Origin: Alphaproteobacteria bacterium
GTDB taxonomy: Bacteria > Pseudomonadota > Alphaproteobacteria > MPNO01 > UBA830
Assembly: GCA_965243135.1 (NCBI GenBank)
Contig: OZ251539.1
Span: 4,832,001 to 4,896,000, forward strand
DNA length: 64,000 bases
Direction of reading: 5' to 3'
A model generated the notes under the pieces. That model saw nothing but the letters and a program-made list of their open reading frames with translations, had not been told where the DNA came from and did not search any database. This document shows, piece by piece, positions 1 through 64,000 of this stretch. The position numbers were made by a program, and so were the translations under genes. Numbering within the stretch: the stretch's first letter is position 1; every line of letters begins with the position of its first letter.

Positions 1-193
1 CAAGAATATATTGTTCTTTCTGCAGGAGATGACAGTTGAAGACGAACTGCGAACCATCTCTTCGTGGCGGCCGCATATGCTTGGCGGGAACCGGAAGGGG
101 ACATGGAGCCTTGTCGTCACTCGGAACCGGCGCATTACCTTTCGGGTCGAGGATGGCGACATCGTCGACCTCGACTTCATCGACTACCATTAA
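1..193 (+). CDS. higB: HigB/RelE-family toxin (plasmid maintenance killer type), 5' end cut by the window edge
   Basis: C-terminus W..H.L.GNRKGTWSLVVTRNRRITFRVEDGDIVDLDFIDYH is typical of HigB; lies directly upstream of a HigA-like gene. Confidence 0.85.
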   Translation, partial: KNILFFLQEMTVEDELRTISSWRPHMLGGNRKGTWSLVVTRNRRITFRVEDGDIVDLDFIDYH

Positions 194-268
194 CGGAGAG
201 GGGAAGCGACAAGAGACGATGAACGATATCTGCGCTACCATGCTATAAAATGCCAGGGGAGAACAAGC

Positions 269-580
269 ATGTCAGAAGGTTACCGGTTGAAGAATCCACC
301 CCATCCCGGCGGGTTCGTCCGGACCGAAATCATCGAACCGTTGAAACTTTCCGTGACCGCCGCGGCGAAGGTGCTCGGTATCACCCGAGCCGCCCTGTCG
401 GCTTTCCTGAACGAGCGTTCGGCGCTTTCGCCGGAGATGGCCTTGCGCATCGAGAAGGCATTTGGCGTAAGCATGGAGACGCTTATGAGGATGCAGGGCA
501 GCTACGATATCGCCCGGACGCGCCGAATAGAGAGCAAGATCGATGTCGCGCGTTACACGGGCAGTTTGGAGCCGGCCTGA
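269..580 (+). CDS. higA: HigA addiction-module antitoxin (XRE HTH)
   Basis: PPHPGGFVRTEIIEPL..SVTAAAKVLGITRAALS..LSPEMALRIEKAFG motif. Confidence 0.9.
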   Translation: MSEGYRLKNPPHPGGFVRTEIIEPLKLSVTAAAKVLGITRAALSAFLNERSALSPEMALRIEKAFGVSMETLMRMQGSYDIARTRRIESKIDVARYTGSLEPA

Positions 581-629
581 TACCGAAATTCGGCTCCGGT
601 GCCGCCGCCTCGACAGCCCGGTCACCTGC

Positions 630-880
630 TTCATGGGGAACTGGCGTCGAGGCGGTGTCGGGTCTTCGATGCCGCGAACCGAATCCGGGCATCTATCTCT
701 TCGAAAAATTCGATGCTGGCGGCGCTTCTCCTGCAAGGCGGAAGAAATCCGCCGAGCGCCGACGGATTCCTGCAGATGATTGAGCGGGACCACTCGCGCA
801 GCCTCGTCGTCGTGGCGACAAACCGTCCAGATACCGCACTCTTCCGGCGCAGCGACGGCACTCTCCATTGCGATCTGGTC
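630..880 (+). pseudogene. Frameshifted fragment of an AAA+ ATPase resembling the IetA-type partner of S8 proteases
   Basis: Pieces across frames: FMG.., GIYLFEKFDA (degenerate Walker B), EEIRR, FLQMIERDHSRSLVVVATNRP, ALFRR; no start, Walker A or protease partner. Confidence 0.55.
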
Positions 881-1148
881 ATCGCCATGGGATCCAAGAA
901 CCTGCGCCTTCGCCTTTCCTTCGCATACCACCGGGTCACGGAGGAACGGCCGGACGATGTTTGTTCGCTGTCGTTTCGGTCATGCGCAATCGCCCCGGCA
1001 TCTTGACTCGCCGGCTAACCCATACTGGTCTCATGATAGAGATTGCCGACCGCCTGCGCTTCACTTGATAGGGGAAGACTACGATGTCTGCGAGGATCGC
1101 GTCCGCCGTCGACGTGACGATCCGGCAATCCGAAGAGGTTCTACAGCG

Positions 1149-1529
1149 TCACTTCGTCGCCTCTATGAGAAACGCGATCAAATCGTCGCGGTCCCTTTCC
1201 TTCTTGAGGCCGACGAAGGTCATCTTGGTTCCCCTGATGTAAGTGCGCGGCTTGGCGAGATACTCCTTCATGATCTCGGGCGTCCAGATCAACCCCTCGA
1301 CGCCGGCCTTTTTCATCGCCTTGGAATACCTGTATTTCGGCATCGTTCCCGCCGCCTTGCCGAAAATGCCGACCAGGCTGGGCCCGATCCGGTGCTTGTC
1401 GGCGACCAGGGTGTGACAGGCCTTGCACTTGTTGAATACCCTTTTGCCTCTCTTGACGTCGGCGGCGTCCGCCGTCGACGCCAGCGCTCCGAACATCGCC
1501 GCAACGACCGCCAGCCTGCCGCTTGTCAT
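1149..1529 (-). CDS. Cytochrome c2 / class I cytochrome c
   Basis: Signal peptide, CKACH haem motif, IGPSL, GTKMTF axial Met. Confidence 0.92.
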   Translation of the reverse strand: MTSGRLAVVAAMFGALASTADAADVKRGKRVFNKCKACHTLVADKHRIGPSLVGIFGKAAGTMPKYRYSKAMKKAGVEGLIWTPEIMKEYLAKPRTYIRGTKMTFVGLKKERDRDDLIAFLIEATK

Positions 1530-1591
1530 TCCCCTCGCCGTATCGCTGCCGTCGGGCCGTTCAGGTAGCTCCGTATCGTCGTCGCGTCAAA

Positions 1592-2884
1592 TCACGTTCG
1601 CGACGCCGAACGCGCGGTCCCTTCGCGTCGGCGCGGCGCGGCATCGAACGCTCTTCCTCTGCCGATGACGTCGGCGCCGAAGCGTTCGCGGATGCTGTCC
1701 ACGGCGTCTTCGACCCTCTTGCGGCGGCCCGCATCGGCGAGATCGGGAAGATCGCAAACGTCCGCAGGCTCGAAACCCGACAGTCCGATGCCGAGCAAGC
1801 GGAACCGCCGACCGTCGGCTTCGCGATCAAGAAGCGCGGCGCCGGCCTCGTAGATGACCCCGGCGAGCTGCGTGGGCTCCGCCAGCGTTCGCGACCGCGT
1901 CATGATCGAGAAATCCGCAGTCTTGAGTTTCAGCGTGACGGTTCTGCCGCCGATTTTCTCCTTCTTCAGCCCGGCCGACACCTTCTCGGACAAGCGCCAG
2001 AGCACCCGTTTCAGTTCGGCGGCATCGGAGATATCCGACGCGAAAGTGGTCTCGCTGGAAAGGCTCTTGCGTTCCGACCCCGGTTCGACGCTCCTTTCGT
2101 CGAGGCCGCGCGACAGCTGCGCAAGACGCAGGCCGAGCTTGCCGTAACGGCGGCGGAGATCCTCCGCCGGAAATTCCTGCAACTGGCCGATCGAGGCGAC
2201 GCCATCTCGCGCAAGACGCCGCTGCGTCGCTTCGCCGACGCCCCACACCCGCGAAACCGGAAGATCGCGAAGCACGGTCGCAGCCTCTTCGCGGCCGATG
2301 ACCCGGAAGCCGCGCGGCTTGTCGAGTCCGGACGCCAGCTTGGCGAGAAACTTGTTGCAGCTCAGTCCGATCGAAACCGCGATTCCATGCTTTTCCTCGA
2401 TTCCGGCCGCCAGCCGCGACAGGGTTCGAGCGGCGCTGCCGCCGTGAAGCCTCTCGGTTCCTCCGAGATCCATGAACGCCTCGTCGATCGAGATCGGTTC
2501 GACAAGCGGAGTCGTGTCCCGCATCATCGTGCGGATCTCCAGTCCGACGCGCCTGTATTTCGCCATGTCCGGCTTGATTACGACCGCATCGGGGCAGGCT
2601 CGCAACGCCTTGAACATCGGCATGGCCGAATGAACGCCGTAGCGGCGGGCGACGTAGCAGGCAGCCATGACGACGCCGCGCCTCTGCCCGCCCACCAGCA
2701 CCGGTTTGTCCGTCAATTCGGGATTGTCGCGCTTCTCGACGCTCGCGTAGAACGAATCGCAGCCCAGGTGCGCGACGGACAGCGCGTCGAGTTCAGGGTG
2801 CGACACGACGCGCCGGGATCCGCAGACGGAACAGGCGCCCTCGGCGGCGGACGCATCGCAACAGTCGCGGCATACGGTCGGCAT
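1592..2884 (-). CDS. dinB: DNA polymerase IV (Y family)
   Basis: CDSFYASVEKRD, SIDEAF, NKFLAKLAS, N-terminal CxxC..CxxC as in alphaproteobacterial DinB; first catalytic Asp reads as Gly (see findings). Confidence 0.92.
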   Translation of the reverse strand: MPTVCRDCCDASAAEGACSVCGSRRVVSHPELDALSVAHLGCDSFYASVEKRDNPELTDKPVLVGGQRRGVVMAACYVARRYGVHSAMPMFKALRACPDAVVIKPDMAKYRRVGLEIRTMMRDTTPLVEPISIDEAFMDLGGTERLHGGSAARTLSRLAAGIEEKHGIAVSIGLSCNKFLAKLASGLDKPRGFRVIGREEAATVLRDLPVSRVWGVGEATQRRLARDGVASIGQLQEFPAEDLRRRYGKLGLRLAQLSRGLDERSVEPGSERKSLSSETTFASDISDAAELKRVLWRLSEKVSAGLKKEKIGGRTVTLKLKTADFSIMTRSRTLAEPTQLAGVIYEAGAALLDREADGRRFRLLGIGLSGFEPADVCDLPDLADAGRRKRVEDAVDSIRERFGADVIGRGRAFDAAPRRREGTARSASRT

Positions 2885-3086
2885 GGTCCGACTCTGGTGC
2901 CGACCAGCGGAAAGTCAATTCGCAAGAACGGCCCGGCCCGCCGTTCATGTCCGTCGGAGGACGCCGCTACCGGTCGTCCGGCGGCCCGGAAACCCCTCGT
3001 CGCGAGCCGGAACCGCTCTCGGAGCTTGTCCGCGCCGCCCGAACATTGTAGTTCCATGGCCGTCGGACGGAACGGCCGGAAGCGGC

Positions 3087-3812
3087 ATGATAGACAAGAC
3101 TTCGGACAACCTGCGCGACGCGGTTTCGACCGTGCGGGACGGAATGACGGTGCTTATCAGCGGCTTCGGCGAATCCGGCAACCCGACCGAACTCGTGCAC
3201 GCGCTCATCGACCACGGCGCGCGCCACCTTACGGTCGTCAACAACAACGCCGGCAACGGTCACGTGGGACTCGCGGCGCTGCTCGAGGCGGGGCAGGTCA
3301 GCAAGATGATCTGCTCCTTTCCGCGGTCGTCGCATTCGGTGGCGTTCGACGAGTTGTACCGCTCCGGCGGGATCGAACTCGAAGTCGTTCCGCAGGGAAC
3401 GCTCGCGGAGCGCCTGCGCGCGGCCGGCGCCGGAATCGCCGGCTTCTACACGCGGACGACGATCGGGACGCCGCTCGCGGAGGGCAAGGAACGCCGCGAC
3501 TTCGACGGCGTCGAGTGCGTGCTGGAAACCCCGCTTCGCGGCGACGTCGCTCTGGTCAAGGCGGAACTGGCCGACCGCTGGGGCAACCTCACGTATCGTC
3601 TGGCGGCGCGGAATTTCGGGCCGATCATGTGCATGGCGGCGGATACGACGATCGTCCAGGCCCGCCACATCGTTCCGCTCGGCGACGTGCCGCCCGAAAA
3701 CGTCGTCACTCCCGGGATTTTCGTCGACCGCGTGATCGAAGTTTCCGATCCCGCCAGCGAGCGGGCGATGATCGAGCAGGGAATGCGCTACGGACCCGGG
3801 GGTTCGGCGTGA
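3087..3812 (+). CDS. pcaI: 3-oxoadipate/3-oxoacid CoA-transferase subunit A
   Basis: MIDK..DGMTVLISGFG, NNNAGNG, PQGTLAERLRAAGAGI; ATG at 3087. Confidence 0.9.
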   Translation: MIDKTSDNLRDAVSTVRDGMTVLISGFGESGNPTELVHALIDHGARHLTVVNNNAGNGHVGLAALLEAGQVSKMICSFPRSSHSVAFDELYRSGGIELEVVPQGTLAERLRAAGAGIAGFYTRTTIGTPLAEGKERRDFDGVECVLETPLRGDVALVKAELADRWGNLTYRLAARNFGPIMCMAADTTIVQARHIVPLGDVPPENVVTPGIFVDRVIEVSDPASERAMIEQGMRYGPGGSA

Positions 3813-4492
3813 CTGCGCGCCTGTCCCGCCGCCAGATCGCTTGGCGGGTCGCCCAGGACATCGGCGACGGCAGTTACGTCAACCTCGGCATCGGCATGCC
3901 GGAACTGGTCGCGAACTCCATCCCCGAAAACCGCGAAATCGTCTTCCACAGCGAAAACGGCATTCTCGGCATGGGTCCCGAACCCGGCGCGAACGCGGCC
4001 GACTACGACCTGATCAACGCCGGCAAAAAGCCGGTCACTCTCCTGCCCGGCGGCGCGTTTTTCCATCACGCCGACTCGTTCGCGATGATCAGAGGCGGTC
4101 ATATCGACATTTGCGTGCTCGGCGCGTTCCAGGTTTCGGCGCGGGGGGATCTGGCGAACTGGTCCACGGGAGGGAAGGATTCGGTACCCGCCGTGGGCGG
4201 CGCGATGGATCTCGCTGTCGGCGCGCGCAGGGTCTTCGTGATGACCGAGCACAACACCCGCAAAGGAGAGTTCAAGCTTGTCGAGAAATGCACGCTGCCG
4301 CTGACCGGCCCCGCGGTCGTGGACGCGATCTACACGGACATTGCCGTTATCGACGTGACCCCCGAGGGATTCAGCGTGCGGGAAAAGATCCCCGACATCG
4401 ACTTCGACGAACTCCAGCGACGGACCGGCGCCCGGCTCCGCGGCGCCGATTCCTGCGGGGATCTGCAGGCGCCTGATTGCGCCGGGACCTGA
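3809..4492 (+). CDS. pcaJ: 3-oxoadipate/3-oxoacid CoA-transferase subunit B
   Basis: YVNLGIGMP, HSENG catalytic Glu, GGAMDLAVGA; GTGA overlap with subunit A stop. Confidence 0.9.
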   Translation: MTARLSRRQIAWRVAQDIGDGSYVNLGIGMPELVANSIPENREIVFHSENGILGMGPEPGANAADYDLINAGKKPVTLLPGGAFFHHADSFAMIRGGHIDICVLGAFQVSARGDLANWSTGGKDSVPAVGGAMDLAVGARRVFVMTEHNTRKGEFKLVEKCTLPLTGPAVVDAIYTDIAVIDVTPEGFSVREKIPDIDFDELQRRTGARLRGADSCGDLQAPDCAGT

Positions 4493-5008
4493 ACGTCCGT
4501 CGTTGCCGGCGACCGCGGGAAGAACCGTGGTCGCCGAACGCAGACTGTAAGGCCCAGACCGTGTGGTAGTCTTGCAGCGGCCGCCGCTTGGCGGAGAGCC
4601 CGCCGTCAGGCACTGCGAGGCACGGTCGCGAAGTCGACCCGCGTGGGCACTCGCAGCCAAGGCGTGGGGCGCAAGGCTTCTCTCTACCCCGAATTCCGAC
4701 GGGCCGCTCGCCCGAGGACCAGTGCCGGGAATCTCGACGATGGCGACATAACCTCTCGCTCCGAACGACGTTCGATTTTTCGCTCTAAAGGAACGAGAAC
4801 CGCGGAGCGGTCACCGGCTCCGGACGGCGTGACGCCGTTCGGAGAAGCGCCCGCCCGCCTCGACCAGCGCGGAATCGCTGGCGTCGGGGTTTTTCGACGC
4901 CCTCTCGCCTTGGCTCGCGCGACCCTGCGCCTTTCCGAACGCTTGCGAGACGACCGATTTACGGAATTTATGATTGCAAATCGGGAATTGATCTCCATAA
5001 TTGCATTC

Positions 5009-6199
5009 ATGAGAGCTATCCTGCGGCTTCTTGACCAGCGCGTCAAGGAATGCCTGCTGCTGTTTCCCGTCGTCGCCCTTCTCGGGCCGCGCCAGGTCGG
5101 CAAGACAACGCTGGCGCGCGCTATCGCGGACGCCGGTCGCGACGGGCAAAAACCCGGTCTGTATCTCGATTTGGAGAATCCGGTCGATCAGGAAAAGTTG
5201 GCGGATTCCCGCGGATATCTCGGCGCGAAGCGAAACCAGTTGGTGGTGTTGGACGAAATCCATCGGGCGCCGCAGCTGTTTCCGGCGTTGCGCGGCATTG
5301 TTGACGAACGTATCCGGGACGGAGAAACGGCAGAGCAGTTTCTCATTCTCGGCTCGGCCTCGATGGGCTTGTTGAAGCAGTCGGGAGAAAGCCTGGCCGG
5401 GCGAATCGCCTATCTGGAACTTGCTCCGCTCGATATCCGCGAACTTGGCGACCGCGAACTCACGCCCCTGTGGATTCGGGGCGGGTTCCCGCGCGCGTTT
5501 CTCGCTTCCACCGACGCCGACAGCGCGCGCTGGCGCGAGAATTTCATTCGCGCGTACCTGGAGCGCGACATCCCCGCGCTCGGCCCGCGCGTTCCCGCTC
5601 AGACGTTGCGCCGTTTCTGGACCATGCTCGCGCATGCCCAAGGAGGACTCTGGAACGCCGCTACGTTCGCAAGGAGCCTGGCCGTGGACGGCAAGACCGT
5701 AGCGCGTTACGTGGATCTTCTTGTCGATCTTCTTCTCGCGCGCCGACTGCCTCCGTTTCGCGCCAACGTGCGCAAGAGGCTCGTCAAGTCGCCCAAAATC
5801 TACGTGCGCGACAGCGGGATCGTTCATTCCCTGCTGCGCCTTCCTGACGTCGACGGCGTACTGGGCCATCCGGTCGCGGGCGCGAGTTGGGAAGGGTTCG
5901 TTATCGAGACGCTGCTTCGGGCCGCGCCGGAACGCACGCAAGCCAGTTTCTACCGCACGGCCGCCGGAGCCGAAATCGACCTCGTTCTGGAATTGCCGGG
6001 CGACAGGGCCTGGGCGGTGAAAATCAAGCGCGGCCTCGCGCCTTCCGTCGGCAAGGGTTTCCGCGCGGCGCTCGACGACGTGAGGCCGGACAAGGCGTTC
6101 CTCGTTCATGGAGGCGGCGATCGTTACCCCAAAGGCGGCGGCGTCGAAGCGGTCGGGCTGATGGCGCTTGCCCGGGAACTGGAAGCCTGCGCGGTCTGA
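5009..6199 (+). CDS. AAA_14 ATPase with C-terminal DUF4143
   Basis: GPRQVGKTT Walker A, VLDEIHR Walker B, KSPKIYVRDSG, GASWEGFVIE, FYRT..GAEIDLVLE. Confidence 0.9.
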   Translation: MRAILRLLDQRVKECLLLFPVVALLGPRQVGKTTLARAIADAGRDGQKPGLYLDLENPVDQEKLADSRGYLGAKRNQLVVLDEIHRAPQLFPALRGIVDERIRDGETAEQFLILGSASMGLLKQSGESLAGRIAYLELAPLDIRELGDRELTPLWIRGGFPRAFLASTDADSARWRENFIRAYLERDIPALGPRVPAQTLRRFWTMLAHAQGGLWNAATFARSLAVDGKTVARYVDLLVDLLLARRLPPFRANVRKRLVKSPKIYVRDSGIVHSLLRLPDVDGVLGHPVAGASWEGFVIETLLRAAPERTQASFYRTAAGAEIDLVLELPGDRAWAVKIKRGLAPSVGKGFRAALDDVRPDKAFLVHGGGDRYPKGGGVEAVGLMALARELEACAV

Positions 6200-7423
6200 A
6201 TTGGTTGTCCCGCCGCGCGCGGTTTGCCGGGACGAAGTTCCTGCCGGTCGATTCCCCGGACGCCGCCGTGGTCCGTAACGACGCGGCGAGCCTGCGCTCG
6301 CTTGGCGGGTCGTCGGTCACTCCCGCCGTCGCGCAGGAAAGCAAGACGCGACCATTGCCCAAAGACGAAACCAGGTGCCGCGTCGGCAGAACCTCCGAGG
6401 CTCTCGAACCGGCACGGGGACATCGGTGCCGGACAACTGTTCAGACGGTCTCGAACTCGAACCCGACGATGTTGCGTTCTTCCCGGCCGAACTCGATGCC
6501 GATCAGGTGGACCGGCACGCCCGAACGCCGGTACTTGTCCGCGTAGCCGCGCTCCCGAATCTGCGTCAGCGCCCGCCCTTCCGGCTTCCCGTCCACGACC
6601 TTGAACTCGAACAGATAGACGTTGCCGCCGTAGAGAACCGTCAGGTCCGAGCGGCCGCGCGCCGTGCTCTCCTCCGCGCGGATGTCCATCCCCGCCGCCA
6701 CGAAGTGCGAGTAGAACACGCTCGCATAGTGCGCCTCGTAGCCAGCCATGCCCGTGTTCGCGTACCACTCGTTCGGGATGCTCGCCAAGAATGCTCGGAA
6801 CAGCCGCTCGAGGCCCGCGAAGTCGTTCTCGCGCATCAGGCGGCGCAGCTCCCGGCTCCCCGCCGCGATCGCGACGTCCGGCGCCATCGTCTCCAGCAGG
6901 AGCGCGTTCATGCTGCGCCTCACCTCCTGGTTCGGGTAGTCCAGCCGGTAAAGAAGCGCGTCGTCGTCCAGTTCCTCGCCTACGACGGTCAGGTAGCCGG
7001 TCTGGAACAGCAGCGCCTCGACGGGGATGCGGTCGACGTCGATGGTCGACAGCAACGCGTCGTCCGCGATCATGCCCTCCAGGGTCGGCGCCGCGACCCC
7101 GCGCCGCGACAGAAGGTCGGCGAGGAAGGTCGGCGTGCCGGTCCGGAACCAGTGCGCCTCGAACTGACGGCGCCGGAAAAGCAGCAGGACATCGTACGGG
7201 TTGTAGAGTTTCTCCGCGCCTCGCCAGTTGTAGCCGTTGTACCAGCGGCGGACCTCGTCCCGGTTCAGGCCCTTGAGTTCCGGGGCGAAGACCGCGTCCA
7301 GCTCCGCGTCCGTATAGCCGCAGATGGACGAGAACTCCGGCTCCAGCGTGATGTCGATCAAATTGTTCAGGCCTGAGAACAGGCCCGCATGCGAGAACTT
7401 GCTCACTCCCGTCAGGAAAACGA

Positions 7424-9071
7424 CAGAAATTCCCGCTAAGGTGGCCGCCCTTTGCGAAAGGCGCGTCGAGATAGCGTCGTTACCGAGGGATCAGCCGCCG
7501 CGACGCACCTTCCCCGCTTCGGCTTGGTGCCGACTTAGCCTTGACCATCCTGTTTCCCCTGAAAAACTTGCTTTAGCACATTCGGTCACGGTGCCAGGTC
7601 AGGAGGTGTCGTAGGGAATTCCCTCTGCTTTCCGGTATCCAAACGCGATCATTCGGTAGAGTGTTTCCCAGTCCTTCAAGAAGTATTCGAGAAACAATCC
7701 CCGCGCCTTTTCCCAGAAGTAAATGGGCCGCTTGGCCTTCGTTTGTGCCTGTTGGAACAGTTTGCAACATCGCTGTTGAATCTGGTCAATCAGGAACGCC
7801 AGCATCATCAGGAACGCAAAGACCGTCGACAGATTCTTGTTACCGTGACCGAAGTTGTGCTCAAAGCAGTAGCCTTGGTTCTTCAGGGTGTTGAAAGTTT
7901 CGTTCTCGATCTTCCAGCGCGCCCGCCCGGTGCGCATCAACTCCATCAGGTTCCCTTCGTCAATTGGCAGATCCGTGACCCAGGAGAAACGTTGTTTCTT
8001 ACCGTTTGGGAGCTTCTCCCAGTATTCGAGAAAGTTCACTTTGAGGTCGAAGTGCGTATCGTTCAGAGGCACTCCGTTGAGATACCGGAATTCGTGCCGT
8101 ATGTTGTCACCGTCCGTGAACTCCCGGCGCTCCACGGACGGCGCGTTGTTGACCCACTCGAACAGGAATTTGTGGTCGCCGGGCTTCGCCCCCAGTATGA
8201 AACGCATGTCTAACTCCTTGAGAAGATTGACATGTGGTCCGTTCGAGGCCAGCCCATCTTCCAACACAACTAGCTTCAGGTGCGGGTGTTCACGACGCAC
8301 ATCTTCCAGAAGCCGTTTCGCTGCGTTGCGTTCGCAATCGTTCTTTTTTGCGCCGTCTTCCTTCAGGATCGGTTCCGGTGCAAACGGAAAAACCTCCTTT
8401 TGTTCCGGATGCACCAGAACGGCCCCCAACATCTGGTGGTAGTAGGTAATCGTACCGTCGCGGTGGTGTTTCTCGCAGCAATTTTTACAGTGCACCTTGT
8501 TCGACGAGAAGTATCCCGTTCCATCGATCGAAAGAGCGTAATGCCCGTTCAGACAAGTGTATTGTTCCAACCCCTTGCCTCGTTGCAAAACCTGGAACAT
8601 CTTCGTGAAACAACGCCGCAATTGCCGCGGACAGACTTCGTCAAGCCGTTCGCGCATCGCAGTGTCCGACGGCACGCGCTTGACGCCGTATAAGGTCGCG
8701 AGGTTGTGCCGAACCGCTTCGTCGGCGTGCGCGGCTTCGTCGAATTGCAGAAGCGACGCATACTTCATACCGAACACCGCTAGACCCGACATCAGACAGT
8801 CCGTCTGGTTCAGCCCCCGGCTCGCGATCGGATCTTCAATACGGTCGAAACAAGCTCGCACTTCCTTCAGCAATCCCGGAGCGCTGAGCGTCTTGCGCAT
8901 GCCTGGCATTCTGGCCATTTTGGTACAATCCCGCCTCGCCTTCGGACCACTTTCCAGAGAAAAATGCTCCGCTCGAAGGCAAATAGCCCCGAATCACCTC
9001 GAAAAGTCCACGAAAGACTTTTTTCCGGCCCCATATTTTTCAAGGGTTTCGAGCCTTAGCGGGAATTGCTG
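7424..9071 (-). mobile_element. Intact insertion sequence (ISNCY-like DDE), 1648 bp
   Basis: 18-bp TIRs CAG(A/C)AATTCCCGCTAAGG at 7424-7441 and 9054-9071; 9-bp TSD GGAAAACGA at 7415-7423 and 9072-9080; visibly lower GC than the flanks. Confidence 0.93.
7599..8918 (-). CDS. DDE transposase
   Basis: IDGTG, EDGL, RARWKIENETFNTLKNQGY..EHNFGHG; uninterrupted 439-aa ORF inside the TIRs. Confidence 0.92.
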   Translation of the reverse strand: MARMPGMRKTLSAPGLLKEVRACFDRIEDPIASRGLNQTDCLMSGLAVFGMKYASLLQFDEAAHADEAVRHNLATLYGVKRVPSDTAMRERLDEVCPRQLRRCFTKMFQVLQRGKGLEQYTCLNGHYALSIDGTGYFSSNKVHCKNCCEKHHRDGTITYYHQMLGAVLVHPEQKEVFPFAPEPILKEDGAKKNDCERNAAKRLLEDVRREHPHLKLVVLEDGLASNGPHVNLLKELDMRFILGAKPGDHKFLFEWVNNAPSVERREFTDGDNIRHEFRYLNGVPLNDTHFDLKVNFLEYWEKLPNGKKQRFSWVTDLPIDEGNLMELMRTGRARWKIENETFNTLKNQGYCFEHNFGHGNKNLSTVFAFLMMLAFLIDQIQQRCCKLFQQAQTKAKRPIYFWEKARGLFLEYFLKDWETLYRMIAFGYRKAEGIPYDTS

Positions 9072-9665
9072 GGAAAACGAAACGGATCTGCCTGTCGCAG
9101 GCCTTGATCACCCCGTACAGGCTGCGCAGAAAGTCGCGGTTGGCCAGCGCCAGCTCCCGGTCGCCGAGCGCATCGAGAATCGGCTTGTCGTATTCGTCCA
9201 CCAAAACGACCGTCTGCTGCCCGGTGCGCTCGTGCAGCGTCCTTATCAGGCGCCGGAAACGGACCGCCGCCCCGGCGGGACCCGGTTCGAGGCCGGCCTG
9301 CATCTCCGTCTCTTCCAGCTGCGCTTCCACGGTGCCCCGAACCCCGTCCGGGCCGTCGAAGCGGCCCACGCCGCTGAAATCCAGCCGCACGACCGGGTGG
9401 CGCGCCGACCAGTCCCACCTGCCGTGCACGGCGAGGCCCCGGAACAACTCCTCGCTTCCTTCGAACAGCTCCTGCAGCGTGTCCACCAGCAGGCTCTTGC
9501 CGAACCGGCGCGGACGCGACAGGAAATAGTACTTGCCCCTCTCGACGAGGCGGCGCACATGGTCCGTCTTGTCGACGTAGTAGCAGTCCATCCTCCGGAC
9601 CTCCCGGAGGGAGGTCATCCCGGTCGGAAGCATGCGTTTTTCCATCCGGTTAGAATAGGCTGCCG

Positions 9666-9718
9666 CAACGGAAGCGGTCAATTAATTTGGTACGCACCTG
9701 TTCAAAATGTTCTTGACA
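9666..9718 (+). mobile_element. Solo terminal segment of the IS1202-like element
   Basis: CAACGGAAGCGGTCAATTAATTTGGTAC...GTTCAAAATGTTCTTGACA matches the reverse complement of the IS end at about 58448-58506. Confidence 0.85.
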
Positions 9719-9750
9719 ATCACTGGTTACAGCAGCCAGCCCTGTCGTGC

Positions 9751-9834
9751 TTACTGACGCCTGTCCCGCCACGGCTCTCGCCCGGGCGCTCCGGTGCCGG
9801 TCAAGTAATGGATGGCGGCATCAACCGCCCCCAT
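9751..9834 (-). pseudogene. Probable VapC/PIN toxin N-terminal remnant
   Basis: ATG overlapping the antitoxin 3' end gives MGAVDAAIHYLTG.. (compare MLAVDTNV..RYLTGD); stops after 27 aa. Confidence 0.45.
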
Positions 9835-10096
9835 GACGCCGCCGCGCTTCCGCCAGAACCCCGGCCTCCATCTCTGTCAGGGACTTGGGCGCACCGTCGC
9901 GGGCGAGGAGCCCGAATACCTCCTCGGGCCGGGTTTCGGCGAACACGGGCGCGGGTTTCAGCAGCACGCCCTGGGGCGCGCTTTCCACGACCAACCGCGT
10001 TCCTGCCTCCCAGCGCAGCATCCGGCGGATCGCTTTAGGCAGAATGATCTGGCCCCTCGTCGAGACTGTGGCGGTGAGCTTTTCCGGAACCGGCAT
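9821..10096 (-). CDS. AbrB/MazE/SpoVT-family antitoxin
   Basis: TVSTRGQIILPKAIRR.LRWEAGTRL.VE....GVLLKP. Confidence 0.88.
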   Translation of the reverse strand: MPVPEKLTATVSTRGQIILPKAIRRMLRWEAGTRLVVESAPQGVLLKPAPVFAETRPEEVFGLLARDGAPKSLTEMEAGVLAEARRRHGGG

Positions 10097-10899
10097 CGCG
10101 AAACCTCCGGCGAATTAGAGCAAGGAAAACGTAAGATACATAGAGCTGCGTTCCGAACCAAAAATGTCGCCCCGGCCTGTGCGGGTAGAGATGATGGAAA
10201 AGCGAAAGGCCGGGTCGCCGATGCGGCTTCGCGGCAAGTTTCTTGCGGGCGAACTTCCGGAATACCGCTCCCGGACATGCCGCCGCGGCGTCAATCTGCC
10301 CTTCGCTGGGTCGCGCGGTCGCCGACAACGAATTCCGCCGAAACCCCCAAGAATCCGTCGGGACGGATGCGCTGCGCAATTTTCGTTTGCTGCTGTTCGC
10401 TCGGCGTCCGGAGGACCGGGTCGGCCCTCCGAGAACGGTTCCGCGTGGAACGCGCAGACCGAGCCGCTTTCCGGCGTTCGTCCTGCCGCTTGCCTTCGGA
10501 GAAATGTTCGGGTATCGTTCTGTAGAAGGTCAGGTGCCGATAACCTTTGGGTCGATCCCGCGGCGCACTTGCGGAATTGCCTCGAGTGCCTGGCCTCGCG
10601 GCAACGTGCGAACGGTCGTTCAGCCGCCAGCTTCCTGCGCTTCAAGGTTGAACGGACGGACAAGAGCCGCTGAAGCGGGTGTCTTTCCGACGGGTCTGTG
10701 CACGGCATGCAGCGGAGACGTCAGGACGCCAAGCTGGGATTTCTCCCGGAAGGCGCGCCGGAGGAAACGCCTCTGATGACCGGCTTCGCTCGACATGCGG
10801 CCGAAGCGAGACACGCTTGCGCTGCATCGTTTTTTTGCCGCTGCGGCGGCGTCCGGGCGGGCGGAGCCGCAGGCCCCCCGCATCGTCCGCGCCCGGAAA

Positions 10900-11940
10900 T
10901 CAGATTCCGTCGTAACGATGCCGATTCCCCTTGAAATCCGTCAGAACCCAACCATCGGCGCTCGCCGACGCTCTTTCCTCGGCAACGGGCGCCTTGCCGT
11001 GACCGCCCGGAATGTCGACCACGTAGGTCGGCTGGCACAGCCCCGACAGCCTGCCGCGCAGCGCATCGACGAGCCGCCGGCCGTCGGCGAGGGGGAGACG
11101 AAACCGGGCGGTCCCTCGCGCCCTGTCGGGATGATGCAGATAGTAGGGCTTGATCTTCAACGCGACGAACCTGCGCATGAGTTCGCCCAGAACGTCCACG
11201 TCATCGTTGACGCCCCTGAGAAGAACCGACTGCGACAGCAGGGGTATTCCCGCTTCCGTCAAACGCCCGCACGCTGCCGCGACATCCGCCGACAACTCCC
11301 GGGCGTGGTTGCAATGAAGAACCATCCATACCGGCTTGGACGCGCGGAGGGCGTCGAGCAACGCCTCGGTCACGCGGGCGGGCGCGGCGACCGGCGCTCT
11401 AGTGTGGATGCGGATGTTCAGAAGATGCGGAATCTCGTCCAGCCGCCTCACTATTCGCGCAAGGCGCGCGTCGGACAGGGAAAGCGGGTCGCCCCCGGTA
11501 AGTATCGCCTCCGCGATCCGCGGCCGCTCTTCAATATACGCGAAGGCCGCTTCGAGATCCTCGTCGCCAGGCGCCTCCGCCGCCCGCCCGACGCGGTCCC
11601 GGCGGAAACAGTAGCGGCAATAGACCTGGCAGGACATGGTCGGCATCAGGAGGACGCGATCCGGATACCGGTGAACGAGCCCCTTGACCGGCGATCGCGC
11701 CTCGTCGCCGATCGGATCGTCGAGCTCGTCCGGCGTCGTTTCGAGCTCGGCGGAGTCGGGCACGAACTGGCGGGCGATGGGATCGTCCGGATCGTTCCGG
11801 TCGATCAGCGCCGCCAGCGCGGGGGGGATTGCGATGGCGTAGCGCGCCGCGACCGCATCGATTTTGGCTGCCTGTTCCGGCCGGACCAATCCGGCGGAGG
11901 CGAGTTCGCTGCCGCTGCGCAGCGAAGAACCAGAATTCAC
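10900..11940 (-). CDS. Lysine 2,3-aminomutase-like radical SAM protein (KamA/EpmB family)
   Basis: HRYPDRVLL, CQVYCRYCFRR, TGGDPL, SQSVLLRGVND, DIPGGHGK; start chosen at GTG 11940. Confidence 0.88.
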   Translation of the reverse strand: MNSGSSLRSGSELASAGLVRPEQAAKIDAVAARYAIAIPPALAALIDRNDPDDPIARQFVPDSAELETTPDELDDPIGDEARSPVKGLVHRYPDRVLLMPTMSCQVYCRYCFRRDRVGRAAEAPGDEDLEAAFAYIEERPRIAEAILTGGDPLSLSDARLARIVRRLDEIPHLLNIRIHTRAPVAAPARVTEALLDALRASKPVWMVLHCNHARELSADVAAACGRLTEAGIPLLSQSVLLRGVNDDVDVLGELMRRFVALKIKPYYLHHPDRARGTARFRLPLADGRRLVDALRGRLSGLCQPTYVVDIPGGHGKAPVAEERASASADGWVLTDFKGNRHRYDGI

Positions 11941-12088
11941 GATGGCGTTCCTCCCGGAGATCCGAACGCGAACTAAAAGTCCGTTGCCGCCGGGCGCGGC
12001 GCTGAGGTCCGCCGACGGCCGGCGCATGATGCAATTTCGGCCGCTCAGCCTATAGTGCGCGAACATACCGCAATCCGGGAGACCGTTC

Positions 12089-12691
12089 ATGACGCGTATC
12101 ACACCGCTCCGGCGCGAACAGGCGACCGATCTTGAGGATGTTTTCGAACGCGCGGAGCAGGCGCTCGGCTTCGTGCCCAACAGCTTCTTCACCATGGGTC
12201 GGGCGCCCGGAATTCTGCGCGCCTTCGCGCGGCTCGCGCGCGAGGTTATCGGAGTTCCCGGAAAGCTGCCCATGCCGCTGAAACGAATGGTCGCCTACAT
12301 GGCGAGCAGGTCGGCGGGATGTCAGTATTGTTCGGCGCATACCGCCCAGTCCGCCGTGGCAGTCGACGGCGTTTCGCCGGAGAAGATCGCCGCCATCTGG
12401 AACTACGAGAAAAGCGCGATGTTCGACGATGCGGAACGCGCAGCGCTCCGGATGGCGCAGGGCGCCGGCGCGGCGCCCAATGCGGTCGACGACGAGGACT
12501 TCGAGGATCTGAAGCGTCACTTCGACGAGGATCAAATCGTCGAGCTGGTCGCCGTCGTGTGCCTGTTCGGCTGGCTCAACCGGTGGAACGACACTATGGC
12601 GACCACGCTCGAGTCCCGACCTCTGGAATTCGGCTTGTCCGTTCTCGCGGACAGCGGCTGGACGCCCGGCAAACACGCGGCCCGTGGCTGA
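12089..12691 (+). CDS. AhpD/carboxymuconolactone decarboxylase-family protein
   Basis: LGFVPNS, GCQYCSAH, QIVELVAVV.LFGWLNRWND. Confidence 0.85.
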   Translation: MTRITPLRREQATDLEDVFERAEQALGFVPNSFFTMGRAPGILRAFARLAREVIGVPGKLPMPLKRMVAYMASRSAGCQYCSAHTAQSAVAVDGVSPEKIAAIWNYEKSAMFDDAERAALRMAQGAGAAPNAVDDEDFEDLKRHFDEDQIVELVAVVCLFGWLNRWNDTMATTLESRPLEFGLSVLADSGWTPGKHAARG

Positions 12692-13547
12692 AGCCCGGCC
12701 GAGAAGCGCACCGTCCGGAGGACTCCAGGGACCGTCCGCCTATCCTTCCCTGGCAGGGCGGTCCGTCATCGTAACCGGCGGCGGTCAGGGAATCGGCCGG
12801 TGCATGGCGCTCGCGCTGGCGGAGCGCGGCGCCAACGTGTTGATCACCGCGGCCCGCGACGCCGTTTCCCTGGACGAGACGACAGCGGCCGCCGAAGGCC
12901 TTGCCGGCGACATGACGTCGCTGCAAGCCGATATCCGGGATCCGGACGCTTGCGCCCGCACGGTCGAGCTCGCGCTCGCCCGCTTCGGGGCGCTGCACGC
13001 GCTCGTCAACAACGCGGCGCGCGGCATCCACTACGTGCGCGAAGCCACCGGCGGCGAGGCCGTCGAATTCTGGAAGACGGACCGGTCGCGATGGGCCGAG
13101 GCCGTCGAAACCAACGTCACAGGAACCTTCCGGATGACCGCGGCGGCCGTGCCGCACATGATCGCGCGACGCTTCGGGCGGATCGTGAACGTTTCGACGA
13201 GCGACCGGTCGATGGTCCGTTCCATGAACACTCCTTACGGCCCGTCGAAAGCCGCTCTGGAAGCCATGAGCGTCGCCTGGGCGCAGGAATTGTCGGGGCA
13301 CGGCGTTACGGTGAACGTATTGCTGCCGGGCGGCGCGACGCGAACCCGCATGGCGACCGGAGTGACGAGGAAACCGCTCCATCCGCCCGAGATCATGAAC
13401 CCCGCGATTCTCTGGCTGTGCTCGGACGATTCGTCGGGCTGCACGGGCGGACGCTATATCGCGGAGGACTGGGATGCCGACGCCGCGCCGGAAGCGGCCG
13501 CGGCGGGGGCGCGAGGAACCCGGCACGCGCTGCCAGTCATCATGTAG
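12684..13547 (+). CDS. Short-chain dehydrogenase/reductase
   Basis: TGGGQGIG, NNAA, YGPSK. Confidence 0.9.
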   Translation: MAEARPRSAPSGGLQGPSAYPSLAGRSVIVTGGGQGIGRCMALALAERGANVLITAARDAVSLDETTAAAEGLAGDMTSLQADIRDPDACARTVELALARFGALHALVNNAARGIHYVREATGGEAVEFWKTDRSRWAEAVETNVTGTFRMTAAAVPHMIARRFGRIVNVSTSDRSMVRSMNTPYGPSKAALEAMSVAWAQELSGHGVTVNVLLPGGATRTRMATGVTRKPLHPPEIMNPAILWLCSDDSSGCTGGRYIAEDWDADAAPEAAAAGARGTRHALPVIM

Positions 13548-13657
13548 CAAGGGATTTTATCCACATCCCACAGAATTTCAGCGCGTTACGACGCCAACCC
13601 AAGCCCGTTACGACTCAGGTTGGTCCCGGCGCACATGCCGCACTGGCAGCATTTCAG

Positions 13658-13890
13658 CTACGCGAGCAGGTCGAACGCGCCGAGCGTCGAAGCGAGGTAG
13701 AAGTCACTGTCTTCGATCGGCGCCACATGCAAATGCTTACCGACCTGCGGCGTGGCGGACCACGTCGGGATCGAAGCCCATGACTCAGTTGGGGCTGCCC
13801 GCGATGATGAAGAGGTCCGACCCACCCTAAAGGTGCCGCCTTCGGCACCGCCCACCAGTTGGTCGTCGCCATCGCCGTGTCCGAGCGGCG
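13658..13890 (-). pseudogene. Possible remnant of an RTX/haemolysin-type Ca-binding protein C-terminus
   Basis: GDGDDQLVGGAEGGTF, then after a frame change GGSDLFII..GFDPD. Confidence 0.3.
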
Positions 13891-14023
13891 CACCCGTAAG
13901 GCCGACGCCGAACATGGCACCCAAGTCCGGTGCCGCCGAAGCTCCGATCATCGACGAGACCTCTTGGTCTCGTTTCCTTTCACCCTCTCTCCCAGTTCCC
14001 GGTTCTTCCTTCCCGGATTCTCG

Positions 14024-14314
14024 CTACCCTTTTTCTCTTTCTTGCCCTTCTTCTTCCGGTCGTCCTGGCTCGGCGCTCCCCGTCGTTGCCTTCGGCTGTC
14101 TGGCCCCGAACCAGAAACCGGTGATCGATCCAGCCATGCTCCCTACCGCCCCGAGCACTGCGATGGCCATGTCGTACTTCTTTTCCCATAGCAGCCACAC
14201 TACGGTTGCCGCAGAAAGACCCAGATAAGTTCCTACCGCCGCGTAAGTTACCAGTCGCCGAACCGCGCTCCGCTTTTGCTCCGTTTCCTGTGCTGTCGCT
14301 GGGTTGTCGCTCAT
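14024..14314 (-). CDS. Small two-TM hypothetical membrane protein
   Basis: Two hydrophobic segments, GSITGFWFG motif, charged C-tail. Confidence 0.7.
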   Translation of the reverse strand: MSDNPATAQETEQKRSAVRRLVTYAAVGTYLGLSAATVVWLLWEKKYDMAIAVLGAVGSMAGSITGFWFGARQPKATTGSAEPGRPEEEGQEREKG

Positions 14315-14506
14315 TGTCGTTCGAACTCCTCGATTCGCTTCGGTTTCCGACCAGTCCGCAGCTTGGCGATCGGTCCCTCCGTCGCCATGTAAATTTGGCT
14401 CAAATAGAATGTATTCGGTTCTTTCAGGGTGTCTAGGGCAACCCGTCCTCAGTGCAGTTGATGCTTAGCCGGTCACGTCGCTGATTATCCGCCTGATTTC
14501 AGTCCG

Positions 14507-15691
14507 CTACCCTCCGAGCTTTTCTTCCCTTGCCCGTCCGTCCTGGTGTTCCCGAAGCCCTGAGATCCCCGAGATCTCGCATGTGGATCCGTCGGGGCAC
14601 ATGAGGTTGAACCGCACGCCCCGCAATGCTGCTGGACGGTACTCCGCAACCAAGTCGAACCGGGCCTTTACCGAATGATGCACCAGCGGCCGACATTTTC
14701 CGTCGTCGACCGGGCGATCATTGTCGCGGACACAGACCTTCCGCACCTCCTTTGGGTAGACCTTCCCGAGTCCTGTCGTGTGCCGGTGCACCATGCCGGT
14801 GACATCGGGATGGACCAGGATGTCGTCCACGTCGAGAAGACTGAGAATTTCCCCCTGTTCCTCGAGGAGTCTCTCGATTTCTTTCTTCGATGGTTCCGCT
14901 ATGTTGATCCTTGTTCCCAAAGCTTCCCTGCACTTTTGGATCATGAAGTTCAGGCTGACATCCGCGAGTCCGTCGTGCCAGTATCCGCCGCCGATGTCGC
15001 TGTGTACGCCCGGGAACCACACTTCGGTGATCCGGTCTTGATTCACTTCGTCGCGATTAATTAGCGTCGGCTCGAATGCCACCCGGTCCTCGTCCAGGGA
15101 GACGAGGTGGACAGCTCGATCTATCCTTGAGTGCAGCGTTCCGTGCTCGAATACGACATCGCTGCTGATCGTCTCGCCCTTTGTGTGGATCCCGTCCATG
15201 GCCGCCACGGTATCGAAGACCCCCAAGAAGCTGACCCGCAAGTCGGAGTTGGCCTTGAGTATTCTGCTCGCGAATTTCCGCGCGAGCGCTGCGCCGCGGC
15301 TGAATCCGAACACGACGATGCGATCGTCTGGAGTTGGCTCCCATTCCTCCAAGTCGTTCTCTGCCTGCTTCAGGATCCTCCGTGCGTCTCCCCAGCTCGG
15401 TGCGAGTGCGCTGTTGATTTCTCTTTTCGCCCACCCGATGAGCTTGCCCACGAGGGGTATGGTCTCTCCATCCTCCCGCGTTCCGATTCCATTGTAGTAG
15501 CGGGTCTCCTGACGCTCGCCTCCCTTGGTGAGAGTTTCACTCCTGTCTTCATCCAGTCCGCCGCCCATGAGTACGTGCAGCTTCAGGACATTGCTCACGC
15601 TCTCGTCGTGCTTGAAACCGGTCGCGTCCTGCGGCTCGTTCCCGGTGCCGTCGAAGCTGAATACCAACGTGCGTGCTGCCGATGCATTCAT
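14507..15691 (-). CDS. DUF2235 alpha/beta hydrolase (Tle1-like phospholipase domain)
   Basis: FDGTGN, SNVLKL, YYNGIGT, GFSRGAALAR, GVFDTV, EVWFPGVHSDIGGG. Confidence 0.9.
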   Translation of the reverse strand: MNASAARTLVFSFDGTGNEPQDATGFKHDESVSNVLKLHVLMGGGLDEDRSETLTKGGERQETRYYNGIGTREDGETIPLVGKLIGWAKREINSALAPSWGDARRILKQAENDLEEWEPTPDDRIVVFGFSRGAALARKFASRILKANSDLRVSFLGVFDTVAAMDGIHTKGETISSDVVFEHGTLHSRIDRAVHLVSLDEDRVAFEPTLINRDEVNQDRITEVWFPGVHSDIGGGYWHDGLADVSLNFMIQKCREALGTRINIAEPSKKEIERLLEEQGEILSLLDVDDILVHPDVTGMVHRHTTGLGKVYPKEVRKVCVRDNDRPVDDGKCRPLVHHSVKARFDLVAEYRPAALRGVRFNLMCPDGSTCEISGISGLREHQDGRAREEKLGG

Positions 15692-15801
15692 TTTCTGCGC
15701 CTCCCTGCCTTTTTGTCGCGGTGCAGTCGGGTTGGTTTAAAGGAGGCGGGGCTGCCTCTTCCCCTCCATTTTCTTGTCGTCCAGCACCACTGATGGAGGC
15801 A

Positions 15802-15990
15802 TTATTTCTTCCCGTGCTTGGTCGGATCTACCAAGTCGTAGGTCATATCCGGCTTGGGTGTGGGCGGCAGAGGTTCACCCCTCGTGACGGTGCGCTCGGC
15901 ACCCTTTCCGCCTCTCGGACCCATCTGTTGATACTGTCCCGACCGAGGTGCACGTTGACCTGGTTTCAGACCGCTTCTCTTGCTTGGCAT
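15802..15990 (-). CDS. YjzC-family small protein
   Basis: LKPGQRAPRSGQY..MGPRGG....T...GEPLPPTP....Y.LVD.TKH. Confidence 0.8.
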   Translation of the reverse strand: MPSKRSGLKPGQRAPRSGQYQQMGPRGGKGAERTVTRGEPLPPTPKPDMTYDLVDPTKHGKK

Positions 15991-16401
15991 TGGTAAGTTC
16001 CCCAACGGAGCGTTTCGCAGCACGATTACTGCTGACCCCGATATGTGGGGGTAGTTGAGCCTGAATCCAACCCCTACGGGTGGTGTTCTTTCTGGCCCGC
16101 ATTCGCACGGCGTTCATTCGCGGACAACCCGTCCCCGTCGCGCATGAACCGGCAAGCCGGGCGCTCCCGGCGCGATGCAGGTCGGCTTGCGCGGGCTCCG
16201 TTGCCGGCGCCCGGCCATCACCGCCGCCAGCTCCTACCGGGCGATTTCGGTCAGGATTTTCTTGCATGCAAAGATACGCAACGCCTCGGAACGATACAAC
16301 GCATGAGATGCAGAAGAACCGCTATGAATACAGGATGGGCGGACCGGAATGGTGCGAAACTGCACGTAAGGCTGGTTGGCTGCAAGGCCGGGGACCGTCT
16401 C

Positions 16402-17271
16402 TTATCGTCGTTCCCGATGCCAGACGTAGAGACCGCTTCCAATCACGATCGCCGCGCCGGCGATGGAAAAGCGGTCCGGAAACTCGCCGAAAAGAAAAAC
16501 GCTGAAGACCACGGCCCAAACGAGTTGCGTGTAGAGAAACGGCGACAACGTCGAGACCTGCGCGATCTCGAAAGCGCGGATAAGGAGATAATGGCCGAGG
16601 CCGAACAGGCAGCCTGTCGCGATCATCAAGCCCCAACCCCGGATATCCGGCGAGCTCCAGACGAAGGGAACCACGAAGGACATGACGACGACGCCAACCG
16701 CCGAAGTCCAGAACAGGCTCGTCTTGGTGTCTTCCGTCCGTCCCGCGATACGCGTCATGATCTGATAACCAGCGTAACATACCGCGGTCATCAGGGGCAG
16801 GACGGCGGCCCAGTGCACGATCCCGAAGCCGGGGCGGATGATGACGAGCACTCCGGCGAAGCCGACCACGATGGCTGTCCAGCGGCGGATTCCGACCTGC
16901 TCGCCGAGAAAAGGTATCGACAGCGCGGTCACCAACAGCGGAGCGACGAAGTTGATCGACACCGCTTCGGCAAGCGGGAGAAACTTCAGGGCGGTGAAGA
17001 AGGTGACCGTTCCCGCGAGGAGCGTGACGGATCGGGCCAGATGCAGAAACGGCCGCCTCGTCGCCATCTGGCTCCAAATCCCGCCGCGAGAGAACACGAC
17101 GAGGAAAACGAGGGCGTGGAAGACATAGCGCGCCCAGACGATCTGCATGACGTCGTAGTCGCGAGCCAGCGTCTTCACGCACGCTTCGCCGGTGCCGAAC
17201 AGGGCGACCCCGGCGCACATGAGAAGAATTCCGAGCGACGGCTTTTGCGCCCGCCCGTCTGCGTTATTCAT
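16402..17271 (-). CDS. DMT/EamA-family transporter
   Basis: About 10 TM segments, PLAEAVSINFVAPL, LGEQVGIRRW, IIRPG. Confidence 0.9.
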   Translation of the reverse strand: MNNADGRAQKPSLGILLMCAGVALFGTGEACVKTLARDYDVMQIVWARYVFHALVFLVVFSRGGIWSQMATRRPFLHLARSVTLLAGTVTFFTALKFLPLAEAVSINFVAPLLVTALSIPFLGEQVGIRRWTAIVVGFAGVLVIIRPGFGIVHWAAVLPLMTAVCYAGYQIMTRIAGRTEDTKTSLFWTSAVGVVVMSFVVPFVWSSPDIRGWGLMIATGCLFGLGHYLLIRAFEIAQVSTLSPFLYTQLVWAVVFSVFLFGEFPDRFSIAGAAIVIGSGLYVWHRERR

Positions 17272-17897
17272 TCATGCACTCTCAAAGCGGCGCAATTTCG
17301 TCGTCCCGGGAGCACCGGAAGCACCCGCCCAAACATCGAGGGTCCCGCGACCCCGCCCAACATCGGCCAAGCACCGCGCATTGCGTCAAGAGATTGCCTT
17401 TCTGCCTGAGGCGCGCACGAGAAAGACAGGCGGGCCGCCTTCTCGAAAATGCTCGTCGACTGTCCGGTTTGTCCGAAGAGTTCGTCCGCAGTTTCCCGGT
17501 CGATTCGGTTTCAAGCGCTCGCGGCACGTTGCGCACGCTTGGACGAACGCCTTGCGGCGAACGGCCCGGCTGCGCCGCAGGGACTGGCGCGACGGATGAT
17601 CGCTCGAACCGTAAGATATTTCATCGGCTCCGATCGTCAAGCCGCGCATTCACGGCGCCTCGTTGCCGCGACGGCGCCGCCTCACCATCCGATCGCCTGT
17701 CCAAGAAACACGGCCTCGGGCGACCATCGGCGTCCCTTTCCGGGCGAACGCGCGCTCTCTTCTTGCGCCTGCCTCCGCACCGCGACGAGTCGCGTATCCG
17801 GCCGCCTTCCGGTTATGATCGACGCCACTCAACGGCCCGCCGGCCGCCCGGCGGCTGAGCAACCTGTTCCACGTTCGGTAAATCGGAGGCGACGCCA

Positions 17898-18512
17898 ATG
17901 CCGGACATGGCTCTGGAAAACGAATACGAGGGCCCCGTGGCGGGCGTCGACGAAGCCGGAAGAGGACCGTGGGCCGGCCCCGTCATGGCCGCGGCGGTGA
18001 TACTGCCGACCTCGCTGCCGGAGAGTCTCGAAAAGGGGCTCGACGATTCCAAGAAGCTCTCCGCGCGCCGCCGAGAGACTCTTTTTGGTATCCTGAAAGG
18101 CTGCGCGGAAATCGGCGTCGGGGCCGCGAGCGTCTTGGAAATCGACCGCCTCAACATCCTCGTGGCGACTCATCTCGCGATGCGCCGCGCGGAGCGGCGT
18201 CTGCGCAGCGAACCGGCTTTCGCGCTGATCGACGGAAACAGTTCGCCGGCCGGCCTCCGCTGCCCGGCTCGCGCCGTGGTCAAGGGGGATAGCTTGAGCC
18301 TGTCCATCGCGGCGGCGTCGATCGTCGCGAAGGTAACGCGCGACCGGATCATGGGGACGCTGGCATGCAGATACCCTTGGTATGGCTGGGATCGCAACGC
18401 GGGATACGGCACTCGCCAGCACAGGGAGGGCCTTTTGGCGGCAGGCGTGACGAGCCATCACCGTCGCACGTTCGCGCCGGTAGCGGAGATGCTGGAGCGC
18501 TCGCGCCGGTAA
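17898..18512 (+). CDS. rnhB: Ribonuclease HII
   Basis: GVDEAGRGPWAGPV, DSKKLS, KGD..SLSIAAASIVAKVTRD. Confidence 0.96.
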   Translation: MPDMALENEYEGPVAGVDEAGRGPWAGPVMAAAVILPTSLPESLEKGLDDSKKLSARRRETLFGILKGCAEIGVGAASVLEIDRLNILVATHLAMRRAERRLRSEPAFALIDGNSSPAGLRCPARAVVKGDSLSLSIAAASIVAKVTRDRIMGTLACRYPWYGWDRNAGYGTRQHREGLLAAGVTSHHRRTFAPVAEMLERSRR

Positions 18513-18834
18513 ATCCACTCTCTCGCACCATAGCGAAATGCGCTTTTCTCTTTAATTTTAACTCAATAGGCATTAGCTTGACCGTGCACGGCGTTGCCCG
18601 ACCATGCCAAGGGACAATGCGATTCCGAGAACCAAATTCGATAAAATCAGAGTTATTCATGGAGTTACGGGAAATTTCCGCGGAAGCGCGCCTGTTTGCC
18701 GACGCTGGCGCGGACGTAACGCGAATTGAGCCTTAAATTTTTGACTTTTACATGGATACTTTCTTGAACAAACGCTATGCATCATGCGCATAGCTGTAGA
18801 ATACTATTGGTTTCCATGTAGCGATAACCATCTC

Positions 18835-19251
18835 CTATGTTGCAAGTATCGCAAGAAGCGCTACCGTCATCGTCAACAGGCAACTGTAAAATAAACAGAC
18901 AGACCATGACATCGCCACTTTCCAGACGGAATCGACCGATGAAATTTGAGAGTGGTAGTTGAGATCGAACGGTTTGACAGATAATCCTTCCGCGACGGCT
19001 TCGTAGAGCTTTACATAGCATCTCTCAAGATGAAGGTACTTGGCGTCCATTCCCCAGAAGGCGATGACTGGAATGCAGGCGCCAAGTCCGATCAACCAGT
19101 GCGGATCGCTCGATAGACCCGAAAATACGAATGCGGCCGTGACCAGCGAAACAGCACATGTTTTCATATGCGCACTGTTGGCGGCCATGCGGCTAACGAC
19201 GCTCTGCACCATCTTGAGATGCTCCACCGTCGATGCGAGTTCGTCTGCCAT
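18835..19251 (-). CDS. Small multi-TM hypothetical protein of a family recurrent in defence loci
   Basis: HLKMVQSVVSRMAANS..MK..AVSLV, FWGMDAKYL.LER.Y..LYEAV; AT-rich. Confidence 0.7.
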   Translation of the reverse strand: MADELASTVEHLKMVQSVVSRMAANSAHMKTCAVSLVTAAFVFSGLSSDPHWLIGLGACIPVIAFWGMDAKYLHLERCYVKLYEAVAEGLSVKPFDLNYHSQISSVDSVWKVAMSWSVCLFYSCLLTMTVALLAILAT

Positions 19252-19305
19252 GGCAAGATGTCGCCTCAAGCGTATCCTGCAGGCAGGATAGGACAAGACG
19301 TCAAG

Positions 19306-19814
19306 TCATTTCAAGCTGGAAATGCGGCTCTCCAACCAGCCTGCGGTCGCGGCATAGACTTCCGCCCGCCGCCGTAGCATTTCCGTCGTCCAATTCCCCT
19401 CCGCCCCGTCGCAAAATCGCTTCAATGGGCGAGCACCGACAGCGTGAAGCTGACCGGAGCGCAGTTCATGCCGTGCAACGTTCGGTACGCCGCTTCCGCG
19501 CTATCCTTCGCAACCTGGCTCCTGCATTCCAGGCCTTCGTCGGGGCCGTGTCGGCGAAAAACGTTCCAGAAGATCCGCTGCGCGTCAGCCAGCGCATCGC
19601 AGAGCGTCTCTCGTCTACGGAAAGCCGCTGAAGTTCCTACCGCATCGACACGTTCGGCGTGACTTCGGCATTCAACAACATGCTATGGCAGTGCGCTTTG
19701 AAGCGCTAGGCAGCGGCGCGAATGGCCATCAACCACGAAGGCGTAACGAAACGACTCCGTATCGTGGAACTGTTCGTGTATCGACAGTTCGTTGGCGGGC
19801 AAATTCAACTCCAT
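19306..19814 (-). pseudogene. Decayed third gene of the DUF262/DUF3696 module (NsnC position)
   Basis: Starts overlapping the ATPase stop (ANELSIHEQFHD), then a frameshift and two in-frame TAG (LMAIRAAA*RF..SMR*ELQRL..AMRWLTRSG). Confidence 0.55.
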
Positions 19815-20959
19815 CCGGCGAAGCAGTCCATGTCCTTGTCGAATTGGTCGAAAAAGCCCTCCGGCCAAGCGTCGATGTTGCCGGCACCGTTCAGCAAAGG
19901 GCTTTGAACTTGCGCAAAGCCGTCCGATTCCTCTTCCTGCCTAACGCGGAAAAAGTGAATGGCTGCGTCTTCCGGAGAAAGGGTATCGCGCTTCACGGCT
20001 CGACGAATAGCGTTCAATACATGGTCGCTATGGGTCTCGAGAATAACCTGCACCCCGGCAGCTGCGACTTCGGCCAGGAAATCGCCCATAGCAGCCTGCC
20101 CGGCCGGATGGAGGTGCACCTCCGGATTTTCGATCAGCAGTAGATCGTCCTTATTCGCTGACAGGGCCGCGACCACGATTGGAAGTATCTGCGTCAACCC
20201 GAAACCGGCATGAATCGGCCGGTGGAAATCCGTGCCTTTCGAAGTTCGAAGCCCCAGCGTCACCGCGTTGGCTTGCGGAACTTTTTCGACCGTCAGCTCG
20301 CAGCCCGGAAAAAACCGGTTCATACGGGCTTCGACCTGGCGCAATCGAGTCGGCGGGGTGTCCTCGACGGCCAGTTCATCGAGAACATGTTCATCGCCGC
20401 CGTAGTAGAGGATGCCGACAGCGTGTTCTCCTCTCGGGCCTACGACGGGCGCATGCCGGGGCTCATCCAAAGGATAGGTTTTCCGTGGTCCCATCCGTTC
20501 GGCGGTCAAGTATGTGAGGCCGCAAAGACGAGCCTGCAACGAGTCAGCCCGCACGTCTTCGCCCCACGGCAGCAGATGGCGCAGCATCTTGGGGGCATCT
20601 TCGCCGACATCGCCAAGCGCACTGCGGATCCGTTTCACCTCCATGGACATCTCTGCGCGTTCGCCCATGAATTCCCACTGAAACTCCCGTTCCTCATCCA
20701 GCAACGCTATCTCTACCGAGCGACTCCCTTGCATCTGGTCGATGACGTCGGCTACGGTACCGAGGCGAACGGCGGCGCCGTTCAACATCAGACGCGACGA
20801 CCACTCATGCTCCCGCATCGTCTGGTGCAGGAGAACCAGCGCCTGCAACACGGAAGACTTTCCCGACGCATTCGCGCCGGAAAGCAAGGTCAGCGGGCAA
20901 AGCGGCAACTTCACCGCAGTGAAACATTTGAAGTACCGAAGATCGATCCGTCTAAGCAC
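19805..20959 (-). CDS. ABC/AAA ATPase with C-terminal DUF3696
   Basis: GANASGKSS, GFGLTQILP, LIENPEVHLHP, ETHSDH, WPEGFFDQ. Confidence 0.9.
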   Translation of the reverse strand: MLRRIDLRYFKCFTAVKLPLCPLTLLSGANASGKSSVLQALVLLHQTMREHEWSSRLMLNGAAVRLGTVADVIDQMQGSRSVEIALLDEEREFQWEFMGERAEMSMEVKRIRSALGDVGEDAPKMLRHLLPWGEDVRADSLQARLCGLTYLTAERMGPRKTYPLDEPRHAPVVGPRGEHAVGILYYGGDEHVLDELAVEDTPPTRLRQVEARMNRFFPGCELTVEKVPQANAVTLGLRTSKGTDFHRPIHAGFGLTQILPIVVAALSANKDDLLLIENPEVHLHPAGQAAMGDFLAEVAAAGVQVILETHSDHVLNAIRRAVKRDTLSPEDAAIHFFRVRQEEESDGFAQVQSPLLNGAGNIDAWPEGFFDQFDKDMDCFAGWS

Positions 20960-21188
20960 CGAGGATCTCCGCGATTTTATAGTGAGCCATATGGGATCTC
21001 CGCTTTACTTTTCTCGCGTCATTCGGGCGATACGTGATCGCAATGTTGAAATTCTTGTCGGCAAGAAGATGCCGGAATCCTCGACGGAGATCCTCAGCGC
21101 GTTCATCGATGGGATAGTCACCCCATGATCAGGAGGCGTCTTCGTAACCTTCCAGTTCTTCATCCTGCGGAACGGAATGGTTTTCCAT
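20952..21188 (-). pseudogene. Internally deleted gene, probably DUF262 (only the termini remain)
   Basis: 79 codons: MENHSVPQDEELEGYEDAS*SWGDYPIDE joined to RAEDLRRGF..FNIAITYRPND..KVKRR..EILGA*; overlaps the DUF3696 ATPase start. Confidence 0.55.
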
Positions 21189-21742
21189 TTATCCGCACTC
21201 CCTGTCGACTCCGAGCGCGGACATCCGATCGGCGCTCTCGAAAGCCGCCAACTGCGGCGGTTCGGTCAGCAGAAATCGGAGGATCGAGGTCGCCCGGCGC
21301 TTGAACAGCTCCTGGTTGCGGTTCCGCAATCCAGCGGTGCGCACAGCCGACCTAGCACGCAATGTCGCCGCCGAGGGCATTTTCCAAATCCTTTCATCGC
21401 TTCGCCTGCGGCCGCTTGCCGGAAATTAGCGGTACGGCGTCGGCTCCGACTTCTCCACCAAGGCCATTCGCCCGTTTCGCGACACGGTTTCTTGCCTGCT
21501 GAGTTTTCAGCTTCGCCTCGTTTCGACAGTCTTGTACCAGCCTGCCATGAACTCGAAAAGCGCTTTTTCGGGCGCGAAGCGAACGCCGAGTTCGCACGCA
21601 ACGAAGATACTCTCGGCCCGCGCCACCGGATCACGCCAAGGCAGTCGAGGCGCGCACCCCACGGCTTCACGGGAATGGAAACGGGTTCCGGGAGCTCCTC
21701 CGTTCAGGCGCGGTCGCGAGGTTTCTCCCGGCGGCCCCCGGT

Positions 21743-24700
21743 TCAGCCGTCGTCAAGACGGAGTTCGTCGCTGACGCCTTTCAGGAGCTCGTTGACGGCT
21801 TCGACAGTTTCCGGCGCGACTTCCGAACCGTCTCCCAGCGTGATGTGCACGTCGAAGCGCAACGGCACGCCAGCAGCGGCCTTGATGACGTCAGGCACCG
21901 TTTCCACAAAATCCTGCAAAACTCCGGGATCCAACCTCGCCGAGGACTTATAGGCGCCTGCAGGCCCCGGTTCCGGCGCACGCGACGATCCCGTTCCCAC
22001 CGGCCTAGTGTCGGGTTGCATCAACACAACCGCTTCCGCCCCGGCAGAATCGCACGGCCACGACGCGCTGTCAGGCGCCAACTGGAGCCACTTGGAATTT
22101 ATCGCATTGTCGATCGTGCGGCGCACCACCATCCATGGAAGCGTTTCTTCTTCGCACGCCGACAGAGCCACGGTAAGAGCCAAGGCAGTGGTCCGCCCAT
22201 CCTTCCAGGCATCGGGCAACGCTTCCGTCGTCAGTTGATCGACAGTCGGCGCCTTAATCGAAGGACGTAACCGGGCCGCCGGAGTAAACACCCCGGACGG
22301 GAGCGGTTCCCCCTGAATGCTCACCGGACCGTTCAAGAACCAGAGAAGACCGCCTTCAACGGCTTTCGAAACCGCCGTCTCTATCGCATGAGATGCGCAG
22401 CCCGGGATTGCGACGGTCTCCTCGTAGCCATCGCGCTGAACCGTCACGGTCCGGTTACCCGAAAAATACGCCTCAACGTCGGCAACGGTCGCGGCCCCGC
22501 AGTCCCAGAGGCCGGGCAAAACCTCAGGCTCCAAGACGCCGGGGGCGAGTTCCGAGAGCGTGGCCTTACCGGGCAAAAACAGTTCGAGCGCCGGCTCCTT
22601 GAGAGCCGCATCGTCAATCCGCGTACGCCACCACGTCCTCACCGACTTGTCGGGCCGGGCGAGCGAAGCGACGAAATCGCCGTCTTCAACGCCCTGGTTG
22701 ATCGTGTCGAGAACCTCCTTGCGCCGCAACATTTTCGGCAAGCGGGGATTGGTGGCGAAGGCGCCCACCAAGTCCTTGACCCGCCGCGAGGACTCGTTGT
22801 CGCGCCAAAGATCGTATGGACCGCCCGGCAACAACGCCTGCGCGTTGATCGCGGAATCCTGGATCCGTGAGCGCCTGTCCGCCTTGACCGCGGCAAACAA
22901 CGGCTCCGAACCGACCGTGATCTTGAATGCGTGAACGTCGTTCCGCTCGTTCACGCTGACAATGATCGACCATGCTTGACGAATGGCGTCCGGGATTCGT
23001 TTGCGGGCCTGTTCGATCCAACCTGCCAGCATCGACTCCCGCGCGGCGTCCTGCGACTGATCCTTGAGTTGTTCGCGTACGTCTTCCCACCCGAGATACT
23101 CGCGAATCCGGGTTCGAGCGGCGTCAAGACCGTCGCGCGAGGGGACGGCCAAGACAATCGCGTTGCGGCATGTGCGAGGACGATCCGATCCTGTCGTTTC
23201 GTCGATGAAACGCTGCGCGTTCAGGCTCGGCTTTCCCGACTCTGACACCGCGTTCGGGCCCAGAACGGCGAAACGGAACTCGCCATCGTCTCCGATGTCG
23301 CTTGGTTTCGCCGACAGGTTGTGAACACGGGCTCCTGCGGCAGCGGCCCCCTGGGTCAGGGATTTCGCCTGTTGAACATCCGCCAACAACCTGGCCTCGA
23401 TCGCTTCGGACGAGACCCGGTTGTTGCAGGCATCGTGGTGCATCTGCTTCAGGTTGGGACGATTGCCGAGGCGCCATGCTTTCGGTAAAGCCGCGGTCTG
23501 TCCAGCGGTCGGCGAAAACTCCGTCTCGTCCAGGAACCACGACGACTCGGTCCAGCGTTGCAGGCCCTTCTCGAATTCGATGCGGTCCGGGCGCGTGGCG
23601 CCTGCCAGAACGGCGAGATCCGACGTGGACGCTTTCTGGCCGACCGGTTGCGAGCTCAGGAACACTCCGCAAACCACTTGCTCCAGCTCCCGGAATCCGA
23701 GCCCGGGTTGGTCCGTCTGGATTTCGCGAGCCTTCTCGATCTCGCCTTCGAGGATCGCGCTCCACTCGTTGCCCGATCCTTCGCTAACTTCGCGCGTGGC
23801 GATTCCGGTCAACTCGCGGGCCGCTTCCGAAATTCCCGTCCGGCCGGGCGCCGGCAGGAAGACGTTCGGACCGACAAGCGGTGCGCCGTCCCATTTTTCC
23901 GCGTCCCGCAAGGCCAAGGCGAATGTCCGGAGGATCCCGCGAGTGCGTTGAAATCCGTCCAGCTGCGTCCAGCGCATATAGAAGATATCGGTCAGAAGGG
24001 GGTGAAACGGATAGCTGTCGAGGAAGCGCTTTTCCGTGTTCTTTCTGTCCTTGCGGACCGTTTCTTCAAGCGAGGCTATATTCGCCACCGCCGCCGTGAC
24101 GTGAGGCCGGAACGCTTGGGGATCGGAGATCGAAACGGTTTCGAAGAATCGACGACGCAGAACCTCCGCCACGTCGTCCTTCTGAACCGGCTGCACGCCT
24201 TCTTCCTTCTGTCGGCCAAAGATCTCGAATATCGCCGCGATCAGCTCCTTGCCGGTCGTGTCGCTCTTCTCCGGATCCGAGGCGAGCAGCGACGCCACTA
24301 GAGCGCAACGGTCGACCTTGGCGACCGCTTGGCAGAGGTACTGGAAGAAGTCGATCAAGCGGCCGCGCCATACTTCGTCCATCCCCACCTTTTCGCGGGC
24401 GTACATCAGGACCTCGTCGACCAGGATCAGCGTGGAGAGCCCTTCCGCTTGCGGCCGCGACAATAGTTCGGCGAGCAACGGTTCCGCGGGCGGCGTCTCG
24501 CGTTCCTCGTCCTTGTCGTCGGCGTGGAGCGCGCGCAGACCGCTCTCGCCGGCGATCTGAAACGCAAGAACGCTCCAGGGGTTCTTCAGCCAGCGTTCCT
24601 CGCCGTTCGGGCCGCGCACTTCCATGCCCTTTTCGACATCGAGCTTGTCGAAGGAAAGCGCGACGACCCGGGCTCCGGGCAGCGGAACGGCGATGTGCGA

Positions 24701-25075
24701 CCTGAACTGATCCACCGACGGCAACGTCGGCAGCGAATCGGGTTGGTGAACGAGGTGGCGCAGGGTCACCAGCGTATGCGTCTTGCCGCCTCCGTAAGTC
24801 AGCTCGAGATGCCGGATCGCCTTGGCGTTACGGCCGGCAAGCCGTTCGACGACGTCTTTCGCAAGCTCTCGAAGAGAGTAGGTTGGATACGTCAGCGCGA
24901 AAAATCGCGCCGGATCCTCGTAAATCGGGCGAATTCCCCTCTGCATCGCCACGTCGTGCAAGTCGGCTGCGAAATCGGCGAGCGAAAGCTCGCCCGTTCG
25001 CACGTCGTCGCGCAGTCGCACGACCTCGTGCCATGGAGTCCAGGAAACTTTTCCGGGCATATCGTCCTCGCTCAT
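21743..25075 (-). CDS. DUF499 AAA+ ATPase
   Basis: PWHEVVRLRDDV, FAADL, FFALTYPT, LTYGGGKTH Walker A, LVDE Walker B, SYPFHP, FQRTRGILR. Confidence 0.92.
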   Translation of the reverse strand: MSEDDMPGKVSWTPWHEVVRLRDDVRTGELSLADFAADLHDVAMQRGIRPIYEDPARFFALTYPTYSLRELAKDVVERLAGRNAKAIRHLELTYGGGKTHTLVTLRHLVHQPDSLPTLPSVDQFRSHIAVPLPGARVVALSFDKLDVEKGMEVRGPNGEERWLKNPWSVLAFQIAGESGLRALHADDKDEERETPPAEPLLAELLSRPQAEGLSTLILVDEVLMYAREKVGMDEVWRGRLIDFFQYLCQAVAKVDRCALVASLLASDPEKSDTTGKELIAAIFEIFGRQKEEGVQPVQKDDVAEVLRRRFFETVSISDPQAFRPHVTAAVANIASLEETVRKDRKNTEKRFLDSYPFHPLLTDIFYMRWTQLDGFQRTRGILRTFALALRDAEKWDGAPLVGPNVFLPAPGRTGISEAARELTGIATREVSEGSGNEWSAILEGEIEKAREIQTDQPGLGFRELEQVVCGVFLSSQPVGQKASTSDLAVLAGATRPDRIEFEKGLQRWTESSWFLDETEFSPTAGQTAALPKAWRLGNRPNLKQMHHDACNNRVSSEAIEARLLADVQQAKSLTQGAAAAGARVHNLSAKPSDIGDDGEFRFAVLGPNAVSESGKPSLNAQRFIDETTGSDRPRTCRNAIVLAVPSRDGLDAARTRIREYLGWEDVREQLKDQSQDAARESMLAGWIEQARKRIPDAIRQAWSIIVSVNERNDVHAFKITVGSEPLFAAVKADRRSRIQDSAINAQALLPGGPYDLWRDNESSRRVKDLVGAFATNPRLPKMLRRKEVLDTINQGVEDGDFVASLARPDKSVRTWWRTRIDDAALKEPALELFLPGKATLSELAPGVLEPEVLPGLWDCGAATVADVEAYFSGNRTVTVQRDGYEETVAIPGCASHAIETAVSKAVEGGLLWFLNGPVSIQGEPLPSGVFTPAARLRPSIKAPTVDQLTTEALPDAWKDGRTTALALTVALSACEEETLPWMVVRRTIDNAINSKWLQLAPDSASWPCDSAGAEAVVLMQPDTRPVGTGSSRAPEPGPAGAYKSSARLDPGVLQDFVETVPDVIKAAAGVPLRFDVHITLGDGSEVAPETVEAVNELLKGVSDELRLDDG

Positions 25076-25506
25076 TGATCCAAAGCCTGCAAACGACGCG
25101 GCAGGTCGTCGAAGTCTTCGGGACACTTCTGGCGGATTGCGTCAATGCGCCGAGCCGCTTCTCTGCCGAGTGCTCCGCGGCCTCCGCCGGGCCCGTCCGC
25201 CGTTCCCCGCGCTCCGGCCAACCGGTCGAAATACCGCTCTTTCATGTGAACATCCGCACGAACGTCGTTCCAACGCCATTCCGATCCGCGCGGAGAACGA
25301 AGATATCCGTCATTCCGCCGTGCCGACGGACTATCTCCGCAATGCGTCGGGATTTCAGCGCTTCGTTCACGCCGCGCAACAGGGGATCCCGGCAGACGCC
25401 GACGTTCGCCCGCGGGTCTGCAGATCGTCGCGAACAACCGAGACAACAACGGTTTCAGAATAAACTGGTCCTTCCGGAAATCTTCCGCGACGACAAGAAC
25501 GTTCAC
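25072..25506 (-). pseudogene. Damaged TOPRIM-like partner of the second ABC ATPase; reading frame still open
   Basis: Starts MNVLVVAEDFRKDQFILKP; the protein-like middle (VCRDPLLRGVNEALKS..IFVLRADRNG) is in another frame; rejoins at WRWNDVRADVHMKERYF. Confidence 0.6.
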
Positions 25507-26714
25507 CCGTCCGATCTCCCCGTTCCATCGTCCGTGAATGCGATCGTAGTCTCCATCCAACCGTTCCCGAGAAGCCGCCCAAGCCCTTGAGTTTTCCTCA
25601 GTTCCGCAGCGTTCGGCAGCTCGGATACGGGGCGGATAACGGAGTCGGAGGTGCCGGGTCGACGGCAAACGACGGCAGCGTTTTCGAACGTGCTGTCGCT
25701 CATCATGGCGAGCGTCTCCGGAGAATGAGTGGTCGTCACCACCTGCATTCCCCTCTTTTCCGTCTGGCGTTCGATCAATTCGACCAGAAGCCAGAGCCGC
25801 GCAGGATGAATGCCGCTTTCGATCTCCTCGAAAAAACACAGTTGGGCAGGATCGGATTCCAGCAAAACGGCCAGCATGGCGAGAAAGCGCAGCGCGCCGT
25901 CGGACGCGCTGTCAGCCGAGACCGTCGCGCCGTTCGTCTCCCTGATCGCCAAATGGATTTTTCCGGTCGGATCGGCGTCGAATGCGAAGTCTTCTACATC
26001 CATTGGCGTCAATTCGCTTATCCATTCCCTCAGAACCGCCCTGCGTCCGTCATCGGAGCAGATTTCCTTCAGTACGGTCGGAAGGTTTTCGCCGCTGTCG
26101 CCAAGAGCCGTAAGGCCGGGACAAGACGGTTGCTTCAAGATATCCGGAGAGAAACGAAAAAAGCGTATATCGTCGAATGCGGCGATAACCGGTTGAATGC
26201 GTTTCCGCAGATTATCTCCGCCAGAGGTCATCGCGCGAAGCTGCGTCAATGCGGGCTTATGCCGTTCAATGTCGGTCCGGCAGCCGTCGCTCAGGACGAC
26301 ACGCCCGTCTTCGTCTCTGGTCTTGTGAAAAACAACCTCATCCTGAATTTTGAGAGATTCCTCCACTAGCCTGAAGCCAGCGGGTTTCGGATCCTCCCGA
26401 GCGATTTCCAGGAAATAGACGGCCTTCTCTTTCTGCAAATTCAACTCGACTTCGATGCCGAACGAAGATGCGCCACGACGGGTTATCGCGTCGGGGCCGC
26501 CCCGGATCCATTCTTTTTGATCGCTGCCGCCGAATTTTCCGCCAATGATTTCCGCAAACGCGTATCCGCGGCCAACGCCGTGAAGAAATCGAAAGGCGTC
26601 GCGAACGTTGCTCTTGCCGCTCGCGTTCGCGCCCACGACTATCGTGAACGAACCGATGCCGAGTCTTTCATCCACGAAATTTTTGAAGTCATTTAACCGA
26701 AGAGAGGCGATCAC
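25503..26714 (-). CDS. ABC-type (AAA_21/COG4637-like) ATPase
   Basis: GANASGKSN, ASDGAL signature, FEEIESGIHP, TTHS. Confidence 0.88.
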   Translation of the reverse strand: MIASLRLNDFKNFVDERLGIGSFTIVVGANASGKSNVRDAFRFLHGVGRGYAFAEIIGGKFGGSDQKEWIRGGPDAITRRGASSFGIEVELNLQKEKAVYFLEIAREDPKPAGFRLVEESLKIQDEVVFHKTRDEDGRVVLSDGCRTDIERHKPALTQLRAMTSGGDNLRKRIQPVIAAFDDIRFFRFSPDILKQPSCPGLTALGDSGENLPTVLKEICSDDGRRAVLREWISELTPMDVEDFAFDADPTGKIHLAIRETNGATVSADSASDGALRFLAMLAVLLESDPAQLCFFEEIESGIHPARLWLLVELIERQTEKRGMQVVTTTHSPETLAMMSDSTFENAAVVCRRPGTSDSVIRPVSELPNAAELRKTQGLGRLLGNGWMETTIAFTDDGTGRSDG

Positions 26715-26979
26715 GGCACAATCTCCGGCGATGTCGGCAAGTCATGCAGAGCGCTAAAACGGGTATCGCAATGCAGTCGCCGGCCGGTCGTCGGCCGTGG
26801 AAGTCCCAAGGCGAGACATAGGCCATAACGAACATGATACTCTCCTGCGGATGCATGGAATTGGCCCGTATTCCGGCGAACCGCAATCGACGCCGCTCCC
26901 GACATGCCGGCCGCCTGCAGGAATGCGCCCGCCAGGTGCCCGGCGGCCGTTCTTCGCTTTCGTGACGCCCGCGCCGGGA

Positions 26980-29900
26980 TCACGGAACCGACCTGAATTG
27001 CAAATCCGTCTGGCGCGGCGCAGAGCGTCCGCCGAGAACGGCTATGTGGTTCGACAAGGATTCAAGAACGGAACGCTCTTCCGAAGCGGCCGGGGCCAGT
27101 TCGATCAGAGCTTGCAGCAGTTGCGCGAACAACGCGTCGCGAGTCAGCCCGCCCCCGTCCAGATAATCGTTGACCCTGATTTCGTTTCCGGCGCGCCAGA
27201 GATGCATCAGCCGGTGCACCCTGTCGATCAGCGGAATCGGCCGTCCACCCTGCCCCTCATGCCCGAGCCATTTCGCCGTTCGGCGGTCCCACCCCTTCAG
27301 CCGGACTTTGTTGCCCGAGCCGACGGAATCGTCAGCATCGCCGTCCCCGGCTTCGCCATCGTCCGGCCCGGCTTTGTTGGAACGGACAAGGATGTCGAGC
27401 CGGTCGGAAAGATCGCGATCGGAGAGATTGCACGAAATCGCATAGAGAATGCATGCGCCGACCGGAGCCTCGTCGAGACCGAAATCGCCCCGATGCAGCA
27501 GATAATAGGTGGTGACGTCGTCAAGGCCGCTTACGGTCTCCGCATCGCCTCCGTCCGTCAACGCGCGGCCGACGACAAAATCGACGACCATCCGGCGCAC
27601 TTCGCGCAGGAATTCGGAAACCGTCATCTGCGCGCCGGGCTGGTCAGCCTTCTTGACGACCGGGAATTTGGAGAAGGCCTCGAGGGCCGGGCCGGTGGCC
27701 GCCCACACGAAATCGGGCCCGCGGATGCCGGCGTCCCAGAATTCGCGCAGCTTGCGGACGACGTTGTCCCGCATTTCGGCGAGGACAATGTTGTCCCATC
27801 CTTGGGGGGGGGGGGGGGCGGAAACCGAGCGTTTACGGCAGACCAACCAGACGGAGGAAGCGAGCGCTGCCGAGGTCAGCGAACGTTGCCGATTCTGCAT
27901 TTCCGTCTGGATCGGCCACGAACCGTCGACGACGAAACCCGCCCGAATCAGGGCGGCCACCAGCGTTTCCCAAGCGTCGGGCGACTTGTTGGCGAAGACG
28001 ACGACCAGCCGCCCGTCCGATTTCAACGCTTCATGGCATGCTCGAAAGGCGCGCGCCATGCCGCCTTCGTAATTTTGCTTCGACAATGTCCGGTTGCCGT
28101 CGAACCGGCTGGCGTCGTCGATCAACTCGCCGTCGTTCTCTTCCTGGTTCCACTTGGGTCCCAAGGGTTGGGCGAATGCTGCGTCCGTCGCCTCCGAGAG
28201 CCCGTGCAAGGTGCGCCGCAGCCATACATAGAAGAAGTCCATCAGGTCGGAATAAGGGATGGCGTCGTAATATGGCGGGTCGGTAATGATTGCGTCGAAT
28301 TCGCCGCTTCCTTCTTCTATCGCTGACTGACGCAGCGCCCGCGGCTCTGGCGATCCAATCGCCGCTTCCTGCAAGTGTTCGACGACGCGGGCCACCCACT
28401 GGACGGCCTGGATGAAGCCGCCGGTCGTATCCGACAGCGGACTGAATTCGGCAAAGTCCCACACCATCGGCAACGCGAAGCGGGCGAAAGTGCTACGAAT
28501 TACCTCGCGATCATTGGTCCAAGTTGCAAGACTGCTGCCGCGGTCAGCCAAACGGCTAATCGAGGGTGCAAGGCATGCCGAAATAGCGTCGCGCCATTCC
28601 TCCGATACATCGTTGCGCGTCGTTTCCGCACAACGGAGCATCTCGCGCACGAATGTCCCCAGCGTCAGAAGTTGCCGATTTGTGAACAACTTTGACCATT
28701 GATCAAAGCCGTACAAAGATACGCGATTGCCGAGAGCGCCTTGGTTGGGCATTGCCTCCTCCGGCAAACCCAACGGAATATCCGAATAAAGTTTATCCGA
28801 TTCTTCCCGGGATACGCAAGCGCTCTTGAGTTCCTCAGACTCCGGCAGCCGATACGCCTTGCCACTTGGTCCGTCTACGACCACAGCAGTCATAGTCGCG
28901 CCAAGGCGGTCGGCGCGCCCCTCAAGGCGAATATCCTCCATGGTCATTATCGTGGGGCAGCAGGGACACCGTGCGCCGGAACGGCTCATCGTACCCGCGC
29001 CGAGTCGTTTTTCTTGCTCCCGACGCTGCGCTGCGCTGCTTCCCAGAGATGAAATACCCGTCTCGATGCCGAAAACGACCCCGGTCCCGTCCGCGTTCGG
29101 AGCTACGGTCAAAACGACGCGTTTGTTATCCGTCTTGGCAAGCCAGCAGGTTTTGAGAAGCGGAATGGTCGCCCGGCAACCCTTGCATCGCACGGTCCGC
29201 GCCCACAGATAGGCTACCGTCGGTTTCTTTATCCAGCGCGGGTTGCGCGAATCCTTGAGATAAGCGGCGTCGAATTCCGCGTTCAGCGGCGCGACGTCGG
29301 TTTCTCCGCTTGCGTTGGGCGTCAGCAACTTCAGGGGTTTGCTCTCGAACGGCTTGCCGCCGGGAGCAAGCGCCTGAAACTCGGCATAGGTCGGGTAGCG
29401 GCGGGCGAGCTTTCTGCGCGCTTCGGCCAGCACCCGGCGCCCCCAGGCGCGCACCTGCCAGGCAAGATCGGCCTGAAGGGCGGGTTCGCGTTCGATCAAT
29501 GCCGGCTCGCCGTCGTCCTCGCCGTGGCCAAGCGCAGCGAGTTCGCGCGCAAGCGATTTGCCCTTCAGCCCCGTGGCTTTCAGGAAGCCCGTCATGAAAT
29601 CGCGGTCGCGGCGGGCGAACTCCGGCAACGGGAGGGTCTTGCCGGCGAGTCGGCGTGGATAGTCCAGCGTGCATTTGAGGATGAACCACGCGACCGGGTT
29701 GATGTCGACGGCAGTCGCTTCGCAGCCGAGGCGCATGGCCTCCAGCGGGATCGCTCCGCCGCCCGCGAAAGGATCCAGAACCTTGGGCGCGCGGCCGCCA
29801 TGCGCCTTGCGAATTTCCTCGCGAAACCAGTCGAGATCGGGACCGCTCTCGCGTCCCCAGTGGAGTATGCCGCCTCTGGTTTCCCGCTTGCGCCGCTCGA

Positions 29901-30165
29901 CCGTCCTCCCGTCTCGCCGCTCCGTCTTGACGGTTTCGACGATTTCTCCCGCGAGACGCCGGTAGATCTCCTTGCGCTCCTCAGTATTGCCCGGATCGGG
30001 AAGAAGCGTCGCGACCAGCGCCCCGCGGCACGCCGCCAACGGACGCCGCGCCGGCCAAATGTGCAGGGTCGAGATATGCCCGTGACGGACGTTCTTCTCG
30101 TGCACGGAGTCGAGAGACACTTGCTCCAGCGGAAAATCGACCTCGATGAGACGGCGATCCGTCAT
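26980..30165 (-). CDS. DUF1156 adenine-specific DNA methyltransferase
   Basis: LIEVDFP, LHIWPARRPLAACR, LDPFAGGGAIP (motif I), TDPPYYD (motif IV), CxxC insert; ATGA overlap at 30165-30162. Confidence 0.92.
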   Translation of the reverse strand: MTDRRLIEVDFPLEQVSLDSVHEKNVRHGHISTLHIWPARRPLAACRGALVATLLPDPGNTEERKEIYRRLAGEIVETVKTERRDGRTVERRKRETRGGILHWGRESGPDLDWFREEIRKAHGGRAPKVLDPFAGGGAIPLEAMRLGCEATAVDINPVAWFILKCTLDYPRRLAGKTLPLPEFARRDRDFMTGFLKATGLKGKSLARELAALGHGEDDGEPALIEREPALQADLAWQVRAWGRRVLAEARRKLARRYPTYAEFQALAPGGKPFESKPLKLLTPNASGETDVAPLNAEFDAAYLKDSRNPRWIKKPTVAYLWARTVRCKGCRATIPLLKTCWLAKTDNKRVVLTVAPNADGTGVVFGIETGISSLGSSAAQRREQEKRLGAGTMSRSGARCPCCPTIMTMEDIRLEGRADRLGATMTAVVVDGPSGKAYRLPESEELKSACVSREESDKLYSDIPLGLPEEAMPNQGALGNRVSLYGFDQWSKLFTNRQLLTLGTFVREMLRCAETTRNDVSEEWRDAISACLAPSISRLADRGSSLATWTNDREVIRSTFARFALPMVWDFAEFSPLSDTTGGFIQAVQWVARVVEHLQEAAIGSPEPRALRQSAIEEGSGEFDAIITDPPYYDAIPYSDLMDFFYVWLRRTLHGLSEATDAAFAQPLGPKWNQEENDGELIDDASRFDGNRTLSKQNYEGGMARAFRACHEALKSDGRLVVVFANKSPDAWETLVAALIRAGFVVDGSWPIQTEMQNRQRSLTSAALASSVWLVCRKRSVSAPPPPQGWDNIVLAEMRDNVVRKLREFWDAGIRGPDFVWAATGPALEAFSKFPVVKKADQPGAQMTVSEFLREVRRMVVDFVVGRALTDGGDAETVSGLDDVTTYYLLHRGDFGLDEAPVGACILYAISCNLSDRDLSDRLDILVRSNKAGPDDGEAGDGDADDSVGSGNKVRLKGWDRRTAKWLGHEGQGGRPIPLIDRVHRLMHLWRAGNEIRVNDYLDGGGLTRDALFAQLLQALIELAPAASEERSVLESLSNHIAVLGGRSAPRQTDLQFRSVP
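27804..27818. repeat. G15/C15 homopolymer inside the methyltransferase ORF
   Basis: Run of 15 G on the + strand; encodes APPPP, in frame as given. Confidence 0.9.
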
Positions 30166-30746
30166 CTCCGCTGCCATCCCCTCAATATTCCGCGAAACTC
30201 TTCGACGAAGCGGCCGAACGAACCGTCCGCCTGCGCCGCCCGGGCTAGATCCATTTCGCGCACGATGTCTTCGGCGAACTCCACGCCGCCAAGGTTTGGT
30301 ATCGCGCCAGCCTCGTAAACGGCCTTGATCAGGAGTTGCTTGTATCGGTCGCGAAGACACTTCTGGTCCGGCGCCTGACAACCTCGCCCGAGCGCAGTCC
30401 TGAATGCGGCGCCGTCCAGCAAAAGCCAGCGCTCGATGTGCGGGTCGGGAATCGCGAGAAGCAATGGAGCGGGCGGCTGGATGCCCCGGAATTCTCTTGT
30501 ACGCCCGTTCAATCCCTTGCAATTCGCGTCGGTCGCAACCACGATCAGATCGGGTTGATTGCCTCCCTGCCGCTCGAGGTCGCGCAGGTAACGGTCGAAT
30601 TCCCGCACGACCGCGCCGTGACCGCCCACCGCGTTGCGCCAGTCGAACTCGACAGCGACGCCGCGTTCATACGCGAGGCGTTTCGCCAACGCGCCGACGA
30701 CCTGTCGATGGGCGTAGTCCTCGACGAACAATGCGATCTCACGCAT
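30162..30746 (-). CDS. DUF4276/RloB-like TOPRIM-fold protein
   Basis: IALFVED..H, VVATDANC, AIPDPHIERWLL; overlaps the upstream ABC ATPase stop. Confidence 0.7.
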   Translation of the reverse strand: MREIALFVEDYAHRQVVGALAKRLAYERGVAVEFDWRNAVGGHGAVVREFDRYLRDLERQGGNQPDLIVVATDANCKGLNGRTREFRGIQPPAPLLLAIPDPHIERWLLLDGAAFRTALGRGCQAPDQKCLRDRYKQLLIKAVYEAGAIPNLGGVEFAEDIVREMDLARAAQADGSFGRFVEEFRGILRGWQRR

Positions 30747-32037
30747 CGAAATCTCCCCGCAGAATGCGCTGGGATACAGGGAGGCTATCCTGCGGATCGC
30801 CGAGGGCTTGGTCGATTTCCACCTTGCGTCCCAACGGACCCCAAGCGGAAAGCGGATCGATCCAAGTCCGCTGTCCGCTGCGGCGCACAGTAAACAGGGA
30901 ATCGTCGGGCAAAAGATCAGGAAGAACGGGAGAATGCGTGGTCACGATGTACTGAGTCCCTCCGAGGCTCGTACGCGTCTTGAGCAGCTCTGCGATCAAT
31001 TGCACGCGGCGCGGATGAACGCCGTTTTCCGGCTCTTCGAAACCCACCAGCGAAGGCGCTTCGCCCACTCCCGTCAGCGCCAGGAGGCCGAGCATTCGAA
31101 GCGTGCCCTCGGACAGCACGCGCGCCGGCATTTCGACGCCGTCTTCCCTCAGACGCAGCTCGACCTCGCCGAGATCGTTCACGTCCACTTCGATGCCGTC
31201 GATGTTCGGCATCACCATGCGCAACGACTTCTCGATGCCCTCGAACCGTTTTCGGTCGAGCGTCTGAAGCGTTCTGAGGAAGGCGGCGAGATCTTCGCCC
31301 ATCAATCCGATATGTCGGGTTTCCCTTACGGGATTGGGCACGCGCATTCGTTCGCGAGGCTCGAAATAGAAGAACAGCCAGCTCTCCAATTCGCGCCGCG
31401 CCGCCGCGAGGTGGGGATAATGCGGGGAATAATGAGGCATCGAAAGGATCGTGTGATCGAGATAACGATCGAAATATGTGGGATGGGCCTGACCCTCCCG
31501 CCGGAGATGAATCTTCTCTCCCTGTCTTTCGATGAACGGCTTGCGTTTGCCGGTCGGCGCCCCGGCCGCGTTCAATGCCGCCAGATATTCGTCGGTCACG
31601 CGCAAAACTCCGGACCCAGGCAGCATCTCGACCTCGATCCGGTAGCGCAGATCGCGTTCGCGCACTCTGGCCGGCGTCTGGCGGTCTCCCGCGCCGCTCG
31701 GGCGGCGCATCTCCTGTATTTCGCGATTGACGGCGTCGACGACCGCTTCCGACAACTGCAGGTCGGCTTCGATCGAAAAAGACAGTCGATCCCGCTTGAT
31801 CAGGTTCTTGAGTCCGCCGGCTCCGAACGTGAAGGATTCGAGCGGTTTGCCGCGGTACGGGGGATCGAATGCTTCCTTGAGGGTCCGACTCGTTCCGAGT
31901 TCGGAAAGAAGCTGCAGGGCGTCGAGGACGTTGCTTTTGCCGGCCGCGTTCGGTCCGAACAGAACGGCCAGCGGCGACAGCCGAACTTCGACGTCTTCAA
32001 GGGATTTGTAACCCTTGATATGTGCGCGCTTCAACAT
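30739..32037 (-). CDS. ABC-type (AAA_21/COG4637-like) ATPase
   Basis: GPNAAGKSN, LSEGT, FEEPENGVHP, TTHS; ATG at 32037. Confidence 0.9.
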   Translation of the reverse strand: MLKRAHIKGYKSLEDVEVRLSPLAVLFGPNAAGKSNVLDALQLLSELGTSRTLKEAFDPPYRGKPLESFTFGAGGLKNLIKRDRLSFSIEADLQLSEAVVDAVNREIQEMRRPSGAGDRQTPARVRERDLRYRIEVEMLPGSGVLRVTDEYLAALNAAGAPTGKRKPFIERQGEKIHLRREGQAHPTYFDRYLDHTILSMPHYSPHYPHLAAARRELESWLFFYFEPRERMRVPNPVRETRHIGLMGEDLAAFLRTLQTLDRKRFEGIEKSLRMVMPNIDGIEVDVNDLGEVELRLREDGVEMPARVLSEGTLRMLGLLALTGVGEAPSLVGFEEPENGVHPRRVQLIAELLKTRTSLGGTQYIVTTHSPVLPDLLPDDSLFTVRRSGQRTWIDPLSAWGPLGRKVEIDQALGDPQDSLPVSQRILRGDFDA

Positions 32038-32176
32038 GTCGCGTCCCCGGTAGCCGCAAGGGTGGACCTCCTGTCGCGGCCTGCATGCCGCGGCCGTCTC
32101 GGCAGTCGCAGGCCGCAAGGCGCTCGCTGGCGTCGAAGATACGGCGCCCGGTCTCGGCCGTCGCGACGAAACTTCA

Positions 32177-35100
32177 TCAATCCGACTCCGCGGACGAAGC
32201 GATCTCGGAAGCGGCAATCATTACGCCGCCCTTCGTTTTCGCGAGCAGCTTGCCGAACGGATCGCGGACCTTCAGCAGGCAAGGACGGGGCGACGCGCAG
32301 TCGAACGCGACGTACAGCCAGTACCGCTCGCGCAGGTTGCACGCTTTCGCCCATTCGTTCTCGCTGACCTCCACCCATCCTCTGCCCGCGCGGCCCTTCA
32401 CTTCGATGGCGCGTTCCTCGTCCGGACCGTCGGCGTTCGCCGGACGCGATGAACGCAGATCGAAACCCGGCCAGTCCCCGAGACCGGCCCGCCGCGACAG
32501 TTCCGGGCGCGACACGTCGCAGACCTCGGCTCCTGCCGCTTCTTCGTGCGCGCGGGCAAGCTGCATGGCGACCGCCTCGACCTCGGCATCGTGACGCAAC
32601 CGTTCTTCCCGGTCTTCCGTCGGCACGACGAGCGCATGCGCGAGGATCGCGGCCTCTCCGGGGACGATCAGGGACGGTTCCGTCTCGAGGAGCGACAATC
32701 GCTCTTCCTTTTCGGCGGCGATATGGCGCTGCTCCTTCCGGACCCGGGCGAGCAGCGCCTCGGCCTCGGGTTCGCCTCTCCCGGCTTTCTCGCTCAGATG
32801 ACGTCGCCTCGCCATCAACTCGGCGATCCTGTAATCGTAACCGCGGGCGAGCCAATTGCGACGCTCCGGCAACTCGCTTTCGATGCGGGCGCGGCATTCC
32901 TCCGCCATGCGAACCAGCGTCTCTCCCGTCAGCCATTCCTTCGCGCCCTCCAGGAGACTCCGCGCCAAACGCGCCAACGGCACGTTTCCGGGCGCGACGT
33001 CGCCCGCTCCGCGCAGCAACAGCAAGTGCTCCAGCGGGCAAGGCGCGATAGCGCCCTCGGCTTCCTGCCGCAGGCCGATTAGCCGGCTTTCGACCGTTCG
33101 CTCCCGGCCGCCGTCCGGCGCGCCGAAGAAACCGGTCCGCTCCCGGCGCATCACCGACGCTCTCGCGAGATGAAAAAGATAGGGCGTTTCCGCATGAGGA
33201 TCGACGAAGATGGCGCCGCGCAAGGCGTCGTCGCCGCGGCGCTCGATCAGTAGGGCGCGAAGACGATCGAACACCGGCTCGCCGGGGTGCAACCAGATGG
33301 CCGCGGCGCGTTCTTCGGGACGGCGGACCGTCAGGCGGCCTCTCGCCTCCGCCGGATAGGCTTCGGTCGCATCGAGAATGGAATCGTCGGCGAGCGGTCG
33401 TACCGGCGCGAGACCGAATATCCCGTCGGGGTCGCCTTCGATACGGAGGTCGAGCAGGGGAGCCGCAGTCTCGACGAAACGGCGGATATATCCGGGCAGC
33501 AAACGCCGGTATTGCTCCCGTTCCAGCGCTTCGTTGAGGTCGGGCAGGCGCTTGGCGACGTCGCCGCCCCCGAACAGGCTGCGCTCGCGAACGTCGAGCG
33601 CGCGTACCTGATCCTCGGTCAGGCTGCCTTCGATCTCGTCCATGGCTTCGCGGGCGCCGTCCTCCGTCACGGCCTTCTCCAGATAGGCTCTCATGGACAC
33701 GTTCTCGAACAGGCGTCCGATCACGTCGAACACCTTTTCCGACTTGAGCTGCTTGCGGATCAGTTCGAGCTTGTCGAGAAGTGTTTTGAGAACCCTCCCC
33801 TCGCGCGTCTCGCTGGCGATCAGATTGACGATCACTACCGGGTCGCGCTTCTGGCCGTAGCGGTGTATGCGGCCCATCCGCTGCTCGAGGCGCGCGGGAT
33901 TCCAGGGCACGTCGTAATTCACCATCAGCCAGCAAAACTGAAGATTGATGCCTTCGCCGGCCGCATCCGTAGCGATCAGGCAATTGGCTCCGCTTTCCGC
34001 AGCCGGGCGGCGGAACGACTCGACCTGCGCCTCCCGTTCGCGGTAGTCGAAGCCGCCGTGGATCAGGGCGATTTCTCCGGTGAAGCCGAGCCCTTCCAGA
34101 CGCCGCACCAGAAACTCCGCGGTGTCGCGGTGCTCGGTGAATACGATGAATTTCTCGTGGGCGAACGCAGGATCGCGCATGACGTCGCGAAGTTTTTCGA
34201 ACTTCGAATCTTCTCCGGCGTCGGCAAGAACGCGGGCCTGCGCGAGCAGGCTCTCCACTATGCCGCGCTCTTCGCGAAGCTCCGCCAGCGCGCATGCGGC
34301 GAAGCCTCCGAGGGCGGTCGTTTCGAACGTTTCGGACCGCTCCCGGTCGCCGACGTCCCGGCCGTCCTCGTCGGCCGTCCGGGTCTCGAAGAAATCCGGC
34401 GTTTTCCCGATGCGCTGCTGACGCCGCTCCAGCTCGTCGGCGCGGCCCGCGGCGACGAGTTCGATCGCCTCGTCCAGCCGCTCCAGGCGGCGCTCGAAAG
34501 AGCGCGTCAGCGCATAGGTCGAACTGGCGAGCCGGCGCTGGAATACGCTCATGGCGAGGCGGGCCGCGGACCGATTCAGAACGCGCGCCCTGTTGTAGGT
34601 CTCGAAGATGTACTCGGTCGTCGCGTCGTAAAGCTCCCGCTCCTCCGGACTCAGATCGTAGCCGAGCGTGTCGCAGCGCCGCTGCGGATACAGGGGCCGG
34701 CCGTCGAAATGGAGCATTTCCTCCTTGGTTCGACGGATGAAATGACTGCGGCGACGCTTTTCCGGGAAGGCTTCGAACGCGTCGAAGGTGGAAAGCGCAT
34801 CGGGCAAGAGCAGCCGCCAAAGGCAGTAATAGGGAAAATCCTTTCCCATATGCGGCGTCGCGGTCAGAAGCAGGAGGTTCGCCGCGGACCAGCCGAGATC
34901 CCAGCGGGCATCGTCCGCGGGCAGGCCGGCCATCGCTTCGGCGAGACGATACCGGCCGGTCTTGCGAACGTAGAGGTCCTGGTCGCGGTCGGCCGCCAGC
35001 TTGTGGGCTTCGTCGAACACGACGATGTCGTAGGGCCGCGCGGATCCCGAGGCGACGGCTTCGCGCATCCGCGCGAACATCCGCTCGGTGGCGAGCGTGT

Positions 35101-35746
35101 CGATGCTGACGATGAGGCGATCGCTTTCCGGCCCGGCGAACGGGTTTCCGCTGCGGGCGTCGGAGCCGCGCGCGATCCCGAACTGAAGGCGGAACAACGT
35201 GCGCATCTCGCGTTCCCAGTTGCCCACCAGCCCGGCCGGGCATGCCACGAGGATCCGGGCGAGATGACCGCGCGCGATCATTTCCCGGAGATACAGTCCC
35301 GTCATGATCGTTTTTCCGGCGCCGGCGTCGTCCGCCAGCAAGAAGCGTAACGGCGACTGTCTCAGCATGTGCTCGTAGACCGCGATTCGTTGATGCGGAA
35401 GCGGGTCGACCGAGGAAATCTCCGTAGCGAACGCAGGATTGAAAAGATGCCCGCGCGCGAGGCGATGGGCCTCGACCACGGCGGCGACGGCGCCCGGATC
35501 GGCGCCGAAGTCCAGCTTCGGCGGAGCGGCGGCCTGCGCGGCAAGCCGGTCCGGCCCTTCGGCTTCCAGATCGCCGATCCGCCGCCAGGCCAGGCGCGCC
35601 GGCTTCGACTGCCCGTTCTCCCACCGGTTCACGGTAGCGAACGACACGCCGATGCGCTCGGCGAGCTGGGTCTGCGTCAGAGAAAGCCGCAAGCGCAGTT
35701 CCTTGACGCGAACCGGGTAGTCCTCTGGAATCTCGTCGTGTCTCAT
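32177..35746 (-). CDS. XRE-HTH + SNF2 helicase + DUF3883 nuclease fusion
   Basis: LTQTQLAERIGVSFATVNRWENG, LADDAGAGKT, DEAH, TDAAGEGINLQ, QRMGRIHRYGQ, GFDLRS..IEVKGR. Confidence 0.92.
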   Translation of the reverse strand: MRHDEIPEDYPVRVKELRLRLSLTQTQLAERIGVSFATVNRWENGQSKPARLAWRRIGDLEAEGPDRLAAQAAAPPKLDFGADPGAVAAVVEAHRLARGHLFNPAFATEISSVDPLPHQRIAVYEHMLRQSPLRFLLADDAGAGKTIMTGLYLREMIARGHLARILVACPAGLVGNWEREMRTLFRLQFGIARGSDARSGNPFAGPESDRLIVSIDTLATERMFARMREAVASGSARPYDIVVFDEAHKLAADRDQDLYVRKTGRYRLAEAMAGLPADDARWDLGWSAANLLLLTATPHMGKDFPYYCLWRLLLPDALSTFDAFEAFPEKRRRSHFIRRTKEEMLHFDGRPLYPQRRCDTLGYDLSPEERELYDATTEYIFETYNRARVLNRSAARLAMSVFQRRLASSTYALTRSFERRLERLDEAIELVAAGRADELERRQQRIGKTPDFFETRTADEDGRDVGDRERSETFETTALGGFAACALAELREERGIVESLLAQARVLADAGEDSKFEKLRDVMRDPAFAHEKFIVFTEHRDTAEFLVRRLEGLGFTGEIALIHGGFDYREREAQVESFRRPAAESGANCLIATDAAGEGINLQFCWLMVNYDVPWNPARLEQRMGRIHRYGQKRDPVVIVNLIASETREGRVLKTLLDKLELIRKQLKSEKVFDVIGRLFENVSMRAYLEKAVTEDGAREAMDEIEGSLTEDQVRALDVRERSLFGGGDVAKRLPDLNEALEREQYRRLLPGYIRRFVETAAPLLDLRIEGDPDGIFGLAPVRPLADDSILDATEAYPAEARGRLTVRRPEERAAAIWLHPGEPVFDRLRALLIERRGDDALRGAIFVDPHAETPYLFHLARASVMRRERTGFFGAPDGGRERTVESRLIGLRQEAEGAIAPCPLEHLLLLRGAGDVAPGNVPLARLARSLLEGAKEWLTGETLVRMAEECRARIESELPERRNWLARGYDYRIAELMARRRHLSEKAGRGEPEAEALLARVRKEQRHIAAEKEERLSLLETEPSLIVPGEAAILAHALVVPTEDREERLRHDAEVEAVAMQLARAHEEAAGAEVCDVSRPELSRRAGLGDWPGFDLRSSRPANADGPDEERAIEVKGRAGRGWVEVSENEWAKACNLRERYWLYVAFDCASPRPCLLKVRDPFGKLLAKTKGGVMIAASEIASSAESD

Positions 35747-35778
35747 CGCGACCGCCGGTTGCCGCCGAACGCTCGAAT

Positions 35779-35807
35779 ATATAACAGATGTTATATCGGC
35801 CTGTCAA
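35779..35807 (-). promoter_or_regulatory. Sigma70-like promoter with overlapping palindromic operator
   Basis: TTGACA (35807-35802) then an AT-rich -10 region; perfect IR ATATAACA-GA-TGTTATAT at 35779-35796. Confidence 0.7.
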
Positions 35808-35989
35808 GCCGCTTTTCTTCGTCCGCATGTCTCGCCCCGGCCCGCGAACGGAGGCGGAGGATTCCTTCGCGGGATCCAACCCGACCCGCTTCCGGCCGAC
35901 GGTCTCTCCCGAAGGATGCGCGGCAAGCGAACGGCGGGACGGAGCTGCGCGGACCGACTGTTGAGCCTTGCGCAAAACGAGCTGATGCG

Positions 35990-37400
35990 AGCGGAAGTGA
36001 GCTCCACGTTCAGGAGATCCGGTTCGCCAAGTCCCTGCGGCCCGGCCGGTCACCCGACCGCTCGCCGAGGCGTTGGCGGCGGCGGTGCCGGACGACGCGG
36101 ACGATGGGATGCCGTCCGCCGCCGCGACCGAGGTGGCGATGGGCGAGCATTCCGAAGCTTGGCTCAAGCTGCTCGGACGCGCCTGCGGCCGGGATCTGGA
36201 ATAGCTGGGGCGCCTGTCTGACGCCGATGGCGCCGCGCTCTCCATGGCGACGTGGGAGGCGAACGGCCCTTTTTTCGTCCGTCTCGCGACGGAGGCGCTC
36301 CAAGGCCGGGCGGCGGCAGAAAGGCTGTTCCGCTCGCTCGCGTCCTCGACGAGCTCGTCCGCGCTGGACACGGAACCGGACACGCCGACCCCGCCAGCCG
36401 CCTGATCTGGCGTCAGATCGAGCTGTTCCGGAAGGTCAGGAGAGCAGAAGGATGATGCCGACCAAGACGCCGCCCGCCGCGACGCCCCAGAGCGCCGCGC
36501 CGAACGCGAGCCCCGCGAAGACGCCTTGGAAAAGACCGGTCATGACTTCCCTGAACATGGGCGCATTCTAGCATGGCCGGAGAGGACATCATCCTCGTCC
36601 TGCGCGTCCGGGCCCAGTTCGACGACGCCATCCGCCAGCTCGACCGGCTAGAGAAGGAGACGTGGGACGCCGGCGGTGCCGCCTCCGGTCCGGACGCTTG
36701 CCTTCCCGCCGTCTCTGCGTGACCTCCGACAACGGCGCCCACGGCGCGCCGTCCGGCGATGTCTGCCGCTCGAAGGACTCGGCGACGCTATCGGCGAGGT
36801 GGCTGGCGGCATGGCGGGTTCGAGGTCGCGTCCGGAGCGGAGCAGCCGGTCGAGTTCCTTCCGCAGGGCGCTGTCGTCGCACTTGACTTCGGGTCATGCT
36901 ACCTTCCCCTTGAAGCGCCGCCGGGGGCGCGGAAAGCGCGGCTTCGACCGCGCCGGTGGGCAAGCGCACACGGCCCGTTCCGTGAGTCCGCGCACCCGGA
37001 TCGATGCAGGCTCTGGTCCTGTGCTGGCGGCGCTATCGCCCCCCTTCTCCGCGTTGATAGAGCAGGTGGCCTTCCCGAAGCCGGCTCGGGTCGTCCCTCG
37101 GAAGCATCGTCCAGGACAGCTGGCCGTACAGGTCCTCCTGGACGATGACGGCCGTGGTCATCTCTGGCCGGCGATGCGACGAAGCGCCGCCGGTAGAAGG
37201 CGTCGCCGGTGCGCCTGTCCGTCCTCGCCTGCAGCCAGACCTCGCCGGGAGCGTCGGGAGGACGAATTCCGCGAACCGTTCCCGCCGGTCCGCGTCGACG
37301 ACCGACGTAACCTGACGGTCAGCATGTCGTCCACGGGCGTCCGGACCCGGGCAACGTCCCCGGCGACCCCGCGCCGCCAAAGTCTCGTGGCGGCCGGAAT
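35990..37400. mobile_element. Mu-like prophage relic (tail chaperone, tape-measure start, virion morphogenesis fragments)
   Basis: + strand LSDADGAALSMATWEANGPFF and MAGEDIILVLRVRAQFDDAIRQL (from 36573); - strand frameshifted EVKCDDSALRKEL..SFERQTSPDGAPWAPLS (from 36897). Confidence 0.6.
36436..36558 (-). CDS. 40-aa hydrophobic peptide, absent from the ORF track
   Basis: MFREVMTGLFQGVFAGLAFGAALWGVAAGGVLVGIILLLS; TAGAAT 6 nt before the ATG. Confidence 0.45.
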   Translation of the reverse strand: MFREVMTGLFQGVFAGLAFGAALWGVAAGGVLVGIILLLS

Positions 37401-37412
37401 CTCTCGCAAGCT

Positions 37413-38130
37413 CTATCGGACCGTCCTCTCGAGCTGCCGCGCCCGGTTCCGAACGCGCTCCGCGAAACCGGCGAGCGCATCCATCCCCGGAACGGCCAAT
37501 TCTTCCGCGGCGTCTCCGGCCCGTTCGATCGCGAGGCCGGCGAGTTCCCTGACGCGCCGCTTCGCGAAGGGCGCGCTGACCCCGGCGCTGTTCGCGAAAC
37601 GACTCCAGTCGTCCGTCCGGATCTCCGGCAGAGTGCCGCGCCCCGCGATTTTCATGGCGAACCCGGAAGACAGTTCGGGATAAGCGACGGTCGAGAGAAG
37701 ATCGTAAAGGGGGGCGAGCTCGATCGCCTCTTCGTTATGCAGAAGGCTGTAGTTCTGGGCGTCTGCGTTCCCGATCAATGCCTGAAAGATGGCCGCGTCG
37801 AGCAGCTTGAGCACCCCGACGGCGGGTCTGGAGCAAACGCGCCGGACGAGTTCGAAGCATTGCGGGAAGCCCGGTCCTCCGTCGGACGCGTATTTGCGTT
37901 CGGAGGAAATTCCGAGCGCCTGACAGAAGTCTTCCTGATGAAGCCGGCGCGCGATGCCGTCCGCTCGGCGGTCGTACCTTTCGACCAGCAAGCAGGCCTG
38001 CTCTGGGGCGACGGCAAGGATTTCGACGCGCGCCGCCGCAAGGCCGATGCGGGCGGCAAGGACCTTGGCGGCGCGGACTCCGGAGAGCCGTAAGGCTCGC
38101 GTCTCGCCCAGCTCCGCATTTCGGCAGAAT
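37413..38130 (-). pseudogene. hipA: HipA kinase C-terminal remnant
   Basis: LLVERYDR, RLHQEDFCQALG..KY, LAPLYDL; catalytic loop reads GNADAQNYS instead of GNxDAHxKN; N-terminus and hipB absent. Confidence 0.8.
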
Positions 38131-38379
38131 AGCGCTTTTTCGCGAGCGCAAATCCGGCGAAGGAATATTATCCGTCGGCGCAGGTGGAACGGAGAGGCGG
38201 GGAACTTTCGTCGAAAGGCGAAGCTCCTGACGGGCGGTTCCTGCCAACCCCGGCGCGACCGCTCGGCAGCGTTCTGCAGACATTCCCAAACTCCATAAAA
38301 TTCCCCGAATCGATTTCTTAAACCGCCTTTTTTCCCTATTCTGGCGCACGAGAAGCCGTTAACGCCGGAAACTTCCACG

Positions 38380-39843
38380 ATGTTGATCGACGATATGCCC
38401 GAAGCGTTCGTGTCCGACGCGACGACGAGCCGCGCGGTTTCGCGGGCCCTGAAGGCCGGCAAGATTCGCAAGCTCGCCTCCCGGCTCTATACCGGCAACC
38501 TCGCCGACCCTCCCGAGGAGGTGGTGAAACGCAACCTCTGGAACATTGTCGCCGGCTATTTCCCGGGAGCGCTCGTCGCCGACCGAACGGGATTGGAGGG
38601 CGTTCCCGCTGGCGACGGATCGGTCTGCTTGGTGTCCGGGACGGGTCGCGACGTCGAACTGCCTGGACACGTTCTGCGGCCGCGGCGCGGCGTCGCGCCC
38701 TTGCCGTCGGACAGGCCCTTCGTCTCCGGGCTGTTCCTGAGTTCGCCGGCGCGCGCCTATCTGGAAAACATGCGCCCGTCGCGCGCCCGGGGAGGGCGGG
38801 TCGCGCGCGCGCTTTCCCGAAGCGAGATCGAGGAACGACTCGACACGCTGATCCGCCGTTCCGGGGAGGAAGCGGCGACGCGTCTGCGCGACGAAATCCG
38901 CGCTGTCGCGGCCGCTCTCGACATGAAAGGAGAAGCGGCGGAACTCGACGCCCTGATCGGCGCATTGCTCGGCACGAAAAAAGCGGATCCGAGCGCGGCG
39001 CCTGCCGTCGCGCGAAGTCTCGGGCGACCTTACGACCCGGAGAGGCTCACGCTGTTCCAGACGCTGCACAAGGCGCTGCGGGACCACCCGCCGTTCCCGC
39101 GACCCGCGCCCGCAGCAAGCCCTACGCTCGCCTTCTACGAAGCCTATTTCTCCAACTTCGTCGAAGGCACCGAGTTCGCCGTGGAGGAAGCCGTCGATAT
39201 CGTGTTTCGAGGCGTCATTCCCGAAGAGCGTCCGCAGGACTCCCAAGACGTGCTCGGCACTTGGCGCCTCGTTTCCGACGACCGCGAAATGAGCCGAATC
39301 CCGGGGGACTTCTCCGCGTTCGAGGATCGTCTCAGGTCGCGGCACGCGGCGATCATGGCAGGGCGTCCGGACATGCGGCCCGGCGCGTTCAAACGCTCCG
39401 CCAACCGGGCGGGATCGACCGTTTTCGTCGCCCCCGATCTCGTGGAAGGCACGCTCGAGCAAGGCTTCGCCTTGCGGCAAAGCCTGGACGCGCCTTTCCA
39501 GCGCGCCGCGTTCGTCATGTTTCTGGTCGCCGAAGTCCACCCCTTCGTCGATGGCAACGGACGCACGGCGCGAGTGACGATGAACGCCGAACTCGTCGCC
39601 GCCGGCGAGCAACGCATCGTCATTCCGACGATATTCCACGTCAATTACGTCGCTGCACTGAAGGCCCTTTCGCAAGGCGGACATCCCACGCCGCTGATCG
39701 ACGTGCTCGATTACGCCCAGCGCTGGACCGCAGCCGTCTCTTGGCGTTCGATCGAAGCGACGAGACGCGAACTCGACGCCTGCAACGCTTTTCTCGACTC
39801 CTTGGCCGCCGAACAGGCGGGCCGAAGGCTCAGGATGCCGTGA
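38380..39843 (+). CDS. Fic-domain protein
   Basis: SNFVEG and canonical HPFVDGNGRTAR. Confidence 0.92.
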   Translation: MLIDDMPEAFVSDATTSRAVSRALKAGKIRKLASRLYTGNLADPPEEVVKRNLWNIVAGYFPGALVADRTGLEGVPAGDGSVCLVSGTGRDVELPGHVLRPRRGVAPLPSDRPFVSGLFLSSPARAYLENMRPSRARGGRVARALSRSEIEERLDTLIRRSGEEAATRLRDEIRAVAAALDMKGEAAELDALIGALLGTKKADPSAAPAVARSLGRPYDPERLTLFQTLHKALRDHPPFPRPAPAASPTLAFYEAYFSNFVEGTEFAVEEAVDIVFRGVIPEERPQDSQDVLGTWRLVSDDREMSRIPGDFSAFEDRLRSRHAAIMAGRPDMRPGAFKRSANRAGSTVFVAPDLVEGTLEQGFALRQSLDAPFQRAAFVMFLVAEVHPFVDGNGRTARVTMNAELVAAGEQRIVIPTIFHVNYVAALKALSQGGHPTPLIDVLDYAQRWTAAVSWRSIEATRRELDACNAFLDSLAAEQAGRRLRMP

Positions 39844-39918
39844 GCCGCGGTCGATTGCGGCGCGGCGGCCGCGAAGGGGGCGGCGCGAACGCCGCCGACC
39901 GGTTTCTCCGGCAGGCGT

Positions 39919-40518
39919 TCAGTCGCCGAGAAACCTCGCGCGGCCCTGCAACTCCGTTTCGATCGGAATGTCCAGGGCCTCGTGTATGGAGTTGTACATC
40001 TTCCAGAACCCGACGACGCAGGCGAGCTCCACGACTTGGGGAGGCGTCATGCATTCCGCGAGTTCGCCGAGCAATTCCTGCGGCACGTCCGTGGGATCCT
40101 CCGTCGCCGCCCGAGCGTACCGGATCGCCACCTTCTCGGCGGGATCGTCGGGCGCGTAAGAAGGATCGAGAAGCTTCATCACGTCGTCGTCGGAAAAATC
40201 CCATCCTTCGCTGTCGCCGTCCGCGCCCGTCATCAGCGTGTTCGTATTGTGCGCGACGCAATAGGCGCTCTTGTTGAGAAACGAGCAGATGGCGGAGAGT
40301 CGGCGCTTGAGTCCCGAGTCGAGGCTGCTCGAGGGATCGCGCATCACCGCGTTGTTGAGCTGAATCAGGAGCGTAAGAATCTCCGGGCGATGCATGTAGA
40401 GCTTGAGCGCGTTGGGCATGAAGCCCATGCGCCGTTCGTAGTCCGCAAGCGGCGCCTTGAGGGCTTCCGGCAGCGCGTCTCGGTTCGCGTAGGGAATGAA
40501 GGGGGATTTCTCGCTCAT
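39919..40518 (-). CDS. AhpD/CMD-like protein
   Basis: MGFMPNAL, SAYCVAH, VVELACVVGF. Confidence 0.75.
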   Translation of the reverse strand: MSEKSPFIPYANRDALPEALKAPLADYERRMGFMPNALKLYMHRPEILTLLIQLNNAVMRDPSSSLDSGLKRRLSAICSFLNKSAYCVAHNTNTLMTGADGDSEGWDFSDDDVMKLLDPSYAPDDPAEKVAIRYARAATEDPTDVPQELLGELAECMTPPQVVELACVVGFWKMYNSIHEALDIPIETELQGRARFLGD

Positions 40519-40591
40519 CGCTCGTCTCCTGCTCTGTTTCCTGCGGAAGAACGGAGCCGGCTCCGCGTCTTCCTCCGGTCAGCCGCAACGC

Positions 40592-42007
40592 TCACAGATA
40601 GTCTTCCAGCTTTACCTTGCCCCAGTTCAACGGGAAAGCCTCCTGAAAGTCGGTCTCGCCGCGATGCGGCTTCGCGGTGGCGTCGATCCCGATCTTGCCG
40701 ACGAGTCGGAAGGGTTCGTGACCGGGAATGATCGCTCCTGAAGGTTCGTACAGCGATCCCCGCGTCGCGGGGACGACGAAGATGTCGCGGGCCGGATCCA
40801 CCCGCGTCGCCATCGCGCGGTAAACCGCTCCAGGATCGTCGATGTCGGTGTCGGGGCTGACGGCGACGACCATCTTGGTGTTCAGCCAAGGCGCTCCCAT
40901 GGCCTGCATCAGCGCGTCGTTGACGAACCCCGGCCGGGGATATTCGACCTGGATTACGCAGCTGACCGCCGCGCCCCACGGCGGAAATCGCACGTCGTGG
41001 ACGGTCAGTCCGATCTCGCTGATCCGGTTGTAGAGCACCGCCTCGTGACAAAGGCGCGGCAACGGCTGGTGATCGGTGTCCGGCACCGTCTGGTGATTGC
41101 GGTAGATCGGCCGGTCCGAACGCTTCGTTATCGCCGTTACGTTGAGGCGGGGAATCTTCTGCTTCTTGGGAAGGAAATAGCCGGTCGGCGCGTTGACGCC
41201 GCCCGCATCGTGCGTTTCCGAGAGATCGACCAAGGCCTCGACCACGATTTCCGCATGGGCCGGCACCCGGAGATCGATCGTCTCGCAGGGAACCATTTCG
41301 ACGTCCCGGTCCATGACGGTGCCGACCATCTCCATCTCGCCCCAGAGATCCATGTGCAGGCCCGAGAAGTTCGCCGTGATCTCGTAGGCCGGGTGGACGC
41401 CGAAAACGAGGGCGATCGGCATCTCGTTCAAGCCCATGTCGCGGTATTTCCGCATGATGAGGTGGGTATGCGGCGTGGCGAAGCTTATGAAGCCGTGGCG
41501 GGGTCCGACCGGCGTGGTTCCGGCATGCGACGAATTGTAGAAACCCGTTTCAGGATCCTTCACGATATTCATCGCCGAGATGTAGCGCTCTCCTTCCTCG
41601 GCGGAATGAACGGGAACCGGCAGCTTGAGCCAGTCGACGTCCTTGCCGGTGAGGATCACCTCCTTGACCGGTCCCGTCGCGACGTCGACGAGACCGCGCG
41701 GCGGCTTGCGCAATCGCTGCGCGAGGGTCGGCAGGTAATCCTCCCGTGCCACGCCGAGAGCGCGGCATTGGGACCACCGATGCTTGACGAGGATGTCGCA
41801 CAGCCGGAAATCCGGGTATTCGACGATGTTCTCGAACAGGATCGGTCCTTCCGACTGGGCCGACAACGCCCCGATGTCGTCGATCGAAACCGGTTTTTCG
41901 ACCACTGTCAGGATATCCGAGTTCGTGTCGAGATATCCTCTCAGGTCCGCGTCGATAGGACGATTGCGCCCTGCCGCGGCCTCGCGGGCGGATCCGTCGG
42001 CGGCCAT
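40592..42007 (-). CDS. UbiD-family decarboxylase
   Basis: LFENI, LPVP.H..E.G.YI, VPAHAEIVVE, DIDDP..V..AMATRVDP, KIGIDAT. Confidence 0.88.
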   Translation of the reverse strand: MAADGSAREAAAGRNRPIDADLRGYLDTNSDILTVVEKPVSIDDIGALSAQSEGPILFENIVEYPDFRLCDILVKHRWSQCRALGVAREDYLPTLAQRLRKPPRGLVDVATGPVKEVILTGKDVDWLKLPVPVHSAEEGERYISAMNIVKDPETGFYNSSHAGTTPVGPRHGFISFATPHTHLIMRKYRDMGLNEMPIALVFGVHPAYEITANFSGLHMDLWGEMEMVGTVMDRDVEMVPCETIDLRVPAHAEIVVEALVDLSETHDAGGVNAPTGYFLPKKQKIPRLNVTAITKRSDRPIYRNHQTVPDTDHQPLPRLCHEAVLYNRISEIGLTVHDVRFPPWGAAVSCVIQVEYPRPGFVNDALMQAMGAPWLNTKMVVAVSPDTDIDDPGAVYRAMATRVDPARDIFVVPATRGSLYEPSGAIIPGHEPFRLVGKIGIDATAKPHRGETDFQEAFPLNWGKVKLEDYL

Positions 42008-42249
42008 TGACGCTCTCCTCTCCGAATTCGGCGAGCGCAGAGGCTACCATACCGCGCCGGGGAATGCGCTAAGCGTTTTCGGTGCGCCATTTTTTGCCAG
42101 CTGCCCGTCCGTTCGGCGCCGTGCGGTTCGCTCCGGCCGTTCGATGACGGATCTGCGTGCGTCACGCGGATGCTCGACTTTCAGAACAAACGCGGAAATT
42201 GCTGCGACGCCGCACGGCGAATCCAGGTCAGCCGGACCGTGGCCTGAGC

Positions 42250-42750
42250 GAGCGCGACGGTTCGCCCCTCATGCCTGGATCAACCATGGCGTCGTCTCCA
42301 GCGACGGGTGCAGCTCGAACGGCTGGCGCAGGAACGCCGCCGTCGGCCGTAATCGGCAAGCGGCGCGCCCCTGAAAGGCCTTCACCCGCCGATGCTTGAA
42401 TTGCGCGTCCCGGCGCTGGCTGCCATCCAGCGGTTTGGCCTGCAGGCTGCAGCCCGCATGGTGAAGCGTTCACCGTCCGCTCGCTGACGCCCGGCCGCCC
42501 GAAACTCCTCCGCCAACGCGCTGCTGCATGTCCAGCGCAACGGCCCCGACGGGTCGCCGTGCGTCGCTGGGTCCACCACTTCTCGAGAGCGGCCGGCAGG
42601 CCCGGTCATGTTCGGCGAGCGACTTCCGGCCGCCGTCCGGACCACATGTCCGGCTGATCGAGTTCCCCCGGCCTTGGTTCTCGGCATTCCAATCGCTTCG
42701 GCGATCCGTGCCCCGCCGTCCCGGCACTTCGACTCACCGGCCAAACATCC
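42250..42750 (-). pseudogene. ISAzo13-family transposase remnant
   Basis: VVDPATHGDPSGPLRWT, SLQAK..RDAQFKH and ITADGG fragments across frames. Confidence 0.65.
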
Positions 42751-42787
42751 CTTACTGCCCCGAGGCAGAGATTGCCGAACGCCAAGG

Positions 42788-42819
42788 TTGCATTTCGGGG
42801 GGGGGGGGGGGGGTACGGT
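42788..42819 (+). promoter_or_regulatory. Putative promoter with a G17 tract in the -35/-10 spacer
   Basis: TTGCAT (42788-93), TTC, G17 (42797-42813), TACGGT (42814-19); AGGAGAGG RBS and ATG 42848 follow. Confidence 0.6.
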
Positions 42820-42847
42820 TGTCGTGCACGGTCAGGAGAGGAATGAC

Positions 42848-45445
42848 ATGACGCATTGTACAGCTAAAGCTTGTTTGGTGATCATCTGCGGTGCCGTGCT
42901 GGCGCTCGGGGCCTGCACGTCGAATCAGGCAAAGGACACGCTCAGGGCCGAACGCGATGCGGCGCGGGCCGAACTGATGGTCGCGCGGGACATGTTGGCC
43001 CAACTGCAGGACGCCCAGAAAAGGGTGATCGACAATCCGAACGACGAGCAGGCGCAGGCGGCGCTGCGGGAGACGCTCACCGACGCCGAGGACGCCTTGA
43101 AGACGGCGGAGACAGGGGTCGAGGCGCTGCCCGCCACGGCCGGCACGGCCGCGGTACGGAAGGCGCTGGCATCGACCCGGACGGCGCTCATCCAGGTGAG
43201 GAGGCTCTATACCTCAACCTCGTCCGAGCGGATCTCGTTGGCCCAGGCGCAAGCCGCCCAGATGGACGATTTGCTGAGCATGGCGCGGGCCGCGGTGGCC
43301 CAGGCGCAGACCGATCTGGCCGCCGCGCAGGGGGCGCTGGAGGAGATGCCGAACGACGCGGCGCGGATGTTCCTGGCGACGGCGCAAAATGCGCTCGCCG
43401 TCACCCAGCTCTCGCTGTTGCCCCAGCTCGCCAGAGCGCTGGATCAGTCGACGCCGCGGCCGCCGGAACCACCGGCGCCGACCGCGGAGGAGCAGGCGTT
43501 GCGTTCGGCGCAAACCGGTTTGACGGATGCGCAGACCGCGACCGGGCAGGCCAGGACGGCGCTGGCGGCGGCCCAGGCGGATCTGGAGAAGGTGGAGGCG
43601 GATTTCCAGGCGACCGCCGATGCCTGGGACGCCGACACCACGGACGAGCAGAAAACGGCGGATCGCGAGGCCGCCCAGATGCGGAGACAGGCGGCGCAAA
43701 CGGCGCTGGCGGCCGCGCAGACGGCCTTCGTGAATGCGCGCGAGGCGGAGAGGATGGCCGCGGCGACGCTCGCAACGGCCGCGGCCGCGGCCCTGGCCGA
43801 GGCGGCCACGGACGACCAGCGGACGGAGGCCAACGCAGGTGCGGCGGCGGCCGCGGCGGCCGAAACCGCAACGCGCGCCTGGGCCGCCACCCGCATCGCC
43901 GCCGACGCCGGGTTGGCGGCGCCTCCCCTCATCCTGAACCAGGTCCCCCCCGGATCGACGGGGGGCGCACCCTTCACCGCGCGGGTCACGCTCACGCCCA
44001 GGGAGGCGGCGTTTGCTGACTGCACCGTGAACATGCCCTGCCCGAACCCGAACGGGCTGGACATCGCGACGGAGGCGGTCGCCTGGGCCGCCGGCAAGAC
44101 GGTGCTCTCGCCCGGCGCGACGGGCGAGAGCGATCACTTCCCGCTGCGGGCGGTCTCCATGCGCGGCGACATAAGGCCCAGCCCCGAAGGCGCCACCGAC
44201 GACGAGGGCGGCACCACGCCGAAGATCCCGGTCGTCCAGGGGGCGACGACCGACACCGACGGCAACGCCATCACCCCGTCGGGCAGCTACCAACGCCATT
44301 ACCTGAATCCGGTGACCAGCTCGATCCGCTTCACGCCCGACGGCATGGTCTTCAGGACCGGCGGGGAAGGCACCGTCATGAGCCTCTTCAAGCACGATCT
44401 CGACAGGTCGTCGAGCCGGGGCCGGGACGGGATCAACTCGCCGGGAAATTGGGGGACGCAGGACTCCGGGAACAACGTGATGTCGGACGATTGCAGCGGG
44501 GCCTATCCGGCATATTGCTACGACTTCAACCGCAGCGACGCGGAGATCTCCTGGGGCGCGCCCTACGCCGACCCCGACGGCGAGCCCAACTACTACTGGG
44601 CCTCGCGCTACGGGTTGAGCGGAAACCAGCCCCAGCCCGATCCCGAAGACAGCGACGGCCGTCGGCTCGCGGCCCATGGCGCGCTGGGCGACCTTCGGGT
44701 CTGGCTGTCGAACCATGGCGGCCTCGACGCGGGCGCGCTTGCGGACGATGCGGGCGACGACGCCGACCGCTACCTGTCCTATGCGGCCTACGGCCTGTTC
44801 GTGTTCACCGACTATATCGACGAGTATCCTCGGCCGGGCCTCTTGCAGGGCTTCCACTTCGGTTACGACGCCTTCCGGGACGCGGACAACATGAGGACGA
44901 CCGACCGTGCGGCCTCGATCGAGGCCACGTTCCGGGGCAGGACTATGGGGATGATCCTGCATCCCAGGAGCAATTCGGTGGGCAGCGAAAGTGCGCCCCA
45001 TGTCCTCCACTTCACCCGCTTGCGGGGCGACGTGACCCTCAACGCCTGCATCGGCGCCGGCGCCTGCACGGGCACAGGCATTCCCACCGGCTCCAACAAG
45101 ATCATGGGCAACATCGCCAACCTGCAATCGCTCGAAAACGGCATCTGGCAGAAGAACCAATTCCTCAGAAATGGGGGGGACGGCCATTCCCATGAAGGGT
45201 TCGCGATCCTGTTGGCGGAGGGCGACATCGCAGTCGACGGCAGCTACAAGGGCCATGCGGATCCGTGGGATACTTCGTGGAACAAGGGCGAGTACAGCGG
45301 TGTCCTCTACGGCCCCGCGGACAAGCTCGAAACCGCCGGCTGGTGGCGCATCGAGACGGACTCCACCCACCAGAACCGGCGTGTGGCCGCGTTCGGCAGC
45401 TTCGGGGCCTGCCAGCCGGATGATTGCCGCGTGACGGCGCCGTAG
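42848..45445 (+). CDS. Large lipoprotein: Ala-rich coiled-coil stalk plus TbpB-like C-terminal beta-barrel
   Basis: Lipobox LGAC at residues 20-23; long A/Q/E-rich helical region; C-terminal ATFRGRT..GDVTLNA..YSGVLYGP..ETAGWW..GSFGA. Confidence 0.75.
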   Translation: MTHCTAKACLVIICGAVLALGACTSNQAKDTLRAERDAARAELMVARDMLAQLQDAQKRVIDNPNDEQAQAALRETLTDAEDALKTAETGVEALPATAGTAAVRKALASTRTALIQVRRLYTSTSSERISLAQAQAAQMDDLLSMARAAVAQAQTDLAAAQGALEEMPNDAARMFLATAQNALAVTQLSLLPQLARALDQSTPRPPEPPAPTAEEQALRSAQTGLTDAQTATGQARTALAAAQADLEKVEADFQATADAWDADTTDEQKTADREAAQMRRQAAQTALAAAQTAFVNAREAERMAAATLATAAAAALAEAATDDQRTEANAGAAAAAAAETATRAWAATRIAADAGLAAPPLILNQVPPGSTGGAPFTARVTLTPREAAFADCTVNMPCPNPNGLDIATEAVAWAAGKTVLSPGATGESDHFPLRAVSMRGDIRPSPEGATDDEGGTTPKIPVVQGATTDTDGNAITPSGSYQRHYLNPVTSSIRFTPDGMVFRTGGEGTVMSLFKHDLDRSSSRGRDGINSPGNWGTQDSGNNVMSDDCSGAYPAYCYDFNRSDAEISWGAPYADPDGEPNYYWASRYGLSGNQPQPDPEDSDGRRLAAHGALGDLRVWLSNHGGLDAGALADDAGDDADRYLSYAAYGLFVFTDYIDEYPRPGLLQGFHFGYDAFRDADNMRTTDRAASIEATFRGRTMGMILHPRSNSVGSESAPHVLHFTRLRGDVTLNACIGAGACTGTGIPTGSNKIMGNIANLQSLENGIWQKNQFLRNGGDGHSHEGFAILLAEGDIAVDGSYKGHADPWDTSWNKGEYSGVLYGPADKLETAGWWRIETDSTHQNRRVAAFGSFGACQPDDCRVTAP

Positions 45446-45472
45446 AACCGAACCGCCCGCTCGGGCGAAGCG

Positions 45473-45508
45473 GGCCCGCCGCGTTCCTCGGAGCGCGGCG
45501 GGCCTTTT
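45473..45508 (+). terminator. Rho-independent terminator
   Basis: GGCCCGCCGCG / CGCGGCGGGCC stem followed by TTTT. Confidence 0.75.
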
Positions 45509-45907
45509 CGCAAGGCGACTCGGCTCCGCGCATGGTGCGCATGCAGGATGCGCCCGGCGTCGCGCATATCGCGACTCCGACGTGAAGACCCGCGCTCGCC
45601 CGCTTCCGCTATTACGAGACGCCGCCGCCGCCGCTCTCGGGCCGGCGGGGAATGGTCCTCCAAAGCGCAAGGTGGCGCCACTCGGGTTACTGCGGGTCGC
45701 GGCCCTGGAATCGGCCGGTATCGAGGCAGACTCCGTGAACCAGCGCTTGAAGCGTCTGCCGACATTGCGGCTGAAGCGTCTGGACGGCCGATCCGAGCGC
45801 ACGCGATAGGGAACGCCCGCGAGCGGGCTTCGGCTCCCGAATGCGCCTGGAACCAGCATCCGTCGTCGATCTCAGCGGGAGCGGCGCGGTAGCGAACGCG
45901 CGTCCGA

Positions 45908-46633
45908 TCAAAAGATCTCCGAAAAGAAATCCCGCATCATCCGGTACGACTGGTTCTTGAGTTTCTCGTCATAGCGCAGCGCGTCGCTGTCCTGATCCTT
46001 GTCGCAGAAGGAGTGGACCGCATGGCCGAACGTCATGACCTGCCAATCGACCCCGGCTTCCGTGAGTTCTTCCTGGAGGGCGTCCATCTGGTCTTTGGGA
46101 GTCACCGGATCGGCGGAACCGTGGAGGGCGAGCACGCGGCCCTTGATGTCGATCTTCGCGTCCGGGTCGACCGGATTGGGAAGCGTGACGTGAAACACGA
46201 CCGTGCCCTGAAAATCCGCGCCGGCCCGCGCCTGTTCGAGCGCGAATCCGCCGCCGATGCAGTAACCGATGGCGCCTTTCCTGGATCCGTCGACAAGGCC
46301 GAGCTCGCTCGCCCTGACGGTAAGCGCTGCGTCGGCGGCCGCGCCGCAGCCCAGCAGGAACGGCAGATCGGCCCGCACCTGACGCGATACCTTCATCAGT
46401 TCGTCATGGGTTTTTTCGCGTTCGCCGTACCCCGCGCCCCACATGTCCGCCATCATCACCACATAGTCTCCTGCCGCGACCTCGTGGGCCATCTCGATGG
46501 AATGACGGCAGACGCCGAGCCAGTCCGGATGCATCAGGACCGCCGGCCGCTTCGCCGCCGCGCTTTCGTCGAAGACCAGCATGCCGACGAAATCCCTGCC
46601 GTCGTATCGATAGGTCACCTCTATCTCGGCCAT
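45908..46633 (-). CDS. Dienelactone hydrolase-family protein
   Basis: AIGYCIGG, HGSADP, AVHSF. Confidence 0.9.
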   Translation of the reverse strand: MAEIEVTYRYDGRDFVGMLVFDESAAAKRPAVLMHPDWLGVCRHSIEMAHEVAAGDYVVMMADMWGAGYGEREKTHDELMKVSRQVRADLPFLLGCGAAADAALTVRASELGLVDGSRKGAIGYCIGGGFALEQARAGADFQGTVVFHVTLPNPVDPDAKIDIKGRVLALHGSADPVTPKDQMDALQEELTEAGVDWQVMTFGHAVHSFCDKDQDSDALRYDEKLKNQSYRMMRDFFSEIF

Positions 46634-46990
46634 TGCGTTCCTCCCGTCCGTCGTTCGCCTCAGTCGAATATAGCGCGACTACGTGCGCTGCGATTTCCTG
46701 CGCCGCGCCCGTTCGGCGGAGAGGCTATCCTTTCGCCGCTTCGCGCGGCCCGCTCTCGGACGGCCTTTTCGCTGTCGTCGAGAATCGGCGGCAAGACGCT
46801 CCCCCGTTACCTCCGAAGGGCGGCAAGGGCGGCCGTTCCGCAACGACATGCCTGCGTTCGAGGGTTGTCGGCTCACCGTCAACGCTGCCTTCGCGTGCAG
46901 CCCTTCCGCCTTGGAAAATCCTTGGCCAAAAGAATTGTCCAAGGATCCGGCTCCATATATCGCGCTTCGCCGTTTTTCGGACGCAACCGA

Positions 46991-47083
46991 TGTGTCTCAT
47001 GTAATTGACACAAAAGCGTTTGTGTAAAGCAATTCCGCGATATACGTTACACAATCTGTTTTGCGTCAAATAGACGAGACACA
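46991..47083. promoter_or_regulatory. Nested inverted-repeat operator array upstream of the Fic gene
   Basis: 37-bp imperfect IR arms 46991-47027 and 47047-47083, each holding TTGACRCAAA-N5-TTGTGTAA; includes TTGACA at 47005. Confidence 0.7.
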
Positions 47084-47084
47084 A

Positions 47085-48200
47085 ATGCAACCGTTCAGGC
47101 CGCAAGAGCTCCCGATCAGGGATATCGAATGGGAACCTCTTATCCCGCTGATAGGGCGAGCCAACCGTTCGCTCGCCCTCTATGACGGGATTCTGCATAG
47201 CGTGCCCAACCCCGAAGTCCTGTTGTCTCCGCTCGCGACCCGGGAAGCGGTGCTTTCGTCGCGCATAGAAGGTACGCAGGCAACGCTCTCCGAGGTCCTG
47301 AAATCCGAAGCTGGCGAAGAACCCGAGCACGAAATGCGACGCCAGGACATCGTGGAGATCGTCAACTACCGCCGTGCGCTTCTCCACGGCGAAAAAGCGC
47401 TTGTCGGAAAGCCGTTCAACCTCAACCTGCTGCTGGAGCTTCACTCGATACTCCTCGAAAGCGCGCGCGGCCGAAACATGGGGCGAGGCCGGTTCCGCAA
47501 TGTCCAAAACTGGATCGGCGAATTCGATTCCCCGATCGAGCGAGCCGAGTTCGTCCCGCCGGCCCCGGAGGCTCTGATGCCCGCGCTGGACGCGTGGGAG
47601 AAGCACTACCACGCGGAATCCCCCGACGGCCTCGTCCAAATTGCCGTGATCCACGCCCAGTTCGAAATCATCCACCCCTTCCTCGACGGCAACGGGCGCA
47701 TCGGACGCATCGTGATACCGCTGTTCCTCGCGGAAAAAGGGCTCCTTTCGCGTCCGATGTTCTATCTGTCGTCGTATTTCGAACGGCACAGGGACGAATA
47801 CATAGCAAGGCTGCGCGAGATCAGCCGACGGAGCGACGGCTGGAACCGCTGGATAGGATTCTTTCTGCGCGCAGTCGAAAAGGAAGCGCGAGCGAACGCC
47901 GACAAGGCGAAAGCGATCATCGACCTCTACGCGGATCTGAAGGAGAGGGTGCTGGTTCTCACGCACTCGCAATACGCCATTCCGCTTCTCGACCAGATGT
48001 TCGAGCGCCCGCTGTTCGGAAGCAGGATGATTCGGTTTCCCGACGGCATCGCGCCGAGTCGGCAAGCCGTATCCGGTCTGCTTCGCCAGTTGCGCGACAA
48101 CGGCATACTGGAAGTCGTGCGGGACGCCCGGGGAAGACGCTCGCAAATCCTGGCCTTGGCCGAGCTCATCGACATCTGCGAACGTGAAGAGGCCGTTTAG
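47085..48200 (+). CDS. Fic/DOC protein with probable C-terminal HTH
   Basis: EAVLSSRIEGTQ inhibitory motif, HPFLDGNGRIGR; ATG 47085 preferred over TTG 47061. Confidence 0.9.
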   Translation: MQPFRPQELPIRDIEWEPLIPLIGRANRSLALYDGILHSVPNPEVLLSPLATREAVLSSRIEGTQATLSEVLKSEAGEEPEHEMRRQDIVEIVNYRRALLHGEKALVGKPFNLNLLLELHSILLESARGRNMGRGRFRNVQNWIGEFDSPIERAEFVPPAPEALMPALDAWEKHYHAESPDGLVQIAVIHAQFEIIHPFLDGNGRIGRIVIPLFLAEKGLLSRPMFYLSSYFERHRDEYIARLREISRRSDGWNRWIGFFLRAVEKEARANADKAKAIIDLYADLKERVLVLTHSQYAIPLLDQMFERPLFGSRMIRFPDGIAPSRQAVSGLLRQLRDNGILEVVRDARGRRSQILALAELIDICEREEAV

Positions 48201-48936
48201 CGGCAATCCCCAGCGACCGGGCCGCCACGAAGAGGTCCGAGCGTTCTTCGTCGGCCAAAGCTTGTCGATGGCGCCCATAACTCCCCGACGCCGCAACGCC
48301 CGCGCATTCGTAGAGAGGCGCCCTTTCGACGAGCGCATCCTTCCTGCGGGCGCCGAACTTCGCGGCGTCCCATCGCCAGCCAAGTCCGCTCGCCGGAGAA
48401 CTCCGGCCGAGGGCGGCTCCGGAATTCCCCGTTCCCGTCAACCTGCTCGAAGCCGTCGACGTGGGGATAGGCGGACCGGAACCCGGCTCGGCGACCGAAC
48501 CGGAGTTTCTGATTTGAACGAAAACGAACGTTCGCGATTGCGGCAGAATTCGACGCGGAGGAGCGGCAAGCGCCGCCGTCCTGTGGACGGCGCTCCGGTC
48601 ATCGACAGGCGCGGTCGCAGCCGCCCGCAGGTTCGCCGGGCCCCGGGCGGGCTGTCCTGCGGGGAACGGGTCGAAAAAACGAGAGCGGATTCCGTGTCCG
48701 CATCGACAGGTTGGACAAGACGACGTCTCTGACGGGGCCGCTCCACGCCGAATCCTGCGCCCCGAAAGAATTTCGGAACGTTCCGCTGCGCTCGAGGCAA
48801 TGCTTTCCAAAACTCCAGTATAGCCGCAATGCCGTCGCCTTACGGCAATTGCAGGCCCGTTTTTCGTCCTACCGTAGGACAAAGGCCATAAAGCAACGGT
48901 CTCGGGCATAATCGAGCGGCCATGCCGCTGCCCGCT

Positions 48937-49197
48937 TCAGCGGCGCTTGTCGAAATACGCGAAGAGTTCCTCGGCGGTCCGGCTGGTTCTGACGTGGCCC
49001 CTCGCTTCTTGGAAGTCCTCGAGGTCGACGATGCCGTCGAGCATGGCCTTCAAGCGTTTTCCTGTTTCGTCGTCGAACCTTTCGGCCGCGAGATCGGCCA
49101 AGAGTTCGCGGCTCGCGGCCCTGAACCCTTCGGCCCGCGCGTCGGAGGCAAGGGCCCTTTCCACGGCTGCGTCGTAATGTTGAGCGAATCCGGTCAT
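48937..49197 (-). CDS. Stand-alone Rpn C-tail cassette 2 (86 aa, 1 heptad)
   Basis: GGAGG RBS then MTGFAQHYDAAVERA..ELFAYFDKRR, paralogous to the tail of 49718-51106. Confidence 0.85.
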   Translation of the reverse strand: MTGFAQHYDAAVERALASDARAEGFRAASRELLADLAAERFDDETGKRLKAMLDGIVDLEDFQEARGHVRTSRTAEELFAYFDKRR

Positions 49198-49285
49198 CGA
49201 TCCTCCAAGTGCGGTCTCGGGGGAGACCAACTCTGCAGCCGGGCGTTTTCGCAGTCCCGCGGTGTCGGCCGGAAAGACGCTCGCT

Positions 49286-49630
49286 TCATCGGCGCTTGTC
49301 GAAATACGCGAAAAGCTCCTGGGCGGTCCGGCTGGTTCTGACGTGGCCCCTCGCTTCTTGGAAGTCCTCGAGGTCGACGATGCCGTCGAGCATGGCCTTC
49401 AAGCGTTCTCCCGCTTCGGCGTCGAATCTTTCGGCCGCGAGATCGGCCAGGAGTTCGCGGCTCAAGGCCCTGAACCCTTCGGCCCGCGCGTCGGATGCCG
49501 CCGCCCGCGCGTCAGATGCCTTTGCTCGCGCGTCGGAGGCTTCGGCCCGTGCGTCGGACGCCTTGGCCCGCGCGTCGGAGGCAAGGGCCCTTTCCACGGC
49601 TGCGTCGTAATGTTGAGCGAATCCGGTCAT
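49286..49630 (-). CDS. Stand-alone Rpn C-tail cassette 1 (114 aa, 5 heptads)
   Basis: GAAGG RBS then the same N- and C-terminal blocks with five RAxASDA units. Confidence 0.85.
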   Translation of the reverse strand: MTGFAQHYDAAVERALASDARAKASDARAEASDARAKASDARAAASDARAEGFRALSRELLADLAAERFDAEAGERLKAMLDGIVDLEDFQEARGHVRTSRTAQELFAYFDKRR

Positions 49631-49717
49631 CGATCCTTCAAGTGCGGTCTCGGGGGAGGCCAACTCTGCAGCCGGGCGTTTTCGCAGTCCCGCGGTGCCG
49701 GCCGGAAAGATGCTTGT

Positions 49718-51106
49718 TCAGTGGCGCTTGTCAAAATATGCGAAAAGCTCCTGGGCGGTCCGGCTGGTCCTGACGTGGGCCGTCGCCTCCTGAAATTGTT
49801 CGGGGTCGACGATGCTGTCGAGCATGGCCTTCAAGCGTTCTCCCGCTTCGGCGTCGAACCTTTCGGCTGCGAGATCGGCCAAGAGTTCGCGGCTTGAGGC
49901 CCTGAACCCCTCGGCCCGTGCGTCGGACGCCTCGGCCCGTGCGTCGGAGGCTTCGGCCCGTGCGTCGGACGCCTTGGCCCTTGCGTCGAAGGCGTCGGCC
50001 CGCGCGTCGGATGCCGCCGCCCGTGCGTCGGAGGCGTTGGCCCTTTCCACGGCCGCATCGTAATGTTGAGCGAATCCGGTCATAAAAGGCACTCCTTTCA
50101 GCGCGGCTTCGGGAAAATGTCTGGCTCCCAGTGCCGCTGTCGTCATGAGAAGATGGCGTAACGGGCGATACTTGTCCAACGGAAGCAGCCTGTCCAGTTC
50201 CTCGGCGGCCCGGAGCGTGTCGGCGCGATCGCCCCGGCACAACCGGAAATAAGCCGCCGCAGGGTTGTCCCTGTAACGGGAATAATCCGTCCGGTGGACA
50301 TCCTGGACAGCGTACCGCACGTGCGGCCTGTGGTGGAAATCCAGCTCGGGCTCCTCCGGCGGATCCGCGAGGTCGTCCGCATCCCCCGTGGCGTTCCATG
50401 GCTGCGTTCCGGTATGGACGACCGTCGTAACGATGGAGGGGATCCGTCCGGTTGGGCCGACGAGCTCCGCATGGTTCTTGCGGATGGTCTGCCACAGCTC
50501 GCTGCGGTAGCAGCCCATGCGTTCCGCCATCCTGTGGTCGACGCCGGACTGGAATTCGACGACGACTACGACGGGCCGGCGGTCCCGCCGCTCCAGAACG
50601 AGAATCATGTCGCTGCGGAGGGTTCGGCTGAGCGCGTGGGAGACGAGTTCGCCGTCGATCCTGCGGATGACCGCATCGTCCGGCACCATGTGAGCAGGCA
50701 GGATCGTCCGCAGCAGGCCTCTCGCCATGACGGGATAACCGAAAGTGAACCGGGCGATCGCGTCGTGAGGATAGCGCCCCGGCATGCTCAGCAACTGCAA
50801 GGGCGTCCGCCCGCGTCCGTCCGGCAGGCCCGGGTTCGCGCCGCGTTCGACGAGAGCGGTGAAGTCCGCGTAGTTCTCGTCGCCGGCGGCGTAGTGAAGC
50901 GGCGAGAACCCCTCGTTGTCCGCGACGTCGAGATCGGCGCCGGCCGCGGCCAGAGCTTCGATGGCGGCCGTGTACCCGCAATCGACGGCGTGGTGAAGGA
51001 GCCTTCGACCGTCCGGTTCGACCGGATCGTTCAGCCGGTGGAACAGCTCCACGATGCTTTCCGGCGAACCTGTCCTGACGGCGTCGGCGAGCGTTCGTTC
51101 GTTCAT
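49718..51106 (-). CDS. Ankyrin-repeat + Rpn (PD-(D/E)XK, Transposase_31-like) fusion protein
   Basis: GRRLLHHA..GADLD..G.SPLHYAA..GANP...GRTPL; then HDAIAR, SDMIL, VEFQSGVDHRMAERMGCY, VVHTGTQPW; internal AAAGGAG RBS with ATG at 50083. Confidence 0.88.
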   Translation of the reverse strand: MNERTLADAVRTGSPESIVELFHRLNDPVEPDGRRLLHHAVDCGYTAAIEALAAAGADLDVADNEGFSPLHYAAGDENYADFTALVERGANPGLPDGRGRTPLQLLSMPGRYPHDAIARFTFGYPVMARGLLRTILPAHMVPDDAVIRRIDGELVSHALSRTLRSDMILVLERRDRRPVVVVVEFQSGVDHRMAERMGCYRSELWQTIRKNHAELVGPTGRIPSIVTTVVHTGTQPWNATGDADDLADPPEEPELDFHHRPHVRYAVQDVHRTDYSRYRDNPAAAYFRLCRGDRADTLRAAEELDRLLPLDKYRPLRHLLMTTAALGARHFPEAALKGVPFMTGFAQHYDAAVERANASDARAAASDARADAFDARAKASDARAEASDARAEASDARAEGFRASSRELLADLAAERFDAEAGERLKAMLDSIVDPEQFQEATAHVRTSRTAQELFAYFDKRH

Positions 51107-52365
51107 TTCGTCGTCTCCTTGCGTTGTCTTTCCGACCCGGCCCCTGCCGTCTCCGGCGTCGCCCGCCCGCCGCCACCCCGTTTTGGCAAGCCGACTGCGT
51201 TCCCCTTTATACCATCGTTCTCCGTTTTACCATAGCGTGGATTGCCGCGTCCAGCTGAAATCGACGGACGCGCGAATTTCTGCTTCCGCGAGCGCGCGTC
51301 TTCCCCCGCCAATCTCGCGACCTTCTTCATCACCGTCGGCAACGCGTGATCCTCCAGCCTGCGGCACCAGACGCCTTCTATGCCGTCCGTCCGAGGCACG
51401 TGCGCCGCCAATACGGAAAGCTCCAGCCGGAAATGGGTGAAAGCGTGGCGCACGATTCCGTCGACCGGGCGCCAGTCCGCTTCGACCGGCGCTTCCTTCT
51501 CGGCGGCGGCGCGGGACCACCCCTCCTCGCGCCACGCGGTGGATGGAACCTCCATCAACCCGCCCAACAGGCCGTTTTCGGGCCGGCGGCGAAGAAGCAC
51601 GTCTCCATCCGGCGACGTGATCCAGAACGCGACCCCTCGCCGCGTCGGGAGTTCCGGTTTGGGGGGCCTGCGCGGCAGCGCCGCGGCGTCGCCCCGGGCA
51701 TGCGCGGCGCACGCTTCCTTCAGGGGGCAGACGGAGCAGGCAGGCGTTCCCGGCGCGCAAACCGTCGCCCCGAGATCCATGACGGCCTGCGCGTAGTCCC
51801 CGCAGCGGCTTTCCGGCGTCAGCGACGCCGCCATGTCGCGCAGAATCCTCTTCGCCGCCGGCAACGGCGCGTCGACCGCGAACAGCCGGGCCATGACGCG
51901 CTCCACGTTGCCGTCGACCGGCGTCGACCGGCGTTCGAACGCGATGGCCGCGATCGCGGCGGCGGTGTAGGGACCGATGCCCGGCAACGCTCGCAGATCT
52001 TCCTCGCGATCGGGAAACGCGCCGAGATCGACGACCGACATCGCGCATTTGTGGAGGTTCCGCGCCCGCGCGTAGTATCCGAGCCCCGCCCAGGCGTGCA
52101 GAACCTCGTCGAGGCTCGCGGCGGCGAGATCTCGGACGGTGGGCCACCGCCGAATGAACGTCTCGTAATAGCGCGCCACGGCGGCGGCCGTCGTCTGCTG
52201 CAGCATCACTTCGCTGAGCCATACCGCGTAGGGATCGGGCCGAATGCCCGGCGGAGCACGCCAGGGAAGGACGCGGCGCTTCCGGTCATACCAGGCGAGC
52301 AGCGCCCGCGCGCAATCTTCCGTTGCCCGGGGCGAGCCCGTCTCGCGCGTAAGTTGCTGATTCAC
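51103..52365 (-). CDS. mutY: A/G-specific adenine glycosylase with a C-terminal extension
   Basis: LPWR..PYAVWLSEVMLQQT, WAGLGYYARARNL, LPGIGPYTA, VDGNVER, C-x6-C-x2-C-x5-C, HAFTHF. Confidence 0.95.
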   Translation of the reverse strand: MNQQLTRETGSPRATEDCARALLAWYDRKRRVLPWRAPPGIRPDPYAVWLSEVMLQQTTAAAVARYYETFIRRWPTVRDLAAASLDEVLHAWAGLGYYARARNLHKCAMSVVDLGAFPDREEDLRALPGIGPYTAAAIAAIAFERRSTPVDGNVERVMARLFAVDAPLPAAKRILRDMAASLTPESRCGDYAQAVMDLGATVCAPGTPACSVCPLKEACAAHARGDAAALPRRPPKPELPTRRGVAFWITSPDGDVLLRRRPENGLLGGLMEVPSTAWREEGWSRAAAEKEAPVEADWRPVDGIVRHAFTHFRLELSVLAAHVPRTDGIEGVWCRRLEDHALPTVMKKVARLAGEDARSRKQKFARPSISAGRGNPRYGKTENDGIKGNAVGLPKRGGGGRATPETAGAGSERQRKETTK

Positions 52366-52388
52366 GATCCCGAGAATAACATGCCGGC

Positions 52389-52877
52389 ATGGCCGGAAAA
52401 CGACATGACGACCAGCGGCGCAGGGCGAGCGGCCTGTTGGGCATCTCCGTCAGCCTGCCCGCGATCGCCTCGGTCGCCTTGCGGAAGCGCGGGTTCGTCC
52501 AGGCCCGTCTCGCGACCGACTGGCCCGCGATCGTCGGCGAGGAAATCGCGGAAAAAGCGATCCCGCAAAAACTCGTCGCGCCTCCGAAGGGCGGCGCGAG
52601 GCTCCACGTTCGCGTGGAATCCGCGTTCGCGGTCGAACTCAAGCACATCGAGCCGCAGGTTCTCGAACGAATCAACGCCTTCTTCGGATACCGCGCCGTC
52701 GAGAAGTTGTTCCTGGAGCACGGGGCCGTGCCGCCCCGGAAGAAACCCCGGCCGAAGATCCTCCAGGCCGAACCGGCGGCGAACCCGCTTCTGGAACGAA
52801 TCGAGGATGCCGGCCTCCGCGAATCGCTCCGGCGGCTCGGACGGGCGGTGGGCGCCGGGCGCGGCCCGCAACTCTGA
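52389..52877 (+). CDS. DUF721 / DciA-family protein
   Basis: RGF..ARL..DWPAIVG, A.ELKH.EPQVLERINAFFGYRAV; sits between mutY and dsbA. Confidence 0.85.
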   Translation: MAGKRHDDQRRRASGLLGISVSLPAIASVALRKRGFVQARLATDWPAIVGEEIAEKAIPQKLVAPPKGGARLHVRVESAFAVELKHIEPQVLERINAFFGYRAVEKLFLEHGAVPPRKKPRPKILQAEPAANPLLERIEDAGLRESLRRLGRAVGAGRGPQL

Positions 52878-53003
52878 GTTCTCCCTGTCGGCGGGCGCCC
52901 GGAAGCGGCGCGGACGCGCATCCGGGAAACCGTCGATCATGCGGTAGACGATTCAATCTCTGCCATATATGGTGTGAAACGAGCTGAAGAGGAGTTACCG
53001 GAC

Positions 53004-53627
53004 ATGTGGAAAACGCTGTTCGCTGCAACGGTCGCCCTCGCGGTGTCGGCCGGGGCGCCGCAGGCGCAAGAGCCGCCGGCGCCGTCCGGCGAGGTCCCCG
53101 ATCTCAGGATCGACGATTCGGACTATGCGCTGGGTCCGGCCGACGCGAAAGTCGTGGTGGTGGAGTATGCGTCGCTCACCTGCCCGCATTGCGCCGACTT
53201 CCACAAGAACGTGCTGCCCGGCATCAAGAAGGGCTTCATCGACGCCGGCAAGGTCCGTTACGTCTATCGCGATTTCCCGCTCGACCGCGTCGCGCTCGCC
53301 GCCGCCTCTGTCGCGCGCTGCGCCGGCCGTCCGAACTTCTTCGGCTTCATCGAAACCTTCTACGCGACGCAGGATCGATGGGCGCGCGCGTCCGACCCGA
53401 TCGCCGCCCTGGAGAAGCTCGCCCGCCTCGGCGGCATGTCGAAAGAGAAATTCGACGGCTGCTTCGGAGACGCCGCCGTCGGCGACGAAATCCTGAAGCG
53501 GCGGCTGGAAGCGTCCGAGGATTTCAAGGTGACGGGCACGCCGACCCTGTTCGTGAACGGGAAACGGTACGGCGCCATGTCGCTCGACCAGTTCGAAACG
53601 CTTCTCGGCCGCTTGCTGTCGGAATAG
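53004..53627 (+). CDS. dsbA: DsbA-family thioredoxin
   Basis: Signal peptide, EYASLTCPHC, RDFPLD, GTPT. Confidence 0.9.
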   Translation: MWKTLFAATVALAVSAGAPQAQEPPAPSGEVPDLRIDDSDYALGPADAKVVVVEYASLTCPHCADFHKNVLPGIKKGFIDAGKVRYVYRDFPLDRVALAAASVARCAGRPNFFGFIETFYATQDRWARASDPIAALEKLARLGGMSKEKFDGCFGDAAVGDEILKRRLEASEDFKVTGTPTLFVNGKRYGAMSLDQFETLLGRLLSE

Positions 53628-53655
53628 CGGACCGACGGAAGGGAGATCCTGAAAG

Positions 53656-56600
53656 TTGCAGTTCGACCGCATGCGAATCGCCGGATTCAAGTCCTTCGTC
53701 GAGCCGACCGAACTCCTCTTCGAGGAAGGCTTGACCGGCGTCGTGGGACCGAACGGCTGCGGTAAATCGAACCTCGTCGAAGCTTTGCGCTGGGCCATGG
53801 GCGAAACCTCCGCAAGGCAGGTGCGCGGCAGCGAGATGGACGACGTCATCTTCTCCGGCGCGGCCAACAGGCCTCCGCGCAACCTTGCCGAGGTGATTCT
53901 CACGCTCGACAATTCCGATCGACGCCTGCCCGCGCAGTTCAACGACTCCGACCAGATCGAAGTGGCCCGGCGCATCGAACGCGGTCACGGGTCGGCATAC
54001 AGGGTTAACGGAGTCGACGTCAGGGCCCGCGACGTCCAGACGCTGTTCGCCGACGCGGCGAGCGGCGCGCGCTCGATGGCGCTGGTCAGCCAGGGCCGCG
54101 TCGGCGCGATCATCGCCGCGAAGCCGACCGAGCGCCGCGCCTTGCTGGAGGAAGCGGCGGGCATCTCCGGGCTGCATGCCCGGCGCCACGAAGCGGAACT
54201 CCGGCTCCGCGCCGCCGAAGCGAATCTGGAGCGGCTGGAAGACGTCATCGGCGCGCTCGAAGAGCAGCACCGGCAGTTGAAACGGCAGGCGCGGCAGGCC
54301 ACGCGCTACCGCAATCTGTCCGACCACATTCGCAGGCACGAAGCGATTCTTCTCCACCTGCGCTGGACCGCGGCCGGCGCGGAGAAAGAGCGCGCCGCCG
54401 AAGAATTCGCGGCCGTCGAGGCGCAGGTCGCCGAGCGGACGCGATCGGTCGCCGCGGCCGCGACCGCCCAGGCGAACGCGTCGACCGCCCTGCCCGGCCT
54501 GCGGAACGACGAAGCGGAGGCGGCCGCGGCGCTGCAGCGCCTGACGGCGGCGCGCAACGCGCTCGATGCCGAGGAACGGCGCATCGACGCCGCGCGAAAC
54601 GAAACCGCGACGCGCATCGCCCAGATAGACGGCGACGCCGAACGCGAGCGCGGCATCGGCGCCGAGGCGAAAAAAACGGCCGCCGAACTCGAGACGGAGG
54701 CCGAAGGGATCGAAACGGCGCGGCGGCGCGAAGCCGGAGAGATCGAGGAATCGGGAAAACGGCTGGCGAACGCGGAACAAGGAGTCGGCGAAAGCGAGCG
54801 AACGCTTGCCGAGCTCATGCGCTCGGTGGTTGCGGACGAGACTCGCGAAGCGGCGCTGAAGCGGCAACTCGCGGAATTTGGGGACCGCCGCAAACGGCTT
54901 GACGAGCGCCTCGGCGGAATCGCGGCGGAACGCCGCGCGGCCGAGGCGGAAGCGGACGACGACGGCGCGCTCGACGAGGCGCGCCGGGCCGTGTCGGAAG
55001 CGCGGCGCGTTCTGGAGGCGCGCCGGGCCGTGTCGGAAGCGGAGGAAACGCGCGCGGCGGAAGCCCGCGCCGCCGACAACGACGCGCGCGAGGCGCATCA
55101 GGCCGCCGAAACGGCGGCAGCCAAGCTGCGCGCGGAAAAGGAGGCGCTTACGGAACTTCTGGAAGTCGCGGACCCGCAGCTATGGCCGCCCATGATCGAC
55201 GCGGTCGCGGTGCAGCCCGGATACGAAGTGGCGCTCGGAGCGGCGCTCGGCGACGATCTCGTCGCGTCGTCCGACGAGGCGTCGCCGGTTCACTGGCGCA
55301 ACCTGCCCGCCCTGTCCGACGCGCCCGAATTACCCGAAGGGGTCGAAGTTCTCGGCGACAATGTCGCAGGACCGCCCGGTCTCGCCCGCCGACTTTCGCA
55401 GATCGGTGTCGTCGGCGACGACGAACAGGGATGGGCGCTGTTCGGGCGTCTCGCGCAGGGACAGCGGCTGGTTTCGAAGAACGGAGCCCTCTGGCGCTGG
55501 GACGGCTTCACGGCGACCGCCGGCGCGCCGACCGCGGCCGCGACGCGCCTCGCGCAGCGTAACCGCCTGGAGGCGATGCGCGGCGATTTCGCCGCCGCCG
55601 AACGCTGCGAGGAGGAAACGAGCGCGCGGCGCGAAGAAACCGGCCTCGCCGCGCAAGCCGCGTCGGAACGCGAGCGCGCGGCGCGGACGGCGGCGCGGGA
55701 AGCCGACGAGGCGTTCCAGAAGGCCCGCGACGCCGCATCGTCCCTGGCGGAAAAGACGGCCGAGGCGCGCTCCCGCGTCAACGGCCTGATCGAAGCCGGC
55801 GAACGGATCGGAACCGACCTGACCGAACTGGCCGACCAGGAAAAAACCGCAAGGGAACAGCTCGAGACCCTCTCCGACGTCGGCGAGCGGCGATCCATGG
55901 TCGAACGCCGGCAGCGAGAGCTCGCCGAGCGCCGCGCGCGGCTCACGGAAGCCCGCAGCGCCCACGACCGCTTGAGCCGGGAAGCCGCGAGCCGCGCCCA
56001 ACGTCTCAAGATGATCGCGAACGAGCTCCAGTCATGGCGCAACCGTTCGGAAAACGCGGCGCAGCAGCTTGACCGCCTGGCGGAACGACGGGCGCTGGAA
56101 GTCGCGGAACTGGACAAGCTTCGGGCGCGGCCGAGGGAAATCGCCGAAGAGCGGACCGCCCTGCTCGACCGCAGCGAGGCGGCGGAAAAACGGCGCAACG
56201 AGGCCGCCGACGCCCTTGCCGTCGCCGAAACGCAGCTCGACGAGCTTACCCGCGACTTGCGCCGCAGCGAAGCGCGCCTCGCCGAAACGCGGGAAGAACG
56301 GATCAGAAAGGAAGCCGCGATCGGACAGGTCGAGCAGAAGCTCGCCGCGATAGCGGAACGCGTCGCGGAACGTCTGGAATGCTCGCCGGAAAACGCGCTG
56401 GCCTCGGTCGGCCTTTCCTCAGACGAGGAACTGCCGCCGCAGGACGCGGCCGAAACCAAGCTGGAACGGCTGCAGCGGGAACGGGACAACATGGGACCGG
56501 TCAATTTGCGCGCCGAGCCGGAAGCGGCGGAGCTCGACGGCAAGATCCGGAGCATGGAGGCCGAGCGCGGCGACCTCACCGCCGCGATTTCCAAGCTGCG

Positions 56601-57117
56601 TCACGGAATCTCGGGCCTCAACCGCGAAGGCAGGGAGCGGCTGCTCGCCGCCTTCAGCGAGGTCGACGAACATTTTCGGGAACTGTTCGGCAGGCTGTTC
56701 GGCGGCGGGCGGGCTCACCTGCAGCTCACGGAAGCGGCGGATCCATTGGAAGCCGGCCTCGAAGTCTACGTGAGTCCTCCCGGAAAGCGGCTGCAAAGCA
56801 TGACGCTGCTGTCGGGCGGGGAACAGGCGCTCACGGCGCTCGCTCTGCTGTTCGCGGTCTTCCTCACCAACCCCGCGCCGGTCTGCGTCCTCGACGAGGT
56901 GGACGCGCCGCTGGACGACAGCAACGTCGATCGCTTTTGCGCGCTGCTGGACGAAATGACGCGCCAGTTGCGGACGCGCTACCTGCTGGTGACCCACCAC
57001 CGCCTGACGATGGCGCGCATGGACCGGCTGTACGGCGTGACGATGGCGGAACCCGGCGTGTCGCAAATCGTTTCCGTCGACCTGCAGACTGCCGAACGAC
57101 TCCGTCAATCCGCCTGA
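53656..57117 (+). CDS. smc: Chromosome segregation protein SMC
   Basis: GFKSF, GPNGCGKSN, coiled coils and hinge, LSGGE, LDEVDAPLD. Confidence 0.96.
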   Translation: MQFDRMRIAGFKSFVEPTELLFEEGLTGVVGPNGCGKSNLVEALRWAMGETSARQVRGSEMDDVIFSGAANRPPRNLAEVILTLDNSDRRLPAQFNDSDQIEVARRIERGHGSAYRVNGVDVRARDVQTLFADAASGARSMALVSQGRVGAIIAAKPTERRALLEEAAGISGLHARRHEAELRLRAAEANLERLEDVIGALEEQHRQLKRQARQATRYRNLSDHIRRHEAILLHLRWTAAGAEKERAAEEFAAVEAQVAERTRSVAAAATAQANASTALPGLRNDEAEAAAALQRLTAARNALDAEERRIDAARNETATRIAQIDGDAERERGIGAEAKKTAAELETEAEGIETARRREAGEIEESGKRLANAEQGVGESERTLAELMRSVVADETREAALKRQLAEFGDRRKRLDERLGGIAAERRAAEAEADDDGALDEARRAVSEARRVLEARRAVSEAEETRAAEARAADNDAREAHQAAETAAAKLRAEKEALTELLEVADPQLWPPMIDAVAVQPGYEVALGAALGDDLVASSDEASPVHWRNLPALSDAPELPEGVEVLGDNVAGPPGLARRLSQIGVVGDDEQGWALFGRLAQGQRLVSKNGALWRWDGFTATAGAPTAAATRLAQRNRLEAMRGDFAAAERCEEETSARREETGLAAQAASERERAARTAAREADEAFQKARDAASSLAEKTAEARSRVNGLIEAGERIGTDLTELADQEKTAREQLETLSDVGERRSMVERRQRELAERRARLTEARSAHDRLSREAASRAQRLKMIANELQSWRNRSENAAQQLDRLAERRALEVAELDKLRARPREIAEERTALLDRSEAAEKRRNEAADALAVAETQLDELTRDLRRSEARLAETREERIRKEAAIGQVEQKLAAIAERVAERLECSPENALASVGLSSDEELPPQDAAETKLERLQRERDNMGPVNLRAEPEAAELDGKIRSMEAERGDLTAAISKLRHGISGLNREGRERLLAAFSEVDEHFRELFGRLFGGGRAHLQLTEAADPLEAGLEVYVSPPGKRLQSMTLLSGGEQALTALALLFAVFLTNPAPVCVLDEVDAPLDDSNVDRFCALLDEMTRQLRTRYLLVTHHRLTMARMDRLYGVTMAEPGVSQIVSVDLQTAERLRQSA

Positions 57118-57602
57118 CCTCGGCAAGACGCTGCCGCCGGCCTCGCGGAGATGCGGACAGCGGGCGAGGAACCGCCCGGAAGCGCAAGCCTTGGCGCCCC
57201 GGGCTTGGCCTTCTGCAGGCGGCCGAGCGTATGCGCGACCGGTTGCCGGACAGGCGCGCGGCTTGAAGCGGCGCCGCGATCATTGGCTTAGAATGGCGGT
57301 TCGGCAGTTTTGACGAGCTCCGTCAAAGCGAGCCTCGACTCGCCGTCGGTCGATTTCCGAAGGTCGCGAGAATATTCCGGCTCGGCACCGACGCCCGGAC
57401 CGTTCGACTTGCTTCGGCTGAAAATTCCGGCTGCGCTGCCCGATGTCATGGACGGTCGGCACGTGGACGATTCGTTGAAGCGGGATAAGCGAGACCATGA
57501 ACGGCCGTTTCCGTCCCCAGTCTCGCGTCCCGGCGGACACGCCGTAACGGAACTCGAAAAAGGGGCACTTTCGTCTGTGGACGATCAACCGAGGAACGGA
57601 AA

Positions 57603-57881
57603 ATGACCACGCGCAAAATCACTATCGACATTCCGGAAAGCGCGCTGACGGCCGCAAAGACGGACGAGCGCGCTTTCGCTCGCGAACTCCCCGTGCTGGC
57701 CGCGATCAAGCTTTACGAGCTTGGGCGTCTTTCATCCGGACAGGCTGCGGAACTCGCCGGAATGGCCCGTGCCGAATTCCTGTTTGCGCTTGATCGTCAC
57801 AAGGTCTTTCCATTCGAGACGGAGTTGAGCGACCTGGAGGATGGTCGGCGGCGGGGGCCGCGCCGGATATCCGAAGGTTGA
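57603..57881 (+). CDS. UPF0175-family antitoxin-like protein, no toxin partner
   Basis: LAAIKLYELGRLSSGQAAELAGM.R.EFL. Confidence 0.8.
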   Translation: MTTRKITIDIPESALTAAKTDERAFARELPVLAAIKLYELGRLSSGQAAELAGMARAEFLFALDRHKVFPFETELSDLEDGRRRGPRRISEG

Positions 57882-58080
57882 CTGGGCTGCGTGTGCGTCC
57901 CGGGCTGCGGATGGCGGAGCCTGCTCGTCCGTGAAAGGGCTTGCGCCGCGCCGTAGCGGCGACATGGTTCTCGTTGTGGGCGGCGTGGTGAAGCGGCGAG
58001 TGCTCCCGGTTGTCCGCGGCGTCGAGATCGGCGGCCGGGGAGGCGACGATCGGCGCGCCCCTTTCCGGACCTCGGCGGCG
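57870..58080 (-). pseudogene. Decayed paralogue of the ankyrin N-terminus of 49718-51106
   Basis: ADLDAADNREHSPLHHAAHNENH versus ADLDVADNEGFSPLHYAAGDENY. Confidence 0.7.
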
Positions 58081-58447
58081 TAGAGGGCACGACCCTTTCG
58101 GTCTTTCGGGTCGTTCGGCGCGGCACGCAGGTTTCGTCTCTTCCGAAAGCCGACCGTTGCCCGGCGTGGCTGCCTCGAAACCTGCGTTCGCGCCGCGGAA
58201 CGACGGCGCGCTCGAGGAGAGCTCGCCGACAGAGCCGGAAGCTGCGCCCCGACCGGCGACTCCGCCGACAGGCGGTTCCCCTCGAAGCGCAGCCGCGCCT
58301 CGCGAAACTTCCCGCATTCCCGCTGTCCGGGTCGTCTCCGTTCTTCTTTCGGAGACGCTCGGCGGGACGACTCGTGGACTGCCTGAACCGGAAAGATCGT
58401 CCGGCGCGCGGACCGTCGTCCGTTAACGACGTGCAGTCGCGTCAGGG

Positions 58448-59795
58448 TGTCAAGAACATTTTGAACTGACCGGATTATGTACCAAATTAATTGACCGCTT
58501 CCGTTGTAGTGGTTGGGCCTGTGGGGAAGTGGTCAGGCGCGAAGCGGCTGTCCACTTCAGGCCTCCGGAGAATCGCGTCGAAGCGGGTCACGCGGCCTTC
58601 CGGGTTGCGGTTTCGAACGGAGCCCCGTCGGCCCGGTAGAGAGCGAGGCGTCTGGGGCCGTGGAAGACGGCAAGGGTGTGGTCGGGGTACTCGTGGACCC
58701 GGACCCTGGCCTTGACGTAGTGGTGACGGTCGGCCGGGATCTGCAGAGTGCGTCCCTTGTACCGCACCGTGTTGTCGTTCGAGCCGCTCCTCGTGGACAC
58801 AGAGGATGTCGTCCAAGGTGCCGGCGAAGGGCACGAAGGCCGCCCCCTCGACCTCGGGCGGGGTAGCGAAGCGCCGGTTGTGGTCCGGCAGGTAGACCTG
58901 CTTGAGGAAGCGGTTGGCCTCGGCCATGTCGGAGATGCCGGCGAGCCTGAGTTCCTGGGGCAGGCGCTTCTGCAGGGTGCCGAACCTCCGAGCGCCCCCG
59001 AGCCTCGGGCGAGTAGGCGGCGACGTGCTCGATGCCGAGCTGGCGAAGGGCGCGCCCGACCTGGGTCGGGTTGTCCTTGTCGACCTTGCCGCCGGCCTCG
59101 GGCGTGTGGAAGTAGTGGCTGCCGCGGTCGGTGTAGAACGAGCAGAACAGCCCGCGCTCGCCGACCACCTCGCGAAGCGCCTGGAAAGTCGACATGGTGC
59201 CTTCCTCGGCGACGAAGAAGGCCGAGTAGACCTCGCTGGTGGCGTCGTCCATGGTGACGCCCACTGCCGACCCGACACCCACTCGTGGCGCGAGCCGTCC
59301 TGGTGCAGCGCCGGGCAGCGCCCGCCGCGGGCGCTTGCGCCGGTGGGCGCCGCGCCGCGGAGCGGCTCGCACGCGGCCATGGGCCTGCAAAGTCAGCCGG
59401 ACCCAGTTGTAGCTGCGCTGGACGCCATGGCAGGCGACCAGCTTCTCGTGAAAGTGCTTGGCGTTGAAGTCCCAGTACCGGGTGTCGAACAATTCCAGAA
59501 CCTGCGCCACCTCGTCCACGTCGGCCCGGCGCGCCGAGACCCGGCCCAGGCGGCGGTCGTACAACCCTTCCGCGCCCTCCGCCTCGTAGCGATCGCGCCA
59601 GCGCCGGAAGGTGCGTTCCGAAACGCCCTCCGCCGCCTCGCCTTGGCTCAGCACCACGGGTGCGACCGTATACCTCTTCGAACTTCATCAATCTCAGTCC
59701 CTGTCGTTGTTCCGTCCGCCGCCACCTCCTTTGGTCTGGAAGCCTTCTAAGAGATCATTTGGTACATGGACCGGACATATCATCTGTTACTGACA
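58448..59795 (-). mobile_element. IS1202-family (formerly ISNCY) element with a frameshifted transposase
   Basis: TGTCA..TGACA ends; exact 17-bp TSD GTGCAGTCGCGTCAGGG at 58431-58447 and 59796-59812; MKFEEVY, SERTFRRW, MDDATS, YTDRGSHY, AYSPEARGRSE spread over three frames. Confidence 0.9.
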
Positions 59796-59812
59796 GTGCA
59801 GTCGCGTCAGGG

Positions 59813-59841
59813 TTGACAGCGTCCTGATCGCCCCGTATTTT
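59813..59841 (+). promoter_or_regulatory. Putative sigma70 promoter of the F0 operon
   Basis: TTGACA-N17-TATTTT, about 50 bp before the first ATG. Confidence 0.6.
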
Positions 59842-59892
59842 GCGCGGGTTTTCGCAGGCGCGGAATCGCAGCGGGATCTTGCGCAATTTTCA

Positions 59893-60216
59893 ATGGCGGA
59901 GCGTGATTCACCGGAGCCCGGCGGTGGTCTGGACGAACGGTTGCGCCGATTTCGGGAGGATCGGGCGCCCGTCGAAACGCCCAGGCCGCAGGGGCTGGGC
60001 TTCGCGATGCGCATCGGCACGGAGCTGGTGGCGGCGTTGATCGTCGGAACCGGTCTCGGTTACCTGCTCGACGCCTGGATGGAAACCCTGCCGCTGATGT
60101 CGCTGCTGGGCTTCTTCTTCGGCGCGGCGGCGGGAATGTTGAACGTCTACCGGATCGCCACGGGCCGCAGCGGGGCCGTGGGATGGCGGTCGGGGCCTGG
60201 AAGCAAGGAGGGCTGA
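59893..60216 (+). CDS. atpI: ATP synthase protein I (AtpZ/AtpI)
   Basis: [30 protein letters not shown]. Confidence 0.88.
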
Positions 60217-60219
60217 CTG

Positions 60220-60957
60220 TTGGCAGCCAGGGAAGGAGACGGGCACAGCCCGCTGGCGCAGTTCGAAATCCGGGAACTGATCCCGCTCGATGTCGCCGGC
60301 CACGACATCTCGTTCACCAATTCCGCGCTGACGATGGTGGTCGCGGTCGCGCTCGTGATCGTGGTCGTCGGCTGCGGCCGGCGAGCGCTGGTGCCCGGGC
60401 GCTGGCAGGCGCTGGCCGAAATCTGCTACGAATTCTGCGCCAACCTGCTCCGCGATACGGTGGGCAACGACGGCCGCAAGTACTTCCCCTTCATCTTCAC
60501 GCTCTTCATGTTCATCCTGTTCGGAAACATGCTAGGCATGATTCCGTACAGCTTCACCTTCACCAGCCACATCATCGTGACTTTCGTCATGGCGATCGTC
60601 GTGTTCGCGGGCGTCACGGTGCTCGGATTCGTGAAGCACGGCGTCCGCTTCTTCGGGTTCTTCGTCCCGCCGGGCGTCTCGCTCGTGATGTGGCCGCTGA
60701 TGATCCCGATCGAAATCATTTCCTACCTGTCGCGCCCCATCAGCCTCGCCGTCCGCCTGTTCGCCAACATGACGGCCGGGCATACGATGCTGAAGGTGTT
60801 CGCGGGTTTCGTGCCGGCGCTCGGCGCCGCGGGAATTTTCCCGCTGGCGTTCGCGACCGCGCTGACCGGGCTGGAGCTGCTCATCGCTTTCCTGCAGGCT
60901 TACGTTTTCACCGTGCTGACTTGCCTGTACATCTCCGACGCCCTGCATCTTCACTGA
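60220..60957 (+). CDS. atpB: F0 subunit a
   Basis: [32 protein letters not shown]. Confidence 0.95.
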
Positions 60958-60980
60958 ACGACCGAACGAAAGGATGGAAC

Positions 60981-61208
60981 ATGGACGCAGCAGCAGCCAA
61001 ACTGATCGGCGCGGGACTCGCGGCGATCGGAGTGATCGGGGCCGGCATCGGCATCGGCAGCATTTTCTCTTCATTCATCTCCGCGGTGGGACGGAACCCC
61101 GCCGCGGCGCCGAACGTCACGCAGATGACCTGGATCGGCTTCGCGTTGGTCGAAGCCATCGCGCTGTACGCTCTGGTCATCGCTTTCCTGATCCTCTTCG
61201 TCTTCTAG
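60981..61208 (+). CDS. atpE: F0 subunit c
   Basis: [24 protein letters not shown]. Confidence 0.95.
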
Positions 61209-61212
61209 TGCC

Positions 61213-61707
61213 GTGCCGCAGATAGAACAGGCCGATACCTTCCTCAGCCAGGCTTTCTGGCTGATCGTGACCTTCGGCTTTCTATACGTCGTCCTCTGGA
61301 AGGCGGTGCTGCCCCGGTTGTCCTCCGTCCTCGTCGAACGTCAGGAACGGATCGACGAGGACGTCCGCATGGCCGAAACGTTCAAAAGGGAAGCGGACGA
61401 GGCGATGGCCGCCTATGATCGCATGATCGCCGAGGCCCGGGACGAGTCCCAGGCGATCATGCGCAAGGCGAACCAGGAACTCGCCGATGCGGCGGCAGCG
61501 CGGCAGGCGGCGTTGACCGCCAAAATCAAGGAGAACGCCGACGCTGCCGAGGCGCGGATCGAGACCGCTCGCGCCGAAGCCGTCGCGCACGTCAAGATCG
61601 TCGCCGCCGAGGTCGCGCAGGCCGCCACCGCCCGGCTGAGCGGCATGGAAGTCTCCGCGGAAGACGCCGAAGCGGCCGTCGCCGACGCAATGCGGGAAGG
61701 AAACTGA
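61213..61707 (+). CDS. F0 subunit b'
   Basis: MPQ..TF.SQ.FWL..TF, LPRL, coiled coil. Confidence 0.9.
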   Translation: MPQIEQADTFLSQAFWLIVTFGFLYVVLWKAVLPRLSSVLVERQERIDEDVRMAETFKREADEAMAAYDRMIAEARDESQAIMRKANQELADAAAARQAALTAKIKENADAAEARIETARAEAVAHVKIVAAEVAQAATARLSGMEVSAEDAEAAVADAMREGN

Positions 61708-62180
61708 TGGACCTTCACGATCCCAATCTCTGGGTCGCGGTCGGCTTCGTCATTCTCGTCGCCGGCGTCTGCCGGCCCGCCGGCAGAGCGTTCGCCGCCA
61801 TGCTCGACCGCCGAACCGAAGGGATACGGAAATCCCTGGACGAAGCCGCCGGCCTTCGCGAGGACGCGCAGCGCCTCCGAACCGAGTGCCAGCGCAAGCA
61901 GCGCGACGCGGCGAAGGAAACGGCGGCGATGATCGAAAGGGCTCGGGCGGATGCCGAGCGGCTCTCGAAGGAGGGCATGGCGAAGATCGACGAGTCCTTG
62001 AAACGGCGCGAACGGGCGGCGCTGGACAAGATCGCCCGGGCCGAAGACGAAGCGTTGCGCGAGGTCCGCGCAGCTTCGGTCGAGATCGCGCTGGCTGCCA
62101 CCCGCAACCTGATCGCTTCGCGCATGGACGAGTCGATGTCCGAAGCCATGATCGACGAAGCGATCGCCCGCTTGCGCTGA
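61707..62180 (+). CDS. atpF: F0 subunit b
   Basis: WVAVGF TM segment, LDRR...I..LDEA..LR, coiled coil. Confidence 0.9.
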   Translation: MDLHDPNLWVAVGFVILVAGVCRPAGRAFAAMLDRRTEGIRKSLDEAAGLREDAQRLRTECQRKQRDAAKETAAMIERARADAERLSKEGMAKIDESLKRRERAALDKIARAEDEALREVRAASVEIALAATRNLIASRMDESMSEAMIDEAIARLR

Positions 62181-62186
62181 AGGCCG

Positions 62187-63668
62187 CTACGCCTCCTCCG
62201 GCGTCCAGCGCAACGTCGGACGGCGCGCCGCGGCGGTTTCGTCGAGGCGGCGGCGCGGCGCGCGGAAAGGCGCGGCCCGAAACGCCGCGGCGCCCTCCCG
62301 TCTGGCGCGCGCCGCGAGACGGGCTACGGCGTCCGCGAACCTGTCGAGGCTTTCGCGGCTTTCGGTTTCCGTCGGCTCGATCAACAGCGCGCCCCGAACC
62401 ACGAGCGGAAAGTACATGGTCATCGGGTGGAAGCCCTCGTCGATCAGCGCCTTCGCGAAATCCAGCGTGGTCACGCCGGTGCCGTCCAGGAAGCGGTCGT
62501 CGAACAGCGCCTCGTGCATGCACGGTCCCTCGAAAGACGGGCTCAACGCGCCGGACAGCCGCGCCATAAGGTAGTTGGCGTTGAGCACGGCGTCCTCCGA
62601 GACGCGGCGCAGCCCGTCCGAGCCGTGGCTCATCATGTAGGCGAGCGCGCGAACGAACATGCCCGTCTGGCCGTGAAACGCCTTCATGCGCGGCGCCTGT
62701 TCCCCGGCGCCGGCGCGTTCGGCCAGCCGGAAACCGTTTTCGTCGCGCACCACCCATGGAAGCGGCGCGAAGGGCGCAAGCTCCGCCGACAGCGCCACCG
62801 GCCCGCTGCCCGGCCCGCCGCCGCCATGCGGCGTCGAGAACGTCTTGTGCAGATTCAGATGCATGCAATCGACGCCGAAATCGCCGGGACGCACCCGCCC
62901 GACGATGGCGTTGAAGTTCGCGCCGTCGCAGTAGAAGAACGCGCCGGCGTCGCGCACCGCCGCGGCCTGTTCGAGAACCTCGTCCTCGAACAGGCCGCAA
63001 GTGTTCGGATTGGTCAGCATGAACGCGGCGACGTCGCCGTCCAGCGCGGCGCGCAGGGCCGAAAGGTCCACGCGTCCGCGGTCGTTGAGCGGAATCGCTT
63101 CGACCTCGTATCCGCAGGCGGCGGCGGTGGCGGGATTGGTGCCGTGCGCCGAATCCGGAACCAGAACGCGGCGGCGGGCGTCTCCGCGAGCCTCCAGCGC
63201 CGCCCGCACCGTCATCAGGCCGCAGAGTTCGCCGTGGGCGCCGGCCGCGGGCGACATGGCGACCGCCGGCATGCCGGTCAGCGTCGAGATCCAATGCGCG
63301 AGCGTGTCGATCAGCCGCAGCGCTCCCTGAACCGTGGAAACCGGTTGCAAGGGATGAACGTCGGCGAAGCCCGGCAATCGGGCCAGCTTTTCGTTAAGCC
63401 GCGGATTGTGCTTCATGGTGCACGACCCCAGCGGATAAAGTCCGGCGTCGATCGCGTAGTTGTTCCGGCTCAGCCGCGTGTAATGGCGGACGACCTGCGG
63501 CTCGGACAGACCCGGAAGGCCGATGGAGCCGGTTCTTTCCAATCCTCCCAACCGGCGATCGGCTTCCGGCGGAGGCGGTAAATCCACGCCGGCGCGGCCT
63601 GCGGCGCCCTGCTCGAAAATCAGCGGCTCCTCGACCCGCAAGGCGTCGCCGGTTCTCTCGTCCGTCAT
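62187..63668 (-). CDS. gcvPB: Glycine dehydrogenase P-protein subunit 2
   Basis: YPLGSCTMKHNP, SAHGTNPA, HLNLHKTFSTPHGGGGPG, IEPTETES. Confidence 0.95.
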   Translation of the reverse strand: MTDERTGDALRVEEPLIFEQGAAGRAGVDLPPPPEADRRLGGLERTGSIGLPGLSEPQVVRHYTRLSRNNYAIDAGLYPLGSCTMKHNPRLNEKLARLPGFADVHPLQPVSTVQGALRLIDTLAHWISTLTGMPAVAMSPAAGAHGELCGLMTVRAALEARGDARRRVLVPDSAHGTNPATAAACGYEVEAIPLNDRGRVDLSALRAALDGDVAAFMLTNPNTCGLFEDEVLEQAAAVRDAGAFFYCDGANFNAIVGRVRPGDFGVDCMHLNLHKTFSTPHGGGGPGSGPVALSAELAPFAPLPWVVRDENGFRLAERAGAGEQAPRMKAFHGQTGMFVRALAYMMSHGSDGLRRVSEDAVLNANYLMARLSGALSPSFEGPCMHEALFDDRFLDGTGVTTLDFAKALIDEGFHPMTMYFPLVVRGALLIEPTETESRESLDRFADAVARLAARARREGAAAFRAAPFRAPRRRLDETAAARRPTLRWTPEEA

Positions 63669-64000
63669 CGCAATGCCTCCGTAAGCGCCGCGCACAGCTT
63701 GTCGACGTCGTCGTCGGTGACCGTCTCCGTGGCGGCGACCAGCAGCAGCCTCCGGGCTTCCGGATGCCCGGGCAGCAGCCGCGACGCGGGAACGCCCGCA
63801 AGAACGCCCCGTTCGGCGAGCGCATCGACGACTTCCGCCGCGTCCGCCGGCAACTGGACGGTGACCTCGTTGAAGAACGCTTCGTTCAGAACCCGGACGC
63901 CCGGCAGTTGCGAAATGCGGTCGACGAGGCGAACCGTCTTCGCGTGGTTGATCGCGGCCAGCCTGCGGAAGCCGTCCTCCCCGAGCAGGGACAGGTGAAT
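63665..64000 (-). CDS. gcvPA: Glycine dehydrogenase P-protein subunit 1, 3' part (cut by the window edge)
   Basis: FFNEVTV, GVLAGVP, LLVAATE; ATGA overlap with gcvPB. Confidence 0.88.
   Translation of the reverse strand: MHLSLLGEDGFRRLAAINHAKTVRLVDRISQLPGVRVLNEAFFNEVTVQLPADAAEVVDALAERGVLAGVPASRLLPGHPEARRLLLVAATETVTDDDVDKLCAALTEALR

Follow-up and report, generated by a model that had tools for sequence, protein, structure and literature searches.

An ankyrin-fused Rpn-like nuclease gene followed by two free-standing copies of its own C-terminal tail in an alphaproteobacterial genome

Our results indicate the presence, in the genome of an alphaproteobacterium, of a gene for a divergent Rpn-like nuclease that is followed on the same strand by two small genes which repeat its C-terminal tail, the three tails carrying 6, 5 and 1 heptad repeats. 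The locus lies in a window of 64,000 nucleotides (contig OZ251539.1, assembly GCA_965243135.1), and the genome is one 6.1-Mb contig. Read from its sequence, the locus may represent an Rpn-type toxin-antitoxin or defence module of a rare, ankyrin-fused subfamily, in which the two downstream genes, here called cassettes, would act as extra antitoxins; taken jointly, we give this explanation slightly better than an even chance.

The nuclease gene (rpnL-like, 49718..51106, minus strand) encodes 462 aa and has the motif AAGGAG 9 nt before its ATG at 51106. Its product consists of ankyrin repeats, a PD-(D/E)XK nuclease domain and the tail. The N-terminal ankyrin repeats span residues 7-105 (50792..51088, minus strand), where five Pfam ankyrin families match (Ank_2 at residues 7-95, E 2.6e-10), and pLDDT is 87-93 at residues 11-70 of the full-length model. 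The PD-(D/E)XK domain at residues 113-281 (50264..50770, minus strand) matches Transposase_31 (PF04754) with E 9.9e-10 and 38.8 bits against a gathering cut-off of 21, and contains the RSD ... EFQS motif, a pattern that is also found in the canonical Rpn genes of the same genome. In an alignment of 14 family members D166, E184 and F185 are invariant, and position 186 is Q in 11 members and R in three. The acidic and E-x-Q residues of this domain are presumably the catalytic site. The profile match over the Pfam cut-off bears out the earlier note, in which this was called a Rpn/YhgA-like nuclease gene. The NCBIfam Rpn model TIGR01784 gives 12.7 bits (E 0.084), below its cut-off of 52.1, and, as judged from its sequence, the 462-aa protein is a divergent branch of the Rpn/YhgA-like nucleases.

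The last 121 residues of the protein, as had been noted earlier and can be read directly from the DNA, begin at an in-frame ATG at 50083 (49718..50083, minus strand), which is preceded by an AAAGGAG ribosome-binding site with 8 nt between the two (50084..50098, minus strand). This tail, the predicted internal product of the RpnS type, contains 6 ASDARAx heptads. At the DNA level TRF finds a 21-nt period in 6.4 and 4.8 copies, the former being the array in the rpn tail (49909..50043, minus strand, 79% matches). In the system of Zhong et al. 2023 (PMC10400941), translation from an internal start yields RpnS, which binds and blocks RpnL, and the suggestion that this published model applies here fits the anatomy. 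The internal Met is nearly invariant (at least 90%) in the 14-sequence alignment, GAAGGA or AAGGAG stands 8-9 nt before the internal ATG in all four paralogues, and the first repeat begins some 16 residues past the Met, in a long first helix. An AF2 model of the first cassette (pLDDT 90.7) places this helix at residues 3-68, followed by three short helices, and in the model of the full-length protein a linker of low confidence (326-357) leads into a helix at residues 344-416.

The tail is homologous to the canonical Rpn tails of the same genome (hhalign probability 94.3%, E 9.8e-8, over 55 columns), and its profile also matches the C-termini of the Transposase_31 proteins P0068 and P0081. The profile further matches P0058 (E 4.2e-12), which itself passes Pfam DUF4351 with 25.8 bits against 25; the link to DUF4351 is transitive, the tails giving no direct match to that Pfam family. 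Among solved structures, Foldseek returned no match in the PDB at E <= 0.001, VIA-align wide returned generic coiled coils only (best Z 6.9), and sequence searches, for which the tail profile and a canonical Rpn of the same genome served as queries, gave chance-level rows only. The RpnAS structure (7TH0) is absent from the matches of both fold searches and of the sequence search.

Downstream of rpn, all on the minus strand, come spacer 1 (87 nt, 49631..49717), cassette 1 (49286..49630; 114 aa, 5 heptads, 89% amino acid identity to the tail), spacer 2 (88 nt, 49198..49285) and cassette 2 (48937..49197; 86 aa, 1 heptad, 86% identity to the tail). The spacers are near-identical; the last ~30 nt of spacer 1 copy the codons before the internal ATG together with the ribosome-binding site (GAAGGA), and the corresponding site in spacer 2 is GGAGGA. 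A repeat search returned three copies of a 300-nt unit (77%, 100% and 85% identity) at spacings of 349 and 432 nt, and the repetition of the tail is far beyond chance. In the alignment with the 121-aa tail, the ASDARAx repeat accounts for all of the difference in length, with gaps of 7 and 35 residues that yield the series of 6, 5 and 1 units, and the copies also differ in a few C-terminal residues (DSIVDPEQFQEATA versus DGIVDLEDFQEARG). Both the recurrence of the tail as two downstream reading frames with their own ribosome-binding sites and the differences among the copies are thus as the earlier note described them. Its statement that the internal ATG marks the exact start of the copies has to be given up, since the DNA homology extends ~30 nt further upstream, through the P-E-[A/T]-A-L-[E/K]-G codons, where the ribosome-binding site lies; what was copied thus comprises this site, the tail and ~55 nt of 3' flank. 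The spacing between ribosome-binding site and ATG of the cassettes is short, 3-4 nt. Spacers 1 and 2 fold no better than shuffled sequences (z 0.10 and 0.24), no sigma-70-like promoter was found at the locus, and no terminator was found between the units, the single terminator-like match inside the gene overlapping the internal ribosome-binding site.

An assembly artefact was considered and is ruled out, as the copies differ at 10-15% of bases and dS between the tail and the cassettes is 0.33-0.36. All four sequencing runs that were searched consist of short contigs that end within the repeats, and none of the pieces runs across the whole array; among RNA runs, none containing the locus is listed. 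Pieces of run X1 cover the copy-specific parts of all three copies with 0 differences; this run may be the source sample, and it is therefore not independent support for three copies. Most of the joints in run contigs are due to cross-mapping of paralogous loci; at one of them the 11 intervening letters are those of locus B. In run X5, from a related strain, a 200-nt contig joins a cassette start to a later heptad, which is equivalent to 63 nt (3 heptads) fewer and can be taken as a hint only.

The cassettes are under purifying selection. Omega is 0.12 between the tail and cassette 1 (30.5 synonymous and 15.5 non-synonymous differences over 114 codons) and 0.24 between the two cassettes (7 synonymous and 6 non-synonymous differences), so that 7 of 13 differences between the latter are synonymous against ~23% expected. 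Neither cassette has acquired a stop or a frameshift despite its synonymous divergence from the tail. Compared with locus B, one of the other ankyrin-Rpn loci of the genome, the tail shows a dS (0.27-0.28) no smaller in kind than that to its own cassettes (0.33-0.36), the two divergences being about equal, and a dN of 0.11-0.14, against a dN of 0.05-0.07 to its own cassettes, which makes it two to three times closer to the latter; seen from the cassettes, dN is 0.05-0.07 to their own tail and 0.11-0.19 to the ankyrin-Rpn loci B and C, and these contrasts in dS and dN rest on ~50 synonymous sites. The spacers can be aligned between loci A (the present locus), B and C, and this homology indicates that the layout is old. 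The ATG and a GAAGGA or GGAGGA are kept in six of the seven free-standing tail copies of these three loci, a count that includes an orphan copy upstream of locus C (Cup). The exception is C2, with AAG in place of ATG and a spacer of only 19 nt, so not every copy has been maintained as a gene.

The genome contains 16 Transposase_31 matches, among them four ankyrin-Rpn paralogues whose RpnL tails measure 121, 93, 72 and 103 aa. An rpn gene followed by two tail genes is found at three of the ankyrin-Rpn loci and at one canonical Rpn locus, where the repeat is of 8 aa and occurs in about 8, 6 and 3.5 units. The paralogous loci are homologous from the rpn ATG as far as the last cassette, and in protein sequence every cassette has its nearest match in the tail of its own locus. 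Tail and cassette 1 of locus B have near-identical 70-codon cores (dS 0.02) but unequal repeat numbers. Decayed pieces also occur: B2 is followed by a third unit that has no start, C2 and the orphan copy are each followed by the truncated beginning of a unit, and the orphan copy is preceded by a dead rpn fragment interrupted by an in-frame stop. Another rpn locus of the genome, at 165.8 kb, has a frameshifted second copy.

Beyond this genome, 15 of 18 tail proteins on other contigs are exactly 72+7n residues long, and by inspection the same 15 begin at the same Met; the lengths of these relatives support the earlier proposal that the array changes in 21-bp steps. Two pairs of them, P0006/P0018 and P0008/P0012, lie on equally long contigs within each pair, the sole hint on gene arrangement there. 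Among 32 distant relatives, 17 combine two or three tail domains in one protein, so that reiterated tails appear to be widespread; no description of such proteins was found in the literature searched. The tail was found in none of 60 relatives and none of 400 genomes of the class, and no related DNA was found in the genome, metagenome and viral contigs searched, or, by tblastn, in plasmids. Across four genomes of the same genus the order mutY-dciA-dsbA is conserved on one side of the locus, and for want of conservation on the opposite side no boundary of an insertion could be drawn.

The cassettes are best read as extra expressed antitoxins, with a probability a shade above one half. This proposal of the earlier note stands as the preferred reading, though not as a new kind of system, given that free-standing downstream copies have already been published (Zhong et al. 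2023). RpnL would be a PD-(D/E)XK DNA nuclease whose last 121 residues serve as a pairing module, predicted to consist of one long Ala-rich heptad helix and then a small helical domain related to the canonical Rpn tails. There would be three sources of this module free of the nuclease, namely the internal ATG (RpnS) and the two downstream genes (RpnSs type), which are probably co-transcribed with rpn and have their own ribosome-binding site and ATG. Each free tail may bind the RpnL tail in a parallel coiled coil that has its anchor in the C-terminal domain, and this pairing would keep the nuclease inactive until it is released by some trigger, presumably infection by a phage. Since the repeat is a true heptad, a copy with a smaller number of repeats could remain in register and would only offer a shorter interface; the three products (6, 5 and 1 heptads) would then be a graded series of antitoxins and not strictly matched ones.

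A model of the complex of the tail with cassette 1 supports pairing in a parallel coiled coil. It scored 0.68, the best of three controls scoring 0.00; this mark is reached by 116 of 157 solved complexes and by 2 of 215 mismatched pairs, counts that hold only roughly here since the alignments used for the complex were our own. Three runs agree in at least 98% of contacts with a partner pLDDT of at least 86, and the contacts are offset by exactly 7 residues (1:60 with 2:53, 1:67 with 2:60), which suggests that the two chains pair in parallel and in register from the C-terminal end. These are two long Ala-rich helices, which any structure model may pair. In favour of a role in defence, the locus is adjoined, outside the array, by a Fic-domain gene on the plus strand (47061..48200; Pfam Fic_N and Fic), a candidate SoFic-type defence gene (PADLOC SoFic, E 1.9e-106). 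Against the antitoxin reading speak the experiments of Zhong et al. (PMC10400941) on E. coli RpnC, where neutralisation was lost once the repeat number differed by one 4-aa unit; if that rule held here, an RpnL with 6 repeats would be expected to escape both cassettes, which have 5 and 1. The short gap between ribosome-binding site and ATG in the cassettes, the AAG of C2, the low TIGR01784 score and the lack of direct matches of the tails to DUF4351 or 7TH0 count on the same side.

The main rival reading, conceivable if somewhat unlikely, is that the cassettes are chiefly a reservoir for tail switching and that their expression is secondary. In one step, homologous recombination of the tail with a cassette, whether as gene conversion or as an unequal crossing-over that deletes 432 or 781 bp, would alter both RpnL and its internal antitoxin, and the new heptad number and C-terminal sequence could allow, for example, escape from a tail mimic made by a phage. 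Zhong et al. 2023 (PMC10400941) suggest that RpnL itself may promote such events. That sequence moves between tail and cassette is indicated by the near-identical cores with unlike repeat numbers at locus B, the differences within a locus in repeat number and C-terminal residues fit a donor set and not a strictly matched antitoxin, and the shortened joint in run X5 adds its hint. Silent donors, however, need no start codon or ribosome-binding site, yet both are kept in six of the seven free-standing copies. At locus A the tail and the cassettes, with a dS of 0.33-0.36, have had no recent exchange, and no clear mosaic is seen, as the tail is the odd one out at 36 sites and the other two patterns occur at 9 and 5. 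Slippage should be slow, given that the heptad units are only 77-79% alike, and no recombinant form could be established from the run contigs, the joints in these being largely cross-mapping of paralogues. An extension that we consider unlikely would make the tail-gene arrays a built-in device for switching specificity, in which one recombination re-keys toxin and antitoxin in both heptad number and C-terminal face, the remaining cassettes, being expressed, protect the cell meanwhile, and the heptad period lets unequal partners pair; the proteins made only of two or three tail domains would then be fused forms.

The decayed pieces, namely the third unit after B2, the truncated starts, the AAG of C2 and the dead rpn fragment, could also suggest that the cassettes are functionless by-products in slow decay, left by tandem duplication to which the repeats or the nuclease itself gave rise. 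Tandem duplication is known at rpn loci, at least from the cases that have been published, and the frameshifted second copy at 165.8 kb would be another instance. An omega of 0.24 between the free-standing cassettes, well below 1, with its excess of synonymous differences, argues against this, as do the intact reading frames of both cassettes, the same layout at four loci and the tail-only proteins on other contigs, and we regard decay without function as quite unlikely. Very unlikely, in our view, is that the cassettes protect against Rpn toxins other than that of the adjacent gene, whether those of the three paralogues or of incoming mobile elements. In favour of this, the genome has 16 Transposase_31 matches, the four ankyrin-Rpn paralogues among them, and repeat variation prevents in-trans inhibition between rpn copies (Koonin commentary, PMC10400984), so that extra tails could widen coverage. 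Immunity against paralogues with matching tails had been offered earlier as one role of the array, and it finds no support: no RpnL tail of the genome, including the other three of 93, 72 and 103 aa, is as long as either cassette (114 and 86 aa), and each cassette is closest to the tail of its own locus. The tail was, in addition, not found in the relatives, the genomes of the class, the viral contigs and the plasmids searched.

Taken together, one nuclease followed by tails with 6, 5 and 1 true heptads, in a design that occurs at four loci, provides a natural series. With this series it can be asked whether the repeat number is a lock-and-key or an affinity dial, and whether the extra tails, which we favour as expressed antitoxins, are a toxin buffer or spare parts. 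The ankyrin domain can likewise be tested as a new sensor for a Rpn nuclease.

In Neisseria, pilE and pilS form a system of silent-cassette variation, in which an expressed gene is followed by differing partial copies of its variable end. The present locus is similar in that partial, differing copies of the variable end come after one expressed gene. Unlike those of pilS, the cassettes here are complete small genes, six of the seven free-standing copies retaining the start and expression signals that silent donors do not carry. The tandem arrays of Parabacteroides shown by Zhong et al. (Fig. S1B) share with the present one a direct duplication that has neither inverted repeats nor target-site duplications; in that figure the whole rpn gene is reiterated, whereas here it is the tail only, with its ribosome-binding site and 3' flank.

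The gene-within-gene pairs of RpnL and RpnS described for RpnA, RpnB and RpnC are closer. As far as these are described, they share a PD-(D/E)XK nuclease, a variable C-terminal domain, an in-frame internal start with a ribosome-binding site, repeats that begin 8-20 residues after the Met in a long first helix, and pairing through that helix, which is predicted here. RpnAS (PDB 7TH0) is a compact bundle of 49 residues, whereas a heptad coiled coil of up to ~66 residues is predicted for the present tails. The present nuclease also differs from RpnA, RpnB and RpnC in its modest 38.8 bits to Transposase_31, and in falling below the NCBIfam Rpn cut-off, and sequence and fold searches detected no similarity to 7TH0.

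The closest counterparts are the free-standing downstream RpnSs copies of E. coli, namely rpnESs (ypaA), rpnCSs, rpnFSs and rpnP1Ss, one of which is expressed (PMC10400941). There, as here, a small gene on the same strand directly downstream of rpn corresponds to the C-terminal tail of that gene, carries the variable repeat and clusters with its own upstream tail and not with other loci; the two cassettes, homologous and closest to the tail of their own rpn, are thus of the RpnSs type. An internal RpnS together with single downstream RpnSs copies is therefore a kind of system that has already been published (Zhong et al. 2023). Unlike the E. coli examples described there, the tails here have no direct DUF4351 match, and remnants of a third copy occur at sister loci. 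Allowing that Dataset S1 of that work may list multi-copy cases, what is new here is the presence of two copies in series instead of one; a repeat of 7 aa, or 8 aa at the canonical locus, instead of 4; unequal repeat numbers (6, 5 and 1) within one locus; and the fusion of the nuclease to N-terminal ankyrin repeats.

Locus A comprises an ankyrin-Rpn ORF of 462 aa (51106 to 49718, minus strand) and, behind it on the same strand, two free-standing copies of its tail, cassette 1 (49630-49286, 114 aa) and cassette 2 (49197-48937, 86 aa). The protein carries ankyrin repeats at residues 7-105 (Pfam Ank_2, E 2.6e-10) and, at residues 113-281, Transposase_31, the YhgA/Rpn-type PD-(D/E)XK domain; this HMM, proposed as a check in the earlier note, matched over its cut-off (E 9.9e-10, 38.8 bits versus 21). 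The NCBIfam Rpn model TIGR01784 gave 12.7 bits, far under its cut-off of 52.1, which marks this as a divergent Rpn branch. The final 121 codons, the tail, open at an internal in-frame ATG (50083, minus strand), with AAAGGAG standing 8 nt before it. Cassettes 1 and 2 are 89% and 86% identical to this 121-residue tail; substitutions aside, what distinguishes them from it are clean gaps, 7 and 35 residues long, within an ASDARAx repeat. The ORFs, identities and gaps bear out the earlier description: behind the Rpn gene come two ORFs that repeat its tail, with 6 heptads in the tail, 5 in cassette 1 and 1 in cassette 2. A repeat search returned a 300-nt unit in 3 copies, and TRF a period of 21 nt in 6.4 copies (79% matches) and 4.8 copies (77%). 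The claim that the copies begin exactly at the internal ATG was wrong: DNA homology extends ~30 nt further upstream, over the codons P-E-[A/T]-A-L-[E/K]-G that contain the RBS, so that what is reiterated comprises the RBS, the tail and ~55 nt of 3' flank.

The tail array is no assembly artefact, and the observation is real. The copies differ from one another at 10-15% of positions, dS is 0.33-0.36 when the tail is compared with its cassettes and 0.14 when the cassettes are compared with each other, and the source genome is one 6.1-Mb contig. Short contigs from sequencing run X1, which possibly represents the source sample and is then not independent, match copy-specific parts of each of the three copies with 0 differences.

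Directly adjoining the array downstream, on the opposite strand, is a SoFic-type Fic-domain gene (47061-48200, plus strand; PADLOC SoFic over the whole length, E 1.9e-106), a neighbour that places the array within a small defence cluster, itself flanked by a dienelactone hydrolase gene and mutY. The mutY frame (51103-52365, minus strand) continues for ~70 codons of low-complexity sequence past its last domain, NUDIX_4, and its stop codon, TGA, shares bases with the start codon of rpn (ATGA); the two genes may thus be carried by one transcript.

The source genome holds 16 Transposase_31 matches, four of them ankyrin-Rpn paralogues. At locus B (2.73 Mb; contig G000:C1:2732052-2733767, L048), an rpn gene with a 93-aa tail is followed by tail genes of 86 and 107 aa and by a start-less third unit. 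Its protein has two additional ankyrin repeats from a 99-nt tandem duplication (direct repeats, 89% identity), indicating that repeat expansion acts on the N-terminal domain too; downstream of the last cassette, after ~220 nt, two identical 110-nt units stand in tandem (100% identity; G000:C1:2730915-2731134). In locus C (5.98 Mb) the nuclease tail, of 72 aa, lacks heptads and is followed by one cassette, also of 72 aa; next come a third copy, with AAG for ATG and a different 7-aa duplication, and a truncated unit start. Upstream, an intact 72-aa tail gene follows the dead remains of an rpn gene that contain an in-frame stop (G000:C1:5976402-5979405, L049), and a 379-aa transposase-like (insertion-sequence-like) ORF separates these from intact locus C; the whole resembles an older array that an insertion has divided. 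Locus D (2.16 Mb; G000:C1:2157800-2160064, L050) is an ankyrin-Rpn gene without a cassette behind it. It has E-F-R in place of the E-F-Q motif, as do the database proteins P0028 and P0029, and this branch may have lost its nuclease activity or be otherwise altered.

The plan of the window locus recurs with a different repeat period at 6.10 Mb (G000:C1:6100048-6102243, L016, outside the window), where a canonical Rpn gene of 375 aa without ankyrin is followed by tail ORFs of 163 and 143 aa; an 8-aa repeat of the EGREMGLT type is present in ~8 units in the tail, then in 6 and ~3.5. Elsewhere, a whole canonical rpn is duplicated in tandem (G000:C1:165790-168293; 1321 nt, 90% identity), the second copy being frameshifted and the 8-aa repeat number unequal between the two.

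Searches beyond this genome did not find the tail in 60 relatives, 4 same-genus genomes among them, in a sample of 400 genomes of the class, or in the genome, metagenome, viral and plasmid collections. A collection of 5.8 billion proteins yielded ~20 ankyrin-Rpn relatives (P0023-P0043) and 18 tail-only proteins, all on other contigs. Fifteen of these 18 are exactly 72, 79, 86, 93, 100 or 107 residues long, that is 72+7n, and the same 15 start, by inspection, at the equivalent Met; P0020 and P0021 show expansion of another heptad type, SNRELMA. The pairs P0006/P0018 and P0008/P0012, each from equally long contigs, hint at two tail genes per locus. Sponge metagenomes are among the runs carrying the locus, and one of them, X5, yielded a 1109-nt piece with 7 differences.

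The AlphaFold2 model of cassette 1 (pLDDT 90.7, 19-sequence alignment) has a helix at 3-68 and three short helices, and in the full-length model a tail helix (344-416) comes after a low-confidence linker (326-357). The C-terminal 55 columns of the tail match the canonical Rpn tails of the same genome (hhalign 94.3%, E 9.8e-8). Against 1.84 billion representatives, the tail profile found 34 proteins at E <= 0.001. In a Pfam scan of 14 profile-found proteins, Transposase_31 lies ahead of the tail in P0068 and P0081, and P0058 exceeds the cut-off of DUF4351 (25.8 versus 25 bits), with P0059 and P0065 slightly under it; the tails of the source genome gave zero direct matches to DUF4351, the family named for free-standing RpnS genes (Zhong et al. 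2023, PMC10400941). Unexpectedly, the tail domain is present two or three times per polypeptide in 17 of 32 distant representatives (P0056, P0058, P0059, P0061-P0067, P0069, P0070, P0072, P0076, P0078, P0079 and P0086), and no nuclease domain was found in the 11 of these that underwent the Pfam scan. Reiteration of the Rpn tail is thus a wider habit, with separate genes here and fusions there.

Modelled as a complex, the 121-aa tail and cassette 1 scored 0.68, versus 0.00 for the best of three controls, a mark attained by 116 of 157 solved complexes and 2 of 215 mismatched pairs, although such models easily pair long Ala-rich helices and the input alignments were self-made. Contacts agreed by at least 98% over three runs, with partner pLDDT of at least 86, and were shifted by exactly seven residues (60 with 53, 67 with 60). 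In this model the helices would therefore be parallel and in register from the C-terminal domain, with the extra heptad overhanging N-terminally, and a pairing of tail with cassette 1 is supported as a prediction.

Tails group by locus. The spacers are alignable across loci A, B and C, with common blocks such as AGCGGGCG, CTTCCGGC and GAAAACGC.CGGC, which indicates that the layout of rpn plus cassette is older than the paralogue split. By the Nei-Gojobori method, omega is 0.12 for tail versus cassette 1 (30.5 synonymous and 15.5 non-synonymous differences, 114 codons) and 0.24 for cassette 1 versus cassette 2 (7 and 6, 86 codons). Over an ungapped 70-codon core, the locus-A tail is about as far in dS from its own cassettes (0.33-0.36) as from locus B (0.27-0.28), whereas its dN to the cassettes is two to three times smaller (0.05-0.07 versus 0.11-0.14), a contrast that rests on ~50 synonymous sites and is only suggestive of old duplicates kept alike as proteins. 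Near identity of tail and cassette 1 at locus B (dS 0.02) indicates that exchange or re-duplication also occurs.

Our best reading, to which we give slightly better than even credence, is that both cassettes are expressed and act as additional antitoxins, pairing with the tail of the full-length nuclease, RpnL. A heptad preserves coiled-coil register, so that partners of unequal length would still bind through a shorter interface, and tails of unequal heptad number could provide a graded antitoxin set. The main objection comes by analogy with E. coli, where strains differ in a 4-aa repeat of the first helix that determines specificity, and one additional repeat abolishes neutralisation (Zhong et al. 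2023, PMC10400941); such a mismatch would argue against neutralisation by tails of other lengths.

The cassettes might instead be a reservoir from which recombination re-keys toxin and antitoxin together, a reading favoured by the differences between copies within one locus and by the near-identical pair at locus B; with conserved cassette start codons, and no clear mosaic at locus A (the tail is the odd one out at 36 sites, the others at 9 and 5), we consider this rather unlikely. Decaying by-products would hardly keep low omega and intact frames at dS ~0.35, and we regard that origin as improbable. Less probable still is immunity against Rpn paralogues. The earlier note had raised the prospect of matching tails in other Rpn genes, but neither cassette's length is found in any RpnL tail, and the nearest relative of each cassette is its own locus.

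Several features link this array to published Rpn systems. Rpn nucleases are toxic, and RpnS, the internal-start product, binds RpnL and blocks it; a single free-standing tail copy (RpnSs) lies behind some rpn genes (rpnESs = ypaA, rpnCSs, rpnFSs, rpnP1Ss), each copy clusters with its own upstream tail, and a fusion that joins such a copy to the N-terminal domain of rpn can eliminate it (Zhong et al. 2023, PMC10400941). A commentary adds that a second RpnS copy may lend flexibility to regulation (Koonin, PMC10400984). Zhong et al. describe rpn genes as lacking defined element ends (PMC10400941), with which the homology among our paralogous loci, running from the rpn ATG to a few bases past the last cassette's stop, agrees. 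In the library searched, no paper turned up on serial copies, heptads or octads, within-locus variation, ankyrin fusion or non-DUF4351 tails. The window locus is a member of the described kind and its variant is new, one well suited to experiment: in contrast to the published loci, it has two copies in series, as seen at four loci, a heptad or octad instead of a 4-aa repeat, a repeat number that varies inside one locus, an ankyrin fusion, and tails outside DUF4351 as drawn by Pfam.
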